This document shows, piece after piece, positions 1 through 50,830 of a DNA stretch of 50,830 nucleotides. The notes under the pieces were generated by a model. The model saw only the letters and a list, made by a program, of their open reading frames with translations, was not told the DNA's origin and ran no database searches. How positions within the stretch are numbered: position 1 is the first letter of the stretch; the number at the start of each line of letters is the position of its first letter. The position numbers were made by a program, and so were the translations under genes. Origin of the DNA: a virus (Duplodnaviria > Caudoviricetes); IMG/VR virus record IMGVR_UViG_3300037521_000133, positions 1 to 50,830 of that record; one strand, given 5' to 3'.

Positions 1-118
1 AAAAAGATTAACTAAATTATCCTATCTTTACGGTGTGTCTGGAAGCACAAATAAGAACTTTACAAATTCCCTCGATTAAGTGGTCTTCCAGACGCTTGGT
101 TGGGGGTTTTGTGTTTAA
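1..118. repeat. Terminal direct repeat, left copy (circular assembly overlap)
   Basis: 1-118 is identical to 50713-50830; the holin ORF stop reads across the junction. Confidence 0.95.
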
Positions 119-128
119 ACAATTTATT
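23..128 (+). promoter_or_regulatory. Promoter plus two-hairpin kissing-loop leader, copy A
   Basis: TATCTTTA box at 23-30; small hairpin GTGT-CTGGAA-GCAC at 35-48; long G/U-rich hairpin at ~69-106 whose loop region CTTCCAGAC (85-93) is complementary to GTCTGGAAG (37-45). Confidence 0.65.
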
Positions 129-866
129 ATGACAAAAGAAGAAGTGTTAAAAGAATGTACAATTGAAGGAAACGTTGTAAAGCTTCCAGAAGGGCAACTA
201 GACAGGAAAGTATATTTAGAGGTTAAGAAATCTCTTGAATTAATTAATGGTAAATGGAAAGGGGGTAAAGTAATGGGATTTGTATTCCAAGAAGATCCGA
301 CAGAATTACTAGCTCAAGTTGCCAACGGTGAAAAACGAAACCTTAAAAAAGAGTATCAGTTTTTCGCAACACCTGATGAACTTGCTACTGAGTTGGTAGA
401 TTTAGCTAATATTGAATTCGGTGACTCTGTTTTAGAGCCTAGTGCGGGTCAAGGCGCAATTATTAAAGCCATAAGGAAACAGTTTCCAAATATCAGAATT
501 TGTGCAGTAGAGCTTATGGATATTAACAGAACCTTTTTAAAGAAGTTTGAAAACATAGAGTTGTTTGATGAAAAGGATTTTATGAACCATCCTGAACATT
601 GTACATACGACATCATTATAGCTAACCCACCATTCACAAAGAATCAGGATATAGACCACGTAATGAAAATGTATTCAATGCTTAACGATGGTGGCAGATT
701 AGTTTCAATTACATCTGAACATTGGGAGGGATCGACAAGAAAAAAAGAATCAGAATTTGAAGAGTTCCTGCATGTCAACGGTGCTGAGATAATCAATATT
801 GAAAAGGGTGCGTTTAAAGAAAGTGGAACTATGGTAGGTGGAAAAATAGTTGTTATAGACAAATAA
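129..866 (+). CDS. DNA N6-adenine methyltransferase
   Basis: QFFATP, motif I EPSAGQG, motif IV NPPF; ATG at 129 preferred over GTG at 33, which lies inside the leader RNA. Confidence 0.85.
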   Translation: MTKEEVLKECTIEGNVVKLPEGQLDRKVYLEVKKSLELINGKWKGGKVMGFVFQEDPTELLAQVANGEKRNLKKEYQFFATPDELATELVDLANIEFGDSVLEPSAGQGAIIKAIRKQFPNIRICAVELMDINRTFLKKFENIELFDEKDFMNHPEHCTYDIIIANPPFTKNQDIDHVMKMYSMLNDGGRLVSITSEHWEGSTRKKESEFEEFLHVNGAEIINIEKGAFKESGTMVGGKIVVIDK

Positions 867-908
867 ATCACTTAACCTATATCTTCAACACCACCACTAA
901 ACACAAAG

Positions 909-941
909 AAGCCCCTAGCGTAATAGTTAGGGGCTTTTTTG
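909..941 (+). terminator. Intrinsic terminator
   Basis: AAGCCCCTAGC-loop-GTTAGGGGCTT followed by a T run. Confidence 0.8.
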
Positions 942-951
942 TTTGATTCAG

Positions 952-1037
952 GTAAATTTTCCTGTTTTATTATATTTTTTCCTGTTTATTGGAAATTAAT
1001 ATGTAAGTTTGAAGTACCAAAAAACACAAAATGAAAA
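952..1037 (+). promoter_or_regulatory. Duplicated early promoter module, copy 1
   Basis: 952-1000 is identical to 6342-6390; two TTTTCCTGTTT direct repeats 20 bp apart; canonical -7 box TAAGTTTG at 1004-1011. Confidence 0.8.
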
Positions 1038-1477
1038 AAATAACATTAAAAGAATTAGCACCTTACTTGCCTTATGGGGCACAATATAAGAGCGGTTACG
1101 GGAATATAAGAAAGCTTAACCTTTCTAGCGTTGTAAAGTTATACGCTTACAAGAAGATAGATTGTAAGATAATCCTACGCCCTTTGTCGGATTTGACGAA
1201 GGGTAATCGCAGTGAAGAAGGTGACTCTTATCTTGATGAATTAGATCATATGTATGGAGACTGTGTGAGTACATTTGAGATATCTAAAAATAATGAGCTA
1301 TTATACTTTACTGCTAAAGACGAGGTGTCACAGACCGAAACACATACGTACACAGAGCGATCAATGCCGTGGTATTTAATGGAGTTCTTATTGCAACGTC
1401 ATTTCGACGTATTCGGACTTATCGACAAAGGACTAGCAATCGACATCAACACTTTATCCCAACCCTCACAGGATTAA
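1031..1477 (+). CDS. Hypothetical phage protein
   Basis: 148 aa ORF directly behind the promoter; LAPYLPYG...ILRPLSDL...HFDVFGLI pattern that I recall from Flavobacteria phage proteins. Confidence 0.75.
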   Translation: MKKITLKELAPYLPYGAQYKSGYGNIRKLNLSSVVKLYAYKKIDCKIILRPLSDLTKGNRSEEGDSYLDELDHMYGDCVSTFEISKNNELLYFTAKDEVSQTETHTYTERSMPWYLMEFLLQRHFDVFGLIDKGLAIDINTLSQPSQD

Positions 1478-1554
1478 ACCCCAATCAAGGAGTAAGTACA
1501 ACAATTTATTAATAAAGTTGCTTAGAGCGGCTTAAAACAATCAAATAAACGATT

Positions 1555-1968
1555 ATGGACAGAGAAATTAAGTTCCGAATGTGGGACATAGAAAATAAGC
1601 ACATGCACAACGATGTACAAAATGGATTAATGGCAGAAAAGGACGGTAAAATGGTTTTAGGTTGTTCGTTTGGAACTCTTTGTACTGATTCTGGAAATCA
1701 CATGATGCAATTTACAGGACTTAAAGACAAGAACGGTGCGGAAATATATGAGGGGGATATACTGAATGTAAAATTTGGTGATGGTGTAAACTCTTCTCGT
1801 CACGAACATAAAAACGTAGTTGTTTACTGGAATGCTGATCTTCGGTATTGCGTAAAAGGTGGGAACATATTATCCTATTCTTTTCCTACATCATTAATGG
1901 GGTATCATAAACCAGAGTATGAAGTAATCGGAAACATTCATGAAAACCCCGATTTGTTAACTAAGTAA
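1555..1968 (+). CDS. yopX: YopX family protein (paralog 1)
   Basis: [40 protein letters not shown]. Confidence 0.9.
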   Translation: MDREIKFRMWDIENKHMHNDVQNGLMAEKDGKMVLGCSFGTLCTDSGNHMMQFTGLKDKNGAEIYEGDILNVKFGDGVNSSRHEHKNVVVYWNADLRYCVKGGNILSYSFPTSLMGYHKPEYEVIGNIHENPDLLTK

Positions 1969-1975
1969 AATTCAT

Positions 1976-2098
1976 TACCTTCGTTCTGTTAGTTCTGCTG
2001 AAAGGCACGTCTCACGCTAACCAGACAATATAGATATTAGGGCTTAGGCTCAAATCAATATAGAAGGTTAAACACGTGAGACGGTTTAGCCTTTTTTT
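1976..2098 (+). promoter_or_regulatory. Promoter plus loop-loop leader ending in a terminator-like hairpin, divergent copy E
   Basis: TACCTTCG box at 1976-1983; CGTCTCACG (2008-2016) is complementary to loop CGTGAGACG (2075-2083) of hairpin AAGGTTAAAC/GTTTAGCCTT, which is followed by T7. Confidence 0.55.
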
Positions 2099-2104
2099 AT
2101 GAAC

Positions 2105-2216
2105 AACAATTAGCTTTATCCGATGGCAGGTGGAATCGGGGCGTGTGGTTGCTCATCTTAGTGAATAGCACGATTCAATACTAAGGTGGCGTGGTTCAAA
2201 TCCACAACTAATTGTT
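2105..2216 (+). ncRNA. Degenerate tRNA-like element
   Basis: AACAATTAG/CTAATTGTT closing stem; T-arm GTGG-TTCAAAT-CCAC; no canonical D or anticodon arm. Confidence 0.4.
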
Positions 2217-2450
2217 CGTTTGTAAAAGCAGACCTAACATTCAATGTTGGTCGGGAGAGATTACCAGTAGCTTCATTGAATTATGTGTTACTATGGGGTC
2301 AAACAAAGCACAAACGATAGTATAAGGGTTGAAGTCGTAAGATTTGGTCGGAAGGTAATTTCCGTAACAGTTGCAACCAAGGTGAAGAACATTACTGTTT
2401 ACTTCATCCAATTGAAACGAGGGTGACGCTTACGTGTAAGTAAGGTTACA
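2216..2450 (+). ncRNA. Candidate structured non-coding RNA
   Basis: No ORF in the track; several nested stems (TCGTTTGT/ACAAACGA, AACAT-TCA-ATGTT, GTGAAG/CTTCAT, CTTAC/GTAAG). Confidence 0.35.
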
Positions 2451-2553
2451 GTAAGAGTAAGAGAGGTTTAAAAGAGTTTGAAATAAAAGTTGTTTAGTTG
2501 TCTAACAACCACAGACAACCAAAATAAATAGGTTTAATTAAAAAAAAAGAGTT

Positions 2554-3144
2554 ATGAAATTAGTAATGATCGGTGTTCAGCTTCAAGACCTTAATCGTGT
2601 GTCTCTGAGCGAGAAAAATGTAGATATTTTAAGAAAGTTAGAGCATTTATTACTCGCTTTAAAGGATGAAAATCCAATAACTTTAACCGAGGCATATTTA
2701 ACAGCTATTAGTTTCGAAAATATTGAGCTCGGTATTATACGCTGTCCTACAACTCACAAGCTATATCCTGTTAGAATTGAACATGAAAACACCGAGTTAA
2801 AAGAAACCTCCGTAGAACTGAATAGAGAGGATTTAGAGAGGATTCATATTTTAATAAAAGTCGCAAACCCAGCATTCGAGCCAAATAAAGCTGAATGTAA
2901 CGATCTTAACATCCACGCTTTTATTGATAGGTACATTGATGAATTACCTAAAGAATGGAGAACAGCACTTGATATGCGTATAGCTATGAAAAATTCAATG
3001 TTAGAGGCTTTATCTAATCCAAGGAAATTCTTGTCACCCGTTAAAAACATGTTTGATGGAATTAAACCATTAGAAGGAGAGGAGCTCAGAATTATGAATG
3101 AATTCACAGATAGAATAATCGAGAAGCCTAAAAATAGAAAATAG
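2554..3144 (+). CDS. Hypothetical protein
   Basis: 196 aa ORF with A-rich start context, flanked by imperfect direct repeats. Confidence 0.7.
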   Translation: MKLVMIGVQLQDLNRVSLSEKNVDILRKLEHLLLALKDENPITLTEAYLTAISFENIELGIIRCPTTHKLYPVRIEHENTELKETSVELNREDLERIHILIKVANPAFEPNKAECNDLNIHAFIDRYIDELPKEWRTALDMRIAMKNSMLEALSNPRKFLSPVKNMFDGIKPLEGEELRIMNEFTDRIIEKPKNRK

Positions 3145-3182
3145 TAAGAGTAAAGAGGTTAGAAACATTTAAAACAAACAGC

Positions 3183-3662
3183 ATGAACAAGAAATTAATA
3201 TTAGACGCATGTTGTAGTGGTCGAATGTTTTGGTTTGACAAAGAACATCCAAATGTTACTTACATGGATATTCGAAAAGAGTCAGCTGGTTTTATTCCAG
3301 AACAGCCACTATTTACAATTGCCCCTGACGTTGTTGCCGACTTTACAAATATGCCATTTTTAGACAGCAGCTTTAAAATGGTTGTATTTGATCCACCGCA
3401 TGCAAAAATTGGATTAACAGGAATTCTAGGAAAGAAGTACGGAACTTTACCGACAGATTGGGAATCCATGTTAAAAGATGGTTTTTCTGAGTGCTGGAGA
3501 GTCTTAGAAGATTTCGGGGTGTTAATATTCAAATGGAACAGTAAAACGCTTCCATTGTCACGCATAAGCCATACGTTCCCTTCTAATCCTTTGTTTGGGC
3601 ATACGACAGCAAAGAGCGGAAGTACTATATGGGTAACTTTCATGAAAATACCTACCTTGTAA
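3183..3662 (+). CDS. Small phage SAM-dependent (DNA) methyltransferase
   Basis: ILDACCSGRMFWFDK motif I-like; VVFDPPH catalytic-like motif; LIFKW. Confidence 0.8.
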   Translation: MNKKLILDACCSGRMFWFDKEHPNVTYMDIRKESAGFIPEQPLFTIAPDVVADFTNMPFLDSSFKMVVFDPPHAKIGLTGILGKKYGTLPTDWESMLKDGFSECWRVLEDFGVLIFKWNSKTLPLSRISHTFPSNPLFGHTTAKSGSTIWVTFMKIPTL

Positions 3663-3670
3663 AAAAAACC

Positions 3671-3931
3671 ATGTCGATCAAAACGAAAATCACAGACTGC
3701 AATATAGGCGAGAACTACTATCAGCTTAAATTGGTAAGCGACCACAAGAAGGTTAATGAACACGCCAAAGAGTGGGAGCAACGCCAAATAGACTCTTACA
3801 CGGTAGTTGTTGAAGAAAAGACGTATGTTATTCAGAAGTGTTTTAAACAGTCTAACATTCAATCTAGGGCTACTGAGCTTTCGAGTGAAGATGTGACGGA
3901 TGAGATTAAAGCGATTTTGGGAATTGTTTAA
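3671..3931 (+). CDS. Hypothetical protein
   Basis: ORF continues the operon; ATG at 3671 follows an A-rich tract. Confidence 0.6.
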   Translation: MSIKTKITDCNIGENYYQLKLVSDHKKVNEHAKEWEQRQIDSYTVVVEEKTYVIQKCFKQSNIQSRATELSSEDVTDEIKAILGIV

Positions 3932-3981
3932 TGTGTATATTTGGGATGGCACTTTTGCCACATACATAAATATATACATAC

Positions 3982-4275
3982 ATGTACACACTAAGAAGAG
4001 TAACCTCTACGGGGGTTGCAATGAACCATTCGTTAGGAAATGAATACACGTTTATCGGTCGAGCGTATTCATACGAAGAATTCAAAAGAACGTTCAAAGA
4101 GTATTTCGACAAGGATCACGTTGCAGATTTGGACAAAAAAAGCGATAAGGAAACAAAGAATGTTTTTGGTTTCGTTGCTGGTAGAGGTGGTTCTTACATT
4201 CAACCGCTTTATAGCAATCAAACAAACTTTATCGTTACAGAAAACGGTAGAACGCTGGAGAGATTGAAAATTTAA
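3982..4275 (+). CDS. Hypothetical protein
   Basis: 97 aa ORF; canonical TATATTTG box upstream at ~3936. Confidence 0.65.
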   Translation: MYTLRRVTSTGVAMNHSLGNEYTFIGRAYSYEEFKRTFKEYFDKDHVADLDKKSDKETKNVFGFVAGRGGSYIQPLYSNQTNFIVTENGRTLERLKI

Positions 4276-4289
4276 TTACAGTTAAAACA

Positions 4290-4328
4290 AAGAAAGCCCT
4301 GCTATTTGCTTAGTGGGGCTTTTTCTTT
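4290..4328. terminator. Bidirectional terminator between convergent operons
   Basis: AAGAAAGCCCTGCTA/TAGTGGGGCTTTTTCTT hairpin with A and T tails. Confidence 0.7.
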
Positions 4329-4678
4329 AAAGCTCTATCACTATAATCTCTACTAACACCGTTTCCGCATTTCCAACAAGTTTTATTTCCTTCTTTTGGT
4401 CTGGTGGATTTCGCAGTATCATGTCCACACTTTTCACAAGGCTTGTACCAAATGTCATAATCTCCTAACGTTCTTCCTCGCATAACATCGATGAAACCCT
4501 TCGATTCTTCTTCGTTCAAATGTGTTTTACCTATCGTTTTGACGAAATCACTAATCTCTTCTCTCATTTCAATTAAATCAGAATCATCTTCTGGTAAAAA
4601 TGGAGGCTTGCATTCTTGACACGATGCCATGTTGTTGCCGTGTATGCACATTCCGTAAACTATATCTATTTTACTCAT
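4310..4678 (-). CDS. Zn-ribbon hypothetical protein
   Basis: CIH...CQEC and CEKCG...CWKCG pairs. Confidence 0.7.
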   Translation of the reverse strand: MSKIDIVYGMCIHGNNMASCQECKPPFLPEDDSDLIEMREEISDFVKTIGKTHLNEEESKGFIDVMRGRTLGDYDIWYKPCEKCGHDTAKSTRPKEGNKTCWKCGNGVSRDYSDRALKKKPH

Positions 4679-4680
4679 AA

Positions 4681-4944
4681 CTACTTCTTTTTATCTCGTG
4701 AATACCAAACCAATGTGATTAACCTCTGATCTTCGTCACGTTTTAGCATTGTTATTAAATCCGACTTGTAAACCTTCATGTTGTACCGTGTAATGCGCTT
4801 GTCTTTTCTTGGTGAACATTTGACCTCTGCAACATGGTAAACGCTGTTAGATTGCTTCTTTCCTATCGCTATGAGGAAATCGTCAACCTCGACTCCCTCA
4901 TCCCAACTAGGCATATCGATGTATAGTGATTTAAGCTCATCCAT
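4681..4944 (-). CDS. Hypothetical protein
   Basis: Tightly packed in the minus-strand operon. Confidence 0.65.
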   Translation of the reverse strand: MDELKSLYIDMPSWDEGVEVDDFLIAIGKKQSNSVYHVAEVKCSPRKDKRITRYNMKVYKSDLITMLKRDEDQRLITLVWYSRDKKK

Positions 4945-4948
4945 TTTG

Positions 4949-5086
4949 CTACTGATCAGGAAAATCTAGTTGTCCATTTTCATACATCTCATGTACAAAG
5001 TTTGGCGGTATTCCGAGACTATCCGCAATATCAATTAACTCTCTCTTTTGCTGTTTTGTTAAGTCGTCCCAATTTCTATTTTTCAT
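4949..5086 (-). CDS. Small hypothetical protein (45 aa, not in ORF track)
   Basis: MKNRNWDDLTKQQKRELIDIADSLG...; fills the operon gap. Confidence 0.55.
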   Translation of the reverse strand: MKNRNWDDLTKQQKRELIDIADSLGIPPNFVHEMYENGQLDFPDQ

Positions 5087-5097
5087 GGTTATTACTG

Positions 5098-5388
5098 TTA
5101 ATGGGTTGATGGTTCGGTTACTTCGTATTCAAATGTTCGTTCATCAGTCTTTTCGAATTTCGTGAAATAACTTGTAAAGTGAGACGACATGGTGTCCTCC
5201 TTTTTAATCAATTCTTTTCGTTTAGCTTCTGATATTGACACCCTCAAGAAGCCAGTGCAAAATGATTTTATCACATGGTCACTATAATCAACCTCTGAGT
5301 TGTTCACTATTCGGTAACGAAAATAACTGTCTCCGTACGCTCTTCTTTGTCCCGATTCTAAGACTTCTACATCAAACTTGTATTCCAT
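5098..5388 (-). CDS. Hypothetical protein
   Basis: ATG at 5388 follows leader D in TTATTATG context. Confidence 0.7.
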   Translation of the reverse strand: MEYKFDVEVLESGQRRAYGDSYFRYRIVNNSEVDYSDHVIKSFCTGFLRVSISEAKRKELIKKEDTMSSHFTSYFTKFEKTDERTFEYEVTEPSTH

Positions 5389-5514
5389 AATAAATATTTT
5401 ACACACAATACCCCCACTAGGTAGCCGACTAGGAGTGGCATTCCACCGTGGGGATATTGTGCTTTTCTTAAAATTCTTTGTGAGTTCCTAGTCCACTTAA
5501 GATGCGGCAATATA
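5389..5514 (-). promoter_or_regulatory. Promoter plus kissing-loop leader, copy D
   Basis: Minus strand: TATATTGC...AAGTGG-ACTAGGAAC-TCACAAA...long stem-GAATGCC-ACTCCTAGTC-GGCTAC-stem. Confidence 0.75.
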
Positions 5515-5567
5515 CAATTAAAAACTAAAACACCAACTTTTCGTACTTTAGCTGAAACTATTTAATC

Positions 5568-6230
5568 ATGAAAGAATCAGTTAAAAAACTTCAAACAATA
5601 TTAGTTGAACAGGGATACGACCTTGGAGCCTATGGAATAAACAAAGACGGAATAGATGGAAGTGCAGGAAAGCTAACTCGTGATGCTGCTTTTCATTGGG
5701 CTAAAAAGACAACCGAAGCGTTAGGACTTCGCCATTGTCACAACAATATGGTTGAATTGAGAATGTCGGGGGAGTTCACTGATAGGTTTTCGGATCTAAA
5801 CTTGATCATTTCCACAAACAAATGCGTGGCTATAATTCCTTGGACAACGAAAGCTGGTCGATATTGGGTGAATAATCCTTTAACCGTAGGAGGCATTACA
5901 GGAACGGGGGTTGTAAAGGAGGGGCAAATGCTCGATTCTTACATTTTCCACGACTCAGGTAAACGCAAGTGGGGTAACAGGGGGTATTTTAAACAAGTTA
6001 AGCCGATCAACGTTTACAGGGACGGAAACAAAGATAACACTCTCGACAAGGATGTTGTTAAAGTTGCACCGTCATGGTACGGATTTCAAATTCATCCGAT
6101 GGGCAAAGGGTATAGAATATGGAATTGGAGTTCTGGATGTCGAGGTTGTTCAAAAGCACTTTGGGAGCAGTACATTCTACGTTATTTCAAGAACGGTCAG
6201 GTAATCTCACCTATCATACTTGAAATTTAA
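5568..6230 (+). CDS. Cell-wall enzyme: peptidoglycan-binding domain plus L,D-transpeptidase-like (His/Cys) domain; putative endolysin
   Basis: VKKLQTILVEQGY...DGIDGSAGKLTRDA resembles PG_binding_1; IH-x-WSSGC resembles the YkuD catalytic motif; YRDGNKD. Confidence 0.65.
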   Translation: MKESVKKLQTILVEQGYDLGAYGINKDGIDGSAGKLTRDAAFHWAKKTTEALGLRHCHNNMVELRMSGEFTDRFSDLNLIISTNKCVAIIPWTTKAGRYWVNNPLTVGGITGTGVVKEGQMLDSYIFHDSGKRKWGNRGYFKQVKPINVYRDGNKDNTLDKDVVKVAPSWYGFQIHPMGKGYRIWNWSSGCRGCSKALWEQYILRYFKNGQVISPIILEI

Positions 6231-6231
6231 C

Positions 6232-6330
6232 TACATTCGTAATTCGAAATGTTAATTGTCACTCCAGTGATATTTTCGTTTTGGTTCTTTGGTAGAACAT
6301 AAAAACCCTCGATTCATTCGGGGGTTTTTT
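6232..6330 (+). ncRNA. Candidate antisense small RNA (own promoter box and terminator)
   Basis: TACATTCG at 6232-6239; 6273-6294 is complementary to 6405-6427 and 1015-1037; terminator at 6301-6330. Confidence 0.55.
6301..6330 (+). terminator. Intrinsic terminator
   Basis: AAAAACCCTCGA-TTCAT-TCGGGGGTTTTTT. Confidence 0.8.
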
Positions 6331-6341
6331 ATTGAATCTCT

Positions 6342-6427
6342 GTAAATTTTCCTGTTTTATTATATTTTTTCCTGTTTATTGGAAATTAATGTGTATGTTT
6401 GAAGTACCAAAAGAAACAAAATGAAAA
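6342..6427 (+). promoter_or_regulatory. Duplicated early promoter module, copy 2
   Basis: Near-identical to 952-1037; -7 box TATGTTTG at 6394-6401. Confidence 0.8.
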
Positions 6428-6861
6428 AATTAAGAATCACAACAGGTGCTATCGAAGTAGAAGGAAGCACAGAAAAACAGTTAAAAATCAAAAGCGTTGA
6501 TGAAAAAAGAACAATCGCTTACATTCCGAGTTTGAATCCAGACGCTGAAGGTAATGTTGAGTTATTCGTTGATGCTCTCAATGTGGCTAATAAATACGAC
6601 TACACTCCATCCATGCTAATGGAGGAAAACAAAGTATTACAGGATAATGCAAAGGACACTTTCGAGGCTATGCAAGAAGTTCTACAATCAGATTTAGCAT
6701 TATCTGAGATTGTTTCCCAACGTAAGGTGTTCCTTTTCCATTTAAAAGAAGCTAGAGCAAGACTTATCGTAAATAATTCTGACGGTTTGGACGGTGTATA
6801 CAATGAGAATTGTGCCGATTCATCTTTTATCATACTCCTAGACACTTTAATTAATCCGTAG
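6421..6861 (+). CDS. Hypothetical early protein
   Basis: First ORF behind the duplicated promoter. Confidence 0.7.
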   Translation: MKKLRITTGAIEVEGSTEKQLKIKSVDEKRTIAYIPSLNPDAEGNVELFVDALNVANKYDYTPSMLMEENKVLQDNAKDTFEAMQEVLQSDLALSEIVSQRKVFLFHLKEARARLIVNNSDGLDGVYNENCADSSFIILLDTLINP

Positions 6862-6947
6862 TTCACTTGACATGCGCGGGTTGAACCTGAGCCCTGTTCT
6901 TTCGAGTTCAGGGTTTTAGTGCGTATAAACAATTAATTATAAACACA

Positions 6948-7361
6948 ATGGGATTAGAACAAATAAAGGTTACTTGCAACAGTAGTTTAACCACTACTAC
7001 ACACTTTAAAGACAAGGATAAAAACGAAATAATGGTAGAGATTTTTCTAACGACCAATTGTACGGTATCAAATAGAACCACTCTTTACAATTATAATATT
7101 CGTGTTCGTAAATTTAGATGTAGAAATTATACGTTCATAAAAGGTGGGAGTTGTAACAGTAAAGGCATGACAGGAACAATAATTGACAAGCAAACCTTTT
7201 ACGTTGCTATGCATAACCATTGGGATCAATTAAACCCACTTCGTAGATTCGGAAAGTCTTATGTAAATTCTAAAACAGTAGGGTTCACAGTTGACGAAAA
7301 GTCGCCAACCAAGTCAGATAGTTTCTATGCGTTAAGAGCTACTTACAAATCTTTTGGTTAA
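6948..7361 (+). CDS. Hypothetical protein
   Basis: 137 aa ORF in operon. Confidence 0.65.
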   Translation: MGLEQIKVTCNSSLTTTTHFKDKDKNEIMVEIFLTTNCTVSNRTTLYNYNIRVRKFRCRNYTFIKGGSCNSKGMTGTIIDKQTFYVAMHNHWDQLNPLRRFGKSYVNSKTVGFTVDEKSPTKSDSFYALRATYKSFG

Positions 7362-7363
7362 TC

Positions 7364-7615
7364 ATGGCAAATCTTAAACCATTATTCGAAGGGCTGAACG
7401 AAAAGCCAAATCAAAAAAGCGCATACGACAAAGTAGATATTCCTGTATTGAATGAGCGTTATCATGTATCATGGAGTAGTGATGCAGGAATGACTTTTAC
7501 TCTTGTGGATTTCGGTAATAAATACGCAACTATGGGATTCGTTAACAGAAAGAAGGTTTTTGCATGTCTGTTAAGCGATCTACGCCACACTAGAAAATCA
7601 GCAAAAACAGAGTAG
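7364..7615 (+). CDS. Hypothetical protein
   Basis: 83 aa ORF, 2 nt after the previous stop. Confidence 0.65.
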   Translation: MANLKPLFEGLNEKPNQKSAYDKVDIPVLNERYHVSWSSDAGMTFTLVDFGNKYATMGFVNRKKVFACLLSDLRHTRKSAKTE

Positions 7616-7672
7616 TATCAGTTCACGATGCGAGTACACACAAACCACGTAAAATCAAATAAATCAATAATT

Positions 7673-8197
7673 ATGAACGGAGAAGTAAAAATGGAAATGA
7701 ATATTAGCGATGAAGAATTGCAATATCAAGTTAAACAATTAGTTCGAGAGCTTTGCGAAAGTGAAATCAAGAAGATGATAAAGAATACGGCTCAGTCAAT
7801 GGTAGATAAAGAGATTTCTAAAATAATTCATCCTTTGGTTTTGTCAGAACTTACAGAAGGTAAACACGATTTCATTGGGAACTATCACAATTACAAGCAC
7901 AAAGGAACGTTAGATTCAAAATTAAGAATCATGATCAAGAAACAACTTGATTTGCCCGTATACAACTACAATCCTGAAGCTAAAAAGCTATCGCAAAAAT
8001 ATACCGCTGCACACAGTGATTCGAACCCATCATTAATTGAAATGGTCGTTAAAAACGAAGCTGAAAAAATTATATTCAGTACCGTTGTTCCAGAGGTCGA
8101 AACATTGGTTAAAAAGTTCATTCAAGACAAGGAAGAAATAGCCAAATTAGTTGCTAGTAAATCAAAGGAATTATTAGCAGGCACTTTAAAATCATAA
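7673..8197 (+). CDS. Hypothetical protein
   Basis: ORF; ATG at 7673 has the typical AATTATG context. Confidence 0.7.
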   Translation: MNGEVKMEMNISDEELQYQVKQLVRELCESEIKKMIKNTAQSMVDKEISKIIHPLVLSELTEGKHDFIGNYHNYKHKGTLDSKLRIMIKKQLDLPVYNYNPEAKKLSQKYTAAHSDSNPSLIEMVVKNEAEKIIFSTVVPEVETLVKKFIQDKEEIAKLVASKSKELLAGTLKS

Positions 8198-8199
8198 CC

Positions 8200-8733
8200 A
8201 TGTATTTAGTAACCACAAGAACAGCAACCGACCCAATAGCCGTAGAATATTGGGTAGACGAATTGAGAGCCTATTTAAGGAGTGATATAATCAACAAGAT
8301 GACTGATGAGTTTACAGGAGCAATTGTTGAGGAAATGACAGATTTATATGGTAAAGTTGCACAAGATCAACATGAAGATTATCCAGATTTTTACATTGAG
8401 TACACTTGGAAGAACAAAAACCAGCTAAGTGGAATTTCATGTGATGTTGAAATAGCTTTGAATATTTGGATCAAATGCGAGTTAGAAGTTCGCCTAGATG
8501 TAAATGGGAGCGATGTAAGCTACGTTGTCAAGTTGGGGGGTGTAATCTACCAAGATGAGGAAAAGGGCGACATACCACTTCATTTAAATAGCAAAACCAC
8601 CGAACTTCTACAACAACTCATATCTGAAGATTCAGCAGAAAAAGAATACTTCCACCAACATGACAGTGAAGAAGTAGACGAAGCAAATAGGCTTTCGTTA
8701 GAAGATAGTCAACCAAACGTAAATACACTTTAA
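8200..8733 (+). CDS. Acidic hypothetical protein
   Basis: 177 aa, D/E-rich. Confidence 0.7.
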   Translation: MYLVTTRTATDPIAVEYWVDELRAYLRSDIINKMTDEFTGAIVEEMTDLYGKVAQDQHEDYPDFYIEYTWKNKNQLSGISCDVEIALNIWIKCELEVRLDVNGSDVSYVVKLGGVIYQDEEKGDIPLHLNSKTTELLQQLISEDSAEKEYFHQHDSEEVDEANRLSLEDSQPNVNTL

Positions 8734-8734
8734 T

Positions 8735-8998
8735 ATGGAATTCAAAGGAACAAAAGAAGACGCTTTAAGGTATTTAGACGTTTTCCACGCATTAGAGCCT
8801 AAATATGGGACGGTAGAAATTACATGTGAAGGATTAGCAGATCATATGATAATGTTCCATCAGCACTGCAAAACAGATGTAGAAAAAGCAGCCCCCGAAT
8901 TGTTAGAGTTTGCAATGGAAATGGTAAAGAGATACCCTAACAGCCCTTGGATATATGAGCAAGGACAAAAAGCAATTAACAAAGCACTAAACAAATAG
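8735..8998 (+). CDS. Hypothetical phage protein
   Basis: AAPELLE...AINKAL motif common in small phage proteins. Confidence 0.7.
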   Translation: MEFKGTKEDALRYLDVFHALEPKYGTVEITCEGLADHMIMFHQHCKTDVEKAAPELLEFAMEMVKRYPNSPWIYEQGQKAINKALNK

Positions 8999-9002
8999 AA
9001 AA

Positions 9003-9278
9003 ATGGCAAAAGTAAAACTAGAACAGGAAAACGGAGAGATGTCATCCATGATCAAAATACTAATGTCGGCGAATGACACAAATTTAATGAAGGTTTGCTA
9101 TGAACACAAATTGAATTATTCGAGTACCGACAAACGGATTAGAGCTAAGAAAGTAGATTTGGCGTTCTTAAAAGACTTGATAGGCAAGATAGATCCAAAA
9201 GCGAAGTTTTCCGTAGACGTGAATATTTCCCTCACAGCAAACGGGAAAGAGATTTTTAACCAAAAAACCGAGAAGTAA
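9003..9278 (+). CDS. Hypothetical protein, possible HTH regulator
   Basis: 91 aa; helical pattern NLMKVCYEHKLNYSSTDKRI loosely resembles a Cro/Xre HTH. Confidence 0.4.
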   Translation: MAKVKLEQENGEMSSMIKILMSANDTNLMKVCYEHKLNYSSTDKRIRAKKVDLAFLKDLIGKIDPKAKFSVDVNISLTANGKEIFNQKTEK

Positions 9279-9931
9279 TGAGCGAAAATAATTTACCGGC
9301 GTTAGTTGATATTATAGAGGGCAATGCGCTGACGAAAAAAGAAAATCAGTTAATGGTTATTCTGAATCAACCACCTCCTGAAAAATGGCTAAAGAATCAT
9401 CCGTTTGTAACTGGTCACAGATATTTAGCGATAGAACATGTTGAATATCTTTTGACGGCTATTTACACGAAATGGTGGGTCGAAGTTTTAAGTTCTAAGG
9501 TAGTGGCCAACTCGATGGTTGTTGAGGTAAGGGTGTTTGTAAAGAATCCATTGACGGGTGAAATTGAACACCAAGACGGAATAGGAGCTGCACCAATTCA
9601 AACTGAAGCTAAAACCGCTGCAATGGATTTAAGCAACGTTAAAACTAGCGGCGTTCAAATGGCTGCTCCAATGGCTAAAACTTATGCAATCAAAGATGCA
9701 GCAGAGGAATTCGGTAAAATATTCGGTAGGGATGTTTCCAGGAAGAACCAATTGAATTATGACAAGCTTTTGAAAAAGGATGTAGATCCGATGGTAGACA
9801 GATTTTCAAAGTTGATTGATGCAGCGAAGACAACCGAAGATTTAGACGAATTAGGAACAAACGCAGATTTTCCAAAATCACTAAACAAAAAAATTGGAGA
9901 TCGTTATAACGAATTAAATAATCCTGAATAG
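9278..9931 (+). CDS. Single-strand annealing protein, Rad52/Sak-like
   Basis: YLAIEHVEYLL...WWVEV...DGIG...AKTYAIKDAAEEFGKIFGRD; adjacent to an exonuclease. Confidence 0.7.
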   Translation: MSENNLPALVDIIEGNALTKKENQLMVILNQPPPEKWLKNHPFVTGHRYLAIEHVEYLLTAIYTKWWVEVLSSKVVANSMVVEVRVFVKNPLTGEIEHQDGIGAAPIQTEAKTAAMDLSNVKTSGVQMAAPMAKTYAIKDAAEEFGKIFGRDVSRKNQLNYDKLLKKDVDPMVDRFSKLIDAAKTTEDLDELGTNADFPKSLNKKIGDRYNELNNPE

Positions 9932-9933
9932 TT

Positions 9934-10908
9934 ATGAAAGCAGAAATATTATTCCGTCCGTCTGAATGTGATCCGTTGTTATCTAAACCGAGAGATAAAT
10001 CTAATCGTGAGATTTACGATAAAACAGTTGATAGTTATCAGACAAATAAGCTCGAATACTTGAACATGAAGAACAAGGATACTAAAACGGCTGTAAAACT
10101 ATCTGATCTGATTGATCGATTCAAAAAGAAGATTGATGATCAAGAACGATTGAAAGACCTTCCACACTTCTCTGAAGGTGCTAAAAAGCTACTCAAGTCT
10201 AAAATGATTGAAATCCGTTGGGGTAGACGTAAGAACATTGATAACAAATACACAACCAAAGGGAAAGAACAAGAGGAAATTTCCGTCACTCTTTACTCGC
10301 TTATCAAGAATCGTATTTTCAAGAACAACAAAATTCGAGTTGTCAACGATTACTTTACAGGTGAAATAGATCTTCCTTGGTTCAATAAGCTTAAAGTAAT
10401 GTTTGCAATAACGGACGCTAAGAGCAGTTATGATGTTCATACCTTCTACGATAATGAAGATACCATTAAACGCGCTAATAAGACGCAAGGTTTGGGTTAT
10501 ATGGACTTATATCCAACAGTCAAACACTACCATATTGCAAATCTTCTTGTAAACAATACAAATGATGCAATCTTAGGGCTTATTCATAAAGAATCTTACA
10601 ATTGGAAAGATGGTGACGTTGCTCAATGGAGACAGATTGAAATAATCAAAGAGCATATTTTTGATCAAGACTCGTTTAATCAATTTTGTGGTTTCCAATT
10701 CTATACAGGAATAGACGAAGAAGGTCAAAAGCAATTTGAATCATTTGTTGAGATTCCGAAAGAGAATAGAATGATCGAACACACTTTTGAAAGAGATGAA
10801 AGTGAAATTGAGAATCTAAAAAAGCAAATTGATAAGGCGCGTATTTATATGAGTATGATTTACAACATTACTCAAGATGAAATTAAATCGTTTTACAAAA
10901 ACAAGTAA
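9934..10908 (+). CDS. YqaJ/lambda-exonuclease-like recombination nuclease
   Basis: KGKEQEE, TGEID, DAKSS, QGLGYM match the PD-(D/E)XK viral recombinase pattern. Confidence 0.7.
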   Translation: MKAEILFRPSECDPLLSKPRDKSNREIYDKTVDSYQTNKLEYLNMKNKDTKTAVKLSDLIDRFKKKIDDQERLKDLPHFSEGAKKLLKSKMIEIRWGRRKNIDNKYTTKGKEQEEISVTLYSLIKNRIFKNNKIRVVNDYFTGEIDLPWFNKLKVMFAITDAKSSYDVHTFYDNEDTIKRANKTQGLGYMDLYPTVKHYHIANLLVNNTNDAILGLIHKESYNWKDGDVAQWRQIEIIKEHIFDQDSFNQFCGFQFYTGIDEEGQKQFESFVEIPKENRMIEHTFERDESEIENLKKQIDKARIYMSMIYNITQDEIKSFYKNK

Positions 10909-11156
10909 TGTCGAAGCTGAAAGCAGTCAAGCACCTAGTAATCGAAATGGAGTTTCGGGATATGAGAGACTTCGATACGGCTATGGAGCAAATAAGAAAG
11001 CAAGTGCGAACTGGAGTCCAAGAATCAAAGCAAGTTCAGGATCATGTACGCTTTGAATATGGCATGTGCTACTTACAGGAATTCGATTGCAGAATAGAGA
11101 ATATTAACGGGGTTGAACATATTGTTATCCCATCAAAAATGAAAAGTTATGAGTAG
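10908..11156 (+). CDS. Hypothetical protein
   Basis: Start/stop overlaps with both neighbours. Confidence 0.65.
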   Translation: MSKLKAVKHLVIEMEFRDMRDFDTAMEQIRKQVRTGVQESKQVQDHVRFEYGMCYLQEFDCRIENINGVEHIVIPSKMKSYE

Positions 11157-11517
11157 AGAAAATAAATACAGAGCGTGGGATAGTAAGTACGAAAAGATGT
11201 ATTATTCGCATGGTGAAAATCCAAGAGTTAATTTGTTTCACGGGAAATGGGAAATAGATTTAGAAGGTGACAATGGCGACACTATTGGAACGGTTGAATG
11301 TGACGAAAAAACCTATCCACTAATGGAGTACATTGGATTAAAAGACAAGAACGGTGTTGAAATCTGTGAAGGTGATGTAGTTTTTGTTCCATACAATTAC
11401 ATAGGAAATCAGGTCGTCAGTTTTAACAAGGGAAAATATAATATTAGTAGTTACAATATTTCAAAGCTTAAAATAGTCGGCAACATTCACCAAGACCCTA
11501 AACTCCTAAAACAATGA
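11149..11517 (+). CDS. yopX: YopX family protein (paralog 2)
   Basis: RENKYRAWD, MEYIGLKDKNGVEICEGDV, IVGNIHQDPKLL. Confidence 0.9.
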   Translation: MSRENKYRAWDSKYEKMYYSHGENPRVNLFHGKWEIDLEGDNGDTIGTVECDEKTYPLMEYIGLKDKNGVEICEGDVVFVPYNYIGNQVVSFNKGKYNISSYNISKLKIVGNIHQDPKLLKQ

Positions 11518-11765
11518 AACCAACAATATTTGCGGGATTTCCTGATACTGTCAACCCTGAAAACTATTTCTTATCAACCTATTTACAAGGTGAGAATCTA
11601 TGTGAAACAAAGGGTTTAAGCTATGATCACTTTGATATGGTAAGCTTCTTTCGTGAGTCAAAATGCCAACTAACAAAGAGAGATATAGTACATGCAATAG
11701 GGTCGAGAGATTTAGAGAAGCAGAATGTGATATTAATTTTAAGAAAAAGGGTGAATAGTAACTAA
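11514..11765 (+). CDS. Hypothetical protein
   Basis: ATGA overlap with the upstream gene. Confidence 0.55.
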   Translation: MKPTIFAGFPDTVNPENYFLSTYLQGENLCETKGLSYDHFDMVSFFRESKCQLTKRDIVHAIGSRDLEKQNVILILRKRVNSN

Positions 11766-11776
11766 TAATTAAAGAG

Positions 11777-12136
11777 ATGAATACACTACACTTAAATTTA
11801 AAAAAGAAATGGTTTGATATGATACTGTCAGGCGAAAAGCAAGAAGAGTATAGAGACTTAACAATGTTTTGGGATGCAAGATTCACAGATAAAATCTGTT
11901 GTAATTCTGTGCTGGATGAACAAACGGGAAAGACTTGGCTGTACGATATTGATATTGAAGATATAGTTTGGAAACAATTTGATACTGTTACTTTCTCCAA
12001 CGGAATGGCAAAAAACGCACGAAGATTTGTTGTTGAATTCAAAGGTTTTGAAATCCGAGGCGGTAAACAAGAGTGGGGAGCAACTGACTATGGAGAATAC
12101 TTCGTTGTTAAGCTTGGTTCTCACCTTCCATTTTGA
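11777..12136 (+). CDS. ASCH domain protein
   Basis: LHLNLKKKWFDMILSGEKQEEYR matches the ASCH GxKxxExR motif. Confidence 0.85.
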   Translation: MNTLHLNLKKKWFDMILSGEKQEEYRDLTMFWDARFTDKICCNSVLDEQTGKTWLYDIDIEDIVWKQFDTVTFSNGMAKNARRFVVEFKGFEIRGGKQEWGATDYGEYFVVKLGSHLPF

Positions 12137-12173
12137 CAAACCCAACAAATAGTATTAACCAAAAACACCAATC

Positions 12174-12368
12174 ATGTTAAATCACGAATACACCACCAAA
12201 ACAATAGTATCATTCGGAATTCACCAAAACAAACCACTTGGAAAAGTTCCTGCAAGCTATCTTTTGTACTTATACGAGTCTCAAGATGGAATTACAAACG
12301 AAAAGCTCTTAAAGTATGTTGAGGACAATTACAGCAGACTTGAGAGTGAGAGAACTAAAGCAAATTGA
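12174..12368 (+). CDS. Small DUF3820-like protein
   Basis: FGIHQNKPLGKVPASYLLY resembles FGK(H/Y)xGxxxxxxPxxYLxW. Confidence 0.6.
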   Translation: MLNHEYTTKTIVSFGIHQNKPLGKVPASYLLYLYESQDGITNEKLLKYVEDNYSRLESERTKAN

Positions 12369-12370
12369 TT

Positions 12371-12754
12371 ATGAAAGAGACTGATATTCGTAAATATAGA
12401 CCTAGTAATGGAACAGAGGGGGATGGTTTTATGTCAAATCATTGCTATCAGTGTATTCATGAGAAGTTCATTCATACCAATCAACATGGTAAGCAGTGTG
12501 ATATTCTCGACAGAACTATGATGCATGGAGTAGATGACGAAGAATATCCTACAGAGTGGGTTTATAATGAGAACAATAAGCCGACTTGTACTAACTGGGA
12601 AAAATGGGATTGGGGCAATGATGGTGATCCTGATGACCCCGACAATCCAAAAGCTCCAGTTGTAGAAGATCCTAATCAATTATGTTTGCCATTTGAATTA
12701 ATGGCTATTGAGCAAGAAGAAACAAAAGAATTAGTTGAATTAAATAACGCATAA
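12371..12754 (+). CDS. Cys-containing hypothetical phage protein
   Basis: YRPSNGTEG..F...CYQC...C. Confidence 0.7.
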   Translation: MKETDIRKYRPSNGTEGDGFMSNHCYQCIHEKFIHTNQHGKQCDILDRTMMHGVDDEEYPTEWVYNENNKPTCTNWEKWDWGNDGDPDDPDNPKAPVVEDPNQLCLPFELMAIEQEETKELVELNNA

Positions 12755-12756
12755 CT

Positions 12757-13302
12757 ATGGAAATTCTAATATTAGACAAAGAAACAAGTGGCTTTAACAC
12801 CAACCGAAACAAGATTGTTGAAATCGGAATAACTGAACTCAACCTTGAAACGGGAGAACGAAAAATAATATTCGATCAAGTCATGAAAGAACCAGGATTA
12901 ACTTTAGCTGAATGTGAAAAGTCTTGGGTTTGTCAAAACTCAACTTTGGATCCAAAAACGATCATGGATTCATATCGACTTGATTTCCATCGAGGGAAAA
13001 TACAAGACTTATATCACAAGTACCCTTTGGGAGTTACTGCTTTCAATTCTGTGTTTGATTTCCGCTTTGCAGATAGTAGAGGCTTTATATACCACAAATT
13101 ACCGTGTTTAATGAAGCTTTGTAGACCTATTGTTGAAGCATTGGATAAAAACGGTAGGGTTAAAAATCCAAGTGCTCAGGAGGCTTATGATTTCTTCTTT
13201 CCTGATAGTGGATATGTTGAGTTACATAGAGCTGGAGATGATTCTTTTCATGAATCTGCAATAGCCTTAAAACTTTATGAATTGGGAATATTGATTGTTT
13301 AA
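12757..13302 (+). CDS. DEDDh 3'-5' exonuclease (DnaQ-like)
   Basis: ExoI LDKETSG, ExoII AFNSVFD, ExoIII HRAGDD. Confidence 0.9.
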   Translation: MEILILDKETSGFNTNRNKIVEIGITELNLETGERKIIFDQVMKEPGLTLAECEKSWVCQNSTLDPKTIMDSYRLDFHRGKIQDLYHKYPLGVTAFNSVFDFRFADSRGFIYHKLPCLMKLCRPIVEALDKNGRVKNPSAQEAYDFFFPDSGYVELHRAGDDSFHESAIALKLYELGILIV

Positions 13303-13327
13303 TTTGGAATTATCGAATTGTAATCAG

Positions 13328-13446
13328 TATATTGCGGTATCATAAAGTGGCTGGAAATCACAAATTTTTTATTGAGAGTAACCTGTATCAGAATGCCATT
13401 CCAGCGGCTACTGGTATAGGACTCTCAACGTTTAAAACATTTCATT
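13328..13446 (+). promoter_or_regulatory. Promoter plus kissing-loop leader, copy B (replication operon)
   Basis: TATATTGC; AAGTGG-CTGGAAA-TCACAAA; stem TTGAGAGT..CCTGTATCAG-AATGCC-ATTCCAGC-GGCTA-CTGGTATAGG-ACTCTCAA. Confidence 0.75.
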
Positions 13447-13881
13447 ATGAATAGAGAGGTTAAGTTTCGTGGAAAGCAAACATACGGTGGCTGGATTTAC
13501 GGTTATCTTTTTAAAGACATTCGTTCAAGGGGAGCGTTGGCATACATTATTAAAGCGGGATTTGTTCCAGCGGTTTCAATGCCTGTATCAAGATTTATTG
13601 AAGTCGATATTAAAACTATTGGACAGTTCACAGGATTAAAGGATAAAAACAACGTAGAGATTTACGAAGGTGATTATTTGGTAATAACTGGCGCAACAAT
13701 TAACGAATGGGACTTTGAAGGTGAGGTAGTATTTATTGACGGTACATTCTGCTTAAAATCTAAAAATCAACCTAAAAATAACACACATACTGAATGTGTA
13801 AAGATTTGGAATGATGGATCACACGACCATTACAGCCTAGAAATTATTGAATCATTTGAAATGGAGGTAAAAAAAGTGTGA
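13447..13881 (+). CDS. yopX: YopX family protein (paralog 3)
   Basis: [32 protein letters not shown]. Confidence 0.9.
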
Positions 13882-13882
13882 T

Positions 13883-14500
13883 ATGGCGAAATTAGGTTAT
13901 ACATGGTATCCAAAAGACTGGAACAACTCAGAAGCAGTATTTGAACTAAATTTAACTGAGCGCGGTTTATATCGGGAATTAATTGATTTGGCAATGCTTA
14001 ATGATAATAAAACTATTTCAAATATTTCAGTATGGCGTAGGCGGTGGGATGCTACAGAAGAAGAATTAAAGTCTATTCTTCTTAAGCTATCAAATTTAGG
14101 GCTTATAGAGGTTGAAGATCAAAACATATTTATACCAAGTTGTGAATCACGATTGAACTTATCACGCGGAGGTAAAAAAGGAGGTGAAAAGAAGCCTACC
14201 CCCAAGCCTGTAGTTAAGCCTACTGCGAAGCCTACCCCTAAGCAAAAGAAAGAAAAAGAAACTAAAGTAAAGGAATATAGAAAATTCGCACACTTGTCTT
14301 TATCAATTGAAGAGTTTGATAGTCTCAAAGAAGATTATACAAAAGAGCAAATTGATGAAATATTGGATTCGATAGAAAACTATGCTAAAAACACTGGTTA
14401 CAAATCATTAAATCTCACTGCTCGTAAATGGCTTAAAAAGGAATATCCTAAACCAAGTACAAATAAACCACAAATACTTAATTATGACCCTGTAAACTAA
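13883..14500 (+). CDS. Phage replication initiator (YdaU/DUF1376-like N-terminus)
   Basis: WYPKDW...[13 protein letters not shown]; low-complexity linker with iterons; C-terminal ARKWL; upstream of helicase. Confidence 0.75.
14192..14275. repeat. Iteron-like repeats, candidate replication origin
   Basis: AAGCCT at 14192, 14204, 14216, 14228 and AAGC at 14240 (12-bp period), then an A-rich tract, inside the initiator gene. Confidence 0.6.
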
Positions 14501-15504
14501 TGTACACAAGACTAGAAGACATACAGACTGATTTACAAACTTTTCGAAAGAAGGGACTACAACGTGGTTATTCGATTGGTTGGGATTGGGATATGTTACC
14601 ACTAACGATAAAATTAGGATGTACAACCTACATGGGATCAGCACCAGTAAGTGGAAAATCTGAGTTGATTAAGGAAATACAGATAAATCTCAGCTGTCTT
14701 CATAACTTAAATCATGTGATATTCACTCCAGAGACAGGTGATCCAAAAGAGATATTTGCAGAACTTTGTCACTCTTACATAGGAAAACCATATTTGGAAG
14801 GTAAAAATTCAATGACGATTAGTGAATGTGCTCAAGCTGAATACTTCATTAACGAGCATTTTGTAATTATCGATCCTGTTGATGCTGATTTAACAATGAC
14901 AGAACTCTATGACATGGTGAATGGTATCGAAGATGATTTAGGGAAAAAAATACACACCACATTAATTGATCCATGGAATGAACTTTCTGAGGAATATATA
15001 ACAGCCGATTTAGGTAGAGAAGATAAATATTTGTCTAGGATTCTCGGTAAGGCTCGTAAAAACGCTAGAGCTACCAATCGACATCATTTTATAATAACCC
15101 ATGTTAGAGATCAAAACATGGTGTCTGTTGGTGAAGTTAGATACTTTCCCGCACCACACGCTAGAGAGTTTGCTGGCGGTCAAGTATGGTATAGAAAAGG
15201 GCTATTAATGATTATTCCTTGGAGACCACCGTTCGGATTAAGTGGAGACGACAATATTCAATATGAAAAAAACGAACTCCATTTGAAGATTGTCAAAGCT
15301 AAACCAAAAGGTGTTTCAAGAACAGGAACTTTCAAACTGTATTTAGACACTGATAAATATCAATATTACATGCTTCATCCTTTCGATAAAAAAAGGGTGT
15401 ATGCAGACAGGAAAGAAGGCGCACCAAAACCTGTAGAAATAGAACCTACTATAGATTTTGAAACAAATACGAACGATAACGGTAAAGACGATTTACCATT
15501 CTAA
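14500..15504 (+). CDS. SF4 (DnaB/gp4-like) replicative helicase domain
   Basis: Walker A SAPVSGKS, Walker B LIDPWNEL, IITH, KIVKAK. Confidence 0.8.
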   Translation: MYTRLEDIQTDLQTFRKKGLQRGYSIGWDWDMLPLTIKLGCTTYMGSAPVSGKSELIKEIQINLSCLHNLNHVIFTPETGDPKEIFAELCHSYIGKPYLEGKNSMTISECAQAEYFINEHFVIIDPVDADLTMTELYDMVNGIEDDLGKKIHTTLIDPWNELSEEYITADLGREDKYLSRILGKARKNARATNRHHFIITHVRDQNMVSVGEVRYFPAPHAREFAGGQVWYRKGLLMIIPWRPPFGLSGDDNIQYEKNELHLKIVKAKPKGVSRTGTFKLYLDTDKYQYYMLHPFDKKRVYADRKEGAPKPVEIEPTIDFETNTNDNGKDDLPF

Positions 15505-15514
15505 AACTATAATT

Positions 15515-16015
15515 ATGAAAAACGAAAAATTGTACACAGAAAAAACGATTAAGACAATTTCAGGACATTATATCAATGTATTCGATCCTGACCCTGAAAC
15601 AATAGATATTATTGATATAGCTCATTCTTTGAGTCAGACACCCAGATGGGGAGGTCATTTAAAACATTTCTATTCAGTTGCTCAGCACAGTATCAAAGTT
15701 TGCGAAAATTTGCCCGATAATTTGAAGTTAGAAGGTTTGTTACACGATGCAACTGAGGCGTATATTGGTGATATACCAAAACCAATAAAAAGAGGTATGC
15801 CTGATTATAATTTAATCGAAAAAAATTTAGATGTAGCAATCCGAAAAAAATTCAACTTAGATTTAACTCCATCAATACTTTTGAAAGAAGCAGATAAGAA
15901 AGAGTTGGAGTGGGAATGGGAAACACTGAAATTAAACCATATCAATTGCTACTCCGACATGAACTTAGTCAGAGATCAATTCCTCCAGATATTTAGAAAT
16001 TTAACCAATGACTAA
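15515..16015 (+). CDS. HD-domain phosphohydrolase (YfbR/5'-deoxynucleotidase-like)
   Basis: DIAHSL..PRWGGH, YSVAQHS, LLHDATEAYIGDIPKP. Confidence 0.9.
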   Translation: MKNEKLYTEKTIKTISGHYINVFDPDPETIDIIDIAHSLSQTPRWGGHLKHFYSVAQHSIKVCENLPDNLKLEGLLHDATEAYIGDIPKPIKRGMPDYNLIEKNLDVAIRKKFNLDLTPSILLKEADKKELEWEWETLKLNHINCYSDMNLVRDQFLQIFRNLTND

Positions 16016-16331
16016 AGCCCAACAAGATAAAACTGAACAGATATACGCTGACTTAATGTTACAGACCACCAACTGTTTGTTGACTGTCACAAGGTTAATG
16101 TTTCTTCGCGCTCAAATCATAGAAAAAACGCCTGATCGAAAAGACTTAATTCAGGATTTCGATAATATGATTGATAATTTGAATAGCGTTCACCGAGCAG
16201 AAGAAAACAAGACTTTAAAGCTAAAAGTTCTTACTAGAGCGGTCTATAATCGTAATATAAAAATAAGGGATTTGGAGTACGATCTTAAAAAGGCATTGAA
16301 AATGAACGAACACTTGATGGATGGAATCTAA
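16008..16331 (+). CDS. Coiled-coil hypothetical protein
   Basis: Overlapping operon ORF. Confidence 0.65.
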   Translation: MTKAQQDKTEQIYADLMLQTTNCLLTVTRLMFLRAQIIEKTPDRKDLIQDFDNMIDNLNSVHRAEENKTLKLKVLTRAVYNRNIKIRDLEYDLKKALKMNEHLMDGI

Positions 16332-16485
16332 AAGAGAATTTGAAATAGGGATTGAAGTAACGAGTAGCGTTATAATTGTCAAGAAAATAGAAGCCCACAC
16401 ACATTGGGAGGCTATAGAATTGCTCTACGTTCGTGAGGGATATCATGAATTGCAGCCCGACAGAAGCAAGTATAAAAAGGATTAA
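16321..16485 (+). CDS. Small hypothetical protein (54 aa, not in track)
   Basis: MESKREFEIG...; fills gap and overlaps the upstream stop. Confidence 0.5.
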   Translation: MESKREFEIGIEVTSSVIIVKKIEAHTHWEAIELLYVREGYHELQPDRSKYKKD

Positions 16486-16509
16486 TTGAATGGGTTAAAA
16501 CAGATAGAG

Positions 16510-16722
16510 ATGAATAGAGAAGAAGACCTAAAAGAATCAATAGAGATTCGAGACAAGTTAAAGGCTTTAATGGATGAATATTCTATTGGAGGCGCAATGG
16601 TTCGTACAGGATGGTTTAGAAAACCAATTATGCTTTCAGGTATTCCACCCCCACAATACATGATGGATTCGTATTTAGAGATGGAAAAACACATACAGGA
16701 ATTACAAACACAAAATAAATAA
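16510..16722 (+). CDS. Hypothetical protein
   Basis: ORF in operon; ATG at 16510. Confidence 0.6.
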   Translation: MNREEDLKESIEIRDKLKALMDEYSIGGAMVRTGWFRKPIMLSGIPPPQYMMDSYLEMEKHIQELQTQNK

Positions 16723-16732
16723 AAATAACACT

Positions 16733-16933
16733 ATGATAATAGGGAGAAAAATTAAAATGGTAAAGATGCCGAACTTTTTAAGTTTCGAGCAGAAAGCAGG
16801 AAAGCGTGAAGACGGGTTTAAAACAAATGACGCGATTGATGTGGGTGATTTAACCTCTGAGGAAGCTGAACAATTTTCTGACGAAATGAAACAGGCTTTT
16901 ATTGATCACTGGGATTCACTACATAATTCTTAA
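16733..16933 (+). CDS. Hypothetical protein
   Basis: 66 aa ORF. Confidence 0.6.
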   Translation: MIIGRKIKMVKMPNFLSFEQKAGKREDGFKTNDAIDVGDLTSEEAEQFSDEMKQAFIDHWDSLHNS

Positions 16934-16935
16934 AC

Positions 16936-17085
16936 ATGCAAGAACTACTTGAAAAAATAGCACAACTGGAAACATTGAATATGAACCTAGTTGATTTTAT
17001 TCTAGGGAGCCAAGCTCCAGAAATGGATAAGGATGATTTTGACACATACATAAAATGGAGAATCCAAAACGGGTTGTCTACTTAA
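16936..17085 (+). CDS. Small hypothetical protein (49 aa, not in track)
   Basis: MQELLEKIAQLE...; starts 2 nt after the previous stop. Confidence 0.5.
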   Translation: MQELLEKIAQLETLNMNLVDFILGSQAPEMDKDDFDTYIKWRIQNGLST

Positions 17086-17308
17086 ACCTTCGTAATGAAA
17101 GAGACTGAAAAAACACGAGAAGCAAAGACGTTTGTTGAGTCGTTTATTAAAGAGAATGAACGACCTTGAATTATGGAAAGAATGAAAGCAATCGGAAAAG
17201 GAAACTGGAAGACAATTGTAGAAGCTCCAAAGGGTGCTACAAGGGATCAACTAGAAAAGAAAGCCCGTAATACATTAAGGGTAATTACACTGTTAAAACT
17301 TAGGATAA

Positions 17309-17602
17309 ATGAATAATCGAAATACCGTAAGGGCGAATCTTAGAATTAGATTGTATCAGGTTTATTCTGGTGTGTTTGACTCTATCATTGAAATACCAAA
17401 GCACGATAGGTATAAATCAAATGAGGGTGATAAGATTATTGAATTATTCAGAACGAAAATAGGATACTCCAAAACAACATTTGATAGAGATATCCTACAC
17501 ACCGCTGTTATGGGATATGTAAGATGGAAAGAAACAGGTAAAGGGAAACCAATCTACCAAAGCCATCAAACTGTGCGGAAATATAAACTACTTAATTCTT
17601 AG
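17309..17602 (+). CDS. Hypothetical protein
   Basis: 97 aa basic ORF. Confidence 0.6.
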   Translation: MNNRNTVRANLRIRLYQVYSGVFDSIIEIPKHDRYKSNEGDKIIELFRTKIGYSKTTFDRDILHTAVMGYVRWKETGKGKPIYQSHQTVRKYKLLNS

Positions 17603-17605
17603 TAT

Positions 17606-17809
17606 ATGACTAAACAAGAAATATTTAAACAGGAAAGAAAGAACGAATCTATTTGTGATTTTTGTGGTGTCGAAATGGACGAAGTAAAAGCTAAAAAGAA
17701 AAACAGATACAGCAAGGAAAACACGTATTATAAATGCTCTATTTGTGGACATCAACACAGAAAAAGAACATTAAACGAACTTGCAAGAGATTGCGGATTT
17801 AGAAACTAA
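17606..17809 (+). CDS. Zn-ribbon protein
   Basis: CDFCG...CSICG. Confidence 0.7.
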   Translation: MTKQEIFKQERKNESICDFCGVEMDEVKAKKKNRYSKENTYYKCSICGHQHRKRTLNELARDCGFRN

Positions 17810-17820
17810 AAAATAAAACT

Positions 17821-18048
17821 ATGAGTACAGGATGGGAAGATTACGAACCAGCTCCGTTAGAATTTTTTCACGGTGAATTGATGGATGGGTTTCATGAATA
17901 CAGAAAGTCAGTTACGGAAAACACCACCGTTGAGATTAATGGGACTATTTTAAGTAAGATAATCGCAAAGGCAAAGCGATCAACTAAAGCAAAATATCCA
18001 GATAGCATCCTACCAAAAGATGCAATTTTAAAAACAGAGTTCAAATAA
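17821..18048 (+). CDS. Hypothetical protein
   Basis: 75 aa ORF in operon. Confidence 0.6.
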   Translation: MSTGWEDYEPAPLEFFHGELMDGFHEYRKSVTENTTVEINGTILSKIIAKAKRSTKAKYPDSILPKDAILKTEFK

Positions 18049-18058
18049 TCGTTGAATT

Positions 18059-18277
18059 ATGGCACTATCAAAAAAGCAGAAAGAAGACAGAATACACTTT
18101 TGGGTTGTAACTCTCGGTTGTTTCCTAGGGATTGGAATAACTGCAATAGTGGTTCTCAAGGATGAATCAAAACCCGATCAAGAGAAAGTAGATCCAGGAT
18201 ACACGATTTTCGAGAATTCTGACAGCCTAGAAATTACGAATCCAAAGTACTTGGAGGAACACTTTGATACATTGTAA
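18059..18277 (+). CDS. Single-pass membrane protein
   Basis: Hydrophobic segment FWVVTLGCFLGIGITAIVVL. Confidence 0.65.
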   Translation: MALSKKQKEDRIHFWVVTLGCFLGIGITAIVVLKDESKPDQEKVDPGYTIFENSDSLEITNPKYLEEHFDTL

Positions 18278-18279
18278 TT

Positions 18280-18453
18280 ATGAAAGAAGAAACTACAAAA
18301 ATTTGTGACGGGTGTAATGTTCGCGGAGTTTGGGAGCATAGGTGTCACGGTGAAGGTTGTGATTGTGATAACCCTATATGTATGGAATATCAAGGCAAAA
18401 TAACTCACGATGAATTAATGGATATAGTAAACAAGAGTAATGGTTCACGCTAG
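18280..18453 (+). CDS. Small Cys/His-rich protein (57 aa, not in track)
   Basis: CDGC...HRCH..CDC...C. Confidence 0.55.
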   Translation: MKEETTKICDGCNVRGVWEHRCHGEGCDCDNPICMEYQGKITHDELMDIVNKSNGSR

Positions 18454-19309
18454 TTTATTCTCTGGAATCGGAGGTTTCGACCTTGCAGCCGAGTGGATGG
18501 GGTGGAAGAACGCCTTTCATTGTGAATGGAATCCATTTGGACAACGAATATTAAAACACTACTAGCCTAAAGCAAAAAGTTATGAAGACATCACCAAAAC
18601 AGACTTCTCTATTTGGAGAGGAAAAATTGACATCCTCACAGGTGGATTCCCTTGCCAACCGTACAGTAACGCAGGAAGTAGACTTGGAACGGAAGATGAC
18701 CGCCACCTCTGGCCGGAAATGCTTAGAGCGATTCGAGAAATTCAGCCAAGTTGGGTTGTGGGAGAAAACGTTCGTGGGATTGTTAGTTGGAATGAAGGGA
18801 TGGTCTTCGAAGAGGTGCAAGCTGACTTGGAAAATGAAGGGTACAAAGTACAATCGTTTCTACTTCCAGCTTGCTCCGTCGGAGCTCCCCACAGAAGGGA
18901 TCGAGTTTGGTTTATTGCCTACCGTGACAACGGACTCAGTGAACAACAGGAAGAAAAAATACAATCAAGGAGGGAAGCCGCTATCGATGGTAATAAACCA
19001 ACTGATACCGACACCAATGGCGACGGATTACAAAGGGGGAAGGACAACGGAAGCGTTGAAAAAATCAGGACGCTCAGAAAACAACAATCTACAAGATTTC
19101 TTCCACCAACCTGGAAAGACTTCCCAACTCAGCCCTTTATTTGTGGCCGAAATGATGGGCTTCCCACCAAATTGGACAACATTACCGTTTCAAAATGGAG
19201 AAGTGAATCAATCAAAGGATTCGGAAACGCAATAGTTCCAGAGTTAGCACATCAAATTTTTAAATCAATTCAACAATATGTCGATATCACCGAAGAAGAA
19301 GAAATGTAA
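18440..19309 (+). pseudogene. dcm: C5 cytosine DNA methyltransferase, large subunit, interrupted by in-frame TAG at 18563-18565
   Basis: From ATG 18440: motif I SLFSGIGGFD, HY*PKA, motif IV GGFPCQ, motif VI GENV, motif VIII HRRDRV, motif X FGNAIVP, all in one frame. Confidence 0.85.
18582..19235 (+). CDS. Nested alternative-frame small subunit of the C5 methyltransferase
   Basis: 217 aa ORF wholly inside dcm; LPT/IPTP repeats and motif IX-like LSPLFVAEMMGFPPNWT, which the main frame lacks. Confidence 0.75.
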   Translation: MKTSPKQTSLFGEEKLTSSQVDSLANRTVTQEVDLERKMTATSGRKCLERFEKFSQVGLWEKTFVGLLVGMKGWSSKRCKLTWKMKGTKYNRFYFQLAPSELPTEGIEFGLLPTVTTDSVNNRKKKYNQGGKPLSMVINQLIPTPMATDYKGGRTTEALKKSGRSENNNLQDFFHQPGKTSQLSPLFVAEMMGFPPNWTTLPFQNGEVNQSKDSETQ

Positions 19310-20156
19310 GGCTATAGGCAAAGCAACTGGAACCGATGTAACTGGATGTGGAAAAGAGGTTTACAAGCGCACCTATGGATTATGTGACAAATGTTATAAA
19401 GAATGGTTGTTTAATACTCCTGAAGGTAAGCAAAAGCAAAAGCAGAGTTTACCAAAGTGTGATGAATGTGGTGAACGGTTTACTCCGTTCTACAATAATT
19501 CACTTCAAAAGCACTGTATGCAAAAAGATGAATGTATAACGGCTTCTTTAGAGCTTCACAAAGAACAGCAGATAAAAAAAGCTGATCGTGACAAATCCAA
19601 GCATAAAAAGGAAAACATGTCAAAGGACAATTACCGCAAAACGTACATTCAACCTCTGATAAATCACATTGCCAGATTAATTGACAAAGATCAACCATGC
19701 ATTTGTACGGACTTACAAGATGGTAAAATGAGCGGAGGCCATCGACATTCAACAGGATCAAACAGAACATTGACCTATAATTTGCATAATATCCACAATC
19801 AATCTTTTCACTCGAACCACCACCAAAGCGGGGATCATTTGAAATACAGAATTGGATTAAAACGAGTATATGGGAATGATTATGCAGACTACATTGACGA
19901 AAAACTGATGCAATGCCCAAATTTACACTTGGAGAAAGACGATTTAATTGCTGTTAAACCTGTTTTAGAGTCGATTAAAAGACGTTTACTGACATTAAAC
20001 ATGACTTACACCCAAAAACAGAGAAAACGCCTTAGAGACGAAATAAACGAGGAAATAGGATTGTATTCTGATGAATTCGCATCGTTTTCCTACTACCAAG
20101 AATCAAAGAAGAATAAAAAACCAGAAGATAAGAGTCAATTAGGATTAAAATTTTAA
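19278..20156 (+). CDS. ninG: NinG/Rap-like recombination endonuclease with N-terminal Zn fingers
   Basis: RLIDKDQPCIC...GGHRHS.G....L.YNLHNIH.Q....N...SG...YR.GL. Confidence 0.8.
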   Translation: MSISPKKKKCKAIGKATGTDVTGCGKEVYKRTYGLCDKCYKEWLFNTPEGKQKQKQSLPKCDECGERFTPFYNNSLQKHCMQKDECITASLELHKEQQIKKADRDKSKHKKENMSKDNYRKTYIQPLINHIARLIDKDQPCICTDLQDGKMSGGHRHSTGSNRTLTYNLHNIHNQSFHSNHHQSGDHLKYRIGLKRVYGNDYADYIDEKLMQCPNLHLEKDDLIAVKPVLESIKRRLLTLNMTYTQKQRKRLRDEINEEIGLYSDEFASFSYYQESKKNKKPEDKSQLGLKF

Positions 20157-20160
20157 AGAT

Positions 20161-20868
20161 ATGTGGAGTTACTACGGAGCAAAAACAAATGTAATTGATC
20201 ATTATCCACCGCCAAAGGAGGATAAGATTATCGAGCCGTTTGCGGGTACCGCGAGATATGCGTTAAAGTATTTTGAAAAAGATGTTTTGATTGTTGATAA
20301 ATATGATGTAGTGATCAACATTTGGAAATGGTTGCAGAAATGCTCTAAGAAAGATGTGCTGAGTTTACCAAACATGAAATTTAGGGAGCATGTTGATGAT
20401 TATACTTTTGACTGTATAGAAGCAAAGCAGTTAATGGGTTTTATAATTGGTTTCATGACTGAATCACCTAGAAAATCGGCAACAATACGAATGCAACAAC
20501 GACCAAACACAATAAATTTTACACTGAATCGAATATCTAATAATCTACACAAGATTAGACATTGGGAGATTAGGCACGGATCCTTCGAGGATATCAAAAA
20601 CGAGAAAGCTACTTGGTTTATAGATCCGCCATATGTTCAAGGTGGGCAAGTCTACAAATGTAGTAATAAGAACCTCGATTATTTAAAATTAGCTCAATGG
20701 TGTAAATCTAGAGAGGGGCAAACGATAGTGTGTGAAAAACACGGTGCAAACTGGTTGAATTTTAAACCTATAACAACACAAAAAACTAGATTTGGGCGTC
20801 AGAGTGAAGTTATTTGGTCCAACTATCCCACAGCATTCGATAATGAACAAACAAAGATTAATTACTAA
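20161..20868 (+). CDS. Dam-like (D12 class) DNA adenine methyltransferase
   Basis: YYGAK, IEPFAG, FIDPPY. Confidence 0.85.
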   Translation: MWSYYGAKTNVIDHYPPPKEDKIIEPFAGTARYALKYFEKDVLIVDKYDVVINIWKWLQKCSKKDVLSLPNMKFREHVDDYTFDCIEAKQLMGFIIGFMTESPRKSATIRMQQRPNTINFTLNRISNNLHKIRHWEIRHGSFEDIKNEKATWFIDPPYVQGGQVYKCSNKNLDYLKLAQWCKSREGQTIVCEKHGANWLNFKPITTQKTRFGRQSEVIWSNYPTAFDNEQTKINY

Positions 20869-20898
20869 ATTTAACCTCAATATTTACCAGAAACCAAA

Positions 20899-20994
20899 AT
20901 GGAAGAAACACCAACAGGCTTTATACTAGGAGTTGCGTACATAATCACAGCATTAGGCTTTCTGTTTTGGTGTCTTCTTTCCAAAAACAAGTAA
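20899..20994 (+). CDS. Tiny membrane peptide (31 aa, not in track)
   Basis: GFILGVAYIITALGFLFWCLL; AAACCAAAATG start context. Confidence 0.4.
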   Translation: MEETPTGFILGVAYIITALGFLFWCLLSKNK

Positions 20995-21112
20995 CAAATA
21001 CAATCAACATATGGGAAAATCAAGTACAAAGCAAAAATTAGCAACGTTGTGGTCATGGAGACCAACGGTAAAAATTCCAGTTAACAAAGCAAACCCAAAA
21101 TCAATATAAATT

Positions 21113-21583
21113 ATGTCAACAATCAAAAAACCCGAACAATTCAATCTTGCTTCAGTAGAGGTGAAAGGGTCTAAGATGAAAGTATCTTGGATCGACGAGG
21201 GGAATGAACACAGCAGAGTTTCTGCACTTCCAGTGCATCCCGATTTCAAATTAGTAATGAATCGACTTGTTTCCATTCTCACAAAGTATTACGATATGGA
21301 TAAAAGCGATGAATACACTTCATTCAAAAAGGTTGGTGTTAACAATTACGAAGATGATGAAGGTCAATCAGTCCAAGTAAAAGGTGTTTACAGTCATCCA
21401 AATGGAGACCAGAACACTACAATTTCCACGGCAAAGATTCAAACACACCAAGACGCTTACGGTTTTGAAACTGAATTAAAAACATGCATTGGAGAGCTTG
21501 CAGATGAGGCGTGTGCGTATGTATTCGATAACAAGTCTAATCAAGCAGAAATGGACTTTAAAAAAGAAGATGAAGCAGCCTAA
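21113..21583 (+). CDS. Hypothetical protein
   Basis: 156 aa with acidic tail; followed by a hairpin at ~21592-21620. Confidence 0.75.
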   Translation: MSTIKKPEQFNLASVEVKGSKMKVSWIDEGNEHSRVSALPVHPDFKLVMNRLVSILTKYYDMDKSDEYTSFKKVGVNNYEDDEGQSVQVKGVYSHPNGDQNTTISTAKIQTHQDAYGFETELKTCIGELADEACAYVFDNKSNQAEMDFKKEDEAA

Positions 21584-21637
21584 TTATTAACCGCCCTCGG
21601 TATTCTGTATCGGGGGCATTTACCAAAAACTAACATT

Positions 21638-21844
21638 ATGACAGGAAACGCTATTGAACCAAAAGATAAAGCCAAAGAGCTTTACGACCAAATGAAAGGT
21701 TTTCGAGTAACCAATAAGCATAGAAAAAAATGTGCTAGGGTCGCTGCTGAACATCTATTGGGATTAGAAAAAGAATTTGCATGTGGAAACCCACGAGAAT
21801 ATTATCTATACGAAGAAGTATTAACCGAAATTGAGAAATTATGA
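21638..21844 (+). CDS. Hypothetical protein, paralog of 28709-28960
   Basis: KAKEL...KCA...EV.TEIEKL shared. Confidence 0.7.
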   Translation: MTGNAIEPKDKAKELYDQMKGFRVTNKHRKKCARVAAEHLLGLEKEFACGNPREYYLYEEVLTEIEKL

Positions 21845-22188
21845 TTAACGGAGAACACACAGTATTGAAGAAAGAAACTTACGATGGTCTTATGACTCAG
21901 GAGAGATTGTTTAAGGAGTCTGAAGATGAGTACAAAACAGAGATAAAAAACCTCAAAGACAGAGATGTTGTTGCTGAAATTAAAGTTACAAAGCGTAATA
22001 TATGGGGTGAACCTCTTGAATCATTCCTTCTAATCAAAAGCGACTCAAAACTAATCCAAGCATCTTTTGACGAACTGAAACAAATTCACAGAGATGAGTG
22101 TGCTGCCGATAGAAAGGCATACAAAGAACAAATAGACAAACTGACAAACCGTAATTGGTTACAACGTCTAATCAACAAGAAGTCATGA
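21841..22188 (+). CDS. Hypothetical protein
   Basis: ATGA overlap; RNWLQRL C-terminus. Confidence 0.65.
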   Translation: MINGEHTVLKKETYDGLMTQERLFKESEDEYKTEIKNLKDRDVVAEIKVTKRNIWGEPLESFLLIKSDSKLIQASFDELKQIHRDECAADRKAYKEQIDKLTNRNWLQRLINKKS

Positions 22189-22448
22189 TTAAGGAGCTAG
22201 TACAAGGGATAAAGCAAAAATGGAACGGCATAACCGAAAAGGCTAGTGGAGAATTTCAAGCTCGTACCATTCTGATGTTGTTCAACTCGAAACGTTTCTA
22301 TTTTGGCACACGCAAGCAAAGAACCCAACGCTTTCGAGGCTCATTACGGTTGAATAATTCTACCAAGAACAGATCTATCCGGAGCATCAAAACATCAAAC
22401 CATATCGCTAAGGGTATTTACTTCAAAGATTGCCCAGATGGAAACTAG
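22185..22448 (+). CDS. Basic hypothetical protein
   Basis: ATGA overlap start at 22185. Confidence 0.55.
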   Translation: MIKELVQGIKQKWNGITEKASGEFQARTILMLFNSKRFYFGTRKQRTQRFRGSLRLNNSTKNRSIRSIKTSNHIAKGIYFKDCPDGN

Positions 22449-22567
22449 AATGCGCATAATGTGGAGAAACCACCGAGAGGACAAACGAAACGATATATTC
22501 GAAAAGGGCGCACTAATCGGATATTACAAGAATCCAGAAGAAACAGATGGAGATGGAAGTTAATTTG

Positions 22568-22644
22568 TATCTTCGGCTCACTAACAAAGGTTAGTTGTGA
22601 AAGGTTTAGATTAAAAGGGTGATACTACGGTGTTGCCCTTTTTT
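22568..22644 (+). ncRNA. Candidate small RNA / terminator
   Basis: TATCTTCG box, short hairpin CTAAC/GTTAG, terminator AAAAGGGTGATAC-TACG-GTGTTGCCCTTTTTT. Confidence 0.4.
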
Positions 22645-22972
22645 GATAACGCTCCGCTACCTCATCGGACAGTTCGAGACAGGTAGACGGTTACACCTCA
22701 TCAAAAATTTGGCAAATTCAATCCCTACGGGTCGAAATTCAATTTATTTTTCTATGAAAAACAAGCTTTGACTTTCTTTGAATTTGCCTCCCCAAGAAAT
22801 TTAAACAAATCTTCCTCCGCACGTAGTTACAGTACATAAGTTCCCGCATTTTCACTATATTTGAAATGAATCCGACGCTTCTGTTATCCTTAATCAGGTT
22901 TTGAAATTTCGGAATGAATCCTCAACCAGGAGCGGGTTCAAAACCTTCAAGTATAACCCGAAGGTATTCAGA

Positions 22973-23030
22973 CATAACAGCAGTTATAGTCCGTCTTTCA
23001 GACTAATCCAACCTATAACTGAGCATTATG
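22973..23030. repeat. attC-like imperfect palindrome
   Basis: CATAAC-AG-CAGTTATAG...CTATAACTG-AGCA-TTATG. Confidence 0.4.
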
Positions 23031-23113
23031 TTAAATACCCTCACAAACGAGCATTTAACTTATGAAGAAATCTGAAACAAAAACCACTACTCTAGATTAC
23101 AAAATTGAGGGAA

Positions 23114-23587
23114 ATGAAATTTAAAAGAATTGACATCGATATACCTCCATATATGTATCTTGGCATACAAGAAAATATCATGGAAAATAAACCTTTCAAT
23201 TTTAATAAAATCATCAAAGGGGAATTAGTGAACGGAAGCCCGTTTCTAAAATTGAAATACAGAGAAATTGAGCTTGACGCTATGATAGATACTGGAGCCA
23301 AAAAATCCATGTTAGGTAGAAAGATTGTACCATTACTAAAAGAGTGTTACAACATAGAAAAAACAGGTGAAGCAGGCATTAATAACCCAGCGTTTGAATC
23401 AATGGTAATATTAGACACTTTTTTATTAGAGTTTAAAATGCTTGGTATTGATGAATTATTTACTGATGAATTTGTTGAAATGCCAAATGACTATCTATAC
23501 CCAATTCTGTTAGGAACAGATTTTTTAATGAGATGCAAAGAGTTTCATTATATGTCCGACAATAAAACATTTGAATTGTTTCTGTAA
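23114..23587 (+). CDS. Retropepsin-like (clan AA) aspartyl protease
   Basis: AMIDTGA catalytic motif and ILLGTDFL C-terminal motif. Confidence 0.85.
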   Translation: MKFKRIDIDIPPYMYLGIQENIMENKPFNFNKIIKGELVNGSPFLKLKYREIELDAMIDTGAKKSMLGRKIVPLLKECYNIEKTGEAGINNPAFESMVILDTFLLEFKMLGIDELFTDEFVEMPNDYLYPILLGTDFLMRCKEFHYMSDNKTFELFL

Positions 23588-23603
23588 CTCAATCTAGGCG
23601 AAA

Positions 23604-23655
23604 CTACTCATATTCAATGAGTAGCTATTCAGAACCATTATAAATAAATGAGTAC
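23604..23655. promoter_or_regulatory. TACTCAT operator-like sites upstream of the LuxR-type gene
   Basis: CTACTCAT-N5-ATGAGTAG palindrome at 23604-23624; further half-sites at 23648 and 24007. Confidence 0.55.
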
Positions 23656-23726
23656 CCTCACCTATTTCATATACTGTTTTTAATCGTTATTTTGAAGTGA
23701 ACCACTAAGCAATTAAATATTCACTT

Positions 23727-23993
23727 ATGAAAAAAAGCGAGACAAAAGAGTACATTTCTGCTCAAAACAAACGCGCAAGATTAAAACGTATATCCAAGCC
23801 TATCAACGATAAAGAGATAGTAATCATTAAAATGGTATGTGCAGAACTTACATCTAAAGAAATAGCGAAAGCAACCAATCAAAGCTATCGAACAGTTGAA
23901 AATAGTAGGCAGATAATTATGAAAAAGATAGGTTGTGATAGCTCATTTGGAATAATGAAGTACGCAATACAGGAAGGTATTTTTAAATTATAA
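23727..23993 (+). CDS. Stand-alone LuxR/NarL C-terminal HTH regulator
   Basis: INDKEIVIIKMVCAELTSKEIAKATNQSYRTVENSRQIIMKKIG...YAIQEGI. Confidence 0.9.
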   Translation: MKKSETKEYISAQNKRARLKRISKPINDKEIVIIKMVCAELTSKEIAKATNQSYRTVENSRQIIMKKIGCDSSFGIMKYAIQEGIFKL

Positions 23994-24049
23994 CTATGAT
24001 TGTTTGTACTCATTGATTACATTTAGGGTGAACATCAAATTTATTCACC

Positions 24050-24214
24050 ATGGACGAAGAAAACGAAATGACTCAATTAGACCGTATTGAGCATAATCAA
24101 AAAATGATTAAGAATAGGCTTAAAAAAACACATGGAAACACTTTATTTTTCGTGGTATTATTTGTTCTGAGCGTCGCTGCGTCGTTTTTTTTGTACGATA
24201 CTTATAGCGGTTAG
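24050..24214 (+). CDS. Small single-pass membrane protein (54 aa, not in track)
   Basis: LFFVVLFVLSVAASFFLY; TACATTTA box upstream. Confidence 0.55.
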   Translation: MDEENEMTQLDRIEHNQKMIKNRLKKTHGNTLFFVVLFVLSVAASFFLYDTYSG

Positions 24215-24358
24215 ATCCCACGCTGATTTGTTTACCCTTTAAAATTCCTCTTTTTTCTCAAACGAAAAACAGAATTTTTGCAGGGGTATTTCTTGGGGGG
24301 AGTCGAGATCTACAATCTCGTGAAAAGGCCTCACCTTTTCTTGTATGCGATTTTTGCT

Positions 24359-24431
24359 TACATTGCACTTTCATAGAGTAGATTGGTTTATACTTTCGAG
24401 GCTCCACAATAGTAGTTGTGGGGCTTTTTTT
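24359..24431 (+). ncRNA. Candidate small RNA / terminator
   Basis: TACATTGC box, TTTCATAG (anti-start-codon), terminator GGCTCCACAA-TAGTAG-TTGTGGGGCT+T run. Confidence 0.4.
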
Positions 24432-24444
24432 ATATATTGGCATC

Positions 24445-24870
24445 ATGAAACGTTTCATTTTGGTTTTATTGGTGTCTGCTGTATCAGCGTTCGCCAACGC
24501 GTCAGTTACTTTTGATGTCGCGCCACAAATCACAGATGATGTTATCATATCCACAGATGTAGACGCTCCAGCAATGGAGATTGTAAACACAATGGATTAT
24601 GATTTCACCATTACAAGAGAACATGTCTTGTTTAGCGAGGCAACGATCACAGTTATTTCATCTTACCCAATAATCCCGATCGACATCGATCATGATTACG
24701 GACTGATTTTATCAGAAGATGCCAAGGGAATTAACAGTACAACAGAACTTGGAGGTATAGCGGAAACTTATCAAACACAATATTTGCGAACCAATTACAA
24801 TAAGTATCAGGCATGCAAAGAGTTTTATAATTGTAGAAATACAGGAAGTTATACCGCCTCTCATTCGTAG
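24445..24870 (+). CDS. Secreted/periplasmic acidic protein
   Basis: Sec signal peptide MKRFILVLLVSAVSAFANA; flanked by terminators. Confidence 0.75.
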   Translation: MKRFILVLLVSAVSAFANASVTFDVAPQITDDVIISTDVDAPAMEIVNTMDYDFTITREHVLFSEATITVISSYPIIPIDIDHDYGLILSEDAKGINSTTELGGIAETYQTQYLRTNYNKYQACKEFYNCRNTGSYTASHS

Positions 24871-24891
24871 AGGCCACACACGATAGTATTT

Positions 24892-24929
24892 AACCCTCAT
24901 TATTGATTTAATGAGGGTTTTCTTTTTTT
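24892..24929 (+). terminator. Intrinsic terminator
   Basis: AACCCTCATTA-loop-TAATGAGGGTT followed by a T-rich tail. Confidence 0.75.
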
Positions 24930-24959
24930 CGTACATTTGGAACACCAAAACAAGCAAAC

Positions 24960-25319
24960 ATGAACATACTAAAAACAATCTGGCTTTACTTCTACTACGG
25001 GATATCAACTATATGGCTTTTCACGGTGTACATGACAACAAGAATAATGAAGGCTCCACTTTGGGATGTTGAAATAGATCCATTTGCTTCCTGGAGGCTC
25101 TTTGACGATCAAATACTACGCGACACCTCAATATTCACAGTAACAGCCCTACTAGCAACAGGCTACTACTTTCTATCATGGTGGTGGTTCCTAATAGCTC
25201 TAGGCATCGCAATACTAAATTTCATTGTATTCATTGTGTGGCTATGGATAAAGTCCCGCAAAGAAGATTCAGACATTGGAACGACAATAGCAGTGTTAAA
25301 AGGTAAATTTAAAAGGTAA
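24960..25319 (+). CDS. Multi-pass membrane protein
   Basis: About three hydrophobic segments; canonical TACATTTG box at ~24932. Confidence 0.75.
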   Translation: MNILKTIWLYFYYGISTIWLFTVYMTTRIMKAPLWDVEIDPFASWRLFDDQILRDTSIFTVTALLATGYYFLSWWWFLIALGIAILNFIVFIVWLWIKSRKEDSDIGTTIAVLKGKFKR

Positions 25320-25321
25320 TT

Positions 25322-25813
25322 ATGGATACTAAAGCCAACTATAAAAAGGAGGCTCTTAAACGTTTAGGCAACTCAAAGCCATTACTCAATGCAATGCTAG
25401 GAGAATGGATAGGTTGCGGAATAAGCCGAGAGGTATTTGAGTGTCCCTACGATGAACGATTAGTTATTAAGGTGGCTATCGACACGCCAAACGCAAACGT
25501 TTTAGAGTGGGAGATGTGGGATATAGTACAGTATTCCGATCAATCTAAGTGGTTTGCCCCATGTGAGTTCATTTCAGATGATGGTTTAATCCTAGTACAG
25601 AAACGCACAACACCACTCGAAGATACTAAAGGCTTACGTATACCGACATACTTCACCGATGTGAAAGACTCTAACTTTGGAACGATAGACGGGGAGGTGG
25701 TTTGTCACGATTATGCTAGCAGTTTAGTAAGATTTATGTTGTTTGGTATGCCTAACCGATTGGTTGATTATAACAGGGCATATAAAAGGTGCGATGGTGT
25801 CAGAGAGAGTTAA
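25322..25813 (+). CDS. Minimal protein-kinase-like enzyme
   Basis: Gly loop IGCGISREV, LVIK lysine, NVLE alphaC Glu, catalytic DVKDSN, metal-binding HDYA. Confidence 0.75.
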   Translation: MDTKANYKKEALKRLGNSKPLLNAMLGEWIGCGISREVFECPYDERLVIKVAIDTPNANVLEWEMWDIVQYSDQSKWFAPCEFISDDGLILVQKRTTPLEDTKGLRIPTYFTDVKDSNFGTIDGEVVCHDYASSLVRFMLFGMPNRLVDYNRAYKRCDGVRES

Positions 25814-25978
25814 TTTAGAAATCCAATACTAGAAAACACACCCAAAACATACAACAGCAAAGGATGTGTCTTTTTATCGAAAAGTATAAAACCGCATTTC
25901 ACGATACTAGGAATACAATAATAACACCAAACCCATTAATCTTATTTTCCCTATATTCGTAAAAACCTATAACAGACT

Positions 25979-26476
25979 ATGGGGGCACCTAAAGACAATA
26001 AGTTTTGGATGTTACGATCCAAACATGGTAGAGACACGATATTTGCAACACCTCAAACAATGAAAGAGGCGTGTTATGAATATTTCGAGTACCAATCAGA
26101 ACAATCATGGGAAAGAGTTGACTTTAAGGGCAAAGAAGTCGAAGAGGTCAAAATCCCTACATCGTCACCATTCACATTAACAGGATTGTGCATTTTCTTA
26201 GACGTTAACACTGATTATTTCAATCAATTTGAATCAAACTTAAAAGGTAAAACGGATAAGAAATCAAAAGATTTTTCTGGGGTCATCACACACATAAGAG
26301 ATATCATCTACAGTCAAAAGTTTGAGGGCGCGGCTGTTGGAGCTTACAACGCTAACATAATTGCACGTGATTTAGGCATAGTTGATAAACAAGAATTAGA
26401 CATTAAAGGCGTTCTTTCAGAAGAAGATCGAGAGAAGCGTATTAAGGCGTTAGAGCAAAAAATGAAAGACTCTTGA
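25979..26476 (+). CDS. terS: Terminase small subunit (P22 gp3-like)
   Basis: APKDNKFW..RSKHGR, PFTLTGLCIFL, QKFEGAAVGAYNANIIARDLG. Confidence 0.9.
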   Translation: MGAPKDNKFWMLRSKHGRDTIFATPQTMKEACYEYFEYQSEQSWERVDFKGKEVEEVKIPTSSPFTLTGLCIFLDVNTDYFNQFESNLKGKTDKKSKDFSGVITHIRDIIYSQKFEGAAVGAYNANIIARDLGIVDKQELDIKGVLSEEDREKRIKALEQKMKDS

Positions 26477-27900
26477 GCCTCACAGATGCCGAAATATACG
26501 AATTAGAGGAACTTTACGAGGAAAGGGAGGTTGACAAGCGTTATCAAGTTCTAAGAAATCCCACAGAGGCTAATTCAAGCCCTAACTATCGAGTATTACA
26601 TGAAGCTATAGAGACTCAGGAATGGGTAAAAGATAAAAAGGGTGTGCCTAAATTGGAGTCGGGTTATGCCGGTTACATCCTTGAAGGAAGCTCAAGAAGC
26701 ACAAAAACGTGGTCAGGAATCGATATAATCATTTGGTTGTGTACAGAACGTCACAAAGACAAGGGGTGTAAGATCAACATATATCGAGAGACTTATAATG
26801 AATTCAAAGAGACACTATATGATGACTTCAGACAGAGATTAGATGATTTCGATTTAGACAACAAATTCAAACGAGCAGACGAAATAAAGACATTCAAAAT
26901 AGGAAAGAGCCGTATTGCCTTCTTAGGAGATGGAAAACATGGTGGTACGTGTGATTATGCCTTTTACAATGAAGCAATGTTTATCAAAAGACAGGTGTTT
27001 GATCAATCTGAAATGAGGTGCAATATATTTTGGTGGATGGATTACAACCCATCATTTACACATCATTGGGTATTTGACAATGTACAGCCTCGACATGATG
27101 TAGGATTCTTACGCACAACGTTTAAAGACAACAAATTCATATCACCAACACAGCTTAACAAAATATTAAGCTACGAGCCTTGGTTGCCTGATTCGTATTA
27201 CATCGAGAATAACGTATTGATGTATGATGGTAAATTGATTACCGAGAAACATCAACCGCCACCCCATCCAGTAAATACAGAAAATGGTACACGTGATGAG
27301 TTCATGTGGAAAGTGTACGGTTTAGGATTGCGTGGAGCAATGAAAGGATTGATTTATCCGTTATACACACGTATAGACAAATTCCCAAACATTGCATTTA
27401 CTTATGGTCTGGATTTTGGGTTTACTGTAGATCCCTCAGCACTCGTTAAATACGCTCGTAAAGGTAGAAACATCTACATTCAGCCCCTTTGGTATAAGCC
27501 AACCGAGACAAGTGAGGAAATGCACCAAGCCTTAAGAGCATGTAAAGTCCGAATGATCACACCAATCACAGCTGATAGTGCTGATAAATACGTTTCTGAG
27601 CGTAAAGGTGTGGTTCAAATGGTACGTGAATTGTTCGCCAGGGGTTGGGAAATTGCCAAAGTGTCAAAAACAAAAGGTATCATGTTCTGGATAACTGACA
27701 TGAAGAGTTACAAGATTCATATAGTTGTCGATTTGTCAACAGAACACGGTAGGGCTATGTGGAAAGCCATTAAAAAGGAGTTGGAGAACTACAAGATGAA
27801 AGAGGTTCAAGGCATCCTAATCAACCAGCCAATCGACGGATTTGATCATTTGCTTTCGGCAGCACGCTACGCTCATATGGCACACGGTCAAGAGTTGTAG
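26473..27900 (+). CDS. terL: Terminase large subunit
   Basis: Walker A EGSSRSTKT, Walker B AFYNEA, DYNP, nuclease GLDFG..DP, ADSA, DH. Confidence 0.9.
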   Translation: MSLTDAEIYELEELYEEREVDKRYQVLRNPTEANSSPNYRVLHEAIETQEWVKDKKGVPKLESGYAGYILEGSSRSTKTWSGIDIIIWLCTERHKDKGCKINIYRETYNEFKETLYDDFRQRLDDFDLDNKFKRADEIKTFKIGKSRIAFLGDGKHGGTCDYAFYNEAMFIKRQVFDQSEMRCNIFWWMDYNPSFTHHWVFDNVQPRHDVGFLRTTFKDNKFISPTQLNKILSYEPWLPDSYYIENNVLMYDGKLITEKHQPPPHPVNTENGTRDEFMWKVYGLGLRGAMKGLIYPLYTRIDKFPNIAFTYGLDFGFTVDPSALVKYARKGRNIYIQPLWYKPTETSEEMHQALRACKVRMITPITADSADKYVSERKGVVQMVRELFARGWEIAKVSKTKGIMFWITDMKSYKIHIVVDLSTEHGRAMWKAIKKELENYKMKEVQGILINQPIDGFDHLLSAARYAHMAHGQEL

Positions 27901-27916
27901 AATTGAATATTATTAG

Positions 27917-28041
27917 TATATTGCGGTATCTGAAGTGGCTTGCAAATCACAAAGATCTTAATTTTGAAACCCTTATACTGGAATGCCATGCAAGCGGCTA
28001 CTATATCTAGTGTAGGGGTTTTGACACGTAAAACAAGTATT
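27917..28041 (+). promoter_or_regulatory. Promoter plus kissing-loop leader, copy C
   Basis: TATATTGC; AAGTGG-CTTGCAAA-TCACAAA; stem AAACCCTTATACTGGA-ATGCC-ATGCAAGC-GGCTAC..TCTAGTGTAGGGGTTT. Confidence 0.75.
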
Positions 28042-28245
28042 ATGGAAATAGTAGGAAAATTATTAGTAGGATTATTAGTAGCGTTAGGATTAAGTTTATT
28101 GGTTTCCCTGCCAGTTTATTGGTTGTGGAATTGGTTAATGCCTGAAATATTCGGTTTGAAAGTAATTACATTTTGGCAGTCTTTAGGGCTTTCGTTATTA
28201 TGTAGCCTACTATTCAAGAACTCAAGTAGCAGTAGTAACGACTAA
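28042..28245 (+). CDS. Small membrane protein
   Basis: YWLWNWLMPEIFGLKVITFWQSLGL; ATG at 28042 follows the leader. Confidence 0.75.
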   Translation: MEIVGKLLVGLLVALGLSLLVSLPVYWLWNWLMPEIFGLKVITFWQSLGLSLLCSLLFKNSSSSSND

Positions 28246-28255
28246 AACAAACATT

Positions 28256-28483
28256 ATGAAAATAGAAAGCCCATTAGAAGCTGAGATGTTGTTATGGTAC
28301 ATACATAGCCCAAACCCATTTCCTAGTATTGACACACCCGCATGTAAGTCATTAATTGAAAAATTTGAGAAGAATGGTATAATGAGATATAAGGACGACA
28401 AACTAATCATTGTCCAAGATGCGTTAGAATGTTTCATGAACAAGATTAGAGAGATTGAACTACCTAAACAAGTATGGGTTTAA
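28256..28483 (+). CDS. Hypothetical protein
   Basis: 75 aa ORF in the inserted cassette. Confidence 0.6.
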   Translation: MKIESPLEAEMLLWYIHSPNPFPSIDTPACKSLIEKFEKNGIMRYKDDKLIIVQDALECFMNKIREIELPKQVWV

Positions 28484-28502
28484 CGACTAACAACTATAGA
28501 GT

Positions 28503-28712
28503 ATGAAACTATTTAAACGAAAGAACAAAACCATAGAATTAGTCTTGTTGAAGCAGAAGCGCGAGAGATATATAAAGCTTGATGATTTACTTGTCGAAGG
28601 AGGATTTGTTCACCACACAAGCCAGAAACAAATGCATAGATTCTATCTTGATGAAATAACAAAAATGGAGGAAAGGATTGTAGAAATCTCACCTAAAATG
28701 ACCAAAGTATGA
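28503..28712 (+). CDS. Hypothetical protein
   Basis: 69 aa ORF. Confidence 0.6.
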   Translation: MKLFKRKNKTIELVLLKQKRERYIKLDDLLVEGGFVHHTSQKQMHRFYLDEITKMEERIVEISPKMTKV

Positions 28713-28960
28713 CAGCAGAAGAGAAAGCAAAGGAGTTGGTAAAGAAATATATTGATTATATGCCTAGCGTGAATGAGTATTACCAAGAGCATGAGCCAGA
28801 CGAAGATTCAGCGAAGGAATGCGCCTTAATAACGGTTGATGAGATACTTAATTCCACACCACTAACATCTTACCCTAAAAGCTATATTGAAAAACATGGA
28901 ATACCAGTAGGTTCAAAAGACTGGTGGAAAGAAGTAAGAACAGAAATTGAAAAGCTATGA
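28709..28960 (+). CDS. Hypothetical protein, paralog of 21638-21844
   Basis: KAKEL...AKECALITVDEIL...WKEVRTEIEKL. Confidence 0.7.
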   Translation: MTAEEKAKELVKKYIDYMPSVNEYYQEHEPDEDSAKECALITVDEILNSTPLTSYPKSYIEKHGIPVGSKDWWKEVRTEIEKL

Positions 28961-29136
28961 TAGAAGAGTTTGAGTTACTAAGCACCTATTTAAGTTGGTA
29001 CATCGACAACCTAAAGCCTGTAACCCTAGATTATCAACTAAAGGTATATGCTGAACACGGATACATCAACGAGGGTAGAACTCGACAACAGCTACCAAGT
29101 TTTGAACAATGGAAACAATTAACAACCGAATCCTAG
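28957..29136 (+). CDS. Small hypothetical protein (59 aa, not in track)
   Basis: ATGA overlap; LPSFEQWK. Confidence 0.55.
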   Translation: MIEEFELLSTYLSWYIDNLKPVTLDYQLKVYAEHGYINEGRTRQQLPSFEQWKQLTTES

Positions 29137-29174
29137 ACGGTTTCTAGGTAACTAAGTAATAGGTTAAAACATAT

Positions 29175-29380
29175 GGGGATATGACAGGGAAATGTTCAGA
29201 CAAATACAGAGTAGCTTTTAGCTAAAGGAAATCTGTAGAAGTGATTTTGTCGATGCTTTACTTCCTTGGTGTCAAATGGGTGGCGTGATTCGAATATCAA
29301 ACTAAAGGTAATCACTTACTTTTGATTGTTATCGTATATCATTAGATCGGTTGAAGGTTCGATTCCTTCTGTCCCTACTA
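29175..29380 (+). ncRNA. Expanded tRNA-like RNA (~206 nt)
   Basis: Acceptor GGGGATA/TGTCCCT followed by ACTA; perfect T-arm GAAGG-TTCGATT-CCTTC; ~170 nt structured interior. Confidence 0.6.
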
Positions 29381-29384
29381 AATT

Positions 29385-29413
29385 AAAGCGTGTCAGAAAT
29401 GATGCGCTTTTTT
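29385..29413 (+). terminator. Intrinsic terminator
   Basis: AAAGCGTGTCA-GAAA-TGATGCGCTTTTTT. Confidence 0.8.
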
Positions 29414-29506
29414 ACGCCCAAAAATTAATAACATTACACCCAATTTCTGTTTAATTTTCATTATGTTAAAATAATTCTTTAGTTTTGATTAAAATAACAT
29501 TCTTTA

Positions 29507-31255
29507 GTGTCACGAGAATTCATCGAACAGAAAATAGGATCACAATCGATTGCTGAGGCAAGACGACAACAGAAAGAACTCGCCTATTTTACCCAGTCAA
29601 GCATACAGCAACCAATTACTCAAGCGTATCTAAATCAATGGGTAGAGAAGGAATACGCGGGAAATGATGAGTTCCTAAACTGGATTAAAACGATATTTGG
29701 AGGTAACAACTTTTTATCGTTCTACAAGTATTTGAGTTTTCCAGTACCTTCAGCAAATATCGTAAACAATAAAATTCGACCTCAATTAGAAAGGGTTTTC
29801 TTCAGTGAAGATTCTTTTTTCAAATATACTATTAAGGGTCAACAGGTCGAAACGCCTGAAAGTCTCAATTTCGTTCATTTTGATCAGTGGATTTTAAACG
29901 CCATGATGTTTCGTCACAATGACATTCTTATTACCGATCTTGAGAAGATAAACACACCATTTCGAGATCTTATTTCTATTGATAATGTGGTGGCCTTGCA
30001 GTCATCAAAGAGTGTTATTGAAAGAATTGCGTACACGGCAGCAGTTCCAATCACAAAAGAAGACGGTACAGTTGACATGAGGAATGGTTTTCTCTACATG
30101 GATGACAAAGAGTACATCTTCTATGATGAGAAGGTTGAGCCAATTCTTACAGTTCCTCATGATTTAGGTAAATGTCCAGCGAATTATATTGTTCCTGAAC
30201 CATTTTCAGATGATGATATTGTGCGTAAATCAATATTCTCATTCGTCAATCCAAAATTAAAAGAATACAGTTTCTTGACAACACTACAGAGAATGACAGA
30301 CCCAAACGGTGTTGTTCCTGTAACGGCCATACTTAGATTCAAGGATAAAGGACAAGTTGATGGTGAAGCCGAAGATGTAGATTCTGTAGATAAAGCGCCA
30401 CCAACTCCCCTGTCTATTAGTAGCCAACAATCCAGACAACAAAGAGAAGTTGTAGGAAAAGAGAGCGAAACGCAAGCGGGAACGGTTATCGATGTAATAC
30501 CACGATTAAAAGAAGATGGTTCTATTGATTCAGCAGCAGTTCAGAATTATATCAAGTTCTATCACATGCCAGTTGAGTCGATGAAACACCTAAACGAGCG
30601 CATTCTACAAATAGAGAACGATATTATTCAATCGGTAACGGGTGACTTCAAGGAGCAAAACGAAGAGGCTCAGAACGAAAAACAAGTATCCAAGGGATTC
30701 ATAAGCAAAGAAGATGCGCTTAGAAAAGTGTCCAAAGGGATGTCCAGGATTAGAAAACTTTCCGATTTTGATATGTTAGCGTTAGAATTTGGTACGGAAC
30801 AAGTGACAAATGACGCATTCTATGGATCTGATTTCTTCCCTGAAACTCAAAATGAACTCTACAAACTTTTCGAAATAGCTCCAAACCCTATTGAGCGCAG
30901 AAATATTCTACTCAGATTAAGCCGAAATAAGAACAGGTTTAACAGAGACAAGGCAGAACGAGAAGAGATTTTGATAACATTGATGCCTTATTCAGCAGAT
31001 GTTGATTTTAATACGGCTGTAGATAATCAAAGAATCGATTCAATTAACTTTCAGTATTACACTAGATTTCCATATTGGATCGGAATATTTGAAGCGACCT
31101 ATGGAGACATAGTGATATTCTTTAATGACTTCCCTGAAGGAACGTCTAACGAAGCGAGACTAACATCAATAAACAATTTAATTAAGGATTTAATAACAAA
31201 AGCTGGAATACCTGAGCCACCGAAGCCAGAGCCAGTAAATACACCAACAACGTAA
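29507..31255 (+). CDS. Portal protein
   Basis: 582 aa, first large gene after terL; VPHDLGKCPA motif. Confidence 0.75.
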   Translation: MSREFIEQKIGSQSIAEARRQQKELAYFTQSSIQQPITQAYLNQWVEKEYAGNDEFLNWIKTIFGGNNFLSFYKYLSFPVPSANIVNNKIRPQLERVFFSEDSFFKYTIKGQQVETPESLNFVHFDQWILNAMMFRHNDILITDLEKINTPFRDLISIDNVVALQSSKSVIERIAYTAAVPITKEDGTVDMRNGFLYMDDKEYIFYDEKVEPILTVPHDLGKCPANYIVPEPFSDDDIVRKSIFSFVNPKLKEYSFLTTLQRMTDPNGVVPVTAILRFKDKGQVDGEAEDVDSVDKAPPTPLSISSQQSRQQREVVGKESETQAGTVIDVIPRLKEDGSIDSAAVQNYIKFYHMPVESMKHLNERILQIENDIIQSVTGDFKEQNEEAQNEKQVSKGFISKEDALRKVSKGMSRIRKLSDFDMLALEFGTEQVTNDAFYGSDFFPETQNELYKLFEIAPNPIERRNILLRLSRNKNRFNRDKAEREEILITLMPYSADVDFNTAVDNQRIDSINFQYYTRFPYWIGIFEATYGDIVIFFNDFPEGTSNEARLTSINNLIKDLITKAGIPEPPKPEPVNTPTT

Positions 31256-31268
31256 AACATAACAGACT

Positions 31269-31874
31269 ATGAAAAACGAAAAAAAAGAAAAAGAGCTAAT
31301 TGTAACGCTCAGAGTTTATCACCCAACTATCAGAAAGGATAAGGATGACAACCCGTACTATGAGAACCACCCCGTTAAAATCGAGGGATATGGTCGTTTA
31401 GCATGGAAAACATTCATGAAATCAGCTAAAATTCAGTACAAAAAAGTGTTAGTTGAAAAGGTACACGAAGAAACAATTTGGCTTGAAGATGGAAAGGATC
31501 GAAAAGGAAAGCCTATTAAAATTCGTAAAACCAAGTACGATCTTATTGAAACACCTCAAGAGATTATTGATGCGGTGGCTGAAGCAATGCAAAAAGTGAG
31601 TGAAAAACTTACTCCAGATCAGCAAAAAATAGTTGATTTAGAAGCTAAATCTAAATTACAAGAGGAGCAAATTGCTGAGTTAATGGCAAGCAACAATGGA
31701 AACACAACTACTGACACTGACACCGACACTTCTGGTAACGATTCGACCGATGTAGACAAAGAACTTGCCGCATGGAGAGAGAAGTACGAAAAAGTGATTG
31801 GTAAAAAGGCACACCCAATGTCAAAAGCTTCAACTTTAGAGAAGAAAATTGAAGAACATTTAGCAAAACAATAG
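31269..31874 (+). CDS. Head-module protein with C-terminal helical (HeH/Rho-N-like) domain
   Basis: T/D linker, then REKYEKVIGKKAHPMSKASTLEKKIEE. Confidence 0.6.
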   Translation: MKNEKKEKELIVTLRVYHPTIRKDKDDNPYYENHPVKIEGYGRLAWKTFMKSAKIQYKKVLVEKVHEETIWLEDGKDRKGKPIKIRKTKYDLIETPQEIIDAVAEAMQKVSEKLTPDQQKIVDLEAKSKLQEEQIAELMASNNGNTTTDTDTDTSGNDSTDVDKELAAWREKYEKVIGKKAHPMSKASTLEKKIEEHLAKQ

Positions 31875-31900
31875 TAACATATAAAAATTCATAACAGACT

Positions 31901-32167
31901 ATGGAAACAGGATTAAAAGCAGATAAGCTAACTGTAGGAAAAATGTATCAGTGTATCATTTCAGGAGAAAAAGGGCTAATTACAGAAAGCCAACGTCAAA
32001 CTGGAACGAAACCATCAGGAAAGAAAGACAAAGAAAAGAATGACATTCTAGAGCCAGTATTTGAAGACGTTAAGGCGTTGAAGTCTTTTTATAAAGATCC
32101 AAACGGGAAACCATCCTATTTGTACAGCGAGGTCAATGACGGACAGATGAAGGAAATCGAAGCTTAA
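31901..32167 (+). CDS. Small head-module protein
   Basis: LTVGKMY...NDGQMKEI; resembles the next gene. Confidence 0.65.
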   Translation: METGLKADKLTVGKMYQCIISGEKGLITESQRQTGTKPSGKKDKEKNDILEPVFEDVKALKSFYKDPNGKPSYLYSEVNDGQMKEIEA

Positions 32168-32193
32168 TTAACAATTTAACTAAATAACGGACT

Positions 32194-32421
32194 ATGAAAG
32201 TTAAAGATTTACAAGTGGGGAAATCCTACAAAAACAAGCAAACAAACGCTAGATACCTTGTTGAAAGAGGCGGCTTTTTGAGGCTTAAAAAGGTTGGTGT
32301 TATCCGAAGACTTATAGAAAACGGAAGTGTTGAAAAGGATATATATCCCTTAACAGATGGAATTCTAGAAGAATTAGGTGATGATGACTTGTCTAAAATA
32401 AGACAAAGACAACGCGATTAA
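32194..32421 (+). CDS. Small head-module protein
   Basis: LQVGKSY...TDGILEEL. Confidence 0.65.
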   Translation: MKVKDLQVGKSYKNKQTNARYLVERGGFLRLKKVGVIRRLIENGSVEKDIYPLTDGILEELGDDDLSKIRQRQRD

Positions 32422-32442
32422 TAATTAAACAGACTTAATATT

Positions 32443-33348
32443 ATGGCATTAGAAATAACAGAAGATCAAGCAACAGAATTAGGGCTTTCAACTGATCAGG
32501 TTGCAAAAGTAATTGGGTTCGTCAATCCTTGGCATGATTCACAACTAGCAGAATCAAAGAAAGGTTGGGACACCAAAGCAAATACGGACGCACAAGGTAT
32601 CTTAGACGGAGCAATGACAGGAATTGCTACAGCTACGAAAATAGCTCGTAACGAAGGTGAAAAAGCAATGGACTATATCCCACGTGCATGGGGGGCTTTC
32701 TCTAAATCAGAGACTGATAGTGTAGCCGCTTTAAAATTGGACTACGAAACAAAGCTTAAAGACTTTGACGGTGATGCAGGAACTAAAGAAGCCCTACGTG
32801 TATCAGAGGATAAACTTAATAAAGCTTTAGAAAAATATGCTAAGTTCGATGAGTTAAGCGAAACAGCAGGAAAGTATGATCCGCTAAAGGAGAAATACGA
32901 GTCTATGAAGAAGCTTGTTAGTTATGGCAACGTAAAGCCTGCCTTTCCTGATACTGTAGACGAATATAGAGCTACGGCTAAATGGAATGAGTTCATATCT
33001 AGAATAGAAAAAGACTGGATTGTTGAAGTTGATAAGGACGGAAAGTCAATCGCTAAGAGCAAAGAAAACGAGTACACTATTGTAGACTTGTCTTCGCTTG
33101 TTGAAAAGGATGAAGAAATTTCTAAACTCTTAGAAGGTAGAAAGCAAGACGGTCTTAACGGGAAAGAAAAGGATTTACAAGATGTCACGGACGTGCCTTT
33201 TAAAGTTCCTGCTGATGCTGATAGTATCGTTATATCGAAACTGATTAAAGAGTATTTGGCATCGAAGAATATTAACCCGATGACAGATGATCATACAAAA
33301 CAATTTGCTGAACTAAACAGCAAGATATTAAAGGGACTTAAAAAGTAA
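32443..33348 (+). CDS. Capsid scaffolding protein
   Basis: Charged coiled-coil, 301 aa, immediately upstream of the capsid gene. Confidence 0.7.
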   Translation: MALEITEDQATELGLSTDQVAKVIGFVNPWHDSQLAESKKGWDTKANTDAQGILDGAMTGIATATKIARNEGEKAMDYIPRAWGAFSKSETDSVAALKLDYETKLKDFDGDAGTKEALRVSEDKLNKALEKYAKFDELSETAGKYDPLKEKYESMKKLVSYGNVKPAFPDTVDEYRATAKWNEFISRIEKDWIVEVDKDGKSIAKSKENEYTIVDLSSLVEKDEEISKLLEGRKQDGLNGKEKDLQDVTDVPFKVPADADSIVISKLIKEYLASKNINPMTDDHTKQFAELNSKILKGLKK

Positions 33349-33445
33349 CAGACTACTTCCCTTAAACATCGAATAAAATTAGACAAGAAAATCGCAACGG
33401 ACTGCGTAGAACAATTATTTATTCATTCATTAAAAAAGCAAAATT

Positions 33446-34528
33446 ATGGCTTTATTAGATGCAACACAGTGGAATGATTGGCAAGACACATTCGCAACGA
33501 GCGATCAAAGATTCGCACCTCATGGTGTAGTCGATGTCTTCAAAGAATCCACTCCTTTTGCTAATTATATTTCAGCAGAAGCACGAGAAAGGCTGGCGAC
33601 TACTTCTTCTCTAAGAGAAGTGAAAATCCCAGTAATTAAAGAGCAAACGGTAACGGTTGTCGATACTCCTGGTTTCGAGTTTATTCCTGACAATCTTACA
33701 GAATCAGCAGAATACAGCTTTGTAGCGGTTGATTTCTTCTCTGGTTTCCGTCAATACAACTCACAGTATGCAAACAACACTATTGCAGCAGAGGAAGACA
33801 GAAACATTAAAATGACCAATATCGCTGATGCAATGGCAACGGCAATGGAGGTATTCGGAATCACGATCCTTGAGGCTAGAAAAACTCAAGTATTAGGCTT
33901 TACTGAGCAAGTAAATCACAGTGTAGGAGGTGGTACTTACGTGTTTAACGCGGGTACTGATACACTCGAAATCGACGAAGCAGCACAACAAGAAACAATG
34001 TTTGCTTCATTGACTGAGCTTATGCGTGCAAACAAATTGGGAGGGCAGTACATGTCTTTAGTTAGTCCAGCAGGATTGGCAACTCAAAAATTTGAAGCGC
34101 TTAAATTTGGTGAGAGCAATCAGCAAAACATTCGTGCGCTTGGTATGATTCCAGCGGAAGACATGCACAACTCTCACAGCCTTGCTCCAGGATCAGATAT
34201 TTTCAATGGCTTTTGGGTACGTAAAGGCGCTGTTGGTATTTATGGGAATTTCCCGTTCGACTTTAGAGCAGGAACAACATTGGCAGATCAGAAATGGTCA
34301 GTATCAGATGTAGAAATTGGGCCAACTCGAATGAGAGCGAATATCTACACTAACAAATTTGCGGCTAACGCAACTGGACTTGTAGGAACTGGAACGGACT
34401 CCAACCTTATCATGACGGCTGGTGAAGAAATGGCAATTTGGATTCGTGCTTATTATGTGTTTAAGTTCAACACAGATATTACATCGAGAGCAAATGATAT
34501 TGTCAAAATCAAAGGTTTAGCTGCTTAA
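33446..34528 (+). CDS. Major capsid protein
   Basis: 360 aa, A/T/G-rich, VKIPV motif, position after scaffold, strong start context. Confidence 0.75.
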   Translation: MALLDATQWNDWQDTFATSDQRFAPHGVVDVFKESTPFANYISAEARERLATTSSLREVKIPVIKEQTVTVVDTPGFEFIPDNLTESAEYSFVAVDFFSGFRQYNSQYANNTIAAEEDRNIKMTNIADAMATAMEVFGITILEARKTQVLGFTEQVNHSVGGGTYVFNAGTDTLEIDEAAQQETMFASLTELMRANKLGGQYMSLVSPAGLATQKFEALKFGESNQQNIRALGMIPAEDMHNSHSLAPGSDIFNGFWVRKGAVGIYGNFPFDFRAGTTLADQKWSVSDVEIGPTRMRANIYTNKFAANATGLVGTGTDSNLIMTAGEEMAIWIRAYYVFKFNTDITSRANDIVKIKGLAA

Positions 34529-34542
34529 AAAAAATAGAAATT

Positions 34543-34980
34543 ATGGCAAAATTTTATATAGTACGTGCAGATGGCACGAAAGTACCTTTTGAAGGGTTTG
34601 GAATGCTTGCAAATGTTGAGCAAGTAACCGTAGACAAAACGTTAACTGTTGAGGATAGTGGTAAAACATTCATCTTAAATGGTGCAACTGATGGAGCGGA
34701 AATATTACTTCCTCCTGTATTCAACGGAATGTATTACAAATTCAAGGTGGGGGCAAATTTCGCAACTACTGATTGGACAATTGTAAGCACAACAAACGTT
34801 ATTCAGGGTCATGCCTTGGTAGCGGGTGCGCCTGTAGTGGCAGTAAATGAGAACACTATAAGCTTCGTATCTACTGTTGAATCGGTTGGTGACTACGTTG
34901 AAATTGAAAGTGATGGTACAAACATTTATGTGAACGGATCAGCTGTAACGGCTTTATCGATTACATTCACAGCACCATAA
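34543..34980 (+). CDS. Capsid decoration/head fibre-like protein
   Basis: TLTVEDSGKTFIL...LPP...GD.VE..SDGTN beta-rich; follows the capsid gene. Confidence 0.55.
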   Translation: MAKFYIVRADGTKVPFEGFGMLANVEQVTVDKTLTVEDSGKTFILNGATDGAEILLPPVFNGMYYKFKVGANFATTDWTIVSTTNVIQGHALVAGAPVVAVNENTISFVSTVESVGDYVEIESDGTNIYVNGSAVTALSITFTAP

Positions 34981-34989
34981 AACTGAGCA

Positions 34990-36144
34990 ATGATTTTATC
35001 CTTTGCAGAGAAATTAACTGACACGGTAGTACTCGATAGCGAGTTAACTGCGGCACCTGATAGTAAGATGTACTTCAACAGTGGGGTACATCCATCTATC
35101 ACTACGCAAAACTTACTCTCGTATTTACCGAATGTTGACTTTACCTTTGCGGATTATGTACCTGGAGACACCTACGGGAAATTCACGGATAGCAGAAACC
35201 GTACAGATCTAGTTACGTCAGGAGGTTTGATTTATCAATCGTTATCGGCAAGCAACACAGGGAACGACCCAGCGTCTTTTCCTTTGAAATGGCTTGAAAC
35301 TAACATTGAATCGCTTAGGATAAAAACATTTGCTTTAAGCTCACAGGATAACGCAATATCTGAGTTAAACCTACAAGATAGGCTAGTGGACAGTCAATAT
35401 CTGTACAATGTTGCAGAGATTGAAGAAAACGCTACGGCTACGCTCTTGCCAAATGACTATGCAGCATGGGTATTTGAGCCGAAAGGGTCTGATTATGTCG
35501 AATTCACTATTAACGAAGTCGCATTTCAGGCAACAACGGCAGTGCCTCAAAATCTGTATGTCATTAACCAAGGGGTGTTGATTGATACGCTTATACTGAA
35601 TCCAAACGCTGAAGGAAGGCTTGTGTTCGAAGACATTGATTACGTATTCTCTGGAAAGGGAAAATTCATCTTTGCAGTCGATGCACAAACAGTACTAACT
35701 AACGGTGCTACAATAGACCCATTGAAATATAAGGGGTTTGTTGTGTATACAGCAACGGGAATTGGTGCAACTCCAGAAGGCGCAGACTATTCAATAAGCA
35801 CAACAAACAACGGTTTAGGTTTCAACATCTCGGTTAATCTCGATTCGACGATATATCTTAACAAGAATCTTAAGTATTACGGGCAGTTTCTGCAAGCTAC
35901 ATGGGAGTTAGACGTGTTAAACATGTTTTTACACAACTCTCACAACCGTAGCAATAGGGAACAACGTATTCAATTAGACGTTAAGATGTTACAAGCAGAG
36001 ACAAAAGATGATAAGTCTGGAGGCTCTATTTTGTCGAAGTTCAAGAGCGAGAAGAGAAAGGCGTTAGCAAAGATAAAAACCACTTTTGACAACCAGTTGG
36101 TTGATAAAAACAAAGGCGGTCAAACAACGTTAAGATCGGTATAA
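34990..36144 (+). CDS. Head-tail adaptor-like structural protein
   Basis: Position; internal YVPGDTY...GLIYQSL...P..W module. Confidence 0.5.
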   Translation: MILSFAEKLTDTVVLDSELTAAPDSKMYFNSGVHPSITTQNLLSYLPNVDFTFADYVPGDTYGKFTDSRNRTDLVTSGGLIYQSLSASNTGNDPASFPLKWLETNIESLRIKTFALSSQDNAISELNLQDRLVDSQYLYNVAEIEENATATLLPNDYAAWVFEPKGSDYVEFTINEVAFQATTAVPQNLYVINQGVLIDTLILNPNAEGRLVFEDIDYVFSGKGKFIFAVDAQTVLTNGATIDPLKYKGFVVYTATGIGATPEGADYSISTTNNGLGFNISVNLDSTIYLNKNLKYYGQFLQATWELDVLNMFLHNSHNRSNREQRIQLDVKMLQAETKDDKSGGSILSKFKSEKRKALAKIKTTFDNQLVDKNKGGQTTLRSV

Positions 36145-36689
36145 TGGCACTTATTCAAAAAACAAACCCAGTTGGATTAGATCATAGAATTAATCAGTTT
36201 CAGCCTTTTTTATACAAAAAACTGAACCTTTCTGATTATGAGTCTTTGCCTAGGGTTTATTTGAATGAGACAGAGATTGAAGGTAAGAAAGGGTTAATAC
36301 CTGAATATTTCGAAGGAAATAAAGAGTATCAAGACATATTGTTTAATGACAATCATGCAGCGACTTCTTTTTTCTTTCGTATGCCTGTTGATTCGACACA
36401 TGAAAACGGTGTTGAAACGGCTAGAGTAGCTTTGATCTTTCAAGTTAAACTGGACAAGTTGTTTGTTGACCCTCCACATAGGTTCGATGAAGAGTTAAAT
36501 GGTCTTGTAGAAAGCGCATCTATTGGATTCTTTGGGTATAGCTTCTTTAAATTGGACAACACAGTCCAAGGGATTAGAGATGTTTACCAGGAGTTCTTAA
36601 TAGACAAAATACGATACACTAATATGCAGCATTTTTATGTTGTACGATTCGAGTTCATAGTAAAATTTAGACCGAACATGACGTGTTAA
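36144..36689 (+). CDS. Neck/tail-terminator-like protein
   Basis: Position before the tail tube; 181 aa. Confidence 0.5.
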   Translation: MALIQKTNPVGLDHRINQFQPFLYKKLNLSDYESLPRVYLNETEIEGKKGLIPEYFEGNKEYQDILFNDNHAATSFFFRMPVDSTHENGVETARVALIFQVKLDKLFVDPPHRFDEELNGLVESASIGFFGYSFFKLDNTVQGIRDVYQEFLIDKIRYTNMQHFYVVRFEFIVKFRPNMTC

Positions 36690-36720
36690 ATAATAACAAT
36701 TAATTAAAAAAATAGAAATT

Positions 36721-37662
36721 ATGGCAGTAGCAGGATGTCTGTGTACAGGCAAACTAGGAAACACTGGAATACCAGGCGGGATTAAGCCGTTTGGGATTAC
36801 TAGTGGTATTGTGATGGTTCCGATTAGAGCAAAAGACGGAACGAGAAACGGTTTAGACCGTACATCAGCAACATTAGGTCAAGATTGGCTTGATCTATTG
36901 AACAACCCAGATCCAAGTAAAAGAGGTTATCCATACCTTGACTTGAAAAATGTTGTTCATGAAGAAACGGATCCAAATTTTGAAGAAGACGACAAAGGAG
37001 AGCGTAAGAAAACAAGAGATGGTATCAAGCGTATCACTTACGAAAAGTGGGAAGTTAACGAGCAGTTTTTTGATAAAACATCCGCAGCTTGTGTTGAATT
37101 TGGTATATATGAGATTGATGATTGTGGAAACATAAAAGGTCAATTGGAAGGTGATAACCTATTTCCACGCCCAGCTAACAAGGGGTCGTTTGATGCTAAG
37201 TTCATCAATGCAACAGCAGATTTAGGATCAAAAGTAATGTTCACAGTTGATTACAAATTCATTACAAATGATGGTAATCAGTGGATGTTGTTACAATCTG
37301 ACTTCATTTCTGTAGTTGATCCACTTGAGGGTCTTGGTATGATTGATGTTCAATTCACTACAATTGTAGTTGATTCAGCAACGGAAATTACTGTTCAATG
37401 TGATTTCCAATACGGGCCAGCAAACGCACTTTTTCCGTTTACGGGAGCGATCGCGGCTGACTTCTCATTACTGAACATAACTACTCCGGCGGTTATCGTA
37501 GTGGCTACTGCGGTTGAAAGTTTGACAGTTCCAGGAGAGTACGCAATTACTTTCTTAGCTCAAACAACGAATGATGTTGTAGAGTTGGATGAGTTCAAAG
37601 CGGCGACAGGAAACCTTGTCAACGGTTTTGAAGGTATTGAGGACACATTTGTAGCACTTTAA
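36721..37662 (+). CDS. Major tail (tube) protein
   Basis: 313 aa, C-C-GNTG N-terminus, Ig-like C-terminal part; same start context as 34543. Confidence 0.65.
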   Translation: MAVAGCLCTGKLGNTGIPGGIKPFGITSGIVMVPIRAKDGTRNGLDRTSATLGQDWLDLLNNPDPSKRGYPYLDLKNVVHEETDPNFEEDDKGERKKTRDGIKRITYEKWEVNEQFFDKTSAACVEFGIYEIDDCGNIKGQLEGDNLFPRPANKGSFDAKFINATADLGSKVMFTVDYKFITNDGNQWMLLQSDFISVVDPLEGLGMIDVQFTTIVVDSATEITVQCDFQYGPANALFPFTGAIAADFSLLNITTPAVIVVATAVESLTVPGEYAITFLAQTTNDVVELDEFKAATGNLVNGFEGIEDTFVAL

Positions 37663-37672
37663 TACTTGAGCT

Positions 37673-37849
37673 ATGAGCGTGATCAAAAACCAACATTACC
37701 AACTTGATGGTGATTTTCTTAAATCCACAACTCTTAGTAAGGCTGTAAAGTCATACGATGGGATAATACCTGAAGAGATTGTTACAAAGGAGTGGGAAAA
37801 GCTACATCCGAAGTCTAAGAAAAAGACTTCAGAGGAAACAGATGATTAA
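37673..37849 (+). CDS. Small protein (58 aa, not in track)
   Basis: MSVIKNQHYQLDGDFLKS...; followed by a hairpin. Confidence 0.55.
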   Translation: MSVIKNQHYQLDGDFLKSTTLSKAVKSYDGIIPEEIVTKEWEKLHPKSKKKTSEETDD

Positions 37850-37886
37850 AAAACGGGGGCTATTTATTTAGTCCCCTTCATTTATT

Positions 37887-38339
37887 ATGGCAATAGGTCA
37901 AAGCAAGTTACACTCGTTTCTACGGCGCGGAAGGGTTTTATTTGATTCAGTCGCATGGTTTGAAGCTTTTACACCAAAAACGAGGGAAGATATACTTGAT
38001 TTGGTTCGAGAGGCACAACTTAGAGCGGAAGGAATAGATGGTGACGGTGAGGAAATCGGGTTTTACTCGTTTGCATCGCAGATAGCCAACCCCGAGAAGC
38101 AGGAAGGAACACATTTTACATTTGATGATACAGGGGAGTTTTTCCGATCAATGTTCCTGAGAGTTTTGGCCAATAGCTTTGAGATAGTTGCAGATGGTCA
38201 AAAGGATGATGATAATTTATTCGTTAAGTACGGTGAAGAAATAATAGCATTAACAGATGAGAATCTTGAAAAAGTTACGAATATGGTACGTGAAGCGTAT
38301 GTTAATTACGTCAAACGGATATTACTTGGAACTAGATGA
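37887..38339 (+). CDS. Tail completion/virion morphogenesis protein
   Basis: EGIDGDG...TFDDTGEFFRS resembles the LxDTG motif of phage morphogenesis proteins. Confidence 0.6.
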   Translation: MAIGQSKLHSFLRRGRVLFDSVAWFEAFTPKTREDILDLVREAQLRAEGIDGDGEEIGFYSFASQIANPEKQEGTHFTFDDTGEFFRSMFLRVLANSFEIVADGQKDDDNLFVKYGEEIIALTDENLEKVTNMVREAYVNYVKRILLGTR

Positions 38340-38844
38340 TTTGTCTTTGTACAGATGGGATAAGGCTAAAGTAGGTCACATGCAATTCCTTAGAAGGGAT
38401 TTGATCGAAAGCAAAATGCCGTGGTTGGTAATTCAGTTAATCAAACCGTTTAAATGGTTGTGGAATGCGTTTAACCACGTTCTAAGGCTACGTAAAGGCA
38501 TTGTTGATGCGTATGTATTCGAGAGGTTATTTAACGGACATATACAACGATTCGGACAACCTGACACCCAAAAGGATTATCTAGCATGTAAAATGCGATT
38601 GACCAAACTCAGGTATCAACGAATAATCACAGGGAATAGGTTTTTAGAGAATCAGATTGCTATTGAACAAATCAACTTACAGAATTTAGATCCCGCGAAC
38701 AAACAAGGGATGGATACAGATGAATGTTTGTCGGTGTTAGCTAAATTCCAAGGAGTTGCGGTTATACACAAAAAAGACATTACAGTAGTAGAGTTTGAAA
38801 ATTTAATGAAGTCTTATGGCAGAGAATCCAGTAGAAAAAAGTGA
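38299..38844 (+). CDS. Putative tail assembly chaperone
   Basis: Directly upstream of the tape measure gene; ITVVEF C-terminal motif. Confidence 0.5.
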   Translation: MLITSNGYYLELDDLSLYRWDKAKVGHMQFLRRDLIESKMPWLVIQLIKPFKWLWNAFNHVLRLRKGIVDAYVFERLFNGHIQRFGQPDTQKDYLACKMRLTKLRYQRIITGNRFLENQIAIEQINLQNLDPANKQGMDTDECLSVLAKFQGVAVIHKKDITVVEFENLMKSYGRESSRKK

Positions 38845-41800
38845 CATCATTAAAGGTGATCCAATTGGGGAGATCAAAACACAACTTGATTCCGCCCTTA
38901 CTTCATTGACTAAATTCGATGAGGGGTTGACAAAAATTGCCAAAACTCTCGATGGTTCATTTAAGAAAGCTCAATCTGATACTTTAAAAGGTATCAATGA
39001 TATAAATAAAGCTGAACGAGAAAGTGAAAAACTACTACAGGAAAAAATACGCACTGAGCAGACATTAATAAAATTAGATGCTGAACAATCCAAACTTAGA
39101 AAAGTAGAGGAACAGGAAAAACAGCAAGCGTTAAAAACTCAGATTGCATTTGCAAAGGAAACTGAGAGATTGGCAAAGGTTAAGGAGCGTGAGGCAAAAG
39201 CCTCAATAAAAGCTAAAAAGGCTGTAATTGACTCCTTAAATCCTTATAGACGATTAACAAAACAGGTTGACACCGCTCAGAATCGCTTTAAACGTCTTGC
39301 TGTACAGTATGGCGAAAACTCCAAACAGGCAAAACGAGCAGAGAAAAACTTCCTACGTTTAGATAAGCAATTAAGAAGGGTAAACACTGATGCAAAAGAC
39401 GGTAGACGCGATGTAGGGCGTTATGGATTAGCCACTGAGAAAATGGGCTTATCTGTTCGTAAGGTAACAGGACTACTCGCTCAGTTTGGTTTAGCTATGG
39501 GTGGTGTCGCAATAGCAAGATCAGCAGTTAAAGTAATTGCTGATTTTGATGAGAAGGTTGCAGATGTTGCAAAAACCACAAACCTCACAATAAAGGCCGC
39601 TAAGGAACTTTCTTTGGAATTGCTTAAGATTGATACTAGGACATCAATTACAGCACTACAAGAACTCGCTAGTGCAGCGGGTCGTTTAGGTGTCGAAGGT
39701 AAAGACGATATACTAGCGTTCACAGAATCAGCCGATAAGGTATTTGTTGCTCTTGGTGACGATCTAGGTGGTACGGCTGAGGAAATTGCGACAAATCTAG
39801 GTAAGGTTTCAGCTAATTTCGGATTATTAGAAGAGTTTGGAGTTGCTGGAGGTATTGAAAGAATCGGTTCAAGTATGAATGAGCTTTCGGCCAGTGGAGC
39901 AAGTAGTGCGGGTGCTATTCTGGATTTCACTAATCGTATGGCTGGACTTTCTAATATATTGGAGGTGCATGAGGTTCAGGCGTTAGGAGCGTTATTTGAT
40001 GAGAGTGGACAATCAATAGAGGTTGCGAGTTCAACACTATCAAAACTACTACCAACCCTTGCTACTGACTTTAAAGAGTTCGCGAAAATAGCTGGTAAAA
40101 CACCTGAAACATTCAAAAAAATAGCGGAGACATCCCCATTTAGAGCTTTACAGTTGGTTGCTAAAGGGGCAAAGAATAATGAAAAAGGATTATTCAAATT
40201 AACTAAAACGCTGGAATCTTTCGGTGTAACAAGTGCTAGAGCGGCGGGAATTGTCGGAACACTCGCTAATAAAACGGATCGATTAACAAGATTAAATAAA
40301 ATTAGTTTTAACGCGATAAAAGATAATGAGTCTGTTACTGATGAATTCAACAAGAAAAATGATACGTTAATAGCTAATTATGAGAAATTAAAAAATCAAC
40401 TTACAGCGTATATTTTAGGTACTGAAGGTGCGACAGGTGCTAGTGAAAAGTTAAAAAATTCTTTAAAATTCATCACTCAAAATTTAGGGACTATAATCAC
40501 AGTGCTAGGTAAGCTAATAAAGCTGTTTATCGTTTTTAAGCTTACAATGGCAGCGTTAAAACTTAAAGAACAAGTTGCCAATTTTAAGAAGTTTGGAGGT
40601 GCTGCAAAGAATGCGGGAGAAGGACTAAACGAAGGTGCTAAAAGTGCTAAGAATTTTGGTAGGGCATTAAAGGGAATTGGACTTGGTTTAGCTATCGGAT
40701 TAATACTTGAATTAGCTCAAGGGATGTGGGATGTTGTAAGTGGTGCGCAAGCAGCCAGAACAGCAATTGAAAGGTTAAGGAAATCAGTAAAAAAAGGAGA
40801 TGAATTTGCAACAGCAAGAATTGAAAATAGACAAGCACTATTAGTAAAAGCGTTAGCAGAGGAGCAACGTTTATTAGATCAAGGAAAACAAACTACCGAG
40901 GAATTTTTAGCGGAAAAGGAAAGATTAATAAAAGCAACAGAGGATCAGATTAAAGCAGATATTAAATCCATAAGAATACGGAAAGATGGAGAATTAGAGA
41001 TGCTAAGATTACTTAAACCAATAAAAGAGGGAGGACGAGTAAGAAGAAGTAAAGGTGAGCAGGAATTATTAGAGTCAATGGGATTGGCTGATCCTAAGAA
41101 ATTAGCAGGAAGGGTTGCACAATTAAAGGCAAATATAGCCTCACAAACAGTAAAGATAAGATTATACAAAGAAGAATTAGAAGGAGTAACCGAAGCCTCA
41201 AAAGATGCGATTTCAGCCATTATATCACATACTGTAACTGTAGAAGATAATACTAAATCAACAAAGAAGCTTAACACCGCGCTGGGAGAGCAAAATGAGC
41301 TTCTAAGCCGTCAATTAAAATTGCTCCATGAGATAGATCAACTAGATTTTGATGTTAGTGTGCGTGAACTTCAAGAACAAATCAACGAAGAGGTTGCGAA
41401 TGCAGCTAAAGGAGCTAGGGAAACCGCTGAATTAGATGTTGATTTTATTGAGGAATTAATTCAAAAGAAAAACGACATATTAAAAGACGCAGCAATAGAC
41501 CGTCAAGAATTTGAGATCGCTACTTTAAAAGAACAAGCCCGTATTGAGGAATCTGAGGCGTTAAGTTCTTTGGAAGACAAAAAAGCCAAACTTTTGAAAC
41601 AAGAAGGTTTATCGGCGGCGCAAAAAGAAAATATAGAAAAGCAATTCCAAATACAATTACAACAATTGGAAAGGGATCAATTACAACGTGCTGCGGATTT
41701 AGAGTTAGAAATACGACTGTTAAAGACCCGTACAAAAGAGGAGTTGATTGAGATTACCAAATCTCAAAACGCTGAGATAAACGCTGTAAACGATGAGTTG

Positions 41801-42673
41801 ATTGACGCACAAATCGAAGGTGCTGAAAAACTGAATGAAGCAAAAAGGGAGGCTGATAAAAAGGAGTTAGAAGACAAAAAAGAATTTATTAAAACCCTTC
41901 TTTCGATAGAACAAGCGATTACTGATGCGCTATCGGATCAAATCGACAGACGTATTGCACTCAAGGATAAAGAAATTTCCAAGGCTCAGGAGGCTCAAGA
42001 TTTCTTTAAGCAATTAGCAGCCAACGGAAACATTGAGGCCAAACAATCGATCAAGGAACAAATTGAGTTTGAAAAAGAGGCTCAACGTGAACGCGACAGA
42101 TTAGAACGTCAAAAAGCCAACCTACAATTAATCAGTTCAGGTATACAAACATTTACCAAACAAATCGAAGCTGGAGCTAAACCTGGCGAAGCACTTGCAA
42201 CTACAATTGTAACAACTACGGCATTAACCGCTTTCTTGGCTGGACTGTTCAATTTCTTCGAAGTAGGTACTATGAATGCACCTGAAGGAATGGCGGTTGT
42301 TGACGAAAAGGGAGCTGAGATAATTACTGATAAAAAAGGTAATATTAAATCGCTTGGTACAGGATCGGGTGCTAGATCTACTTATTTGGATTCTGGAGAT
42401 AAGGTTTATACCGCAGCGCAAACGGTAAATATCATGTCAAGGTTGGACAATGCAAGCAACGCAAACAGGATGAATAGTAAAATCGACAGTGCTGGCTCAA
42501 CGTTTGATTTAATCGCAATGGAGAAAGGTATTTCAAGATCGTTCGATAGCTCGATAAAGAAAATGCCACACAGCAACGTTAATTGGCAAAATGTAGCGCA
42601 TGGAGTAGCTAAGGTTGTAACGGACAATGTTCGTGGCAATTATGTTCAACGGACAAATGATTGGATATCATGA
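38816..42673 (+). CDS. Tail tape measure protein (TP901-like core)
   Basis: 1285 aa helical; FDEKVADVAKTT...ELASAAGRLG; C-terminal FEVGT...VDEKGAE. Confidence 0.9.
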   Translation: MAENPVEKSDIIKGDPIGEIKTQLDSALTSLTKFDEGLTKIAKTLDGSFKKAQSDTLKGINDINKAERESEKLLQEKIRTEQTLIKLDAEQSKLRKVEEQEKQQALKTQIAFAKETERLAKVKEREAKASIKAKKAVIDSLNPYRRLTKQVDTAQNRFKRLAVQYGENSKQAKRAEKNFLRLDKQLRRVNTDAKDGRRDVGRYGLATEKMGLSVRKVTGLLAQFGLAMGGVAIARSAVKVIADFDEKVADVAKTTNLTIKAAKELSLELLKIDTRTSITALQELASAAGRLGVEGKDDILAFTESADKVFVALGDDLGGTAEEIATNLGKVSANFGLLEEFGVAGGIERIGSSMNELSASGASSAGAILDFTNRMAGLSNILEVHEVQALGALFDESGQSIEVASSTLSKLLPTLATDFKEFAKIAGKTPETFKKIAETSPFRALQLVAKGAKNNEKGLFKLTKTLESFGVTSARAAGIVGTLANKTDRLTRLNKISFNAIKDNESVTDEFNKKNDTLIANYEKLKNQLTAYILGTEGATGASEKLKNSLKFITQNLGTIITVLGKLIKLFIVFKLTMAALKLKEQVANFKKFGGAAKNAGEGLNEGAKSAKNFGRALKGIGLGLAIGLILELAQGMWDVVSGAQAARTAIERLRKSVKKGDEFATARIENRQALLVKALAEEQRLLDQGKQTTEEFLAEKERLIKATEDQIKADIKSIRIRKDGELEMLRLLKPIKEGGRVRRSKGEQELLESMGLADPKKLAGRVAQLKANIASQTVKIRLYKEELEGVTEASKDAISAIISHTVTVEDNTKSTKKLNTALGEQNELLSRQLKLLHEIDQLDFDVSVRELQEQINEEVANAAKGARETAELDVDFIEELIQKKNDILKDAAIDRQEFEIATLKEQARIEESEALSSLEDKKAKLLKQEGLSAAQKENIEKQFQIQLQQLERDQLQRAADLELEIRLLKTRTKEELIEITKSQNAEINAVNDELIDAQIEGAEKLNEAKREADKKELEDKKEFIKTLLSIEQAITDALSDQIDRRIALKDKEISKAQEAQDFFKQLAANGNIEAKQSIKEQIEFEKEAQRERDRLERQKANLQLISSGIQTFTKQIEAGAKPGEALATTIVTTTALTAFLAGLFNFFEVGTMNAPEGMAVVDEKGAEIITDKKGNIKSLGTGSGARSTYLDSGDKVYTAAQTVNIMSRLDNASNANRMNSKIDSAGSTFDLIAMEKGISRSFDSSIKKMPHSNVNWQNVAHGVAKVVTDNVRGNYVQRTNDWIS

Positions 42674-44391
42674 ACAAGATTAAATATATCCTTGATGGTG
42701 TCGTATCGCACCCACGTAAACAAATCACTGACGACAATAGTGGCGTTCAATACTCTTTTGATTTTGGAGGGTCGAGAACGCGCCTATTGGAATTAGCCGT
42801 TTCAAACCTTGAGTTTGTAGGTGAGGATTATTTTAGAATTAAAAATTGGCTAAACACAAAGGGGTATTATTTAGGGATGCCAATGGACATTGAATATTCG
42901 CAGTTGGACATTGAAAAATACTTACTCGACTTTTCGGCTGAGAGTTTCAGGGAAAAAGAGGGTTTTTCTTATACAGTACCACTACGTAAATTTGAGGGAA
43001 CGGATAACTTTTTCGATAATGCTATGGGTGTTTCGTTCGCTCGACTACCATGGCAACCCGCCGACTTTGTAGATATCGACTATGTAATTGTACCAGAAGC
43101 TCAGTTTAGTTATTTCATATCATTGGCTATTGCGACTTTTGGACTTGCTCGGGAGTTTGCTAATTCAATTCAAGAGATTCAGGAAGGTATTGCAGATGTA
43201 GTAAAAGCAAGTACACCTGTGGGCTTTCCACCTGTGCCTGATTGGGGAGCTATTATAGTCGCTATTATTAAATTGGCCGCCCGTATAGCATACGCGATAT
43301 TCATAATCATAGCATTAATAAAACTAGCTATAGAAATACTTAACCTTATTTTTCCGAAAATCAGACAATTCAAAGGGGTTGGTGTTAAGCGATTAATTGA
43401 GCGTACGGCAGAGAAATACGATCTTGTATTGAATTCAACACTATTGGACTCGTTGGAACCATTAACTATTCTTCCAGCACCATTGCGTAAAAAGGAACCT
43501 TCTTGGTTTACTGAGTTGTTTTTTCCAGCGACATTGGCTTTTACATATGGCTATCCATCTCCAAAAGATGTTGTTAAGTCTCCTGGACAAGTAATAAAAG
43601 TTGTTGAGGATGTGTTTAATGCTGAGTCTGTTGTTAGAAATGGTGAATTAGTTATCGAAAATGAGGAGTTTTTCATTCAAAATGCAGCTACCAATATTGA
43701 TTTAGCTTACAACATCCAAGAAAGTATTGATAATTCGAAAGGAAATAATGCTGATGAGATATTCAAACGTATCGTTATCGACTATCCAACTGACCCAATG
43801 GATTTCAATACGTTTGATGATACTAAGGATAGTACAAACGAACAATCGAGTGAAATTATAAACTCTCCAGGTGCAAGCTACGAGTTAATCAAAAATCTTG
43901 ATTTCAGAACAACGACTTTTGCACGTGGTACTAGAAAGGGAAAATTAACTTTTGTTGAAAAGGTGGCAAAAACATTCGCTGAAGGAATAGACCTTTTCAC
44001 AGGTTCCGATTTGGCCTCTATTATTGAGGACAGAAAAAACGTTCTACAATTAGAAACTCAATACCCATCGGTTACAAAATGGCTTTGGATGAATGGTTCG
44101 AGATTGCACGAGGATCAAAATCAGTTTATCGGTGCTAAGGCACTTGAGGCTTTCCATATACCAAGACAAATTGAAAACAACCAAAAAGACACCGTTGAGA
44201 AAATGCCGTGGGCATCTACAAAGGAGGAGTTGTTTGATTTGCTGGATAATAATTACGTAAATTTAGACAACGGTAAGGTTGCTAAGGTGCTTAGAGGTAC
44301 ATGGAGCGAAGAGACACATATAGCCCTTATTGATCATGAGGTAAAACGTGCCTCGGTAAATGAAGAAACTATAGAAATAAATCCAGGATGA
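42670..44391 (+). CDS. Tail tip/structural protein with hydrophobic segments
   Basis: Follows the tape measure gene; long hydrophobic stretch WGAIIVAIIKLAARIAYAIFIIIALI. Confidence 0.6.
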   Translation: MNKIKYILDGVVSHPRKQITDDNSGVQYSFDFGGSRTRLLELAVSNLEFVGEDYFRIKNWLNTKGYYLGMPMDIEYSQLDIEKYLLDFSAESFREKEGFSYTVPLRKFEGTDNFFDNAMGVSFARLPWQPADFVDIDYVIVPEAQFSYFISLAIATFGLAREFANSIQEIQEGIADVVKASTPVGFPPVPDWGAIIVAIIKLAARIAYAIFIIIALIKLAIEILNLIFPKIRQFKGVGVKRLIERTAEKYDLVLNSTLLDSLEPLTILPAPLRKKEPSWFTELFFPATLAFTYGYPSPKDVVKSPGQVIKVVEDVFNAESVVRNGELVIENEEFFIQNAATNIDLAYNIQESIDNSKGNNADEIFKRIVIDYPTDPMDFNTFDDTKDSTNEQSSEIINSPGASYELIKNLDFRTTTFARGTRKGKLTFVEKVAKTFAEGIDLFTGSDLASIIEDRKNVLQLETQYPSVTKWLWMNGSRLHEDQNQFIGAKALEAFHIPRQIENNQKDTVEKMPWASTKEELFDLLDNNYVNLDNGKVAKVLRGTWSEETHIALIDHEVKRASVNEETIEINPG

Positions 44392-44642
44392 ATTTAGAGC
44401 AGACCATATTGAATGAAATGAAAAGCATGGGTAAGAGAGCAGCTAGTCTACTTGATGATGCAGCCGCTACCGAAAGTATGCTAAGTGGATTACTTGCGAA
44501 CCGCGATGATGTACCTAAAGATATGCTGAAACCCTTGGACGATGAATTAAAGACAATACGTGAGGGTAAGTCAAATTTGAATGAGAAGTTAGCAGATATT
44601 GAAAAAACGTTAAGAAGAAATGGCAACAACAATAGAAAATAA
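44388..44642 (+). CDS. Small coiled-coil protein
   Basis: Overlaps both neighbours. Confidence 0.6.
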   Translation: MNLEQTILNEMKSMGKRAASLLDDAAATESMLSGLLANRDDVPKDMLKPLDDELKTIREGKSNLNEKLADIEKTLRRNGNNNRK

Positions 44643-46962
44643 GAACTATTCTACTCGTAATTATCCTGCGGGGAATGAATTTGAGTTATCGAATGCTACA
44701 CAATTCGTCACTGATGTAATTGATATTGTTGTTGATTTTGATTTTGAGAGTTCAATGGCTTTTCAAGTTCAGATAGTTGACCAGTTTTCTATTAAAATCC
44801 TTGGCGGGAATTGGCAACAACTTGGATTTAAGATCGGTCATGTTTTAGACTTAAGCGGAAGTATCCTAAACGGAGGAAACACGGTAATATATAACCCGTT
44901 GAATGTTACCGTTACAAATGTTGTGGGTGATATAATGACTTTCAATACAACGTTAGAAGATCCCGTACCTTTTCCACCATCTCAAACGACCTCTGTTGTG
45001 GGCCAATTAATGCCACAACCAAGCGGAAGCACTTCAAACACAACACTTGGAATCGTAAACACCTCCATAACTGCCCCTGAATCGATTGAGATATTTCATA
45101 ATCTAGTACAAAACTCTTCGCAAGGTTCTGACTTTTCGCTATTTGATGGTGAGGTAAATAGATTTAGAGCGATAGGAACGGACGCAATGGGTATCGGTGC
45201 ATTCATAACAATGACTCAATTGGGTGATAAATCTGGAGGTACTTATAAATCTGTAATTCTTGAACGGCTTGCAGATGTAGGTGGCAAGTTCTCTTATCAA
45301 ATAGTATTCATTTTAGCGAACCCTTATAAATTTGAGGCTGCTAATTTCGATGAGCCAACACAATACAACGGAAGCGCATCTCTAAAGCCGTATTACAGGA
45401 TACTTGCACTTCCTGTAGCGAATGATCCAAATAGCTTCTTAGAAGCGACATATGCCGTACAACAAGGCAATTTGGGTTGGTATAATGAAAGTTACAACCA
45501 AGGGAGTAATGATTTTGTTGTCGAATCGGTTACTTTCGCAACGGTTGGGGCTGTTCAATTGGCAAAACCAGACTACTCACAAATAAACGTAGTCACGGTA
45601 GTAATATCAGGTAGTGTTAATTTCATAGAGAAGATCGAGGGGGAGTTTTATTTGATACCGCCAATCGATACAGTGAAAAACCAACTTGACAACCAAGGTG
45701 ATAGCACATCGCTTTCGAATTTTTACTTTGATGATACGGGCGCACCATTTATAGAAATATATGTTTTTGGGAGTGGAGGGGCAACAATTCCAACAAGTGC
45801 GCACTCGATAGTTATAGGGGCGAATGAAATCACAATTTCTTTTAGGCTTAACCCAACGGCTAACTTCGAGGCTTTGGTAGATGCTCTTAATGATGATCAA
45901 CGAAACTACAGAATAGGGTTAAATGTCGAAAGTGTTGGAGGTACTGTTAATGTGAATAATTCTGTTTCTTTAGCTGTAAGCGAGGGGTTAATGGAAAAAG
46001 CCCCTTTGATAGGTGGTGATTTTGACGGACTACGATCGGCAACATTTTACAACCATAAAAATATAATTGGTGGTGCGGGTGCTGCAACATTCCCAGGCAA
46101 TCCCGAAGATGATGTATTGTATTATGCAAATATTGATTTTGAGAAAGCCGATACATGGTCTAGCGCGACACTCGATATTCGAATCACAAGAGATTCGGAT
46201 GGGTTGTTTTTTATACTTGATGAGCAATTTATCCCATTCGGATCATACGTTACAACAAACGATGGTGTTCAGCAGATAGATTTTTTACAGCAAATTCAAC
46301 AATATTTAGAGTCTCCAGATAGAAATAAGATTCAAATGTTGGTCAATGGAAACGATACACCAACGACATACGAACTTGATATTATTTGGTCAATCATGAT
46401 TAACTGGCGAAAATGGATAGCTCAATCAAATGCTTTTGTTGATTTCTACGATAATACATTACCTCACAACGGACTCAATAGAGAGTGGATGCGTTATTTA
46501 CGAATAGCGGGTTATACTTTATCCGTTGAGGTTACTTTGATAGATGACGCAAATACGGCGTTTAGATTTGGATCTGAAATTACATTAGTTGATTATGATG
46601 ATACTCCAGATGTGACGACAACGGTTTTATATTATGATGAGAATGATGTAGCGACTCCTAATTTTATAAATGGTCAAACAAACCGTATTGAGGCTACGCA
46701 TGTAAATAATGTTGGCGCGTGGAATCAAGATGATACGTGGGGATGGAACTCATTGAGACCTGAAGGTGATGAACCAAATAAACGAATTTCAACAGTTTGG
46801 GATTGGACATCGCAAAACCTACCGTTAAAACCATTGGCGGGGTTTACGAAAGCCAAAATAACATATCCTGTAGCGAACACATGTATAATTGAATGCGGTG
46901 TAGACACAAACATGACAACAGATATTAGTTCAGTAATTGTAAAAATTGATGACGCGAAATAA
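44620..46962 (+). CDS. Tail/baseplate structural protein
   Basis: 780 aa, beta-rich and acidic, in the tail module. Confidence 0.65.
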   Translation: MATTIENKNYSTRNYPAGNEFELSNATQFVTDVIDIVVDFDFESSMAFQVQIVDQFSIKILGGNWQQLGFKIGHVLDLSGSILNGGNTVIYNPLNVTVTNVVGDIMTFNTTLEDPVPFPPSQTTSVVGQLMPQPSGSTSNTTLGIVNTSITAPESIEIFHNLVQNSSQGSDFSLFDGEVNRFRAIGTDAMGIGAFITMTQLGDKSGGTYKSVILERLADVGGKFSYQIVFILANPYKFEAANFDEPTQYNGSASLKPYYRILALPVANDPNSFLEATYAVQQGNLGWYNESYNQGSNDFVVESVTFATVGAVQLAKPDYSQINVVTVVISGSVNFIEKIEGEFYLIPPIDTVKNQLDNQGDSTSLSNFYFDDTGAPFIEIYVFGSGGATIPTSAHSIVIGANEITISFRLNPTANFEALVDALNDDQRNYRIGLNVESVGGTVNVNNSVSLAVSEGLMEKAPLIGGDFDGLRSATFYNHKNIIGGAGAATFPGNPEDDVLYYANIDFEKADTWSSATLDIRITRDSDGLFFILDEQFIPFGSYVTTNDGVQQIDFLQQIQQYLESPDRNKIQMLVNGNDTPTTYELDIIWSIMINWRKWIAQSNAFVDFYDNTLPHNGLNREWMRYLRIAGYTLSVEVTLIDDANTAFRFGSEITLVDYDDTPDVTTTVLYYDENDVATPNFINGQTNRIEATHVNNVGAWNQDDTWGWNSLRPEGDEPNKRISTVWDWTSQNLPLKPLAGFTKAKITYPVANTCIIECGVDTNMTTDISSVIVKIDDAK

Positions 46963-48647
46963 TGGCAAAGAACGTACACATAGAAGAAGTATCTAAAATT
47001 AGAATTCCATCCGTTGCAACAATGGAGGATCGCGGGTTAAAGTTCTGTAAAACACCTATTCGCGCAGTTGCTACTTTGGATTCTGTTGATTTAGATAAGA
47101 ATTCAAGACTAGGATTGGCTTATAAATTCGATGTCATTACTGTTGAACTTGAGCGCCAAAGAGATGGTGTTACAATTCCCGCTCCTGGAATAGCGGTTAA
47201 TTTTCCACATCAATCTGACGCTATTGGATTTATTATTGATTGGCGACAACTTACACGATCAGGGCCAGGAGGTGTTGAACTTGATCAAGGATGTTATAGA
47301 GTTAAAGTTAATTGGACGGCTGGCATTGCTGCGGGATTCTTTTACGAGTGTTCAATAAACCTTTTGCAGTACAACAATTTCAACACCGAGGATCATGTGA
47401 ACATGTTTGTTGTTTTAAATGACTATGTGAAGCACCAAGGAATCAACTATAAAGATTCTGGATTCGCTACAACTATAATGTTTAGAGGTCAATTTGGGTA
47501 TATGCAGCCTAACTATTTGACTGTAAACAATATTTATTCCTCAGATGATTCTCGCAGGAAAGTAGACATTAAAGCGATTAGAACGTATGAACTTAGAACA
47601 AATCAACTTCTATCATGTGTTACTCAACAAATCGACGAACGGTATCTTTTAGCCGCTAATCAGATATATATAACCGATTGGAACGCAAATAATCATGTTC
47701 GGGGTGAGTATGTGAACTTCCCAGTAATTTTATCTGAGGACGAAAGCCCTAGTTTTGAATATAACACAGGGGTTTTTGCAAAAATGACAGCTGTATTTAA
47801 GGATAAACAGCAACTTTTCGAAAGTAAATACAATGGTGACATTAAGGGATCTGATAATATTATCCTTGAATTGCCTTTATTGATTGGGTCAGGTGCGGAA
47901 TGTGAGCCTGATTATTATTTAGATTTGTTTTTGACGGCTACGGGAATAACCGACCCAATAATAGTAGCAGCACTTACAGTGTTCGTTAATGAGCTTAAAA
48001 TAAACAACCTTTGGAACAAGATAACTGCATTGTGGCCTTTTGTTGGAGGAACCGCTGCGACACATAAGTACAATTTAAAAGACGCTAGAGACCTTGATGA
48101 AGCGCATAGATTAGAGTTTATTGGTACGTGGGTACATGATTCTGACGGTGCAGCTTCTGACGGTATTGCGGGATCCTATGGTGATACAAACTATAACGCC
48201 GAACAACAAAATCCTGTTCGTTACAAGCATTTGAGCGGATACATTCAAACGGATCTTGCTGGCGGGTTAATAGGCGCGGTACAAAACCCTGCCGATCAAA
48301 TAGTCCAATTGGGCGGTTCGTTGTTTAGTTCGCTATCTGGTGGTGTGTTAAGCTCTGCCGTTGCAGCCGATAAAGGTCTGTATCTCGTTACAAGGGATGA
48401 CAATACCGACTCAAGAACTTATATTAATGGTGTCTTGGCATATACGGCAGTTGGTGGAATACTCGGTCTAGGAAACAAAGATTTGAACTATTATTTTGCT
48501 GCGAGAAATAACGATGGTGTTGCTGATTTTTTAATGGATAATCCATATAGCCTTTTAACAATTGGTAAGGCGTTTGATGCTACAGAACAAGCAGCGTTTG
48601 ACACAATTGTAACGACCTTTCAAACAGCATTAAGTAGAAATGTATAA
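46962..48647 (+). CDS. Tail protein with C-terminal lectin/LamG-like domain (candidate receptor-binding protein)
   Basis: Two-part protein; LWNKITALWPFVGG...HKYNL...YING...FQTALSRNV. Confidence 0.6.
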   Translation: MAKNVHIEEVSKIRIPSVATMEDRGLKFCKTPIRAVATLDSVDLDKNSRLGLAYKFDVITVELERQRDGVTIPAPGIAVNFPHQSDAIGFIIDWRQLTRSGPGGVELDQGCYRVKVNWTAGIAAGFFYECSINLLQYNNFNTEDHVNMFVVLNDYVKHQGINYKDSGFATTIMFRGQFGYMQPNYLTVNNIYSSDDSRRKVDIKAIRTYELRTNQLLSCVTQQIDERYLLAANQIYITDWNANNHVRGEYVNFPVILSEDESPSFEYNTGVFAKMTAVFKDKQQLFESKYNGDIKGSDNIILELPLLIGSGAECEPDYYLDLFLTATGITDPIIVAALTVFVNELKINNLWNKITALWPFVGGTAATHKYNLKDARDLDEAHRLEFIGTWVHDSDGAASDGIAGSYGDTNYNAEQQNPVRYKHLSGYIQTDLAGGLIGAVQNPADQIVQLGGSLFSSLSGGVLSSAVAADKGLYLVTRDDNTDSRTYINGVLAYTAVGGILGLGNKDLNYYFAARNNDGVADFLMDNPYSLLTIGKAFDATEQAAFDTIVTTFQTALSRNV

Positions 48648-48652
48648 ATATT

Positions 48653-49462
48653 ATGGCTGATAGATTTAAAATACAGGGAAATGACTTTCTAATTTTTGAT
48701 AGTGCTGCACCAAAGGATGAATCTTTGCGGTACAATCGCGCTTTGTTGGGATTCCAAAAAACTGCAACTGATATTTATCTTTTCAAGAAACTGGAGCATG
48801 AAACGGTGAAAGGCCGTGGTAATGGTTATCCATTTGCAAACATTATAAATGACGACACTGGACTTGCTTTTACTTCGCCTGACGAATTAAACCTATTCTT
48901 ATCCACGAATCTAGGTAGTTTGGTTCCTGCGGTACTCCCTGAGCGACCAAAAGGAATAGTCGATTTCTTTATAGATACGATTGGTCATGTTGGCACAGGA
49001 GTTGGCTGGGGGGATATTGGACTAATTGGTGATGTTCCTGTAGTTCTTTTCGATAAGAACGCAGAAGAGGCACAGGTGGACACGTTTAAAGTGCTGTCGC
49101 GAATATTGTTAGCTGATGTTGATCCAATTATTCGGTTCGTTACTTATTCTACGGGCTTACCAGTATTAACAACAGGCGATAGTGTTCGTTGGCAATTAGA
49201 GGCTCGGTATATTTCTGAGGACGAACTGGCGACAAAATCACCTGACGAAACATTATTGATAACTCAAACATTTCCATATATAACGGCAAATGATAGACAA
49301 GATGATTTATCGTTTACATTAGATCGTACATTAATGACGCTACAGGATAGTATACACCTTACTCTTAGTCGAATTGCTGGCGATGGTGCGGACAACTATA
49401 ATGCAGATGTTGGTGCAAGTGAATCGGATTTAAGTGTGGAGGTTACGACATTTAATCCGTAA
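48653..49462 (+). CDS. Putative tail-associated protein
   Basis: 269 aa in the tail module. Confidence 0.55.
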   Translation: MADRFKIQGNDFLIFDSAAPKDESLRYNRALLGFQKTATDIYLFKKLEHETVKGRGNGYPFANIINDDTGLAFTSPDELNLFLSTNLGSLVPAVLPERPKGIVDFFIDTIGHVGTGVGWGDIGLIGDVPVVLFDKNAEEAQVDTFKVLSRILLADVDPIIRFVTYSTGLPVLTTGDSVRWQLEARYISEDELATKSPDETLLITQTFPYITANDRQDDLSFTLDRTLMTLQDSIHLTLSRIAGDGADNYNADVGASESDLSVEVTTFNP

Positions 49463-49494
49463 TTTAGAACAAATACTAATTAAAATTTTATCTT

Positions 49495-49881
49495 ATGGCA
49501 GGAGACGAAGCATATATACCAATTCATTCTAATGGGGATGACATATCTCAAACGCCTAATATGAAGTTGATTGATGTTTTAGGAACGTTTTACAATTCTC
49601 TGTTTAAAATACAGGAGGTTTCAGCAAATCATAATGCAGCAAGCGGAGAAATGATTTATATGACGACAGGGGCGACAGGTAAAGATATTGTTCTACCAGC
49701 AGTTGTAGCAGGGAAAACTATAGTGGTGTTTGCAACGAAAGCAGATAATGGAGCGGGAGCGGTTACGGTTAAGTGTACGGGTGAAGATTTAATCGAAGGT
49801 AACACAACTGACACGCTTTCTGCGCAGTTTGACAAACAAAAGTATATTAGTGTGAACGGGACGGATTATTTAAAATGGTAA
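49495..49881 (+). CDS. Putative tail fibre-associated protein
   Basis: IVLPA...K.D...VTV....IEG...L...NGT pattern, similar in style to 34543. Confidence 0.55.
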   Translation: MAGDEAYIPIHSNGDDISQTPNMKLIDVLGTFYNSLFKIQEVSANHNAASGEMIYMTTGATGKDIVLPAVVAGKTIVVFATKADNGAGAVTVKCTGEDLIEGNTTDTLSAQFDKQKYISVNGTDYLKW

Positions 49882-49915
49882 TTTGCGGTATTATTAATCA
49901 TTAAAAAATATAATT

Positions 49916-50110
49916 ATGGGTGCAGTAACGATTGAAGCTTTTAACGGGAACGGTGAACCAATTTCGTTAACAGGAGTAGACCTTTCGCAGGGAGATGTAA
50001 CGATATCGACTATTGATGAAAATCAGGATTGGACATTGAAAACAATAGATGACAGTCCAGAAACGTACGAATCAGATTTTTCGGGCGGTAGACCTGATGG
50101 ACGTTCGTAA
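49916..50110 (+). CDS. Small acidic hypothetical protein
   Basis: 64 aa, good start context. Confidence 0.55.
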   Translation: MGAVTIEAFNGNGEPISLTGVDLSQGDVTISTIDENQDWTLKTIDDSPETYESDFSGGRPDGRS

Positions 50111-50427
50111 TGAGTACGTGGCAAAAAATATGGTTTCTATTAGGATTCATAAGTGTTGAATTAGCCTATGCAGCATATCCTTTATTGTGGGAAGGTGCTT
50201 GGTACGATTTAGTTGCAATATCATTTATGGCTTTTACCAGAGTCATATACCTACAGAGTAAAGGCAATTGGTCAATAGCATGTTTTACCGTTTGGTTATT
50301 CGCTTGTAATAATCTGATGGATGAACTATTCTTTGATCCAACTGAAATGGATTACAACGAACATGTAGGATTCTTGTTGATAATCCTTATAGTGACTATA
50401 CAGCGCAAGAAATGGACTAGAAAATGA
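50110..50427 (+). CDS. Multi-pass membrane protein (lysis module candidate)
   Basis: Three to four hydrophobic segments, basic C-terminus. Confidence 0.6.
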   Translation: MSTWQKIWFLLGFISVELAYAAYPLLWEGAWYDLVAISFMAFTRVIYLQSKGNWSIACFTVWLFACNNLMDELFFDPTEMDYNEHVGFLLIILIVTIQRKKWTRK

Positions 50428-50723
50428 GAAACGTTAACTTTTGGGAAGACTTCGGAATACACATTGAGATAATACTAGCAGGTGTACTTGGTGGTTTATT
50501 ATCTCTCGAAGATAAAAAGGGTCTTTCTACATGGGAGAAAATCGGTGTATTTATGTCAGGAGGTGTTATCAGTAACTATTTGACACCTATCATAGTAGAC
50601 TGGACAGGAATCGGACAAAATTACACGTATGGTTTAGCGTTTCTTCTTGGTTATACAGGATTAACAGGAGTCAAAATTCTTGTACTTTATATTCATAGGA
50701 AGTTTCTCAAGAAAAAAGATTAA
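50424..50723 (+). CDS. Putative holin
   Basis: Three TM segments (LAGVLGGLLS; SNYLTP; AFLLGYTG), basic tail, end of late operon. Confidence 0.7.
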   Translation: MRNVNFWEDFGIHIEIILAGVLGGLLSLEDKKGLSTWEKIGVFMSGGVISNYLTPIIVDWTGIGQNYTYGLAFLLGYTGLTGVKILVLYIHRKFLKKKD

Positions 50724-50830
50724 CTAAATTATCCTATCTTTACGGTGTGTCTGGAAGCACAAATAAGAACTTTACAAATTCCCTCGATTAAGTGGTCTTC
50801 CAGACGCTTGGTTGGGGGTTTTGTGTTTAA
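50713..50830. repeat. Terminal direct repeat, right copy
   Basis: Identical to 1-118. Confidence 0.95.

Follow-up and report, generated by a model that had tools for sequence, protein, structure and literature searches.

A segment in the 3' untranslated region of a phage lysin-like gene is complementary to the leader and start codon of the next gene: a possible cis lock on terminator read-through RNA

We analysed positions 6232-6330 of a phage genome of 50,830 bp (the window, meaning the whole stretch of DNA under study) and conclude, judging from the sequence, that they are the 3' UTR and intrinsic terminator of the lysin-like gene in front of them and not a separate sRNA gene. Within this 3' UTR, a U/G-rich stretch (the left arm) is complementary to the leader and start codon of the gene that follows, orf 6421 (the right arm), and as a local inverted repeat this arrangement is unusual. 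We tentatively favour, with a probability of about 0.35, the reading that the repeat acts in cis: on RNA that has read through the terminator, the left arm would hide the leader and AUG of orf 6421, as modelled folds suggest. A free-standing sRNA acting in trans is unlikely. The features to which the text refers are the following.

5568-6230, + strand: lysin-like gene, 220 aa, stop codon at 6228-6230 (from the open reading frame, homologues and a structure model)
6231-6301, + strand: 3' UTR of the lysin-like gene, 71 nt, with two weak predicted hairpins
6232-6239, + strand: TACATTCG, earlier taken for a promoter-like box and judged here to be no promoter
6273-6294, + strand: left arm (anti-leader), TTTTCGTTTTGGTTCTTTGGTA, U/G-rich, 22 nt
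6302-6330, + strand: intrinsic terminator, 12-bp stem (7 G/C-rich and 5 A-U pairs), 5-nt loop and T run
6317-6433, + strand: cassette copy 2, with two TTTTCCTGTTT boxes (6347 and 6367), a 15-nt leader and ATGAAAAAA
6394-6401, + strand: -7 box of cassette copy 2, TATGTTTG, an exact TAnnTTTG, with a predicted start at 6406
6405-6427, + strand: right arm (target 1), from the predicted -1/+1 through AUG+4 of orf 6421
6421-6861, + strand: orf 6421, 146 aa, the gene behind cassette copy 2
927-1043, + strand: cassette copy 1, with -7 box TAAGTTTG at 1004-1011, a predicted start at 1016 and a 15-nt leader
1015-1037, + strand: target 2, from the predicted start through AUG+4 of orf 1031, behind cassette copy 1
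1031-1477, + strand: orf 1031, 148 aa, phrog_10841, the gene behind cassette copy 1

The genome is complete (classed as having direct terminal repeats, 100% complete) and ends in an exact terminal direct repeat of 118 bp (1-118 and 50713-50830); its G+C content is 37% and the + strand carries nearly all genes. Searches of the genome gave no tRNA gene and no match to an Rfam family, and serine (PF00239) and tyrosine (PF00589) recombinases are absent from it, while control genomes scored positive. Since the genome is complete and has no integrase, the phage is probably virulent. Its expression signals are, by their sequence, of the Bacteroidota type: a Shine-Dalgarno-like word is found at only 4 of the 83 starts, A is over-represented at positions -13 to -10 and -3 relative to these starts, and an exact TAnnTTTG lies 20-22 nt 5' of four intergenic ATGs (boxes at 1004, 6394, 24932 and 27959). 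In Flavobacterium psychrophilum the TAnnTTTG box occupies -12 to -5 (in the available part of PMC9723704), and this spacing sets all transcription starts given here, which are thus predicted and not mapped. A sigma-70 promoter scan was discarded as uninformative for host signals of the Bacteroidota type.

The protein encoded at 5568-6230 has 33 homologues (best identity 83%), one of which bears the source name Salibacteraceae bacterium, and His176 and Cys191 are invariant among them. Its structure model (pLDDT 88.8) suggests an N-terminal helical, peptidoglycan-binding-like part and a YkuD-like domain of the L,D-transpeptidase fold; the best Foldseek matches of the model are L,D-transpeptidases (4lpq, E 5.8e-5). 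Pfam gave no match for this protein, and its PHROGs match is phrog_3000, a family without assigned function. In several relatives, small membrane or lipoprotein-like genes, judged by eye, come after the lysin homologue. We consider the label 'lysin-like' reasonable despite the silent Pfam search, in view of these downstream genes and of the modelled resemblance to peptidoglycan-binding and L,D-transpeptidase folds; the YkuD-like fold would make the protein an unusual type of endolysin. The surroundings of the gene were also searched for. No match was obtained by blastn and tblastn against cultured phages, no relative by scans of IMG/VR with single proteins (the lysin-like one, those of orf 6421 and orf 1031, and one of 450 aa), and no match by a pattern search for the cassette core. 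Profile scans yielded 160 loci at 53% identity or less, with differing downstream genes, and the combination of terminator, cassette and arms occurs in none of the relatives at these loci.

From the stop codon of the lysin-like gene to the T run there are 95 nt, a distance that lies between 45 and 272 nt for six other intergenic + strand terminators. The initial annotation had described a strong terminator, and a hairpin with a T run is indeed present at 6302-6330; by its anatomy it would be common to the upstream gene and to any RNA derived from the 3' UTR, in agreement with the fallback offered there, that the unit is the 3' UTR of the lysin transcript. The 3' UTR is predicted to fold into hairpin 1 (6245-6283) and hairpin 2 (6284-6298, loop UUGGU at 6289-6293) with -15.4 kcal/mol (z -2.8; 6 of 200 shuffles equal or better), and the whole 106-nt RNA including the terminator reaches -31.7 kcal/mol (z -5.1). 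In the predicted fold of this terminated RNA, most of the left arm is base-paired in the local hairpins. The promoter-like box on which the sRNA proposal relied did not hold up: in TACATTCG the TTTG core of the Bacteroidota -7 consensus (TAnnTTTG) is disrupted, the form that it takes, TAnnTTCG, has 39 matches where chance alone gives an expected 28.8, and no exact TAnnTTTG occurs on the + strand between 3936 and 6394. The 3' UTR also contains a hydrophobic frame of 17 codons (MLIVTPVIFSFWFFGRT, 6250-6303, + strand), whose ATG at 6250 lies within the stem of hairpin 1 and whose TAA at 6301-6303 abuts the terminator stem.

Cassette copy 2 follows directly on the terminator of the lysin-like gene. 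It is a duplicate of cassette copy 1, with 88% identity across 117 nt (927-1043 and 6317-6433), and each copy has two TTTTCCTGTTT boxes, an exact -7 box, a short leader and ATGAAAAAA. The terminator stems differ between the copies, and the proteins encoded behind them, orf 1031 and orf 6421, are unrelated; Pfam, PHROGs and the ESM Atlas gave no function for either. Cassette copy 1 has no upstream anti-leader of its own. In both cassettes the TTTTCCTGTTT boxes are paired (947-991 and 6337-6381), 20 nt from start to start. At up to 2 mismatches the genome holds 10 matches to TTTTCCTGTTT, against 1.94 expected, and the boxes might bind a regulator or serve as upstream promoter elements; a search of IMG/VR for the pattern of two such boxes matched unrelated tandem repeats only. 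An identical copy of the phage is contained in contigs from a marine-sediment metagenome run. These public contigs break within both cassette copies (952-981 and 6371), as is expected for a repeat in de Bruijn assembly. From a second metagenome run, fragments covering 5779-5929 and 6034-6184 were recovered with 2 differences per 151 nt, and 6246-6466 was uncovered.

The left arm pairs with each target through 20 Watson-Crick pairs and one G-U pair, with one mismatch and one bulged target base, so that the 22-nt pairing with both leaders and start codons reported in the initial annotation is reproduced together with its G-U, mismatch and bulge. At the DNA level, the reverse complement of 6273-6294 is 2 substitutions and 1 indel away from 6405-6427 and likewise from 1015-1037, one of the two substitutions being the G-U of the RNA. 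At 6405-6427 there is in addition a weak extension, in which 6295-6300 pairs with 6395-6400 across a 4-nt gap and the helix reaches the untranscribed -7 box (ATGTT). Pairing of the start region that runs into an untranscribed box can matter in cis only.

As a local inverted repeat, the pair of arms stands out in the window. No second inverted repeat in the 50.8 kb has arms of 22 nt that differ by up to 3 edits and lie 3-250 nt apart. Genome-wide, no other antisense near-copy of either leader was found at up to 4 edits, and none within 3 edits for the other 81 leaders; among 575 composition-matched shuffles of target 1, antisense matches were found for none and sense matches for 3. An upstream anti-leader is present in 1 of the 83 genes, and when the upstream 250 nt of each gene were shuffled, any anti-leader among all 83 genes appeared in 1 of 1872 rounds, a statistic that was devised after the repeat had been seen. 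We also used an untuned local alignment of the start region (-30 to +10) with the upstream 250 nt, in which orf 6421 scores 15.0 and the next gene 11.5; this score was reached in 48 of 4853 shuffle rounds, giving a family-wise p of about 0.01. Scaling this test to all intergenic sequence, with proximity ignored, we estimate p at about 0.3. The signal is thus carried by the nearness of the arms, since the match without proximity is not significant, and this unusual proximity favours an action in cis or a local origin over a trans regulator. Among 1255 genes of related loci (the 160 loci around lysin homologues), none has an anti-leader partner.

By energy, the trans interaction is not above background. 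The initial annotation had expected both leaders to rank top compared with shuffled controls, and only the first half of this expectation was borne out. Among the 83 start regions the two leaders take the first two places, both by duplex energy (-21.3 and -20.6; next -18.6, mean -10.4) and by accessibility-corrected ddG (-15.9 and -9.6; next -7.6), but control RNAs, whether shuffled, random or natural, do equally well. A value of -21.3 on some start region was attained by 26 of 250 mononucleotide shuffles of the arm and by 28 of 400 random 31-mers; a ddG of -15.9 was attained by 25 of 61 dinucleotide shuffles of the RNA body, which lose the native hairpins and are thereby favoured in the comparison, and by 25 of 59 random 93-mers, and six natural 3' UTR-plus-terminator RNAs gave -10.1 to -15.6. 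Equally good pairing at unrelated sites, named at the outset as what would speak against a regulator, was found in part: in a genome-wide scan about 7 other, unrelated loci pair better with 6273-6294.

The cis reading starts from the position of the arms, which bracket the terminator and the promoter of cassette copy 2, so that both would be carried by a read-through RNA. On such an RNA, a long-range helix would bury the leader and start codon of orf 6421 and there would be no translation from it; the helix may also be cut as double-stranded RNA. In contrast, RNA made from the cassette's own promoter (predicted +1 at 6406) would carry the right arm only, leaving the leader free and A-rich, as translation of the Bacteroidota type, without a Shine-Dalgarno sequence, would require. 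All three steps, read-through past the terminator, formation of the helix in the cell and the block of translation by it, are inferences. Predicted folds are consistent with this scheme. The arm-arm pairing probability is 0.90 in each of the three folded contexts (6231-6460, 6200-6500 and 6100-6560), and the 230-nt RNA folds with a z of -3.66, none of 200 shuffles being as good. In the read-through fold the terminator and promoter region lie in the enclosed loop, and six further pairs join 6295-6300 to the -7 box. The mean unpaired probability of the orf 6421 leader through AUG+4 is 0.14 in the read-through RNA versus 0.95 in RNA from the predicted start, while for cassette copy 1, which has no partner arm, the corresponding values are 0.72 and 0.95. 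The boundaries agree as well: the predicted +1 at 6406 falls on the right arm's first base, and the left arm has ended well before it, at 6294-6300.

Several observations count against a cis lock. Cassette copy 1 shares the promoter and leader yet has no cis partner, and the left arm is, in sequence, equally close to target 2, which a purely cis role would not require. The local hairpins that hold most of the arm are predicted to form first, and read-through may be rare, since a strong terminator separates the arms. The architecture is in no relative at the 160 loci, none of which is close enough for covariation.

The initial annotation had proposed an action in trans. The 3' end of the terminated lysin mRNA, a fragment of it or a transcript of its own would block both cassette leaders late in infection, and one RNA would serve both cassettes, including copy 1 with its lack of a cis partner. 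The top ranks of the two leaders by duplex energy and by ddG, the equal distance of the arm from both targets and the loop UUGGU of hairpin 2, which faces the 5'-terminal ACCAA of both mRNAs, are in line with this, and there are precedents in the long A/U-rich pairing of Bacteroides GibS (PMC7366714) and in the known phage antisense RNAs OOP, sar and c4 (PMC12197685), as described in the available parts of these sources. We nevertheless hold it to be unlikely, given the energies of the four control sets and of the six other 3' UTR-plus-terminator RNAs, the burial of most of the arm inside the RNA itself and the generic, A-rich nature of the targeted leaders; moreover, it offers no reason for the short distance of 111 nt between the arm and one of its targets. 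The stricter version in the initial annotation, a free-standing sRNA gene, is set aside, having no credible promoter, a target pairing at background level and a terminator that is the upstream gene's. Both actions might be combined in one dual anti-leader, the 3' tail of the lysis gene locking the adjacent promoter unit in cis and titrating both 15-nt leaders in trans. We consider this decidedly improbable; if true, it would be an RNA-only shut-off of one promoter class, with no phage protein, in a Bacteroidota phage setting without Shine-Dalgarno sequences or Hfq and on a mobile promoter cassette present in two copies.

A neutral origin is nearly as probable as the cis lock: the left arm would be a relic, left when the leader was copied by a local inverted duplication or a template switch, or the likeness would be a coincidence (1 in 100) in A/T-rich spacer sequence, with no RNA function in either case. 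Pairing energies at background level, the roughly 7 better-pairing sites, a 3' UTR length that is ordinary for the genome, an arrangement seen in none of the relatives and a match that is not significant once proximity is ignored (estimated p ~0.3) all fit such an origin, as does the continuation of the similarity into the -7 box, which is expected of copied DNA. Chance, however, is countered by the family-wise p of about 0.01, and the right arm coincides with the stretch that runs from the predicted +1 to AUG+4; all contexts folded gave a helix of high predicted stability, and phage genomes would seldom keep a useless spacer. The arms could also work as DNA, as recombination or protein-binding sites, for instance of an invertible terminator-promoter segment. 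Invertible promoters are common in Bacteroidota, and the inverted arms do flank a 110-bp segment bearing a promoter, but the complete phage genome has no serine or tyrosine recombinase (a host enzyme is possible), the arms are imperfect and the right one contains a start codon. Contigs of the identical phage show no inversion joints, a weak argument in that contigs drop rare variants. We give this explanation a very slim chance, and the same holds for a coding role of the U-rich stretch 6250-6303, as a 17-residue hydrophobic, lysis-associated micro-protein or a translation-coupled control of the terminator. The frame is open from ATG 6250 to TAA 6301-6303, as read by eye, and it adjoins the lysin-like gene much as small membrane proteins, again by eye, follow those of relatives; against this, an open frame of 17 codons will arise by chance in T-rich sequence, its ATG is inside the stem of hairpin 1, and the downstream genes of relatives are unrelated and much longer.

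The closest parallel to the cis lock is the occlusion of start regions in T4, where the start regions of genes e, soc, 49 and I-TevI are sequestered on longer transcripts, and the 5' strand is missing from transcripts that begin at a nearby upstream promoter (in the available part of PMC3014915). As far as that part describes the T4 genes, the likeness is that the start region is paired to a segment farther upstream on the RNA, here in predicted folds only, and that the start codon is separated from this 5' strand by a promoter of the gene's own, here a predicted one, so that translation would be confined to promoter-proximal transcripts. Unlike in T4, the loop is about 110 nt long and contains a complete intrinsic terminator and a promoter, the target is an A-rich leader without Shine-Dalgarno sequence and not a Shine-Dalgarno site, and the presumed timing is reversed, with the transcript of a lysis gene entering a unit with a sigma-A-type promoter. 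In the retroregulation of lambda int, sib works through RNase III on the upstream gene. The common element is a structure that is complete only on RNA reading through past a terminator and that alters the fate of that RNA, whereas the effect predicted here is on the downstream start region.

Phage antisense RNAs that act on phage mRNAs include c4 of P1/P7, sar of P22 and OOP of lambda (in the available part of PMC12197685). Within what that part covers, the putative RNA studied here shares with them its shortness, its terminator and its complementarity to an mRNA, or a start region, encoded by the phage itself. It differs from all three in having no recognisable promoter, from OOP and sar in that those lie opposite their targets and are fully complementary, and from c4 in that the latter, an RNA with defined loops, serves immunity in a temperate phage, whereas the present phage has no integrase. 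For Bacteroides, the accessible portion of PMC7366714 describes GibS, whose long A/U-rich pairing spans start codons with neither Hfq nor ProQ involved, and 21 candidate sRNAs derived from UTRs. Such pairing over a start codon is predicted here too, in the same setting of a phylum that has neither chaperone, and an RNA derived from the 3' UTR would likewise share the parental terminator; by that account, however, the GibS seed is single-stranded and conserved with validated targets, while the arm is mostly paired, unconserved and predicted. Finally, a composite terminator-promoter unit recurs before unrelated genes in the window, as do the promoter-early stem-loop (PeSL) cassettes of T4-like phages (available parts of PMC4122927 and PMC2839356). 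So far as those parts tell, the differences from PeSL are that there are two copies only, that their stem-loops differ in sequence and that the signals are of the Bacteroidota type.

To our knowledge, gene regulation in marine Bacteroidota phages is almost unmapped. Hosts in the Bacteroidota do not initiate translation by way of Shine-Dalgarno sequences and have none of the usual RNA chaperones; translation would for this reason depend on unstructured A-rich leaders, so that one complementary segment would make a cheap and effective switch. If the cis lock is true, it would be a clean Bacteroidota example of a promoter unit insulated from upstream read-through and a handle for the design of reporters; if it is false, the case shows that calling sRNA targets by pairing energy is uninformative for A-rich leaders such as these.

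Other repeated elements were seen in the window. A second intergenic cassette is present in three copies (13323-13415 and 27912-28000 on the + strand, about 5516-5430 on the - strand), with the motif order AGTATATTGCGGTATC ... AAATCACAAAG ... GGAATGCCA and a mean column identity of 74%. The copy at 27912 has an exact TAATTTTG box 22 nt 5' of the ATG at 27988, and the minus-strand copy lies upstream of the gene 5098-5388; this cassette is probably a second promoter class. Three YopX-family paralogues are encoded on the + strand (1555-1968, 11149-11517 and 13447-13881), the first two of which share a 45-nt stretch at 80% identity. Within 3183-4275, the greedy gene call chose a minus-strand ORF (3260-3979); the three co-directional + strand ORFs 3183-3662, 3629-3931 and 3982-4275, after which comes a terminator (T run at 4320), seem the more likely genes.

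Follow-up and report, generated by a model that had tools for sequence, protein, structure and literature searches.

The genome of the phage studied here carries four similar leaders at the heads of operons, and the question that they raise is what kind of RNA they encode and how this RNA acts on the genes behind it. To our knowledge, almost nothing is known of gene control in phages of Flavobacteriia and of other Bacteroidota, hosts that have unusual promoters and largely do without Shine-Dalgarno-based initiation. The whole stretch of DNA analysed (50,830 nt) is referred to below as the window. It is a complete record of the circular type with a 118-nt terminal overlap (1-118 = 50713-50830), and because of this overlap the first leader, copy A, straddles an artificial end and appears twice. 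The one sequencing run listed as holding this DNA is a DNA run on a marine sediment metagenome; no listed RNA run holds it.

An earlier reading made from the letters alone, the sequence-only reading, had described four leader copies, A to D, three of them built on a shared scaffold. When the window was re-examined, all four were found where that reading had placed them. The pattern AAGTGG-N-TCACAAA-N-GAATGCC has three exact matches against 0.00 expected from 100 shuffles, and GAATGCC-N-GGCTAC has three against 0.01 expected. These belong to copies B, C and D (Table 1), in which the blocks TATATTGC, AAGUGG, UCACAAA, GAAUGCC and CGGCUAC are identical and the stems have completely diverged. Copy A is a diverged fourth member beside them. 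Only B, C and D carry the exact −7 box TATATTGC; copy A reaches 81.7 bits with model R1, of which it was itself a training sequence, and E = 0.042 with a sequence-only profile from which it was left out. The duplication covers the complete unit, from the −33 TTG through the ATG, and the spacing within it is conserved.

Each copy folds into a small hairpin (H1) and a long hairpin (H2), with shuffle z-scores of −3.6 for B, −2.7 for C, −3.3 for D and −3.7 for A, and part of H2 of copy A is flagged as terminator-like. The long stems are unlike in sequence yet still pair, each with 2-6 G-U pairs, as had been claimed. Under constrained folding, the last paired base is followed by 7 unpaired nt in B, 13 in C, 17 in D and 18 in A, the AUG included, with weak outer pairs added by the fold in B and C; counted from the foot of H2, the gap to the start codon is about 14-18 nt, close to the "about 20 nt" given before. 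The tail next to the start codon is unpaired and A/U-rich in all four copies.

Table 1. Coordinates of the leader elements and of related features in the window
Feature	Position (strand)	Detail
Matches to AAGTGG-N-TCACAAA-N-GAATGCC	13345-13397 (+), 27933-27987 (+), 5498-5437 (-)	
Copy A, H1	33..51 (+)	GUGU 33-36, GCAC 45-48, AAA 49-51; scaffold diverged
Copy A, X	37-45 (+)	GUCUGGAAG; 9 contiguous Watson-Crick pairs with X' CUUCCAGAC
Copy A, H2	61..113 (+)	X' 85-93, then UUUUGUGUUU; start codon at 129
Copy A, genes behind		DNA methyltransferase
Copy B, promoter	13304..13335 (+)	TTG, 21-nt spacer, −7 box TATATTGC at 13328-13335
Copy B, H1	13347..13364 (+)	GUGG 13347-13350, loop CUGGAAA, UCAC 13358-13361, then conserved AAA
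Copy B, X	13350-13356 (+)	GCUGGAA; 7 contiguous Watson-Crick pairs with X'
Copy B, H2	13372..13428 (+)	GAAUGCC 13391-13397, X' UUCCAGC 13399-13405, GGCUAC 13406-13411
Copy B, first gene	13447..13881 (+)	YopX-like
Operon B, replisome organizer	13883-14500 (+)	
Operon B, primase/helicase-like gene	14500-15504 (+)	
Copy C, −7 box and H1	27917..27953 (+)	box 27917-27924, GUGG 27935-27938, UCAC 27947-27950
Copy C, X	27938-27944 (+)	GCUUGCA; 7 contiguous Watson-Crick pairs with X'
Copy C, H2	27964..28024 (+)	GAAUGCC 27981-27987, X' UGCAAGC 27989-27995, GGCUAC 27996-28001
Copy C, end of H2 3' strand		GGGGUUUUGA; start codon at 28042 (+)
Copy C, genes behind		small membrane-protein genes between terL and portal
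Copy D, −7 box and H1	5477..5514 (-)	box 5514-5507, GUGG 5496-5493, UCAC 5483-5480, AAA 5479-5477
Copy D, X	5493-5486 (-)	GACUAGGA; 8 contiguous Watson-Crick pairs with X' UCCUAGUC
Copy D, H2	5403..5462 (-)	GAAUGCC 5443-5437, X' 5434-5427, GGCUAC 5426-5421
Copy D, start codon	5388-5386 (-)	
Copy D, genes behind		small leftward genes without assigned function
Strong terminators further downstream	24398-24427, 24892-24919, 37855-37876	

The proposal that these leaders head operons is borne out, the genes being those of the methyltransferase (A), of replication (B), of the cassette between the terL and portal genes present in this phage (C) and of the leftward group (D). A Pfam search of 10 neighbouring proteins returned YopX and one sub-threshold match and nothing else. 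In the window the leaders come after TTG...TATATTGC, which resembles the Bacteroidota TTG / TAnnTTTG promoter; in related phages they come after TATATTTG.

The element that joins the two hairpins is a helix between X, in the loop of H1, and X', in the apical loop of H2. It comprises 7-9 bp in all four copies, in agreement with the complementarity described before, and the X strings given then are right because the helix always takes in the last G of the H1 5' strand. In the window copies this helix is worth −9 to −13 kcal/mol in cis, the H1-H2 linker of 10-17 nt looks long enough to allow it within one molecule, and X' lies at least 35 nt upstream of the start codon.

The leaders have relatives outside the window. 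Two close homologues, L091 and L077, keep the complementarity with new X/X' pairs, and in L077 the H1 stem GUGG/UCAC is replaced by GUAG/UUAC, a compensatory change. A wider family opens the replication module in related IMG/VR phages, searched as loci reached through neighbouring proteins; there, 62 hits represent 45 distinct leaders with 28 distinct X. The leader lies 664-1282 nt upstream of the helicase match in 46 of the 63 loci whose sequence extends 1300 nt or more in that direction, and every match is on the same strand as the gene. If the family is defined by an X complementary over at least 6 nt to the apical loop of H2, in a leader that directly follows a −7 box and precedes a start codon, this arrangement is found in the four window copies, in L091 and L077, and in a total of 45 distinct leaders. 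Two copies also occur in the cultured Tenacibaculum phage Gundel_1, at record positions 16794-16914 and 33891-34022, one directly before a gene annotated as "replication protein" and the other before one annotated as "antirepressor". Several copies with different X thus occur within one genome: four in the window, two in L274 and two in Gundel_1.

The model built on the relatives, R2, gives the window copies no score at E ≤ 1. The window copies are tied to the relatives because R1 matches some of them (E = 3e-6 to 0.02) and because one relative, L273, shares the scaffold GGAAUGCC...GGCUACC with the window type; R1 and R2 are related, not interchangeable. Elsewhere the searches returned little. 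An exact-pattern scan of IMG/VR gave 16 stretches, all chance matches, and two further pattern scans gave 46 and 36, among which L091 alone was real; a pattern scan of GTDB gave 7, about the chance number, none better than E = 0.087 with R1. With nhmmer and R1, 44 IMG/VR loci of TerL relatives (best-segment identity at most 59%) and 20 loci of portal relatives held no leader except L091 and L077. Weak R1 matches in L047 and L175 were rejected on reading the sequences. Under strict filters, with the top candidates scored, R2 found nothing in 151 sampled Bacteroidia genomes. A generic scanner for hairpin loops complementary to a downstream loop was set aside as too noisy: it gave 8-21 hits per shuffled genome, and its 162 hits in real loci stood beside 74 once the loci were shuffled.

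The family is also absent from Rfam 15, C4 included. At the gathering score there is no match in the window or in the loci of 12 relatives, and at E ≤ 10 no family, C4, ribozymes and riboswitches included, overlaps leaders B, C or D. Two long non-coding stretches of the window, searched against Rfam at permissive E, gave sub-threshold, chance-level matches only, and ARAGORN found no tRNA in the window. These results bear on the idea that the leaders are ligand-sensing riboswitches or self-cleaving ribozymes in the 5' UTR, which is very improbable. A pseudoknotted fold, about a dozen invariant junction nucleotides and a terminator-type helix do give the leaders the general look of such RNAs, and the topology is loosely like that of pistol, in which a hairpin loop pairs inside the next helix. 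However, no Rfam family reaches E ≤ 10 on B, C or D; the junction blocks differ between the window type (GAAUGCC/GGCUAC) and the relatives (UGAA..GGAU), against one conserved pocket; and methyltransferase, replication and small membrane proteins share no metabolite logic. The window leaders are four paralogues within a family of structured 5' leader RNAs, previously undescribed, that belongs to phages infecting Flavobacteriia.

The fold of this family is supported by covariation. Across 18 aligned relatives the proportion of paired cells is 89.5%, compared with 67.1% after shuffling, and the covariation score of 0.606 compares with 0.187 and was reached by none of 500 shuffles; when the partner strand is slid by 1-3 columns, at most 46% of cells pair. 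All four helices covary, the pseudoknot included, with 6 of its 9 pairs changed on both sides and 4 of 4 in the loop-closing stem. The predicted covariation of X with X' among homologues was therefore found in L091, in L077 and in these 18 sequences, and a strand-specific structure at the RNA level, with a covarying loop-loop helix, is supported. A reading at the DNA level, in which the inverted repeats would be protein sites or a cruciform, was rejected because the stems contain G-U pairs, the orientation towards the genes is constant and four helices covary.

The notion of swappable specificity codes is not supported for the window. X/X' behaves like any helix free in sequence, and the other helices covary likewise in the relatives, so that the X/X' "barcodes" look like ordinary compensatory covariation or drift; as addresses they are not established. 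Orthogonality of the copies is not supported either: cross-pairing of A and B is worth about −8 kcal/mol, self-pairing −12 to −15.

What the leaders do can be approached through the 3' end of H2. In most leaders of the relatives, a run of 6-8 T follows straight after the GC-rich foot of H2 and makes it a canonical intrinsic terminator, which sits just upstream of the first start codon, between promoter and gene; inspection by eye showed no second −7 box before the ATG. The window copies are different. The 3' strands of A, C and D run into UUUUGUGUUU, UUUUGA and UAUUGUGU, and the lower stem takes up these U-rich tails; in copy B, H2 is followed by no U-tract whatever, its 3' end ACUCUCAA being paired. 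Terminator function of the window's own copies is doubtful because B has no U-tract and the tails of A, C and D are paired.

The reading that is tentatively preferred, with a likelihood slightly below even, is that the leader acts in cis as a promoter-proximal gate or attenuator at the entrance of the operon. Each leader would be transcribed from its own Bacteroidota-type promoter, from a start site placed by inference, and the RNA would present H1, an A/U-rich linker beginning with AAA, and then H2 with its foot about 14-18 nt before the start codon. The 7-9 nt of the H1 loop would pair with the apical loop of H2 as an intramolecular kissing loop or pseudoknot. The RNA would thereby become compact, and H1, the kissing helix and the upper part of H2 could form one stack. 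In the relatives, RNA polymerase would have to pass the H2 terminator to reach the genes, and the kissing fold may be either the state that sets termination efficiency or a shape recognised by a factor. No alternative, antiterminator pairing was found by eye. The four window copies are probably leaky, read-through variants, in which the chief role of the fold would be to mark the operon mRNA at its 5' end, or to protect or insulate that end; they are read in this way because their U-tracts are weak or absent and they have no third site of the kind described below.

Alternatively, the leader would be a static 5' module, with no switching, whose pseudoknot-locked fold guards the mRNA 5' end against decay and insulates the A/U-rich start region, promoter, leader and start codon forming one portable expression cassette. 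This is rather unlikely. It agrees with the duplication of the complete unit at conserved spacing, with the position of H1 within a few nt of the 5' end, given the inferred start site, with the unpaired tail of every copy and with the persistence of the fold in window copies whose U-tracts have decayed. However, it leaves unexplained the canonical terminators between promoter and gene in most relatives, the third X at the start codon, and the identical junction blocks, which suggest specific recognition.

This third X is an exact copy, of at least 6 nt, within about 10 nt of the AUG. It occurs in 11 of the 45 distinct leaders (8 of the 28 distinct X), whereas foreign X sequences used as a control gave 6 in 1171. 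Within the reading as a promoter-proximal gate, the terminator loop of this quarter of the relatives could pair instead with the X copy at the start codon, and H1 would be a built-in decoy deciding whether the translation start is masked. This three-site logic is not transferable to the window copies because there is no X at their start codons: no extra X lies at any start codon of the window or near those of the four copies, the 7-mers occurring just at scattered places in coding DNA, and X' pairs with the window's start regions at duplex energies no better than those of shuffled loops. The analogy with P1 c4 made by the sequence-only reading has some substance in the relatives; trans silencing or immunity is unsupported for the window.

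The X - X' - X* layout of those 11 leaders, similar to that of P1 c4, speaks for a trans-acting, c4-like small RNA, a reading of low probability. Transcripts ending at H2 would be discrete two-hairpin RNAs of about 100 nt, X' would pair with start regions of its own operon or with leaders of superinfecting relatives, and H1 would be a lid removed by processing. The strong terminators of the relatives would yield such a discrete short RNA, one Gundel_1 copy precedes the antirepressor gene, and copies with different X coexist in one genome. Against it, apart from the missing start-codon X and the chance-level duplexes of the window, X' is already taken in cis by the kissing helix, Rfam C4 does not match, and lysogeny and immunity are not evident, since the window yielded no HTH_3 protein and no tyrosine integrase. 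The suggestion that the RNA replaces a protein repressor suffers from the same want of evidence for lysogeny. In addition, the operator-like direct repeats of a second promoter class point to a protein regulator.

A related proposal, judged quite unlikely, is that the family is a sense-strand, self-addressed antisense system, in which the promoter would constantly produce a short terminated RNA whose terminator loop is antisense to its own operon. The 5' hairpin would then be an anti-antisense lid, whose removal or outcompetition would turn the operon off (or on).

The invariant junction and linker nucleotides, AAGUGG, UCACAAA, GAAUGCC and GGCUAC in the window and AAAGGAAUUAUU in the relatives, may also be viewed as the mark of a processive antitermination element, by analogy with put of HK022 or nut of lambda. 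The folded nascent RNA would bind RNA polymerase, with or without a phage protein as intermediary, and confer resistance to H2 and to later terminators. This is less likely still, even with the features shared with putL/putR as they appear in the main text of PMC9378689 and with strong terminators downstream (Table 1). No strong internal terminator was found within operon B before 24398, and put RNA consists of two stem-loops and a triplex, the word "pseudoknot" not occurring in the main text of PMC9378689. As to proteins, no NusG-like factor and no sigma-70 region 2 is present among those of the window, a sigma region-4-like HTH at 23835-23912 is weak and under the family cut-off, and no candidate protein partner of the leaders was found in the window.

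The leaders are a structured RNA family with strong covariation support, absent from Rfam 15, which heads the replication module in most of the related phages searched and four operons in the window phage. The kissing helix, together with the third start-codon site of some members, is a compact design that could be a natural re-addressable RNA gate, and Gundel_1 and its host are a cultured pair, with two leader copies, in which direct testing is possible. If the self-addressed antisense proposal were true, an X/X' for each operon (with X* in some phages) would let one phage time several operons independently, related phages could silence or ignore one another, and an RNA-only regulatory code would exist in a phylum that, as far as we know, is without Hfq-type sRNA biology.

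Among known systems, the c4 RNA of P1/P7 (RF01695) is laid out as a1/b1 - a'/b' - a2/b2, and the defining feature of C4 is that its antisense loops can pair with a site where ribosomes bind ahead of the downstream gene. The leaders resemble it in having complementary segments on the same strand of one transcription unit, in specificity that shifts by compensatory changes and, in 11 of 45 relatives, in a short sequence that is present twice, once before the antisense loop and once in the start region. They differ in that the model does not match them, that they have one loop pair instead of two, that the window leaders have no start-region target and that they belong to phages of Flavobacteriia instead of Proteobacteria. 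PMC2864571 lists the c4-a1b1 motif. The putL/putR elements of HK022 are described in the main text of PMC9378689 as similar but not identical sequences of about 70-100 nt, present in several copies per genome just downstream of promoters and forming two stem-loops in cis, V-shaped and with a triplex in stem I. The leaders share the multiple copies, the post-promoter position and the two-stem layout as given in that text, without evident sequence likeness and in a different host clade, and any antitermination activity on their part is hypothetical.

In the repZ-repA pseudoknot of IncI-alpha/IncB plasmids and in pT181-type attenuation, a loop-loop contact decides the outcome of termination or translation. 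These systems have in common with the leaders a long-range loop helix and a replication-gene leader; their partner adjoins the ribosome site or is an opposite-strand countertranscript, whereas both partners of the leaders are on the sense strand. The pRNA of phi29 likewise has two complementary loops of one RNA that covary between related phages, but there the loops of separate molecules pair and so assemble a packaging ring, whereas the leaders sit at operon heads. Promoter-proximal attenuators are a further comparison, from which the leaders differ in having no known antiterminator and, in the window copies, weak or no U-tracts. A search of the full-text literature found no description of a terminator loop kissed to a 5' hairpin. 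The system PR'-6S RNA-tR' of lambda is alike in its strong promoter, short structured leader and terminator-type hairpin before the gated genes; the leaders differ from it in that the apical loop of their terminator is held to the 5' hairpin by a covarying kissing helix.

The four leader RNAs that head operons of the window (copies A to D) are present where the sequence-only reading had placed them, and their sequences read as it had described. The scaffold AAGTGG-N-TCACAAA-N-GAATGCC occurs three times in the window against 0.00 expected, and GAATGCC-N-GGCTAC three times against 0.01. Every copy folds into a small 5′ hairpin of 4 bp (H1) followed by a long one (H2); against shuffles, the z-scores lie between -2.7 and -3.7. 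The G that ends the 5′ strand of H1 and the loop after it form X, a perfect complement of the apical loop of H2 (X′). The X of B and that of C differ at two positions, each of which is compensated in X′. The bare X/X′ helices have duplex energies of -9 to -13 kcal/mol; when flanking loop bases are included, self pairs of the window copies reach -12 to -15 and foreign pairs 0 to -8.5 kcal/mol. The long stems have hardly any sequence in common and are paired throughout, with 2-6 G-U pairs in each, which places the structure in RNA and on one defined strand and bears out the earlier proposal of a strand-specific RNA structure. B, C, and D have identical junction blocks although their stems have diverged completely, which argues that in the window the fold itself is under selection. 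The 9-mer GTGGCTGGA of the small hairpin of leader B recurs at 13488-13496, about 40 nt into the first gene behind B; the other copies lack such a repeat.

Leaders of the window and of Tenacibaculum phage Gundel_1 (MT732474.1), with their loop pairs and the genes behind them
Leader	Coordinates	X/X′	Genes behind the leader	Other features
Copy A		GUCUGGAAG/CUUCCAGAC	DNA methyltransferase	
Copy B		GCUGGAA/UUCCAGC	YopX-like protein, replisome organizer, primase/helicase-like protein	
Copy C		GCUUGCA/UGCAAGC	small membrane proteins, terL-portal interval	
Copy D (minus strand)		GACUAGGA/UCCUAGUC	small leftward genes without annotation	
Gundel_1	33891-34022	GCUCUCAC/GUGAGAGC	annotated antirepressor, directly 3′	H1 GUUAC/GUAAC; full architecture
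Gundel_1, second leader	16794-16914	GUAGGAUUC/GAAUCCUAC	annotated "replication protein" and "DNA replication protein", directly 3′	found with R2; followed by nine U

The window is a 50,830-bp IMG/VR virus record of CheckV completeness 100 with redundant ends, the first 118 bases recurring at the 3′ end; copy A spans this artificial end and is thus seen twice. The nearest large terminase of a cultured phage is that of Cellulophaga phage Nekkels_1 (56% identity), and the sole sequencing run listed with this DNA is labelled marine sediment metagenome. The phage is uncultured, and its host is most likely a marine member of the Flavobacteriia. A second promoter class is found in a 117-nt repeat (927-1043 and 6317-6433, 88% identical) that lies behind a strong terminator and heads the ORFs at 1031 and 6421; it contains two operator-like direct repeats of TTTTCCTGTTT(T)ATT, a canonical TAAGTTTG / TATGTTTG -7 box, and a 5′ UTR that is short and unstructured. 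An 88-aa ORF (23727-23993) with a weak sigma-70 region-4-like helix-turn-helix at 23835-23912 (E = 5.4e-4, below the cut-off) sits just ahead of strong terminators (24398, 24892) and the packaging genes, and may be a late-gene regulator. Two stretches are free of ORFs, 1969-2557 (589 nt) and 29137-29510 (374 nt), the latter following the cassette of leader C and ending in a terminator-like hairpin. They contain the tRNA T-arm-like strings GGTTCAAATCC and GGTTCGATTCC; ARAGORN found no tRNA in them, and Rfam gave only sub-threshold matches.

Two close homologues of the window leaders were found. Exact-pattern scans of IMG/VR returned mostly chance matches and one real one, a 9.1-kb contig (L091) that shares the gene order of the window (terL, leader, small genes, portal), whose portal is 69% identical to that of the window and whose leader keeps the scaffold with X/X′ GACUGGA/UCCAGUC. 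A terL search of metagenome contigs yielded a second, L077, in which the terL C-terminus is 83% identical. In its leader, X/X′ is GCCUGAGA/UCUCAGGC, the H1 stem shows a compensatory change from GUGG/UCAC to GUAG/UUAC, and the loop-closing stem is altered from GCC/GGC to GCU/GGC. More distant terL and portal relatives have no detectable leader, and a pattern scan of GTDB genomes, one for each species, matched no more often than chance predicts. In L077, the promoter-proximal string CTTGCAYAAGTAAATATATT is present twice (812-840 and 1108-1136); about 120 ORF-free nt and then a terminator come after the first copy, where another small RNA gene may lie.

A wider family is found at the replication module. 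An IMG/VR search with the primase/helicase-like protein encoded behind leader B gave 80 loci (57-63% identity), 12 of which are matched by a covariance model built on six close sequences (R1), always on the strand of the gene and upstream of replication genes. Reading these matches and scanning for -7 boxes revealed the same architecture as in the window on a different scaffold. About 5 nt after a canonical TATATTTG box comes H1, whose stem has 5 bp and whose loop has 14 nt, and the linker AAAGGAAUUAUU joins it to H2. From bottom to top, H2 consists of a GC-rich foot, the 4x4 internal loop UGAA/GGAU, a closing stem of 4 bp, and the apical loop, of which 8 or 9 nt are complemented by the H1 loop. 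Directly 3′ of H2 stand 6-8 U, and the start codon comes 20-30 nt further on. The hits of R1, of a second model on the wider relatives (R2), and of the box scan number 62 in all and correspond to 45 distinct leaders with 28 distinct X. The leader lies 664-1282 nt ahead of the helicase match in 46 of the 63 loci with at least 1300 nt upstream, and some genomes, such as L274, have two copies with different X. The two types are linked by a locus (L273) that combines the canonical TATATTTG box with the window-type GGAAUGCC...GGCUACC scaffold; they are clearly diverged, as at E <= 1 the window's own copies are missed by R2. Because relatives were reached only via neighbouring proteins, the distribution of the family is a lower bound; no leader was matched in a small, strictly filtered sample of 151 genomes of the class Bacteroidia.

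The pairing is supported by covariation. With 18 relatives aligned by MAFFT and the structure, pseudoknot included, written by hand, standard pairs occupy 89.5% of cells compared with 67.1% in shuffles, both sides are changed in 99 cells compared with 27.9, and the covariation score is 0.606 compared with 0.187; none of 500 shuffles reached these values. When the partner is slid by 1-3 columns, the paired fraction falls to 30-46%, a comparison biased in favour of the structure, which came from one of the aligned sequences. Despite this origin, a large number of different compensated pair types is seen. Both sides have changed in 4/5 pairs of H1, 5/9 of lower H2, 4/4 of the closing stem, and 6/9 of the pseudoknot, so that the X/X′ covariation on which the earlier proposal depended is present among the homologues. 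Among the relatives, X/X′ varies like the other helices, and no selection for distinct addresses is seen, though it may exist. The supposed swappable specificity codes are thus not borne out; the "barcodes" match the compensated drift of a helix free in sequence. Cross-talk between A and B is possible as suggested, given a computed cross-pairing of about -8 kcal/mol (flanking loop bases included) and the core CUGGA common to the X of A, B, and L091.

Some relatives have a third site. An exact copy of X of at least 6 nt (X*) is found downstream of the U-tract and ahead of the start codon in 11/45 distinct leaders and 8/28 distinct X (e.g., GUGCAG, AUGCAG, AGGCAG, GUUGCAG, CUUCGAC, GGACAG), whereas foreign X sequences give 6/1171; its end is usually 1-6 nt ahead of AUG. 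X, X′, and X* change together, which indicates that the terminator loop is able to pair with the 5′ element or the start region. In L262 (4705-4826) and L273 (4976-5109), the 5′ element is no hairpin loop but a stretch of 14-17 nt that repeats the start region exactly and together with its AUG, and this upstream AUG opens a frame running through the terminator hairpin. In a variant (L255 5225-5354, also L268 454), the entire RNA is one long terminator hairpin in which an internal CACACACUU complements AAGUGUGUG, located past the U-tract but before the start codon; this is an X′-X* pair that lacks the 5′ X. The third site is absent from the window copies, L091, and L077; in these, pairing of X′ with the leader's own start region does not exceed that of shuffled loops. 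The three-site members favour a c4-like RNA acting in trans, the most interesting rival, and strong terminators should release a discrete RNA. However, no X recurs at start codons elsewhere in the window, which thus offers no targets, and it shows no sign of lysogeny (neither an HTH_3 protein nor a tyrosine integrase was found), so this alternative is improbable, and the trans-silencing role proposed earlier is not upheld for the window.

The leader has a promoter-like box on its 5′ side and the first start codon on its 3′ side. Reading of the sequences revealed no further -7 box ahead of the gene, and in most relatives H2 has the canonical shape of a terminator. Taken as a whole, the leader is tentatively read as a cis-acting gate or attenuator, the structural part being far more certain than the functional one. 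In members with a U-tract, polymerase would have to pass H2 to express the operon, which would make the element a promoter-proximal attenuator. During transcription, H1 would fold first, and X′ would emerge before the 3′ strand of H2, open to capture by X. The linker (10-17 nt, starting with a conserved AAA) is by estimate about long enough to span H2, so that intramolecular pairing looks feasible. No competing antiterminator helix was seen, which suggests that the kissing fold is either a constant component of the terminator, tuning its efficiency, or a shape that a factor reads. In X* members, H1 and the start region would compete for the terminator loop, so that translation could depend on the state or integrity of the 5′ end. 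In the window, U-tracts are weak in A, C, and D and absent in B, and a longer lower stem takes up the tails by pairing; termination is probably not the main job of these copies, which may serve 5′-end protection, insulation, or factor recognition. A put- or nut-like antitermination element would fit the position and copy number, but the window encodes no NusG-like protein and no sigma region 2, only the weak region-4-like helix-turn-helix at 23835-23912, and we consider it distinctly improbable.

No Rfam 15 family reaches the gathering score anywhere in the window or in 12 loci of relatives, and nothing at E <= 10 falls on leaders B, C, or D. C4, the curated ribozymes, and the riboswitches are therefore excluded at the level of model matches. 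A riboswitch or ribozyme is unlikely, as no model matches and the junction sequences differ between the window type and the relatives' type. Full-text literature searches returned no description of such a leader, which is not proof of its absence from print.

The family also has a cultured member. A blastn search of a phage collection with the leader of one relative led to an unannotated gap in Tenacibaculum phage Gundel_1, which holds the first of its two leaders. In P1, ant is under the control of c4 RNA, and the Gundel_1 leader placed before an antirepressor gene is an echo of this c4/ant arrangement.
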